A DNA stretch of 27,073 nt. It comes from Tolypothrix carrinoi HA7290-LM1. Its GTDB lineage: Bacteria > Cyanobacteriota > Cyanobacteriia > Cyanobacteriales > Nostocaceae. The notes below the pieces were generated by a model that saw only the letters and a program-made list of their open reading frames with translations, did no database searches and was not told the DNA's origin. Each line of letters starts with the position of its first letter. Positions within the stretch are counted from its first letter, which is position 1. A program made the position numbers and the translations under genes. Shown here in pieces: positions 1 through 27,073 of the stretch. The stretch spans positions 1 through 27,073 of the forward strand of contig JAHHIK010000110.1 in the NCBI GenBank assembly GCA_019358935.1, in the 5' to 3' direction.

Positions 1-135
1 TTTGATTACGTGCTTTTCTACTCGACACATGATGATTATTTACAACTTGAAATTAATATACCACATTCGGGATATCTGAATATATTTGATGATTTTAGAC
101 TATATTTTGTTTAAAGTTTTACAATACCATTTATC

Positions 136-164
136 GTAGAGACGTTCCAGCGGAACGTCTCTAC
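136..164. repeat. GTAG-type REP-like palindrome, family A copy 1
   Basis: GTAGAGACGTTCC-AGC-GGAACGTCTCTAC, perfect 13-bp stem; related copies at 14447 and 15937. Confidence 0.85.
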
Positions 165-238
165 AATACGTTAAATTTATCGACGTAATTGCAAAAAGAT
201 GCCCTAAATATGCAATGCCCGATTTTCAATACAGTAAG

Positions 239-267
239 AAAAAAGCCCCTGTTTTTCAACAGAAGCC
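239..267 (-). terminator. Probable intrinsic terminator of psbDC
   Basis: Minus strand reads GGCTTCTGTT-GAAA-AACAGGGGCT followed by a T run, about 45 nt after the psbC stop. Confidence 0.7.
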
Positions 268-312
268 TTAAAACTATTGATTGTCAGTGATGAAAGTTAA
301 AAACTTTGCAAC

Positions 313-1701
313 CTAGTCAAGTGGTTTCATTGACATTACTGGTTCGTTTTCACGGTTGAGACCTTTCTCAAATCCACCTGATGCTGCACGAGCGCGACCG
401 GCGTGCCACAAGTGACCAACTAGGAAGAAGAAGCCCACGACAAAGTGGAAACATGCCAACCAAGCGCGAGGAGATACGTAGTTGAAGGAGTTGATCTCCG
501 TAGCCACACCACCCACAGAGTTCAAAGAACCCAGAGGAGCGTGAGTCATGTATTCAGCGGCACGACGAGCTTGCCAAGGCTGAATATCGTTCTTGATTTT
601 TTCCAAGTCAAGACCATTAGGACCGCGTAGAGGCTCCAACCAAGGACCGCGGAAATCCCAGAAGCGCATGGTTTCTCCACCGAAGATGATTTCACCAGTA
701 GGAGAGCGCATCAGGTATTTACCTAAGCCAGTAGGACCTTGTGCAGAACCGACGTTAGCACCCAAGCGTTGGTCACGAATCAAGAAGGTTAAAGCTTGAG
801 CTTGAGAAGCTTCAGGACCCGTAGGACCGTAGAATTCGCTGGGGTAAGCGGTGTTATTATACCAAACAAAGATCGAGGCGATGAATGCCATCAAGGACAC
901 AGCGCCAATACTGTAGGAGAGGTAAGCTTCACCAGACCAAATTAAGGCGCGACGTGCCCAAGCAAAAGGTTTGGTGAGAATGTGGAAAATACCGCCTGCA
1001 ATACAGATAAAGGCAACCCAAATGTGACCGCCAATGATATCTTCCATGTTATTGACGCTGACAATCCAGCCTTCGCCACCGAAGGGGGATTTAATCAAAT
1101 AACCGAAGATTGTGGCTGGGTTCAGTGTGGGGTTGGTAATGACGCGAACATCACCACCGCCTGGTGCCCAGGTGTCGTATACACCACCAAAGAACGTTGC
1201 CTTCAACACCAACAGAATCGCACCGCATCCTAAGATGATCAGGTGGAAGCCGATGATGTTGGTCATCTTGTTCTTATCTTTCCAGTCGTAACCAAAGAAA
1301 GAAGAATATTCTTCTAAGGTTTCTGGACCGCGAACGGCATGATATATACCGCCAAAACCTAGTACTGCTGAAGAAATCAGGTGTAGTACACCAACGACGA
1401 AGTAGGGGAACGTGTCGATAACTTCACCACCAGCACCAACACCCCAGCCCAAGGTAGCGATGTGAGGTAGCAAAATCAAGCCCTGCTCGTACATCGGCTT
1501 TTCGGGAATGAAGTGAGCGACTTCAAACAAAGTCATCGCTCCAGCCCAGAATACAATCAAGCCAGAATGGGCTACGTGAGCACCCAGCAGTTTGCCGGAT
1601 AAGTTGATTAGACGAGCGTTGCCAGACCACCAAGCGAATCCAGTGGATTCTTGGTCGCGTCCGCTGCCCATTACCGAAGGTCTATTAGAGAGCGTTACCA
1701 C
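313..1701 (-). CDS. psbC: Photosystem II CP43 reaction center protein
   Basis: Translation contains [25 protein letters not shown] and GGETMRFWD. Start placed at the GTG at 1701 (VVTLSN), overlapping the psbD 3' end by 17 bp as is usual for psbDC, rather than at the ORF-track start 1728. Confidence 0.98.
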
Positions 1702-2740
1702 GCGGTAGTACCTCTTCAGGGAATACAAATTGTTCGTGAGGTTGATCTTGAGGAGCCATCCAAGCGCGGATACCCTCGTTCAGCAAAATGTTTTTGGTAT
1801 AGAATGTTTCAAACTCTGGGTCTTCTGCCGCACGCAATTCTTGCGATACGAAGTCATAAGCCCGCAGGTTCAGCGCCAAACCAACAATTCCAATTGCTGC
1901 CATCCACAAGCCTGTTACCGGGACAAACAACATGAAGAAGTGCAGCCAACGCTTGTTGGAGAAAGCAATCCCGAATATCTGTGACCAGAAACGGTTTGCT
2001 GTCACCATTGAGTAGGTTTCTTCTGATTGAGTTGGGTTGAAGGCACGGAAGGTGTTTGCACCGTCGCCATCTTCAAACAAGGTATTTTCGACTGTTGCAC
2101 CGTGAATCGCGCAAAGTAATGCTCCACCCAATACACCTGCTACGCCCATCATGTGGAAGGGGTTGAGGGTGAAGTTATGGAAGCCTTGGATAAACAAGAT
2201 GAAGCGGAAAATTGCCGCAACGCCAAAGCTTGGAGCAAAGAACCAAGACGATTGACCCAAGGGGTACATCAAAAATACGCTGACGAATACAGCGATGGGG
2301 GCAGAAAATGCGATCGCATTGTAAGGACGAATCCCTACCAAGCGTGCGATTTCAAATTGCCGCAACATGAAGCCAATTAAAGCAAAGGCTCCGTGTAACG
2401 CCACAAATGTCCACAATCCACCCAATTGACACCAACGGGTAAAGTCGCCTTGTGCTTCTGGTCCCCACAGTAACAACAATGAGTGTCCCAAGCTATTTGC
2501 TGGGGTCGATACTGCCACTGTCAAGAAGTTACAGCCTTCCAGGTATGATGAGGCTAACCCGTGGGTGTACCACGAGGTGACGAATGTTGTACCGGTTAGC
2601 CAACCGCCTAATGCGAGGAAAGCGCAGGGGAATAATAATATCCCTGACCAACCTACGAACACGAAGCGATCGCGCTTCAACCAGTCGTCTAGTACGTCAA
2701 ACCACCCTCTACTGGGGGCGCGTCCTACTGCGATGGTCAT
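1685..2740 (-). CDS. psbD: Photosystem II D2 protein
   Basis: MTIAVGRAP...[16 protein letters not shown]...[10 protein letters not shown], 351 aa, operonic with psbC. Confidence 0.99.
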
Positions 2741-3151
2741 TTCACTAAAATCCTCTTTTTTACTAAAATTGCGACGTTTTTGACGTTTTGAGGAATTAAC
2801 GTTTTTTTCACACTCTCACCAGCTTACATGCTGCTGAGATTCTGAGATGCCGACGAAAGAAAGCGCCATTTCTCAGTTGTGCCTTCATAATCACCACTTA
2901 CTGCTAAATTTAGCTTGTGGTAACTTAACGATTCTTAACTTATCACATTTTGCCCGGTTTGCGTCGATCCACGTTAGTAAATCAGGTATCAAACACGAGG
3001 CTCTTAATTAATATGAATATCAGAAATTTTACAATTTGACACAGGTTTTCTCAGAAATCTTAAAAGTTAAGTCTTGAAACTTCCTTGCAATACATCCTCC
3101 TGGAGTGGCAGACTTTTTTTAGGGAAGATATTACGCGAAGTAGGTAGTTCA

Positions 3152-3733
3152 ATGACGGCATCAACAACCATTAACAAAGGCGATCGCTCCGCTACAAACG
3201 TTCTGCATCAAAAAGTTCTCGGTTCTCGTCGGTTCAGCAACTACTTGTGGGCAACTATCGTTACCTTTGGGTCTACAGGCTTTTTGCTGGCAGCGATATC
3301 CAGTTACCTCAAAGTCAATTTACTCATAGTTAGCGATCCAACTCAACTGGTATTCGTCCCTCAAGGATTGGTAATGGGGTTATATTCCGTTGCTGGCTAT
3401 CTTTTAGCCTTATACCTGTGGTTAGTAATTTTATGGGATGTGGGAGGCGGATACAACGAGTTCGATCGCTCAACTGGCAAAATAAAAATTTTCCGCTGGG
3501 GATTTCCTGGTAAAAACCGCCGCATTGAGCTTGACTTTGCTACACTTGATGTGCAATCTGTTAGAGTCGATCTCAAAGAAGGTCTAAATCCACGTCGCGC
3601 TCTTTACCTGAGAGCTAAAGGTCGCCGAGACATTCCCCTAACACGGGTAGGTCAACCATTATCGCTAACAGAGTTAGAAGTTCAAGGCGCCGAGTTAGCC
3701 CGCTTTTTGCAAGTTCCGCTGGAAGGACTTTAA
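3152..3733 (+). CDS. ycf4: Photosystem I assembly protein Ycf4
   Basis: GSRRFSNY, FVPQGLVM, WDVGGGYNEF, FRWGFPGKNRRI motifs; ATG at 3152 preferred over the TTG at 3074. Confidence 0.96.
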   Translation: MTASTTINKGDRSATNVLHQKVLGSRRFSNYLWATIVTFGSTGFLLAAISSYLKVNLLIVSDPTQLVFVPQGLVMGLYSVAGYLLALYLWLVILWDVGGGYNEFDRSTGKIKIFRWGFPGKNRRIELDFATLDVQSVRVDLKEGLNPRRALYLRAKGRRDIPLTRVGQPLSLTELEVQGAELARFLQVPLEGL

Positions 3734-3737
3734 AGAA

Positions 3738-3932
3738 TTTTAGATTTTGGATTTTGCGCTCATGTTGAGCTAGTCGCTTGGGGAGGCACACCGTTGGGCG
3801 GGGATGCCGACAGCCGCGGTAGTGCCTGAGGGTTTCCCGACTTGGGCTTTCAGTCGCGCCCTCGCGCTCGGTTTCCTCCGTACAAAGCGCATTCAAGGGC
3901 GGATTTGGGATTAAATGTCAATCCAAAATCCA
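3738..3932. repeat. Composite intergenic repeat: ATTTTGG/CCAAAAT arms enclosing GC-rich hairpin mini-elements
   Basis: ATTTTAG/ATTTTGG heptamers on the left, ATCCAAAATCCAA on the right; 45-nt unit at 3783-3827; separate CGCCCT...AGGGCG hairpin at 3857-3901. Confidence 0.7.
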
Positions 3933-3981
3933 ACACCCTCTTAGGAATGAGCGCAAAAAACCTGCCAGTTCCTTGATATTC

Positions 3982-4009
3982 GTAGGGATAATTCATGAAT
4001 TATCCCTAC
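3982..4009. repeat. GTAG-type REP-like palindrome, family B copy 1
   Basis: GTAGGGATAATTCATGAATTATCCCTAC, perfect 28-bp palindrome, enclosed by a 13-bp inverted repeat (AATGAGCGCAAAA 3946-3958 / TTTTGCGCTCATT 4020-4032). Related copy at 16009. Confidence 0.85.
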
Positions 4010-4189
4010 TTACGATCTCTTTTGCGCTCATTTTGCCTCTAAAATGTTTCCAAAGAGCATTAACTATAATGTCCCCCACAACACTGGTGGTTTAAGATAG
4101 CATTTTGACGGGTATGCTTAGTACCTGTGTAGTCTTTCATTCCACTTGACATCCTCACCGGGAGTCATCGCCGGGCGTGATTCCAAAAA

Positions 4190-5461
4190 TCACTTCTTGG
4201 ATCTTTCTGCTTCATAGCAACTGCCATCAGACTTATGCCTATCCGGTCTTACGTTCGCTCCACAGACTTTCACCGCAAGCCCTGCGGCGAGTATGTTATG
4301 TGCTGCGTTGACATCCCGGTCATGGGTTGCGCCGCAGTTGGGGCAAGTCCATTCACGGATATTCAAAGGCAACTTTTCAACGATGTAACCACACCCTCCA
4401 CACCGCTTAGAACTCGGAAACCAGCGGTCAATCTTGACCAACGTGCGACCATACCAATCACACTTGTACTCCAGTTGCCTCACCAATTCACCCCAGCTTG
4501 CATCACTGATAGAGAGAGCGAGTTTCCGGTTCTTCACCCTTACGGGTTCGCCAGTCGCTTCAAGTCGGGAAACCCTCAGGCAGGTGCTACAACGGGGGGG
4601 ACCCCCGCAACGCACTGCCGGACCAACGCGCTGGCTCACCATGTTCTTCACAGCCAAGTCCTCAACGGCGATGGTTTGGTTTTCACGCACCAATCGAGTC
4701 GTCAACTTGTGAAGGAAATCTTTTCGAGCATCACTGATTTCTTGATACACTTTAGCTACTTTGAGACGGGCTTGATGGCGATTGTTAGACCCTTTTTGCT
4801 TGCGGCTCAAAGCCTTCTGAGCTTTCTTGAGTTTGGCGCATTTCGTTTTAAAGCCTTTGGGATTGGCAATCTTTTCACCCGTACTCAAAGCGACCAAGCT
4901 TGTCACACCCAAATCAACCCCAATTTCATGCGGAGATTTCGGCAATGGCTCAATCTCGATATCCACCAACAAAGAAACCGTCCATCTACCAGAGGGCGAG
5001 AGTTTCACCGTGATAGTAGATGGGCTTGCACATAAAGGCAGTTCTCGACTCCACCGAATGGGCAACGGCTCAGAACACTTAGCCAAGTAGACTTGACCGT
5101 CCTTGAACTTGAATGCCGACTTGGTAAACTCTGCACTACCGCCATTCCGTTTCTTTTTAAATGTTGGGTATTTAGCCCGTCCGTCAAAGAAGTTCGAGAA
5201 TGCTTTTTGAAGATGCCTCAATCCTTGTTGCAATGGAACGCAGCTAACTTCATTGAGAAAATCAAGGTCGTCTTGCTTTTTCCATTCAGTCAGCATTGCC
5301 GAAGTATCGCTGTAACTGACTCGTTTTTTCTCACCGTACCAGGCTTCAGTTCTGATAGCCAAAGCGCGGTTATAGACCAAACGAGTACAGCCCATCGTCC
5401 TCTTGAGCAAGTTTTCCTGCTCAGACGTTGGATAGAAACGGTACTTCAAGGCTTTTTGCAT
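4190..5461 (-). CDS. tnpB: RNA-guided endonuclease TnpB with a 34-aa in-frame insertion
   Basis: KALKYRFYPT N-terminus; RuvC motifs GVDLG, AVEDL, DRDVNAA; zinc finger CGGC/CPNC; extra segment SQRVGP...EPVRV between NMV and KNRKLA. Confidence 0.95.
   Translation of the reverse strand: MQKALKYRFYPTSEQENLLKRTMGCTRLVYNRALAIRTEAWYGEKKRVSYSDTSAMLTEWKKQDDLDFLNEVSCVPLQQGLRHLQKAFSNFFDGRAKYPTFKKKRNGGSAEFTKSAFKFKDGQVYLAKCSEPLPIRWSRELPLCASPSTITVKLSPSGRWTVSLLVDIEIEPLPKSPHEIGVDLGVTSLVALSTGEKIANPKGFKTKCAKLKKAQKALSRKQKGSNNRHQARLKVAKVYQEISDARKDFLHKLTTRLVRENQTIAVEDLAVKNMVSQRVGPAVRCGGPPRCSTCLRVSRLEATGEPVRVKNRKLALSISDASWGELVRQLEYKCDWYGRTLVKIDRWFPSSKRCGGCGYIVEKLPLNIREWTCPNCGATHDRDVNAAHNILAAGLAVKVCGANVRPDRHKSDGSCYEAERSKK
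4537..4638 (-). repeat. 57-nt structured mini-element with a nested 45-nt element (4578-4622), inside tnpB
   Basis: Removing 102 nt restores ATG GTG AAG AAC CGG AAA (MVKNRK). Stems GCCAG-CGC/GCG-A-CTGGC (outer) and GGCAG-TGC/GCA-C-CTGCC (inner). Confidence 0.88.
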
Positions 5462-5600
5462 ACCTCACATTATAGCAAATATTCTGTGAGATACGCCAAT
5501 TCTTTGTAAAGCCGTCCTGTAAGGACGGGGTTTCCACCCACAATTTCTGATGACCGAAGAAGTGGAATGGAAAACTAGCTGAAAATTTTTGTAAGTAACA

Positions 5601-6395
5601 ATGCGCTTAAAAATTCCACAGTTTTTACTTGCTCTGGTGATTGTCGGTGGATTGATGTTGGGGGGATGTTCAGGGCAGCAGTCTGCTTCTAATAACGCTT
5701 CCCCATCCTCAAATGCGACCTCAGCAGCTACAGAAGCAAGCACCAAGACAACTACAGAGGCTAGCTCTGTATCTCAAAATACAAATAGTGAGAGTATCCC
5801 CGGAATGAAAGATTTACCAAGACTCGAAGGTAAGGCTACTGTGGTGATGACCGTGAAAGGTTCGCCAATTACTATCGAAGTAGACGGCACAAACGCTCCA
5901 ATCACCGCTGGGAACTTCGTCGATTTGGTGCAACGGGGTGTTTATGATGGGTTATCTTTCCATAGAGTAGTGCGCGAACCACAACCGTTTGTGGCTCAAG
6001 GTGGCGATCCCAAAAGTAAAGACCCCAAGACACCAGCACAACTTTTGGGAACAGGTGGTTTTGTTGACCCAAAAACTGGAACTGAGCGCTCTATACCTTT
6101 AGAAATTAAGCCAAAAGGTGCCCAGCAGCCAGTATACAGCAAGACGATTACTGAAGCGCCTGTTTTGACACATAAACTTGGTGCGGTAGCAATGGCGCGA
6201 TCGCAACAACCAGACTCTGCTTCCTCCCAGTTTTATTTTGCACTTGCCGATCTCGCCTTTCTAGATGGTAACTACGCCGTATTTGGCAATGTCACCCAAG
6301 GAATGGATGTAGTTAACAAAATTCAGCAAGGCGATCGCATTGACTCTGCTAAAGTCACCCAAGGTGCAGAAAACTTGAAAAATGGCGGGAAGTAA
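5601..6395 (+). CDS. Cyclophilin-type peptidyl-prolyl cis-trans isomerase, probable lipoprotein
   Basis: [47 protein letters not shown]; signal peptide ending LGGC. Confidence 0.95.
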
Positions 6396-6398
6396 AGA

Positions 6399-6689
6399 TT
6401 GGGTAATGGAAAATGGGTAATGGGTAATGGTGAGCCAGCGCGGTCTTGGGGAGGCAGTGCGTTGGGCGGCTCTGCCGACTTGAAGCATCTGCCGTGGTCT
6501 CCCCCATGAGCGACTTCAGAACCCCGAAGGGGGGCATGGGTAATCGGTAATTGGTAATGGGAATGGGAATTGAACATTCACGCATTAGCAATAAAGTCAA
6601 ATCTATGATTTATGATTTATGATTTATGACTTATGCCCCATGCCCCATGCCCAATTACCAATTACCTTTTTCCCAATTACCAATTACCA
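6399..6689. repeat. STRR-type heptamer arrays in inverted arrangement with a nested 57+45-nt mini-element at 6431-6532
   Basis: TGGGTAA/TGGTAAT units on the left; TATGATT x4, ATGCCCC and CCAATTA units on the right; inner 45-nt unit at 6451-6495. Confidence 0.85.
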
Positions 6690-8006
6690 GTTGTCACTGG
6701 TATTGGTCTTGTTTCCGCTTTGGGTACAAACTTAGAGGATAGTTGGCAGCAGTTAATTGCTGGTAAATCTGGAATTAAATTACATCAACCATTTCCAGAT
6801 TTAGAACCACGTCCTCTAGGATTGATTGGTAAGCAACCAGTTGAGTTAAGAATGCTGACTCAGCTGGTTGTTGCTTCAGCGTTGAAAGATGCTCTTTTAG
6901 TTCCACCTTTGCCTGATTGTGGCGTTGTCATCGGCTCAAGTCGCAGTCATCAAGCTTCCTGGGAAGAGATGGCAAGAGAGACTTGGGCGACGGGCGTAGG
7001 GGACAAGGGGGACAAGGGGAGGACACTTCCGTGCGGGGGTGGAGGAGTAAGGAACGTGTCCGTGGACAAGGAGGACAAGGAGACAAGGAGACAAGGAGAA
7101 TTTTTGAATAATACTCCCCAAGTCGTCCCCCCCTCCCCAAGTCGTCCCCCCCTCTCCCCATCCCCCCATCCCCCCCTCCCCCCCTCCCCCCCTCCTCTTT
7201 CTTGGTTGGATACTTTGCCGCATATGAACGCTTTAGCCGCAGCGCGACAAATCGGGGCAACAGGGATAGTTTTAGCACCGATGGCTGCATGTGCTACAGG
7301 AATTTGGGCGATCGCTCAAGCAGTTTTACTCATCCAAAGTGGGCAATGTCAGCGAGTAATTGCCGGCGCAGTCGAAGCACCGATTACACCACTAACCATA
7401 ACTGGCTTTCAGCAAATGGGTGCAAGCGCGAAAACAGGGGCTTATCCGTTTGATAAACACCGTGAAGGCTTGGTTTTAGGCGAAGGTGCCGCTGTGTTTG
7501 TCTTGGAATCAGCAGAGTTAGCAAAACAGCGTCAAGCAAAAATATATGGTCAAATTCTCGGTTTTGGCTTGACAGCGGATGCATATCATGCTTACGAGCT
7601 AGAGCCTGAGGGAAGAAGTGCGATCGCTTGTGTAAAGCAATGTTTAGAACGCAGTCACTTAACCTTCTCGGATATTGATTACATTCATGCTCACGGTACG
7701 GGTACTCAGATGAATGACCGAATAGAGAGTATGGTGATACAGCGGTTATTTCCTCACCAGGTGGCAATTAGTTCGACGAAAGGCGCTACAGGTCATACAT
7801 TGGGAGCATCGGGAGCTTTGGGTGTGGCTTTTTCGCTTCTGGCATTAAAGAATCAAATTTTACCGCCTTGTGTAGGGTTGAAAGAGGCTGAATTTGATTT
7901 AGATTTCGTAACGACAGCGCGTGAAGCTGAAATTCGGCAAGTGTTATGTTTGAGTTTCGGGTTTGGCGGACAGAATGCGGCGATCGCCTTGGCTAAAGAA
8001 TCTTAA
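6633..8006 (+). CDS. Beta-ketoacyl-ACP synthase (FabF-like) with a repeat-derived in-frame low-complexity insertion
   Basis: VVTGIGLVSALG; catalytic motifs AACATG, HAHGTGT, GHTLGA; SFGFGGQNA. Start is uncertain because the N-terminus is encoded by repeats. Confidence 0.9.
   Translation: MPHAPCPITNYLFPNYQLPVVTGIGLVSALGTNLEDSWQQLIAGKSGIKLHQPFPDLEPRPLGLIGKQPVELRMLTQLVVASALKDALLVPPLPDCGVVIGSSRSHQASWEEMARETWATGVGDKGDKGRTLPCGGGGVRNVSVDKEDKETRRQGEFLNNTPQVVPPSPSRPPLSPSPHPPLPPSPPPLSWLDTLPHMNALAAARQIGATGIVLAPMAACATGIWAIAQAVLLIQSGQCQRVIAGAVEAPITPLTITGFQQMGASAKTGAYPFDKHREGLVLGEGAAVFVLESAELAKQRQAKIYGQILGFGLTADAYHAYELEPEGRSAIACVKQCLERSHLTFSDIDYIHAHGTGTQMNDRIESMVIQRLFPHQVAISSTKGATGHTLGASGALGVAFSLLALKNQILPPCVGLKEAEFDLDFVTTAREAEIRQVLCLSFGFGGQNAAIALAKES
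6997..7196. repeat. Intragenic repeat block: GGACAAG arm, AT-rich core, C-rich arm; 45-nt mini-element at 7019-7063
   Basis: GGGGACAAG/GGAGACAA units, CCCCAAGTCGTCCCCCCCT x2, TCCCCCCC units. Removing 7019-7063 restores the 9-mer repeat register. Outer limits approximate. Confidence 0.85.
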
Positions 8007-8218
8007 GATTCACCCAAAAGTCGCACAGTCAAGCGAAGTCCAATTGCATTTCGATTGAGATTGGCTACTTCATAAGCGGCTAAATCTGGTGCATGGATAT
8101 CGATATCCTGCGATTGGGCATCCTATAAGGTTTCAACATCTTCCTTTGAAGCTTACGCCCAACGTGCGAAAATCGATATCATAATAAAAGTCGATAAAAC
8201 TTAAAATTTATTTACCAA

Positions 8219-9715
8219 ATGCTGATTTCCTCCTCTGGCTTGTCCAAGGTAAAAGACTCAGTAACAGAAAAAATTTTCTTCGGCAACGAACCCTCTGCCG
8301 AGTTACTTGCCATTCTTACGGTTTACTTAGTCCAAGGAATCTTAGGCTTGGGGCGTCTAGCCGTCAGCTTTTTCCTCAAAGATGAACTGGGACTAACTCC
8401 GGCTCAGGTTTCAGTACTAATGGGCATTGTCGCTATACCTTGGATTATCAAGCCACTGTTTGGTTTTATGTCCGATGGCTTGCCGATATTTGGCTATCGA
8501 CGACGCCCATACTTGATTTTATCGGGAATACTCGGAGCAATTTCTTGGGTGAGCCTCGCAACAATTGTTCATACTGCCTGGGCAGCTACTGGTGCGATCG
8601 CTCTTGGTTCTTTATCTGTCGCTGTTAGTGATGTCATAGTTGACTCACTGGTTGTCGAACGAGCTAGAGGAGAATCTCAAGCAAAAGCAGGTTCCCTACA
8701 ATCCCTTACCTGGGGTACTTCCGCCTTCGGAGGTTTGATCACAGCTTACTTTAGCGGAATGCTTTTACAGCATTTCACTACCCCCAATATCTTTTTGATT
8801 ACAGCCTCATTTCCGCTCATCGTTTGCGGGGTAGCTTGGTTGATTGCGGAAACACCTGTAAGCAAAACCCAACGGGAGAGGCAGTTCCCCACCCTTCGCA
8901 CGCGCCAAGACGGGGACTGCCTCACCAACGAAGATAACAACCACAGCAACTCCCCAACAATCAAGCATCAATTAAGCCAATTACGCAAAGCCATTTCTCA
9001 AAAAGCGATTTGGCTACCAACAGCGTTTCTCTTCATCTTGCTAGCAACGCCAAGCGCTGACTCAGCCTTTTTCTTTTTCACTACCAACGAACTGCACTTT
9101 CAACCAGAATTTTTAGGACGAGTGCGTTTGGTGACGAGTATTGCTTCTTTAGTTGGTGTCTGGATTTTTCAGCGTTTCCTAAAAACCGTTGAGTTTCGCG
9201 TCATCTTTGGTTGGAGTACCGTTATTTCCACAGTTTTGGGAATGACAATGCTGCTGCTGGTAACTCACACTAATCGGGCTTTGGGTATAGATGACCACTG
9301 GTTTAGTATCGGTGATAATCTCATTATCACAGTGATGGGACAAATTGCTTATATGCCAGTATTGGTGCTAGCAGCGAGGCTGTGTCCCCCAGGAGTGGAA
9401 GCGACATTATTTGCCCTCTTGATGTCGATCACAAACTTAGGCGGACTGGTTTCCCACGAATTAGGGGCAGTCTTAATGCATCAGCTAGGTATTACCGAGA
9501 CAAACTTCGATGCTATGTGGTTGTTAGTAGTAATTGCTAACCTCAGTCACCTTTTACCATTGCCATTCCTCAGCTGGCTGCCGACTGCGGACTCTCTAAA
9601 AGAAACAGCAAAAACATTGCCGCCAGCATCAGCAAACAATACAGAACAAGCGTTTGTACCTGATTTGATGCCTGAATTGATCGTGCGAGAACTAGAGTCA
9701 GAAGTAGCAGAATAA
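8219..9715 (+). CDS. Folate/biopterin transporter (BT1 family, MFS)
   Basis: PWIIKPLFGFMSDGLPIFGYRRRPY and CPPGVEATLFALLMS motifs; many hydrophobic helices. Confidence 0.94.
   Translation: MLISSSGLSKVKDSVTEKIFFGNEPSAELLAILTVYLVQGILGLGRLAVSFFLKDELGLTPAQVSVLMGIVAIPWIIKPLFGFMSDGLPIFGYRRRPYLILSGILGAISWVSLATIVHTAWAATGAIALGSLSVAVSDVIVDSLVVERARGESQAKAGSLQSLTWGTSAFGGLITAYFSGMLLQHFTTPNIFLITASFPLIVCGVAWLIAETPVSKTQRERQFPTLRTRQDGDCLTNEDNNHSNSPTIKHQLSQLRKAISQKAIWLPTAFLFILLATPSADSAFFFFTTNELHFQPEFLGRVRLVTSIASLVGVWIFQRFLKTVEFRVIFGWSTVISTVLGMTMLLLVTHTNRALGIDDHWFSIGDNLIITVMGQIAYMPVLVLAARLCPPGVEATLFALLMSITNLGGLVSHELGAVLMHQLGITETNFDAMWLLVVIANLSHLLPLPFLSWLPTADSLKETAKTLPPASANNTEQAFVPDLMPELIVRELESEVAE
8868..8924 (-). 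repeat. 57-nt structured mini-element inserted in-frame in the BT1 gene
   Basis: Minus strand TGA-GGCAG-TCC...GGA-A-CTGCC-TCT-CCCGTTGGG. Removal gives AGC AAA ACC AAC GAA GAT (SKTNED). Confidence 0.8.
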
Positions 9716-9765
9716 AAAGGATTAGGAAGAAAGAAGACAAAGAAGACAAGGGATCGCACAAAGCA

Positions 9766-9788
9766 GTAGGGGCGGGGTTTCCCCGCCC
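9766..9788. repeat. GTAG-headed GC-rich hairpin (REP-like)
   Basis: GTAG-GGGCGGGG-TTT-CCCCGCCC between the BT1 and carotenoid oxygenase genes. Confidence 0.65.
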
Positions 9789-9860
9789 AATGCAATATGA
9801 TGCGATCGCGCCCAATTTATAATCCAAAATTCTAAATATCAAATATAAAACAAAATTACT

Positions 9861-11363
9861 ATGCAGAGTTTTCAACTTTACGAACACGCTTCGACAATTC
9901 CTGATAAATCTTACACTCGCGGAGATTGGCAAGAGGGATATCAATCTCTCAAAGAAGAATTTGATTATTGGATTGATGATGTTGAAGGAGAAATTCCACC
10001 AGAACTAAACGGTACGCTGTTTAGAAATGGTCCGGGATTATTAGATGTAAACGGGCAACACATTCATCATCCATTTGATGGTGATGGAATGATTAGCCGG
10101 ATTTCATTCTCCAATGGTCGCGCTCACTTTCGCAACCGTTTTATCCGCACAGAAGCTTATTTAGAAGAACAAAAAGCTGGTAAAATCCTTTATCGCGGTG
10201 TCTTTGGTACGCAAAAACCCGGTGGTTGGCTAGCTAATATCTTCGACTTTAAACTGAAAAATATTGCCAACACCAATGTTATTTATTGGGGTGATAAACT
10301 ATTGGCGCTGTGGGAAGCAGCAGAACCTCATCTTCTCGATCCCCACACGTTGGAAACTTTAGGTAAAGAACACTTTAACGGTGTTTTGTCAGAAGGTGAA
10401 GCTTTCGGCGCACATCCACGCTTCGATCCAAGTTCTGCTAGAGATAACGGTGCTACTTGTTTGGTAAACTTTTCTATCAAGCCGGGACTATCCACGACAA
10501 TTACAATTTTTGAGTTAGATATAACTGGCAAGATTGTCAGAAAACACGCTCATAGTGTTCCCGGTTTTTGTTTCATCCACGATTTTGTTATTACTCCCAA
10601 TTACTGCATACTCTTTCAAAATCCTGTCGCTTTCAATCCTATACCTTTCGCTTTAGGAATCCGTGGTGCTGGAGAATGCATTAAGTTTCAGCCAAATCAG
10701 CCAACTCAGATTATAATCATTTCCCGCAACCCCCAAGAAAAGGGCGTAAAAATTCTCGAAACTCAATCAGGTTTTGTCTTTCACCACGCTAATGCTTTTG
10801 AGCAAGGCGACGAAATTGTTGTAGACTCAATTTGTTACGAATCTTTTCCAGAAGTCGAACCCGAAAGCAATTTTCGCCAAGTTGATTTTGAAGCACTTTC
10901 ACCCGGACATTTATGGCGGTTTCATCTCAACCTTAAGGATAAGACGGTGCGACGGGATTTGTTACTAGACAGGTGTTGTGAGTTTCCCAGCGTGCATCAA
11001 GATAAAGTCGGACACCCCTATCGTTATTTATACATTGGTGCGGCTGATGCCAAAACTGGTAATGCACCTTTGCAAGCTTTTGTCAAGGTGGATTTAGAAT
11101 CTGGGGAAAAACAACTTTGGAGTGCTGCGCCGCGTGGGTTTGTCAGTGAGCCGATTTTTGTACCGCGTCCAGGTTCTGACAAAGAAGATGATGGCTGGGT
11201 GCTAGCTTTAGTTTATGATTCGACTCATCACCGCTCAGATGTGGTGATTTTAGATGCTAGTGATTTCAGTAAAAGACCAGTTGCACGGCTGCATCTGAAA
11301 CATCATATTCCCTATGGTTTGCATGGCAGCTTTACGAATGAAGTGTTTGCACCACTTAATTGA
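9861..11363 (+). CDS. Carotenoid cleavage oxygenase (RPE65/CCD family)
   Basis: GTLFRNGPG, HPFDGDG, ANTNV, candidate iron-ligand histidines in GAHP, IHDF, FHHAN, GLHG; EFP and EDDGW motifs. Confidence 0.94.
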   Translation: MQSFQLYEHASTIPDKSYTRGDWQEGYQSLKEEFDYWIDDVEGEIPPELNGTLFRNGPGLLDVNGQHIHHPFDGDGMISRISFSNGRAHFRNRFIRTEAYLEEQKAGKILYRGVFGTQKPGGWLANIFDFKLKNIANTNVIYWGDKLLALWEAAEPHLLDPHTLETLGKEHFNGVLSEGEAFGAHPRFDPSSARDNGATCLVNFSIKPGLSTTITIFELDITGKIVRKHAHSVPGFCFIHDFVITPNYCILFQNPVAFNPIPFALGIRGAGECIKFQPNQPTQIIIISRNPQEKGVKILETQSGFVFHHANAFEQGDEIVVDSICYESFPEVEPESNFRQVDFEALSPGHLWRFHLNLKDKTVRRDLLLDRCCEFPSVHQDKVGHPYRYLYIGAADAKTGNAPLQAFVKVDLESGEKQLWSAAPRGFVSEPIFVPRPGSDKEDDGWVLALVYDSTHHRSDVVILDASDFSKRPVARLHLKHHIPYGLHGSFTNEVFAPLN

Positions 11364-11500
11364 GAAATGAGGATAGGTAGATCGCCCATGAAGAGATTTT
11401 AGTATTTGTCAGGGGCGATCGCTATCCTTGATTTGGTCTAACTATCACACCCATCTTCATCCTCAGAAAAATATAATATTTTCTTAACATATTTTCCAGA

Positions 11501-12177
11501 ATGCCAGCTAGAGATACCATCCACGAAATCGTCAAACAAGCCATAATAAAAGATGGATGGAATATCACCGATGATCCCTATGTTATTTCCTATGGCGACC
11601 GCTTCTTGTTTGTAGACCTGGGAATACAGGGACGTTTTATTGGGGCTGAACGTGAAAATAGCCAGATTGCGATTGAGATTAAAGAATTTCGAGGTCGATC
11701 TGCGCTCGCTGATTTAGAACAAGCCATAGGACAGTATGTGTTATATCGACTACTGCTTAAAAGAGTTGACCCAGAACGGGAAATTTATCGCTTCGCTCCT
11801 GGGTGTGGGGGAGCCACTGCGGTGGACGGGTTTCCCGGCATAAAGCAAGTGGCGTTGTGGGGTGTGGGGTGTGGGGAATACCTTGAAGATTGCTTGAAGA
11901 TTGCTTGACTGAGCAATGGGGTCTAAAACCCCACCGTCTTTTACGGTGTATAAAGGCGCGTTGGGGTTTGAATCCCCATCTAACCGAACCCTACACCCCA
12001 CACCCTACCCCCTTACACCCTGTTCAACTGGCTATTTCTGATATAACCTATGATGAAATATTTAACGAGCCAATTGGTGAAGTTGTGATTAGTGACTTAC
12101 CAATGCAATTACTGGTTGTAGATGTTGAAAAAATAAAGGTGAAACTATGGATACCGCCGCGCTCCGGGAAGTTGTAA
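11501..12177 (+). pseudogene. xisH: XisH-family protein interrupted by a 239-bp insertion
   Basis: MPARDTIHEIVKQAIIKDGWNITDDP...IAIEIKEF...AIGQYVLY...PEREIY ends at 11788 and resumes as LAISDITYDEIF at 12028. The rejoined frame is 145 aa. xisI follows. Confidence 0.9.
11789..12027 (+). mobile_element. 239-bp non-coding insertion, candidate non-autonomous IS200/IS605-type element, with a nested 45-nt unit at 11811-11855
   Basis: Follows TTAT, ends in TCAA, no target duplication; inverted TGTGGGG / CCCCACA-type arms; internal hairpins. Confidence 0.75.
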
Positions 12178-12467
12178 AGCAGGTGATTATTCGCTATGCT
12201 CAATTGCGTCCCTCACATGGGAATATCCGACTGGATACCGTGTTTGATGAAACCCAAGATCGTTATGCTCTAATGCAAGTCGGTTGGGATCGGCGGCGGC
12301 GAGTTCGAGGAAATCTAATTTACGTAACCTTGCAAGATAGTAAAATTTATGTTGAATATGACGGTATGGAACATGGTATTACCGAAGACTTAATTGATGG
12401 GGGAATTCCTGAGTCACAAATCGTACTATCTTTTTTGCCTGAAGCATCAATCGCTATAACTGCTTAA
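12147..12467 (+). CDS. xisI: XisI-family protein
   Basis: FDETQDRYALMQVGW, IYVEYDGMEHGITEDLIDGGIPESQIVLSF; overlaps the xisH 3' end. Confidence 0.92.
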   Translation: MDTAALREVVKQVIIRYAQLRPSHGNIRLDTVFDETQDRYALMQVGWDRRRRVRGNLIYVTLQDSKIYVEYDGMEHGITEDLIDGGIPESQIVLSFLPEASIAITA

Positions 12468-12722
12468 AAGAAAAAAATTCTTAACAAGCGGCGTTGCTGA
12501 ATGACGGGCACAGATATAACAAGCTATGTCTGTAGCCATCGTGTATTACATTCAATTGAAAAACCTTTTAACTAGTAACTTAGAAAACTAAAATAAGCCT
12601 CTGCTAAACGGTATATGTACACAGTCGCGTAATATTGGCTCTTTAGAATGAGGGAACTACAATATTAGCTTTATAAACTGATACCTGTAGATTTACGTGA
12701 TGTGCGTCATCAAATTTAACTT

Positions 12723-13028
12723 ATGGCTAGTAAAACAGATAAGAAAAGTGCTGCTCATGACGAAGATTCAACTAAAAAAACGTCTCAGAAGAATGCAGCA
12801 GATACAACAAATGACAATGGGGATAGCCAAGAGCTAGATTCACTGATTTCTACCCTAGAGGGAGATTTATCTGCATTAGACAACGATGCTGCTTTCAGTT
12901 TGCTGGATCATTGGTATGACGCTTTACATAAAGCTTCGGAACCAGAAATCAAAGAGATAGCGACTAACCTCAAGGATTTAAAAAAACTCCTCAAAAGTGG
13001 TAAAGCTACTGGTCATGAAATTGGTGAG
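12723..13028 (+). pseudogene. Hypothetical helical protein interrupted by IS copy B
   Basis: The ORF runs into the IS right end at 13029; the last 14 aa of the ORF-track protein (LTLPALKRRGFLVP) are IS-derived. Confidence 0.65.
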
Positions 13029-14364
13029 TTGACACTCCCCGCTCTAAAGAGACGGGGATTCTTGGTTCCCTGACTCGCCGTTAGACAGCAGGCTTGCGCC
13101 AACTGCCCAAGAGGGCAAATCTCCCCAAGCGTAAGTTCCTGTGTGCCCCACAGTACTGAGTCCTAATCTCAAGATATTGATGGCTGCATTCACGTCTCTG
13201 TCTTCGGTGTAGCCGCAGTGCGGACAGACATGAGTTCTAGTAGACAGAGACTTTTTAACTTTTTTGCCACAGTTAGAGCAATTCTGACTTGTATTGTGGG
13301 GAGGAACAGCAACCGTTACTTTCCCATACTTGTGACCAAAATACTCTAACCATGAGCGGAAAGTTGACCATCCAGCATCACTAATTGACTTAGCCAAATG
13401 TCGATTTCTTACCAGCCCTTTCACATTCAAGTCTTCATAGGCTACCAAATCGTTAGATTGGATGACGGAGTACGCTAGTCTCTTGCAGTACTCTTTTCGC
13501 TGCCTACTTACTCTTAAATGCTTCCGAGCATACCTATTTCTAGCTTTGTGGTAGTTGGTTGATTGCGGTCGCTTCGCTTTCTTCTTTGCTTTATCGTATT
13601 TCTTGGATTTTTTGCGGTTAGCACGATTAAGGTGCTTTTCAGCCTTACGGTAAAACTGGGGAGATTGTTCAACATTGCCTTTATTATCAGCAATGAAGTA
13701 TTTCAATCCCAAGTCAATACCGACCATCTCTTTGGTTGGATCGGTTTCAATCCTGACATCAACATCAATCGCAAATTGAGCATAATATCCATCGGCGCGA
13801 CGTACCAATCGGACACGCTTAATTTGTTTTATGTTGTAATAGTTTAAGTCATAGGTTCCCTTTAATTTTAGAGTCCCTATTCCTTTTTTATCCGAGAAAG
13901 TTATGGCTTTACGGTTATTAGAAAGTTTCCAGCCTGACGTTTTGTATTCAACAGACCGGCAGTGTTTTTTAAACTTTGGAAAACCTTTTTTGCCTTTAAC
14001 TTTTTTCTTGCAGTTATCGTCAAACCGAGATATTGCGCTCCAAGCACGTTCAGCCGCAGATTGTCTAGCCATTGAATTGAGTTCCGAAGCAAAGGGAAAT
14101 TCAGCCGCTAGTACGGCGCAATATTTGTTCAATGCATACTTGTCAATTTTCAAGTTTTTGCTGTCCATCCAGTGTCTTAGACATTTGTTTTGAATGAATT
14201 GACTAGCACGAATAGCGTCGTCTATTGCACGATACTGCAAGTCTATACCTTTAACTTTGAACTCGTAAATTATCATTTGGCTCGACCTAACCAACTACTC
14301 TCTTATGCTAGCACATTTACATAAAGCCGTCCTAGAAGGACGGGGTTTTAGACCCAAAATTTCG
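13029..14364 (-). mobile_element. IS200/IS605-family element, tnpB-only, copy B
   Basis: Minus strand: target TTAT (14368-14365), left hairpin CCGTCCTTCTAGGACGG, right end GAATCCCCGTCTCTTTAGAGCGGGGAGTGTCAA. Confidence 0.92.
13044..14276 (-). CDS. tnpB: RNA-guided endonuclease TnpB
   Basis: GIDLG, AYEDL, DRDVNAA; zinc finger CSNC/CPHC; ATG at 14276 (MIIYEFK), with an alternative TTG at 14294. Confidence 0.95.
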   Translation of the reverse strand: MIIYEFKVKGIDLQYRAIDDAIRASQFIQNKCLRHWMDSKNLKIDKYALNKYCAVLAAEFPFASELNSMARQSAAERAWSAISRFDDNCKKKVKGKKGFPKFKKHCRSVEYKTSGWKLSNNRKAITFSDKKGIGTLKLKGTYDLNYYNIKQIKRVRLVRRADGYYAQFAIDVDVRIETDPTKEMVGIDLGLKYFIADNKGNVEQSPQFYRKAEKHLNRANRKKSKKYDKAKKKAKRPQSTNYHKARNRYARKHLRVSRQRKEYCKRLAYSVIQSNDLVAYEDLNVKGLVRNRHLAKSISDAGWSTFRSWLEYFGHKYGKVTVAVPPHNTSQNCSNCGKKVKKSLSTRTHVCPHCGYTEDRDVNAAINILRLGLSTVGHTGTYAWGDLPSWAVGASLLSNGESGNQESPSL

Positions 14365-14446
14365 ATAAATGTGCGCTCTAGTTTTTTCATTAGCTACATT
14401 GCGATAAATCTAACTACAGATAGATAAATAAAAACACTCAACCGTC

Positions 14447-14475
14447 GTATAGACGTTCCACCGGAACGTCTCTAC
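14447..14475. repeat. REP-like palindrome, family A copy 2
   Basis: GTATAGACGTTCC-ACC-GGAACGTCTCTAC, one mismatch in the stem. Confidence 0.8.
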
Positions 14476-14530
14476 AAATGTTTAATTTCATATTTCAGCT
14501 ATTGCTATATTCTCAAATCTCTCAAAAAAC

Positions 14531-14546
14531 TGTAACGAAATTTACA
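14531..14546. promoter_or_regulatory. Candidate NtcA-binding site upstream of glutamate dehydrogenase
   Basis: TGTA-ACGAAATT-TACA matches GTA-N8-TAC with AT-rich flanks, about 90 nt before the ATG. Confidence 0.6.
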
Positions 14547-14634
14547 AAATATCGGTTTTTTAGAAAAAAAAAGGATAAGCTAGCCATATATATATATCCG
14601 GTTCGCGTAGATACCGCGATTAGGAGAAGATTTT

Positions 14635-15924
14635 ATGGTTTCAACACCCCTGTTATCGCACTCAACTGCTTCCCCAGCGCACATTTGCCCATTTGACCAA
14701 GCCTGTAGTTACTTAGAGGCAGCGGCGAAAGAATTAAATTTAGATCCAGGTCTATTAGAAATACTTAGCCACCCGCGTAAGGTAGTTACAGTTTCCATTC
14801 CTGTAAAACGGGATAACGGTGAAGTGCAAGTTCTCGCTGGACATCGGGTGCAGCACTGCGATATTTTGGGACCCTACAAAGGTGGCATTCGCTACCATCC
14901 GGCGGTGACATTGCGGGAGGTGTCAGCACTGGCTATGTTAATGACCTGGAAATGTGCGTTGCTAGGTATTCCCTACGGTGGTGGTAAGGGAGGTATTGCG
15001 ATAGATCCAAAACGCTACAGCGTCGGTGAATTAGAACGAATTACCCGACGTTACATGAGCGAGTTGATTAAAGATATCGGTCCGAGTGTGGATATACCTG
15101 CACCAGACATGGGTACTTCAGCCCGTGAGATGGCTTGGATGATGGATACCTACTCTGTAAATGTTGGTCATGCTGTGCCTGGGGTTGTGACTGGTAAACC
15201 GCTTTCAATTGGGGGTTCGCGGGGACGGGAAATGGCAACCGGACGCGGTGTAATGATTGTAGTACGTGAGGCGTTAGGCGATCGCTCGAAATCCCTAGTT
15301 AATGCGCGAGTAGTAATTCAAGGATTTGGTAACGTAGGTAGTGCAGCAGCTTTATTGCTACATGAAGCGGGAGCGAAAGTTATCGCCGTTTCCACAGGTT
15401 CAGGAGGAGTTTTTTCGGAAACTGGTCTTGATATCCTTGCATTGAAAGCTTATGCTGCCCAGAACCGTAAAAGTATTGCTGGTTTCCCCCAAGCATCACC
15501 AATTACCAATGACGAGTTACTAACTTTACCTTGTGATGTGCTAATTCCGGCAGCTTTGGAAAATCAAATCACTGAGAAAAATGTGAATCAAATCCAAGCG
15601 CAGATTGTTGCAGAAGCGGCTAACGGTCCTGTGACGCTTGAGGCAGATAGATCGCTACAAGCGCGGGGTGTAACCGTGTTACCGGATATTTTAGCGAATG
15701 CGGGCGGTGTTGTGGTGAGTTATTTGGAGTGGGTACAAGGTCTTTCTTACCTATTTTGGGATGAGGAACGTGTCAATCGAGAAATGGAACAGTTAATGGT
15801 GCAAGCTTACGTAAGAGTGATACAACAATCGAAGGTGCAGCAAATTCCTTTGCGGTTAGCAGCTTACACGCTGGGGGTTGGTCGTGTAGCGCAAGCGTTG
15901 AGCGATCGCGGACTTTATCCTTAA
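14635..15924 (+). CDS. gdhA: Glu/Leu/Phe/Val dehydrogenase, probably glutamate dehydrogenase
   Basis: GPYKGGIRYHP, MTWKCA, GGGKGG, DIPAPDMGT, QGFGNVG, EAANGP, NAGGVVVSYLEW. Confidence 0.93.
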   Translation: MVSTPLLSHSTASPAHICPFDQACSYLEAAAKELNLDPGLLEILSHPRKVVTVSIPVKRDNGEVQVLAGHRVQHCDILGPYKGGIRYHPAVTLREVSALAMLMTWKCALLGIPYGGGKGGIAIDPKRYSVGELERITRRYMSELIKDIGPSVDIPAPDMGTSAREMAWMMDTYSVNVGHAVPGVVTGKPLSIGGSRGREMATGRGVMIVVREALGDRSKSLVNARVVIQGFGNVGSAAALLLHEAGAKVIAVSTGSGGVFSETGLDILALKAYAAQNRKSIAGFPQASPITNDELLTLPCDVLIPAALENQITEKNVNQIQAQIVAEAANGPVTLEADRSLQARGVTVLPDILANAGGVVVSYLEWVQGLSYLFWDEERVNREMEQLMVQAYVRVIQQSKVQQIPLRLAAYTLGVGRVAQALSDRGLYP

Positions 15925-15932
15925 ATTCAACA

Positions 15933-15970
15933 TATTGTAGAGACGTTCCGAACCGAACGTCTCTACAATA
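15933..15970. repeat. REP-like palindrome, family A copy 3; possible terminator or stabiliser between convergent genes
   Basis: TATTGTAGAGACGTTC-CGAACC-GAACGTCTCTACAATA, 16-bp stem, just after the gdhA stop. Confidence 0.8.
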
Positions 15971-16008
15971 GACAATTGAGTGGAAAACAATTATGCGTTG
16001 CCCGAAGT

Positions 16009-16036
16009 GTAGGAACAATTCATGAATTGTCCCTAC
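16009..16036. repeat. REP-like palindrome, family B copy 2
   Basis: GTAGGAACAATTCATGAATTGTCCCTAC; relative to 3982 a T-A pair has become a C-G pair. Confidence 0.8.
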
Positions 16037-16089
16037 GACGCAGGACACGACGTTTGTCTAATTCATTCCACGTTGGATGTAACGTCTGA

Positions 16090-18237
16090 TTATTGCATCA
16101 TGTTTAACTCTTCACGAGGAAACCCAAATTCAACGGCTTTATTAATAGAATTGCGTGCTTCTTGAGTTCTTCCCAATTTATCTAAGGCATATCCTCGGTT
16201 AGCCCAGACATAAGGATCTTTCGGTTGAAGTTCTTTGGCTTTATCAAAAGCAACCAACGCTTCATCGTAGCGGTTTAGCTCTAACAGCACCGTCCCCTTG
16301 TTCACCCAAGCATCATATGAGTCATATCTGCGTTCAATTGCTTTTTCAAACGATTTTAAGGCTTTGTCATAGTCTTTAATATATTGTGCCAGCAAACTTC
16401 CTCGCGTAAACCATACTTGATAATCTTGAGGACGAATTTGACTGGCTCGATTAAAAGCTAAAAGTGCTTCTTGAGGTTTTCCTAAACCATTAAGAGCATT
16501 ACCTTTACCAAGTAAAGCTTCATAAAAATTATTGTCTATTTTCAGCGCTTTTTCAAAAGAAGCAAGCGCTTCGGGAAGACGGTTTAATTTTAGTAAGACA
16601 GATCCTCTCTCTGTCAAAGCAAGCACATCGTCCGGCTTACTCCTGAGAAGATCGTCGTAAGATAATACTGCTTCTTCATAGAATTTCTTTGCAGCTTGCT
16701 GTCCATCCAAAAGTTCTGTAACCAAACCTATTTGCTGCCAAACACTTGGTACACCAGGATTGATTTGCTTGAGTTTTTCTAGAGAATCTGAAGCTTCTTT
16801 ATACTTATTTAAACCAATATAAGCTAATCCCTTTCCACTCCAAGCTTCCGGATTATTTGGGTTAATTCCAAGTACGTTTTCATGTACTTCTAAAGCTTCT
16901 TGATATCTGCGTAATTTGTATAAGGCTTTACCTTTATTATTTAAGGTTTTTGGATCGTTAGGTTCAAAAAAGAGCGATTTATTATAAGATTCTAAGGCTT
17001 GCAAATCGCGACCTACACTTAAAAAAGCATCACCTCTTCCTTTCCAAGCTGCGGCAGAGTTGGGATTTATTGCTATCAGGTTTTGAAATTGTTCGAGAGC
17101 TTTCTCTGGTTGACGTATATCAAGTAAACGATTACCTTGATAAGAATAATATAAAGGTCTAATAAATGGATGAATAAATTCTATCAATAATGCGATCGCC
17201 CCTAGTGCTGTCACTACAATTGTGATTTTCCCCCATTTTGACTCTGATAAAGTAGTGAGTGCTGTCTTATTATTAGATGTTGGTGGTTGAGTATTTAAAT
17301 TATTATTAGGAAGATTACTTTGACTGACAGTTGCAAGTTCCGGTATGTTGAAAGGATTTATTGTATTTGCATTATAAGCTTCGTATAAACTACGGATAAA
17401 ATCCTGTTCGTTGATTGCTGTAAAGCCACTCAAATCATTGAGAACATCTTCTACAGACTGATAACGTTGTTCAGGATTGCGGTAGACCATTTTTGTTAAA
17501 ATGGCAGCTAAAGATTCATCAATATCAAGCCCATTAACCCATATAATGTTGTCTTTTTCATCCCGTTTTAAATTTTTGGGTGGTATTTTAGTTAAAAGCT
17601 GGATTGCCGTAATACCCAAACCGTATATGTCACTGTGAAAACCTGGTTTTCCTGCCATTTGTTCTGGAGGAGCATATCCACTAGTTCCAATCATTGTCTG
17701 GGTATGCTGTTCGTGAGGAGATGAGTAGTTAATGTCTAATTGTTTGACAGCACCAAAGTCAATTAAGACAAACTTCTTGTCTTCCTCCCTTCTCATCACA
17801 TTCGGAGGTTTTATATCACGATGAATAACATTTATTTGATGCAGATATTTTAAAATAGAGAGAATTTCTCGTAAAAAATTAATAACTCTTGGCTGTGTCC
17901 ATTGCTGACCAATTAGATTTTGTAGAGGTTCACCGTGTATATATTCTTGAACTAAATAATAATTTCTTTGTCCATTTTGTTCGTCTTCAAAATAATTAAA
18001 ATATTTTGGGATCTGTTGCTTTTGTTGCAAATATTTCAAAATAGCAACTTCTCTTTTAAATAAGAGTTTTGCCGTTTCAATAATATCTGAGTTTTGCGGA
18101 TAGAGTTGTTTAACTACACAAGGACAGTTGGATGACATAGTATCTTGAGCAAGAGAGGTTATACCAAAGCCTCCTCTTGCTAATTCTTTTATAATCTTGT
18201 AACGTCCAACTAGTAATATTTCCTTCTGTTTCGCCAT
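16090..18237 (-). CDS. Hanks-type Ser/Thr protein kinase with a transmembrane segment and C-terminal TPR repeats
   Basis: ARGGFG, VVKQL, HRDIKPPN, DFG, GYAPPE; hydrophobic ITIVVTALGAIALLIEF; multiple TPR units. Confidence 0.95.
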   Translation of the reverse strand: MAKQKEILLVGRYKIIKELARGGFGITSLAQDTMSSNCPCVVKQLYPQNSDIIETAKLLFKREVAILKYLQQKQQIPKYFNYFEDEQNGQRNYYLVQEYIHGEPLQNLIGQQWTQPRVINFLREILSILKYLHQINVIHRDIKPPNVMRREEDKKFVLIDFGAVKQLDINYSSPHEQHTQTMIGTSGYAPPEQMAGKPGFHSDIYGLGITAIQLLTKIPPKNLKRDEKDNIIWVNGLDIDESLAAILTKMVYRNPEQRYQSVEDVLNDLSGFTAINEQDFIRSLYEAYNANTINPFNIPELATVSQSNLPNNNLNTQPPTSNNKTALTTLSESKWGKITIVVTALGAIALLIEFIHPFIRPLYYSYQGNRLLDIRQPEKALEQFQNLIAINPNSAAAWKGRGDAFLSVGRDLQALESYNKSLFFEPNDPKTLNNKGKALYKLRRYQEALEVHENVLGINPNNPEAWSGKGLAYIGLNKYKEASDSLEKLKQINPGVPSVWQQIGLVTELLDGQQAAKKFYEEAVLSYDDLLRSKPDDVLALTERGSVLLKLNRLPEALASFEKALKIDNNFYEALLGKGNALNGLGKPQEALLAFNRASQIRPQDYQVWFTRGSLLAQYIKDYDKALKSFEKAIERRYDSYDAWVNKGTVLLELNRYDEALVAFDKAKELQPKDPYVWANRGYALDKLGRTQEARNSINKAVEFGFPREELNMMQ

Positions 18238-18627
18238 TTTTAGTTAACTTAGTTTTTGATGCTCAAGCGATATTGTTTAACTAAGCATTTTGATCGCAAT
18301 TATTTGTATAATTTTATGCTCCTCATCTTTTGCACGTACATAGAAATAAACTTATTTATATAATCCGTATCTAAATTTTCTCTTAAGTTACGACCATATA
18401 TTATTTTCAGCTTAACAAATAATTAATTTTTAGTTTTAATTTACAGCAAATAAAACACACTTCTACGTTTTTACCCTGAGGGGTGAGTTAAATTTTATTA
18501 TGATTCTAGTGACTAGAAATAACAATATGTGGTAAATAAACTTTAACTAAAATTAATCATAGTCTGTTCAGTTTTATACAGCGATCGCCTTGAATAACAA
18601 AACTTTTGCTGAGGAGTACATAATACT

Positions 18628-20481
18628 ATGATTTTGGGCAGGCATAACAGGTGCTTAAATCTAGCTGCTTTGTTGACGGTCGAGGCGTTAATCACCTTCT
18701 CTAGTCATAAAGTCTTAGCTGAAAGCTTGCCTGATGAACTTCTAGAAGCTGAAATACCTTTTCAGGAATTTTTAACTTCTGTTTATAACACTACAACATC
18801 GCCTATTATTCTATCTCAAGTTCCCAACCCTGTTCCACCGCTACCACCAACAAGACAGCCAAGTCCGAATCCTGTTCGACCGCTACCACCACCACCACAA
18901 CCAATCCCAACTCCCCAGCCATTACCAGAAAATCCTCTTGATGAAACTCCAGTAAAACCTCCTTCATCTGAACCACGCCCAGAGATTCCTGGAAGTATCA
19001 CGGTTAAGAAGTTTGAGTTTGAAGGTAACACAGCATTTAATGACGAAAAGTTAAGAAAAGTTACAGAGGAATTTACCAATACACCGATTACCTTCGCGCA
19101 ACTGCTACAAGTTGAAGCTGCAATCACAAAGCTTTACACTGATGCTGGGTATATCAATTCGGGTGCTTTTATCCCAGCTGACCAAGCTTTTTCTAGAGAG
19201 GGTGCAGTAGTCAAAATTGAGGTTGTTGAAGGTGGAATAGAAGACATTAAAATAACAGGTAATCGACGGTTAAATTCAGAATACATCCGCAGTCGAATTA
19301 GACTTGGGGTATCCAAACCTTTGAATCGAAACCGTTTGTTGAAAGCGCTGCAAGTACTGCAAAATAACCCCTTGATTCAAAATCTTTCGGTTGAACTGTC
19401 TGTTGGGTCGCGTCCAGAACAGAGTCTACTGGAAGTCAAGGTAGTAGAAGCAGACTCGTTTAGAACAGAATTTTTTGTTGATAATGGTCGTGTTCCGACT
19501 GTGGGTAGTTTTCGCAGGGGTGTCCGCATCAACGAAAACAATTTATTTGGGTTTGGCGATCGCGCAACTGCCATATATACTAATACCGATGGCAGTAACA
19601 CTTTGGATTTGAGTTACTCAGTACCGCTCAATCCTCGCAATGGTACACTTACTTTATCTGGGGGATTTGCAGACACTAACGTAATTGAACCACCTTTCGA
19701 TCGCATTGATATCGTAGGTGACTATTTTTATGTAGATTTGAGTTACCGCCAGCCGATAATCGAAACTGCGACCCAAGAATTAGCACTAGGTCTATCCTTA
19801 TCTCGACAGCAAAGCCAAACTCAAATTTTAGGAGAAAACTTTCCCCTTTCTTTTGGAGCTGATAATAGTGGGGAAACTCGCTTATCAACGTTGCGGTTTT
19901 TTCAGGAATATACACAACGCACTCCCCAGCAAGTTTTAGCTTTTCGTTCTCAATTTAGTCTTGGGGTAGGGTTGTTTGATGCTACTGTCAACAGCCAACC
20001 TCCTGATAGTCGGTATTTTTCTTGGAGGGGACAAGGACAGTATGTGCGACTTTTAGCACCGGACACATTGTTTGTATTTCGTTCTGACGCACAGTTGGCA
20101 ACGAGATCCCTAGTACCTTTAGAGCAATTTAGCATTGGAGGTTTGCAAAGCGTCCGGGGTTATCGTCAAGATCAGCTTTTGGTTGATAATGGCTTTTTTG
20201 CTTCAGCGGAAGTTAGATTACCGATTCTGCGGGTAAATCAGGTAGACGGAGTATTGCAAATAGTGCCCTTTATCGATTTTGGCATTGGTTGGAATAGTTC
20301 AGGTTATCGCAACCCAGATCCGAATACTTTGGTGGGTACGGGGGTAGGTTTGCAATGGCAAATGGGCAATCAGCTTAATGCGCGTCTTGATTATGGTTTT
20401 CCCTTAATTGATGTTAATTCGAGCGATCGTACTTTGCAAGAGCAAGGTTTGTATTTTTCAGTTAATTACAGTCCTTTTTAA
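18628..20481 (+). CDS. ShlB/FhaC/HecB-family two-partner secretion outer-membrane transporter (TpsB)
   Basis: Pro-rich linker, POTRA-like ITKLYTDAGYINSGA, VRGY motif, C-terminal Phe; directly upstream of TpsA genes. Confidence 0.92.
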   Translation: MILGRHNRCLNLAALLTVEALITFSSHKVLAESLPDELLEAEIPFQEFLTSVYNTTTSPIILSQVPNPVPPLPPTRQPSPNPVRPLPPPPQPIPTPQPLPENPLDETPVKPPSSEPRPEIPGSITVKKFEFEGNTAFNDEKLRKVTEEFTNTPITFAQLLQVEAAITKLYTDAGYINSGAFIPADQAFSREGAVVKIEVVEGGIEDIKITGNRRLNSEYIRSRIRLGVSKPLNRNRLLKALQVLQNNPLIQNLSVELSVGSRPEQSLLEVKVVEADSFRTEFFVDNGRVPTVGSFRRGVRINENNLFGFGDRATAIYTNTDGSNTLDLSYSVPLNPRNGTLTLSGGFADTNVIEPPFDRIDIVGDYFYVDLSYRQPIIETATQELALGLSLSRQQSQTQILGENFPLSFGADNSGETRLSTLRFFQEYTQRTPQQVLAFRSQFSLGVGLFDATVNSQPPDSRYFSWRGQGQYVRLLAPDTLFVFRSDAQLATRSLVPLEQFSIGGLQSVRGYRQDQLLVDNGFFASAEVRLPILRVNQVDGVLQIVPFIDFGIGWNSSGYRNPDPNTLVGTGVGLQWQMGNQLNARLDYGFPLIDVNSSDRTLQEQGLYFSVNYSPF

Positions 20482-20499
20482 AATTTATTCCCAAAAAAT

Positions 20500-23400
20500 A
20501 TGATGAAATATTGGAAAACGCTTTTTCTCTTGACTACTTTTTGCACTCTGGGTTTGATGACCAGCGTCAGAGCGCAACAAGTTTCCCCTGATGGAACATT
20601 ATCTACCACTGTTAGCAGCCCGGATAACTTAAATTTCACCATCAATAATGGCGATCGAGTTGGAGGAAACCTTTTTCACAGCTTCAGAGAATTTTCTGTC
20701 CCCAATGGTGGTTCGGCTGTTTTCCAAAATCCTTTGGATGTGCAAAATATTATCAACCGTGTGACCGGAGGTTCTTTATCTCAAATTAATGGTTTGATTC
20801 AAAGCCAAGGTAGCGCGAACTTATTTTTACTCAATCCGGCTGGTATTTTCTTTGGACCAAATGCTCGTTTAAATATTGGTGGTTCATTTTTTGCCACCAC
20901 CGCTGATAGTTTCTTGTTTGAGAACGGATTGGAATTTAGCGCAACCAACCCGCAAGCACCATTATTAACTGTGAATATTCCCATTGGTTTGCGATTTCGG
21001 GATAATCCGGGAAATATTACTAATCAATCTGTGGTGCAGGATAACACTAATTTTCCTGTAGGTCTTCAGGTAAATCCAGGAAACTCCTTGGCGCTAGTAG
21101 GTGGTAACGTCAGTTTAGAACAGGGTGGGAGACTGACAGCAGCAGGAGGAAGAATTGAGTTAGGAGGATTGGCAGGAGCGGGAACTGTAGGATTAGACAC
21201 TACTGGCAATACGTTTAAGTTGAACTTCCCAATCAATAATTTGTCAAATGTCAGTTTAGCTGATGATGCACGAGTAGCTGTGCGGAGCAATGGGGGAGGA
21301 GACATTGCAGTTAACGCTAATATCTTTACAGCAACCAATGGTGGACGACTGGTAGGCGGTATTGAAGGTATCGCAACAAGAAACGGAGGCGATATTACTG
21401 TCAATTCCAATGAGTTCAACATCTCTGGTGTGGAACCGCAAACTCAACTTGGATCTGGAATCTACCAACAAGTAGTAAGTGATGCTTCTGGCAATGCAGG
21501 AAATATCAACATCAATACCAAATCATTTAATGCTTCATTAAGTGCAGTGCTACGAAACCGCGTCGAGTTTGGAGCAACAGGGAATGCAGGTGATATTACC
21601 ATTAAAGCCGGAACAGTTTCCTTTATTGATGGCGGTAGGATAAGTGCCGGTACTTTGGGTAATGGAAATGCAGGCAACGTAACGATTAATGCGAGCGATC
21701 GCATATCCTTTGATGGGTTTAATGAAAGCGATGGTTTTATCAGCGGTGTATTAAACACAGTAGACAGTGAAGCAACAGGTAATGCGGGAAACATCAAATT
21801 CAACACTAACAATTTGATTCTCAGCAACGCTGAAATAAATTCCAGTACTTCTGGTAATGGAAACGCAGGCAATATATCAGTAGAAGTTGGTGAGGCGATC
21901 GCATTAACTAACTCTAGTTTAATTACCGCCAATGTACAGTCAGGAGGCTCAGGCAAAGGTGGCGATATCGACATTCGGGGGCGATCGCTTACCGTCACAG
22001 ATGGTTCTCAAATCCAAGCTGGTATTTTTCGTGAAGACAGCGGTCTTCCTGGTGGTATTGGCACAGGAGGAAGTATCAAGATTAATGCTTCGGATTCTGT
22101 CGATATTTCTGGTTTCAGTTTTTCTAATGGACTTAGTGGAATATTTGCTTCCGCCGAAACAGGCTCAACTGGATCTGGGGGAAGTATAGATATTACTACT
22201 AATGCTTTTCGCCTAGCAAACTTTGGAGTTGTAACTGCTAGAACTGATAATGGTAATAACGGAGGCAATATTACCATTAATGCCAAGACCTTTGAAGCAA
22301 CAAATGGACTAGTTCAAACATCTCTTTCTGGACAAGCAGAAGCTGGTAGATTAGTCAGTGCTGGTGATATTCAGTTAAATGTCTCTGATTCTGTGACTCT
22401 CAAAGATGGTTCTCAAATAAATTCCAGCACCTCCGGAAAAGGAAATGCAGGCAATATATCACTACAAGTTGGTGAGGCGATCGCATTAACTGACTCTAGT
22501 TTAATTACCACCAATGTACAGTCAGGAGGTTCAGGCAAAGGTGGCGATATTGACATTCGGGGGCGATCGCTTAGTTTAACAGGTGGTTCTCAAATAAATT
22601 CCAGCACCTTTGGACAAGGAAATGCAGGCAATATATCACTACAAGTTGGTGAGGCGATCGCCTTAACTGACTCTAGTTTAATTACCACCAACGTACAGCC
22701 AGGAGGCTCAGGCAAAGGTGGCGATATCGACATTCAAGGGCGTACGCTTACTTTAACAGGTGGTTCTCAAATCCAAGCTGGTCTTTTTGCTGAAACAAAC
22801 GGTCTTCCTGGCGGTAACGGCACAGGAGGAAGTATTAAGATAAATGCTTCGGATTTTGTTGATATTTCTGGTTTCAATCCTGTTTCAAGACTCCGCAGTG
22901 GAATATTTGCTCCCGCTGAAACAGGCTCAACTGGACCTGGAGGAAGTATAGACATTACTACTGGTGCTTTTCGCCTATCAAACTTTGGAATTGTAACTGC
23001 TAGAAATGATAATGGTAATAACGGAGGCAATATTACCATAAATGCCAAGACCTTTGAAGCAACAAATGGACTAGTTCAAACAATTCTTTCTGGACAGGTA
23101 GAAACTGATGGATTATTCAGTGCTGGTGATATTCAGTTAAATGTCACTGATTCGGTAAGTCTATTAGATCGTTCTCTAATAAATTCCAGCACCTCCGGAA
23201 AAGGGAATGCAGGCAATATATCACTACAAGTTGGTGAGGCGATCGCCTTAACTGACTCTAGTTTAATTACCACCAACGTACAGCCAGGAGGCTCAGGCAA
23301 AGGTGGCGATATCGACATTCAAGGGCGTACGCTTACTTTAACAGGTGGTTCTCAAATCCAAGCTGGTCTTTTTGCTGAAACAAACGGTCTTCCTGGCGGT

Positions 23401-25335
23401 AACGGCACAGGAGGAAGTATTAAGATAAATGCTTCGGATTTTGTTGATATTTCTGGTTTCGATCCCGTTTCGCAACTCCAGAGTGGAATATTTGCTCCCG
23501 CCGAAACCGGCTCAACTGGACCTGGGGGAAGTATAGATATTACTACTGGTGCTTTTCGTTTAACAAACTTTGGAGTTGTAACAGCTGGAACTGCGAATGG
23601 TAATAACGGGGGGGATATTACCATAAATGCCAAGACCTTTGAAGCAACAAATGGACTAGTTCAAACAATTCTTTCTGGACAGGCAGAAACTGATGGATTA
23701 TTCAGTGCTGGTGATATTCAGTTAAATGTCATTGATTCCGTAAGTCTATTAGATCGTTCTCTAATAAATTCCAGCACCTCCGGAAAAGGGAATGCAGGCA
23801 ATATATCACTACAAGTTGGTGAGGCGATCGCACTTGCTAACTCTAGCCAAATCAGAAGTGTTGTCGAACCAGGAGGTGAAGGAATTGGCGGTAATATCGA
23901 TATTCGTGGGCGATCGCTCACCCTCACAGAGGGAGGTGCGATAGGTACAGTTCTTTTCCGTGAAGAAAATGGTTTAAGTGGTGGAAAAGGAAGAGCGGGA
24001 AATATTGAGATTAATGCCACGGATTTTGTCAATATTTTTGGTGTTGGTACAACAGGATTCTCTAGTGGATTGTTTGCCAGCGCTGAAACAGGAACAACCG
24101 CAATCAGTCCTCAAGCGGCGGGAAACATTAATCTTACCACTGGTGACTTTCGCATAGCAGATGGCGCGGTGGTCGATGCGTTGACTTACAATTCTGGTGA
24201 CGCTGGAAACATCACTATCAACGCCAATACCTTTACAGCTAGTGGTGGTGGACAAGTAATCACAACTACTTTTAACAGTGGAAGTGCTGGAAACATCAAC
24301 CTGAATATCCGCGATCGCATTACAATTTCTGGTAGCGACCCTAACTATAATCAACGAGTTGAAGGAACTTTTGACAATCAGGGAGCCGCAAGCGGTATAT
24401 TTGCTAACACCGCTCCTGGCTCTACAGGTAATGGGGGAAATATCACCATTCAACAAGAGCAGAATAGGTTCCCAACAATTGCGATCGCTGATGGTGGTGA
24501 GGTAAGGGTGGATAGTCAGGGTCAGGGTATCGGCGGTGAAATTTCCATTACGGGAAATAATTTGACCCTTAATCGCGGAGTTCTCAGTGCCTCAACTGAA
24601 TCAGCTGACGGTGGTAACATCGATTTGAGATTACGAAACTTTATCCGGTTGCGTAACGAAAGCCTGATCTCTGCTAACGCACGCGGTCAACAAGGTGGAA
24701 ACGGCGGTAACATCACAATCAATACTCCTTTCATTGTCGCTTTTCCCCAAAATAATGACATTACCGCCAATGCTGGCAACGGTAGCGGTGGGCGAGTCAT
24801 AATTAATGCTACTTTGTTTGGCATAGCCCCACTCAGTGCAGCAGATTTGCGGAGATTACGTCCTAACGATTTAGATCCCAGACAATTACCTACAAGTGAC
24901 ATCACTGCCATTTCACGAGATAATCCGTCTTTAAGTCTTCCTGTACAAGTTAATTCCCCAGATGTTGACCCCAGTCGCGGGTTAGTTGAATTACCAGAAA
25001 CTGTCACCGATCGCACACAACAAATTGCTCAAAATCCCTGTCAACAAGGTGTCGGCAATGAATTCTTCGTCACCGGACGCGGTGGTTTACCAACAACTCC
25101 CAATCAAACTCTCAGCAGTGATAATGTTCGCGTTGATTTGCTACAGCCTGTCGCAAGTTCGGGCAATTCTCGTAGTGCAGCTATAAAACCTGCAACCAAT
25201 CGGACTGCGACACGCGTACCTGCCAAAGGATGGATACTCAACGATAAAGGTCAGGTAGTTCTCACCGCATACGATCCTACTAATACTGCTTCTCAACGTT
25301 CTTTTAGCACTGCTGCTGCTTGTCCTGCGCGTTAA
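20500..25335 (+). CDS. Filamentous hemagglutinin-like TpsA exoprotein 1
   Basis: Signal peptide, NLFHSF, NIINRVTGG, LLNPAGI secretion domain; many GNAGNI beta-helix repeats; C-terminal FFVTGRGGLP and AKGW motifs. Confidence 0.94.
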   Translation: MMKYWKTLFLLTTFCTLGLMTSVRAQQVSPDGTLSTTVSSPDNLNFTINNGDRVGGNLFHSFREFSVPNGGSAVFQNPLDVQNIINRVTGGSLSQINGLIQSQGSANLFLLNPAGIFFGPNARLNIGGSFFATTADSFLFENGLEFSATNPQAPLLTVNIPIGLRFRDNPGNITNQSVVQDNTNFPVGLQVNPGNSLALVGGNVSLEQGGRLTAAGGRIELGGLAGAGTVGLDTTGNTFKLNFPINNLSNVSLADDARVAVRSNGGGDIAVNANIFTATNGGRLVGGIEGIATRNGGDITVNSNEFNISGVEPQTQLGSGIYQQVVSDASGNAGNININTKSFNASLSAVLRNRVEFGATGNAGDITIKAGTVSFIDGGRISAGTLGNGNAGNVTINASDRISFDGFNESDGFISGVLNTVDSEATGNAGNIKFNTNNLILSNAEINSSTSGNGNAGNISVEVGEAIALTNSSLITANVQSGGSGKGGDIDIRGRSLTVTDGSQIQAGIFREDSGLPGGIGTGGSIKINASDSVDISGFSFSNGLSGIFASAETGSTGSGGSIDITTNAFRLANFGVVTARTDNGNNGGNITINAKTFEATNGLVQTSLSGQAEAGRLVSAGDIQLNVSDSVTLKDGSQINSSTSGKGNAGNISLQVGEAIALTDSSLITTNVQSGGSGKGGDIDIRGRSLSLTGGSQINSSTFGQGNAGNISLQVGEAIALTDSSLITTNVQPGGSGKGGDIDIQGRTLTLTGGSQIQAGLFAETNGLPGGNGTGGSIKINASDFVDISGFNPVSRLRSGIFAPAETGSTGPGGSIDITTGAFRLSNFGIVTARNDNGNNGGNITINAKTFEATNGLVQTILSGQVETDGLFSAGDIQLNVTDSVSLLDRSLINSSTSGKGNAGNISLQVGEAIALTDSSLITTNVQPGGSGKGGDIDIQGRTLTLTGGSQIQAGLFAETNGLPGGNGTGGSIKINASDFVDISGFDPVSQLQSGIFAPAETGSTGPGGSIDITTGAFRLTNFGVVTAGTANGNNGGDITINAKTFEATNGLVQTILSGQAETDGLFSAGDIQLNVIDSVSLLDRSLINSSTSGKGNAGNISLQVGEAIALANSSQIRSVVEPGGEGIGGNIDIRGRSLTLTEGGAIGTVLFREENGLSGGKGRAGNIEINATDFVNIFGVGTTGFSSGLFASAETGTTAISPQAAGNINLTTGDFRIADGAVVDALTYNSGDAGNITINANTFTASGGGQVITTTFNSGSAGNINLNIRDRITISGSDPNYNQRVEGTFDNQGAASGIFANTAPGSTGNGGNITIQQEQNRFPTIAIADGGEVRVDSQGQGIGGEISITGNNLTLNRGVLSASTESADGGNIDLRLRNFIRLRNESLISANARGQQGGNGGNITINTPFIVAFPQNNDITANAGNGSGGRVIINATLFGIAPLSAADLRRLRPNDLDPRQLPTSDITAISRDNPSLSLPVQVNSPDVDPSRGLVELPETVTDRTQQIAQNPCQQGVGNEFFVTGRGGLPTTPNQTLSSDNVRVDLLQPVASSGNSRSAAIKPATNRTATRVPAKGWILNDKGQVVLTAYDPTNTASQRSFSTAAACPAR
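21835..23900 (+). repeat. Large internal tandem repeats of TpsA1
   Basis: Units begin ATAAATTCCAG at 21835, 22417, 22594, 23179 and 23764 (spacings 582, 177, 585, 585 bp). The last unit is partial and its end is approximate. Confidence 0.9.
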
Positions 25336-25402
25336 TATTTTTTGACATTTATCTTGACAATAAAAAAATAATCTGGTAATAGACATAAAAAGGTCATATG
25401 AT

Positions 25403-27073
25403 ATGAAACAGAGTTGGAAAACGCTCTTTCTGTTAACCTTGCCCCTAACGACCTGTTGTACTCTTGGTTCGATAACCAGCGCAAGAGCGCAAATCACTCC
25501 AGATAACAGTTTGGGTGCAGAAAGTTCGAGCATTGGTCCTGATAATATTCAAGGTATTTCCTTTGATCGGATTCGTGGGGGTGCAACTCGCGGGGCAAAC
25601 CTCTTCCACAGTTTTCAGGAATTCAACGTTGGGAATGGACAGCTAGTCTATTTTTCCAATCCAGCGGGAATCGGAAATATTCTCACTCGCGTCACTGGGG
25701 TAAATCGCTCCAATATTTTAGGCAGACTTGGAGTTTTGGGTAACGCCAATCTCTTCTTGATAAATCCCAACGGAATTTTCTTTGGACCGAATTCCAGTTT
25801 AGATGTGCGTGGTTCTTTTTTGGGAAGTACAGCAAATAGTCTTATATTTGACAATGGATTTGAATTTAGTGCCACCAACCCCATCGCACCACCATTGTTA
25901 ACCGTGAATATTCCCATTGGCTTGCGATTTCGGGATAATCCGGGAAATATTACTAATCAATCTGTGGTGCGGGATAACACTCGTTCTACTGTAGGTCTTC
26001 GGGTAAATCCAGGAAACTCCTTGGCGCTAGTAGGTGGTAACGTCAGTTTAGAACAGGGTGGGAGACTGACAGCAGCAGGAGGAAGAATTGAGTTAGGAGG
26101 ATTGGCAGGAGCGGGAACTGTAGGATTAGAGACTACTGGCAATACGTTTAAGTTGAACTTCCCAGCCAATAGTTCGCTCTCGAATGTCACTTTAGCCAAT
26201 GATGCACTAGCAGCCGTGCTGGGCAATGGGGAAGGCGACATTGCAGTTAACGCCAATATCTTTACAGCAACCAATGGTGGGCGACTGGTAGGCGGTACAC
26301 GAGGCGGAGGAAACGGAGGCAATATCACCGTCAATTCCAATGAGTTCAACATCTCTGGTGTGGGACCGCAAACTGGATTTGGGGCTGGAATCTACCAACA
26401 AGTAATAGGTAATGACTCTAGTAATGCTGGTAATATCACCGTTAATACCAAATCGTTTAATGCTTCATCAGGCGGGCAGTTGCAAAACAGTGTACTGTCT
26501 GGAGCAGTAGGTAATGCGGGTAACATCGAATTAAACACTGACAACCTGATTCTCAGCAACGCTCAAATAAATTCCAGCACCTTTGGCAGAGGAAATGCAG
26601 GCAACGTGACGCTTCGGGCAGAAAACGGAGATATCTCGCTTGCTGGTGGGAGTTTCATCTTCAGTACGGTGGAGTCTGGAGGAATGGGCAATGCTGGGAA
26701 AATTGATGTTATCACCAGAAATCTTTCCCTGACTGGTGGTTCTCAACTGCAAACTTTAGTTCGCGCCGGGGAACAGAGTAATGCTGGTAACATTACCGTT
26801 CAAGCTAGTGGCACTGTTAGGATTGCTGGTCGCGATTCATCACAAGAAAATCCAAATCCTAGTGGTATTTTTAGCACTTTGGGGTCAGGAGCCAGTGGTA
26901 ATGCGGGCAATATTACCATCAACGCTGGTTCTATCTTCACTGATGACGCTTCATTAAGAACAACAAATGCAGGTACTGGAATTGCAGGAGATATCACTCT
27001 CAATGCTCGCGATCAAATTTCCATCGCAGAAAGTCGAATCTCGGCTCAAGGAAATCAGGGGGGGATTTTCATT
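25403..27073 (+). CDS. Filamentous hemagglutinin-like TpsA exoprotein 2 (partial, runs off the window; absent from the ORF track)
   Basis: ATG at 25403: MKQSWKTLFLLTLPLTTCCTLGSITSARAQITPDNSLGAESS...NLFHSFQEFNV...LINPNGIFFG, then GNAGNI repeats. Confidence 0.92.
   Translation, partial: MKQSWKTLFLLTLPLTTCCTLGSITSARAQITPDNSLGAESSSIGPDNIQGISFDRIRGGATRGANLFHSFQEFNVGNGQLVYFSNPAGIGNILTRVTGVNRSNILGRLGVLGNANLFLINPNGIFFGPNSSLDVRGSFLGSTANSLIFDNGFEFSATNPIAPPLLTVNIPIGLRFRDNPGNITNQSVVRDNTRSTVGLRVNPGNSLALVGGNVSLEQGGRLTAAGGRIELGGLAGAGTVGLETTGNTFKLNFPANSSLSNVTLANDALAAVLGNGEGDIAVNANIFTATNGGRLVGGTRGGGNGGNITVNSNEFNISGVGPQTGFGAGIYQQVIGNDSSNAGNITVNTKSFNASSGGQLQNSVLSGAVGNAGNIELNTDNLILSNAQINSSTFGRGNAGNVTLRAENGDISLAGGSFIFSTVESGGMGNAGKIDVITRNLSLTGGSQLQTLVRAGEQSNAGNITVQASGTVRIAGRDSSQENPNPSGIFSTLGSGASGNAGNITINAGSIFTDDASLRTTNAGTGIAGDITLNARDQISIAESRISAQGNQGGIFI

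Follow-up and report, generated by a model that had tools for sequence, protein, structure and literature searches.

A family of gene-less DNA hairpins, 45 to 58 bases long, is mobile in cyanobacteria, inserts precisely and nests within its own copies. It is represented in a 27,073-nucleotide stretch of Tolypothrix carrinoi HA7290-LM1 (contig JAHHIK010000110.1, positions 1 to 27,073; the window). The initial annotation of the window had already claimed such a family, and the claim is upheld by exact empty sites and a covarying fold. The hosts, which are repeats, genes, a prophage and the element's own copies, were invaded hundreds of times across many cyanobacteria.

In an unbiased scan of the genome for a GC-rich 5-bp stem and a 3-bp stem with a 1-nt 3' bulge, matches peak at a stem span of 41, corresponding to the 45-nt unit (328 matches, against 23 and 33 at this span for control bulges of 2 and 3 nt). 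Additional peaks at spans 86 and 131 correspond to nesting of +45 and +90. Iterative de-nesting yields about 560 units, 111 of which hold other units inside them, compared with 14 matches in the reversed genome. The carriers comprise 107 of the 401 genomes of the order. The element occurs in Nostoc punctiforme PCC 73102, whose copy is the 56-nt form in an IS630-like remnant. The element is carried by 17 of the 21 genomes of family f17, and matches occur in other families too, with records beyond Nostocaceae in Xenococcaceae, Okeania and Chondrocystis. GenBank phages contain no real match, and Rfam covariance models gave none over the window units and none in 12 loci at E<=1. The window is matched with 0 differences over 3000-4008, 3984-6419 and 7204-11816 by Logan contigs of run X1, possibly the source sample, so the odd variants in the window are not assembly errors. 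An artefactual origin was dropped in view of the scan excess, the de-nesting result against the reversed genome and the X1 contigs; block variants are also common to 9 of 10 congeners.

All eight units described initially are present at their coordinates, with the expected stems, bulge and lengths, and the window contains a ninth, decayed one. The latter is a short unit (3767..3857, plus strand) whose two arms, 3767-3782 on the left and a patched 3829-3857 on the right, agree with the 16+29 division seen across the family. It hosts, after its position 16, the short unit at 3783..3828 (plus), which is 45-46 nt long rather than 45, has an altered 3' end (covariance-model E 0.28, weak) and is missing from the ycf4-ppi intergenic region of relatives. 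A long unit lies in frame in tnpB (4537..4638, minus; 57 nt without its insert), and the C13 paralogue is 102 nt shorter. Its host is an IS605-type element at 4146-5549, with limits given by a 1404-nt skip and a Pfam match to OrfB_IS605. When the unit is cut out, TnpB reads ...KNMVKNRKLA..., the host being restored as predicted. The short unit nested in it (4578..4622, minus; E 3e-10) is confirmed, but its ends are atypical and are set by the parser at 4577-4621. The long unit at 6431..6532 (plus) occupies a heptamer array, empty in G001, that separates the cyclophilin gene from the fabF-like one. With the inner unit removed it is also 57 nt long, as had been held for both nested pairs. Its outer stem, previously called decayed, is a variant with a fold-breaking patch that recurs at about 21 loci. 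The unit nested in it is a canonical short one (6451..6495, plus; E 1.5e-13), at which contigs of four runs show a 45-nt skip; paralogous empty hosts are a possible source. A short unit with a 6-bp outer stem and a patched core (7019..7063, plus) lies in frame in a tandem array of the fabF-like ORF (Pfam ketoacyl synthase); the array is without the unit in G009 and others. The remaining long unit (8868..8924, minus; 57 nt) is in frame and antisense in the BT1 transporter gene. Finally, a non-coding repeat (11789..12027, plus), which we take from its end motifs to be of IS605 type, has paralogues across the genome and breaks xisH, the XisH Pfam match ending at residue 96. Its heptamer array hosts a canonical short unit (11811..11855, plus; E 6.6e-11). 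A covariance model, a check proposed in the initial annotation and built here from other genomes, gave strong matches to three window units and weak ones to two, but missed the 7019 unit, which indicates that several window copies are patched variants.

The proposed search for empty sites yielded exact ones for BT1 (orthologues) and tnpB (a paralogue). The BT1 allele is 77 nt long when empty (G003, G004, G005, G010) and 134 nt when filled, a difference of exactly +57; it is filled in G001 and G009, and G006 and G008 have a further +21/+42 nt. The tnpB paralogue measures 102 nt against 204 nt (exactly +102), and paralogues of the xisH-type repeat measure 93 nt empty and 138 nt (exactly +45) or 184 nt filled. 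There is no target duplication at the exact empty sites, and the element is found in either orientation at its sites.

The top strand folds into an irregular rod with two unpaired bases at each end, a 5-bp stem, a 1-nt 3' bulge, a 3-4-bp stem, an internal loop and an apical stem of 5-6 bp closed by a 3-nt loop. It folds better than the bottom strand in 8 of 8 window units with RNA parameters and in 7 of 8 with DNA parameters. The covariation first noted in the window holds in 108 copies from other genomes not chosen for pairing, in which 92% of cells are paired and double changes number 265 against 86 in shuffled data, slid controls being lower. Ten of the 14 pairs covary, and 3 are fixed by the search pattern. 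Recognition by fold and not by sequence, as had been suggested, agrees with the conserved fold but was overstated: many unpaired bases are near-invariant (A2 98%, T13 97%, T21 95%, T31 98%, G44 96%) and fold-breaking variants have been amplified. GNA and pyrimidine triloops are stable in DNA. The triloops here are of these types, and the element shows no sense bias in ORFs (38 vs 40); both were counted for DNA over RNA. The element ends are R-A and G-Y, and breaks follow G. Integron attC sites have conserved AAC/GTT core ends, and the consensus ends are without this core on both strands.

The length is modal only and not fixed at 45 or 57 as initially claimed. Among 253 unambiguous inserts, 126 are 45 nt, 36 are 46 nt and 12 are 48 nt long, and the 52 long-form inserts include 15, 9, 18 and 9 of 55, 56, 57 and 58 nt, respectively. 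The long form has the short layout plus a 5' T and a 3' mini-hairpin. Preservation of the reading frame is true of the window copies in the tnpB, fabF-like and BT1 genes but is better read as filtering within genes: 46-nt copies make up 0 of 46 copies within long ORFs and 45 of 328 elsewhere, a contrast that is in part built into the method. Two composite origins were ruled out. The long form is not a 45-nt unit sitting within an abundant 12-nt element, as stand-alone tails number about 3 and long tails 77. Nor is the element a fusion of a 21-nt and a 24-nt SDR: only 4 of 322 cores lack either arm, and outer units lacking a core, of mixed lengths, were seen once in this genome and 19 times in 121 genomes.

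Targets are mostly the G-rich strands of other repeats, 3' of a loose motif (G at -8, W-W-G-R-G at -5..-1) that recurs in 116 copies from other genomes. At 55 of 442 sites the two-sided homology to another filled site is at most 3 nt, and these have G at -3 in 42, G at -1 in 44 and W at -4 in 45 cases, with a weak 3' preference. Unique coding sites were hit in BT1, tnpB and the N. punctiforme IS630-like remnant, and a prophage has 15 covariance-model matches in 53 kb, with mutually unrelated flanks, against 0 in its 12.9-kb host flank. The unique coding sites, the unrelated prophage flanks and the motif at low-homology sites together argue for new insertion without homology. Different units standing head to tail in pairs are as expected of a 5'-only target that outlives insertion.

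When the ends are joined, G-N-R-A results in 443 of 461 short units, the four bases being free of parser constraint, which was counted for a circular intermediate. In circular folding, the 5' T of the long form pairs across the junction; the long-form sites and the element junction have GG-T in common, and the next base is T in 43 of 52. The RNA-type character of GNRA loops was counted against a DNA circle, and the pattern has a linear reading too, as a G.T or A.C pair of first and last bases with a sheared G.A. No circle or circularly permuted copy turned up: true junctions number 0 in this genome, and 17 apparent junctions in 6 of 301 genomes are all explicable by same-site insertion or slippage. 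A programmable guide was rejected. The first 3' host base does vary together with position 4 (67/18 vs 12/32, p 1.6e-8, 148 contexts), but the contexts are not independent and the linkage gradient described below explains the association. The covariation is weaker in other genomes (p 0.03), the same context is found with other variants in other genera, and the element and its 5' flank do not covary.

New insertion is accompanied by spread between look-alike loci. Flanks of at least 5 nt on both sides are common to another filled site at 370 of 442 sites (84%), compared with 42 of 1500 control sites. Linkage to the host context declines inwards, from 0.84 at position 1 and 0.7 at positions 4/42 to values of 0.06-0.2 at the apical hairpin. 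In G016, G389 and G335, identical variants ride one host repeat each, which rules out lineage bursts as fresh transposition, and fold-breaking patches recur at about 21 and about 72 loci. These four observations point to a second, homology-driven tier. The evidence, which is indirect, shows that a copy lodged in a repeat multiplies both as a passenger of larger repeats and IS605-type elements and through the copying of short patches from one similar locus to another, a process that also exchanges cores and passes on fold-breaking patches.

A two-tier model, in which rare enzyme-driven insertion through a single-stranded, probably circular intermediate is followed by homology copying and hitch-hiking, is given a probability of about one half. 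In it, a single-strand nuclease/ligase encoded by the host or by the element, perhaps HUH-like in its chemistry, would bind the bulged rod and cut 2 nt from its foot. The ends would close into a rod-shaped single-stranded DNA circle with a GNRA junction loop, across which the helix of the long form would continue; the circle would be joined 3' of the target motif at a new site, and short-homology copying and hitch-hiking would spread the insert from there. Apart from the lack of an enzyme, of a circle and of a replichore pattern visible by eye, and from the linear reading of GNRA, two further points stand against this model: a patch deleting the conserved T-T-G of the internal loop is present in 72 copies, and a pair of cuts made 2 nt from the foot of a single hairpin is at odds with the known IS200/IS605 geometry (PMC3479197). 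A bolder version is offered only tentatively: the element could travel as a covalently closed 45-58-nt single-stranded rod, and an undescribed chromosomal enzyme, which would also move the 24-nt SDR-type family, would open it at the GNRA loop. It would then belong to a class of fold-defined selfish DNA of <60 nt, inserting by a chemistry of its own that duplicates no target and asks little of the target sequence.

The initial statement that no mobilising enzyme is identifiable is borne out by searches for Y1, RAYT, RT, IS110, Rep_1 and flanked ORFs, and the correlation of copies with enzymes that it had proposed revealed no candidate tracking the family. The nearest unit is more than 1.5 kb away for all 7 Y1 genes of this genome. 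Among other genomes, 35 of 39 carriers and 32 of 41 non-carriers have Y1 genes, and >40 copies are present in two genomes that lack such genes altogether. A query with one of the two RAYT proteins matched 12 of 39 vs 13 of 41 genomes, and the two RAYT-like genes carry other repeats. By eye, the 16 ORFs flanked by units on both sides include no transposase-like gene. The IS110 and Rep_1 searches gave no candidate, nor did the 40 of 83 prophage proteins scanned, only structural genes being common to a second prophage (by eye).

It is conceivable, at odds well short of even, that no dedicated enzyme exists and that at replication forks single-stranded pieces of flank, hairpin and flank pair with similar repeats over short homology, in an SPDIR-like or gene-conversion process. 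The tight rod would juxtapose the flanks and loop out, giving precise hairpin insertion, and new contexts would be gained stepwise through microhomology; the fold would be under selection because the rod juxtaposes flanks and withstands nucleases. The shared flanks, the linkage gradient, the amplified fold-breaking patches, the restriction of nearly all targets to repeats, the GG-T common to long-form sites and junction, the lack of a tracking enzyme and several copy-free contigs of 50-118 kb all favour this explanation; the evidence for insertion without homology is what the two-tier model adds. Rather unlikely is an RNA route, in which a circular or linear 45-nt structured RNA is excised from transcripts and reinserted by a group II intron RT or RNA-templated repair. 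The GNRA junction with its purine third, the G.T and G.A pairs favouring one strand and seven near full-length RT genes in the genome speak for it, but these genes look group II-type and adjoin no units save one at 486 nt, orientation is unbiased in ORFs and downstream of genes (146 vs 134), the GNA triloops suit DNA, and an Rfam match is absent. Very improbable is trans-mobilisation by a resident IS200/IS605 TnpA or RAYT mistaking the bulged stem for an IS end: the genome's IS605-type ends do have the same 5 bp + 3 bp with a 1-nt 3' bulge (a span-21 peak), a 5' target determinant and no duplication, but a guide tetranucleotide cannot fit in 2 free bases, and the missing 5' covariation, the other repeats of the RAYT-like genes and the lack of Y1 or RAYT co-occurrence and adjacency oppose it.

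How the smallest cyanobacterial repeats move has been a question since the SDR paper of 2008. This larger, information-rich family makes it testable through its fold, exact ends, target motif and predicted circle junction, and allows the split between new insertion and homology-driven spread to be measured. Insertion lengthens proteins that still look functional (BT1, FabF-like, TnpB) by 15-34 residues and disrupts others, and prophages are colonised as well. An enzyme, should there be one, would be a scar-free integrase of small inserts with a structure-defined donor; without one, the family would show that a selfish element can last across an order on host recombination alone.

The concept of PATEs covers non-autonomous derivatives of IS200/IS605 elements, which show a lagging-strand orientation bias. 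No replichore pattern was visible by eye in five long chromosomes, viewed without reference to their origins; the strands are interleaved there. With IS200/IS605 ends (PMC3479197) the family shares the lack of target duplication, a 5' target determinant and a bulged 5+3 stem. IS200/IS605 elements have two subterminal hairpins, each with a 5' guide tetranucleotide pairing with the cleavage site; the family consists of a single hairpin that would be cut 2 nt from its foot and lacks a guide, its target is degenerate, and no replichore pattern is visible. With REP/REPIN-RAYT systems (PMC3116915, PMC3733652 and PMC3479197) it shares hundreds of short, imperfect, bulged, non-autonomous hairpins, nested higher-order arrays and a proposed single-strand excision intermediate; it differs in being a single rod, not a REP doublet, often in ORFs, without a GTAG or CGTC tag at the hairpin foot, a CT cleavage site, a flanked RAYT gene or RAYT co-occurrence. 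MITEs, defined in PMC3733652 by a transposase's terminal inverted repeats, target duplication and a length of 70-300 bp, are unlike it in that target duplication is absent at the exact empty sites and the length is 45-58 nt. The SPDIR microindels of Acinetobacter baylyi (10.1101/2023.11.22.568220) resemble the recurrent block variants in that microhomology copies short patches between loci, but SPDIR events are rare mutations whose products vary, whereas this is a conserved family.

The closest known system is the SDR1-8 repeats of Nostoc, compared by description only, which the family may overlap. The 45-nt family is undescribed in the literature searched, where coverage was thin for subscription papers and Elhai 2008 with its supplements lay outside; papers on trnL P6b indels do not give the sequences. 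SDRs are reported to be gene-less, 21-27 nt long and precisely inserted in heptamer arrays, minitransposons and their own copies, with compensatory changes in their structure, and SDR5 is said to have a HIP1 insertion site. The family thus shares with them the host group, tiny size, absence of genes, precise insertion, lack of a known enzyme, types of target and compensatory changes, but measures 45-48 and 55-58 nt and forms one long bulged rod in place of two small hairpins. Its presence in N. punctiforme PCC 73102 means that some of the family may already be in Elhai's catalogue. SDR content is quoted in PMC4390886 and PMC5861425, and the latter reports SDRs solely within Nostocaceae, beyond which the present family extends. 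A two-hairpin family of 23-25 nt (56 matches, some at a HIP1 site) coexists with it in this genome, inserts into it and co-occurs with it, in 26 of 39 carrier vs 8 of 41 non-carrier genomes.

The hairpin family is a real, widespread mini-element with a proven structure. The window, contig C110 of a 7.96-Mb cyanobacterial draft genome of 42% GC, carries psbD/psbC, ycf4, an IS605-type tnpB, cyclophilin, a fabF-like gene, BT1, a carotenoid oxygenase and xisH/xisI. All eight hairpin units claimed there by the initial annotation (starting at 3783, 4537, 4578, 6431, 6451, 7019, 8868 and 11811) are present as described, and a ninth, decayed unit at 3767-3857 surrounds the one at 3783. The sole Rfam match in the window, IsrR, lies away from the units. 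Contigs of run X1, which may be the source sample, do not differ from the window at three unit loci.

A structural scan of the genome without bias gave 328 matches when a stem span of 41 was combined with a 3' bulge of 1 nt; bulges of 2 and 3 nt gave 23 and 33. Extra peaks appeared at 86 and 131 in the left-arm scan. Iterative removal of inner units recovered 560 units, 299 of them distinct (449, 85, 24 and 2 in rounds 1-4), compared to 14 matches in the reversed genome; the 560 are a lower bound, with 146 left and 81 right half-units left over. Contigs C7, C9, C15, C24, C29 and C42 (63-118 kb each) contain no unit and are possibly plasmids or recent islands.

The fold was tested on a set collected with a pattern that fixed 16 positions and did not demand pairing (at least 121 loci from named genomes). 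All 108 distinct copies among the matches listed were aligned, chance matches kept in, and the structure tested pairs positions 3-10 to 35-43, where 38 is bulged, and positions 15-20 to 24-29, three pairs being preset by the pattern. Paired cells amounted to 92.1% versus 71.4% after shuffling, and 265 cells were changed on both sides versus 85.9, in statistics that ignore kinship. The covariation of the stems proposed initially is supported: 10 of 14 pairs covary, with three pairs preset and kinship uncorrected, and controls with a slid structure score much less. At pair 16-28, roughly half of the copies have G.A. Within the T. carrinoi genome all five tested apical pairs are kept in 292 of 348 units, and several unpaired bases are near-invariant, though the parser left them free.

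The length and the reading frame are less strict than had been thought. A survey of 542 units, 64 of which lack an empty junction in the genome, left 253 with one clear insert length: 45 nt in 126, 46 in 36, 48 in 12, the remainder scattered. The 52 clean long forms measure 55 (15 copies), 56 (9), 57 (18), 58 (9) and 52 nt (1), so that a total length fixed at 45 or 57 is not maintained. In ORFs of at least 250 residues 39 of 46 units are 45 nt long and none is 46, versus 45 of 328 with 46 nt outside such ORFs; this comparison holds partly by construction, since a frameshifting unit would drop its ORF from the count. It shows nonetheless that frame-keeping is no property of the element.

The proposal that removal of a unit restores the host is borne out by empty alleles. 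Four congeners have a BT1 gene shorter by 57 nt, two have a filled one, and in two more the filled gene carries additional 21- or 42-nt inserts; a paralogue of the window's tnpB is shorter by 102 nt. Among paralogues of the repeat that interrupts xisH, the empty form has 93 nt and filled forms 138 and 184 nt, the same site holding different unit variants. No target duplication was seen in the filled and empty forms of these three hosts. The interrupting repeat itself (239 nt, non-coding, 11789-12027) bears IS605-type end motifs and breaks xisH after residue 96, the frame picking up again in the downstream piece; about 45 genome copies exist of a related hairpin motif. The tnpB belongs to a tnpB-only IS605-type element at 4146-5549, which is missing in congeners and in the contigs of two runs. 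Its TnpB may be inactive, because a 34-residue insert sits a few residues past the putative RuvC glutamate. The fabF-like gene contains a hypervariable in-frame tandem-repeat loop (6960-7210), which takes another form in each congener (anchors 117-270 nt apart) and in one of them, G003, holds two other units.

Insertion follows a one-sided motif, G at -8 and W-W-G-R-G at -5 to -1, derived from 148 contexts in the T. carrinoi genome and 116 copies elsewhere. Long forms (n=52) have Y-G-G upstream in 44 and T as the next base in 43. A 56-nt long form on the N. punctiforme plasmid pNPUN02, in what is presumably an IS630-like remnant, is followed by a host C, and the 5' T of the long form therefore belongs to the element. 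Orientation within ORFs is balanced (38 versus 40), and the strands of units are intermixed along five long chromosomes.

Joining the last two bases of a short unit to its first two gives G-N-R-A in 443 of 461 cases (382 GTGA, 41 GCAA, 13 GTAA). When the long form is folded as a circle, its 5' T is predicted to pair over the junction and to complete the tail helix; the tail covaries in one copy. The junction and the circular folding suggest that the element could form a closed rod. The GNRA pattern is explained equally well in the linear unit, where the first and last bases would form a G.T or A.C pair. No permuted copies were found, and the 17 junction sequences, in 6 of 301 genomes, are all tandems that a second same-site insertion or slippage would explain. 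Two loci of genome G585 (L192 and L200) have four and five identical 45-nt units head-to-tail in an IS605-type 3' region, and their junctions fit slippage taking in one host G.

Much of the copy number is due to hitch-hiking and short-patch copying, as the following observations indicate. At least 5 nt on each side is shared with another filled site by 370 of 442 short units, versus 42 of 1500 control sites matched for the motif. The linkage of positions in the element to the host context declines towards the tip from both ends alike (205 units, 15 contexts). In three other genomes, the identical variants of each genome are confined to a single host repeat or tnpB family (39 loci). Finally, a patch breaking the outer stem occurs at about 21 loci and one breaking the internal loop at about 72, both on several cores; the latter is present in 9 of 10 congeners and in 0 of 20 other genomes. 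A rough classification places 225 of the 560 units in short tandem arrays, 93 inside family members and 242 elsewhere, many of these last in other repeats. Block substitutions of 5-13 nt recur in hairpins of this genome and of genus g1, recombine as modules and mostly disrupt pairing. For the majority no donor could be traced; genus g1 may have unusually active short-patch conversion.

Passive spread of this kind might be the whole story, an explanation that ranks second and appears rather unlikely: units occupy unique sites within genes, 55 low-homology sites retain the one-sided motif, and a cyanobacterial prophage in genome G417 (L183-L186, 12.9-66 kb) has 15 model matches in 53 kb at unrelated sites, mostly gene boundaries, with none in the host flank. 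This is about four times the density in the T. carrinoi genome; no mobilising gene was recognised in the prophage. A two-tiered mechanism, in which a presumed enzyme would perform the insertion step, is preferred at a probability of about 0.5.

No such enzyme was found among the Y1, RAYT, RT, IS110 and Rep_1 genes checked. None of the seven Y1 genes of the genome is near a unit; two of them are RAYT-like and carry other repeats. Its RT, IS110 and Rep_1 genes have no flanking units. The expected correlation of an enzyme with carriers did not emerge: among genomes picked from a 401-genome pattern survey of the order, Y1 genes occur in 35 of 39 carriers and 32 of 41 non-carriers, and one RAYT query matched 12 and 13, respectively. 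HUH chemistry stays the lead guess for insertion, because the 5+3+bulge layout of the family recurs in the genome's IS605-type ends. Divergent IS110-like genes (C12:2268-3515, and on C98 and C127) have a conserved structured region of about 300 nt upstream, possibly a bridge-RNA region.

Within the order, the loose pattern is found in 107 of 401 genomes (27 of 34 in its own family, 17 of 21 in family f17), and the reversed pattern gives two matches in total. A covariance model was positive in 21 of 141 genomes of the phylum and in 0 of 95 from families f36-f52. Named carriers include Nostoc, Brasilonema, Scytonema, Tolypothrix, Calothrix, Rivularia, Nodularia, Okeania and Xenococcaceae records. 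Matches in Collinsella and other actinobacteria, keeping two of five test pairs, are due to chance.

A second family, of 23-25-nt two-hairpin repeats with GNA-type loops, has 56 matches in the genome and inserts both into the 45-nt units and into the tail loop of the long form. Some copies lie within HIP1, the site at which SDR5 reportedly occurs as well. It is found in 26 of 39 carriers versus 8 of 41 non-carriers of the 45-nt family, kin not being independent, a hint of common machinery or of a permissive host. Genome G122, outside Nostocaceae, has 39 copies of it and none of the 45-nt family.

Among known systems, attC sites are rejected on the features tested, as are REP/REPIN, IS605 derivatives and MITEs (PMC3116915, PMC3733652, PMC3479197). 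A composite of two SDRs is ruled out by counts of cores that lack arms and of outer units that lack cores. The literature searched held no account of the 45-nt family. The family is set apart from the SDR repeats (Elhai 2008) by a length outside the range reported for them, and it extends past Nostocaceae, unlike the SDRs as portrayed in PMC5861425. It nevertheless works as the SDRs reportedly do and occurs alongside them, some of the SDR features being given in PMC4390886 and PMC5861425. Since N. punctiforme carries the family, it is quite possible that it has already been described in part.
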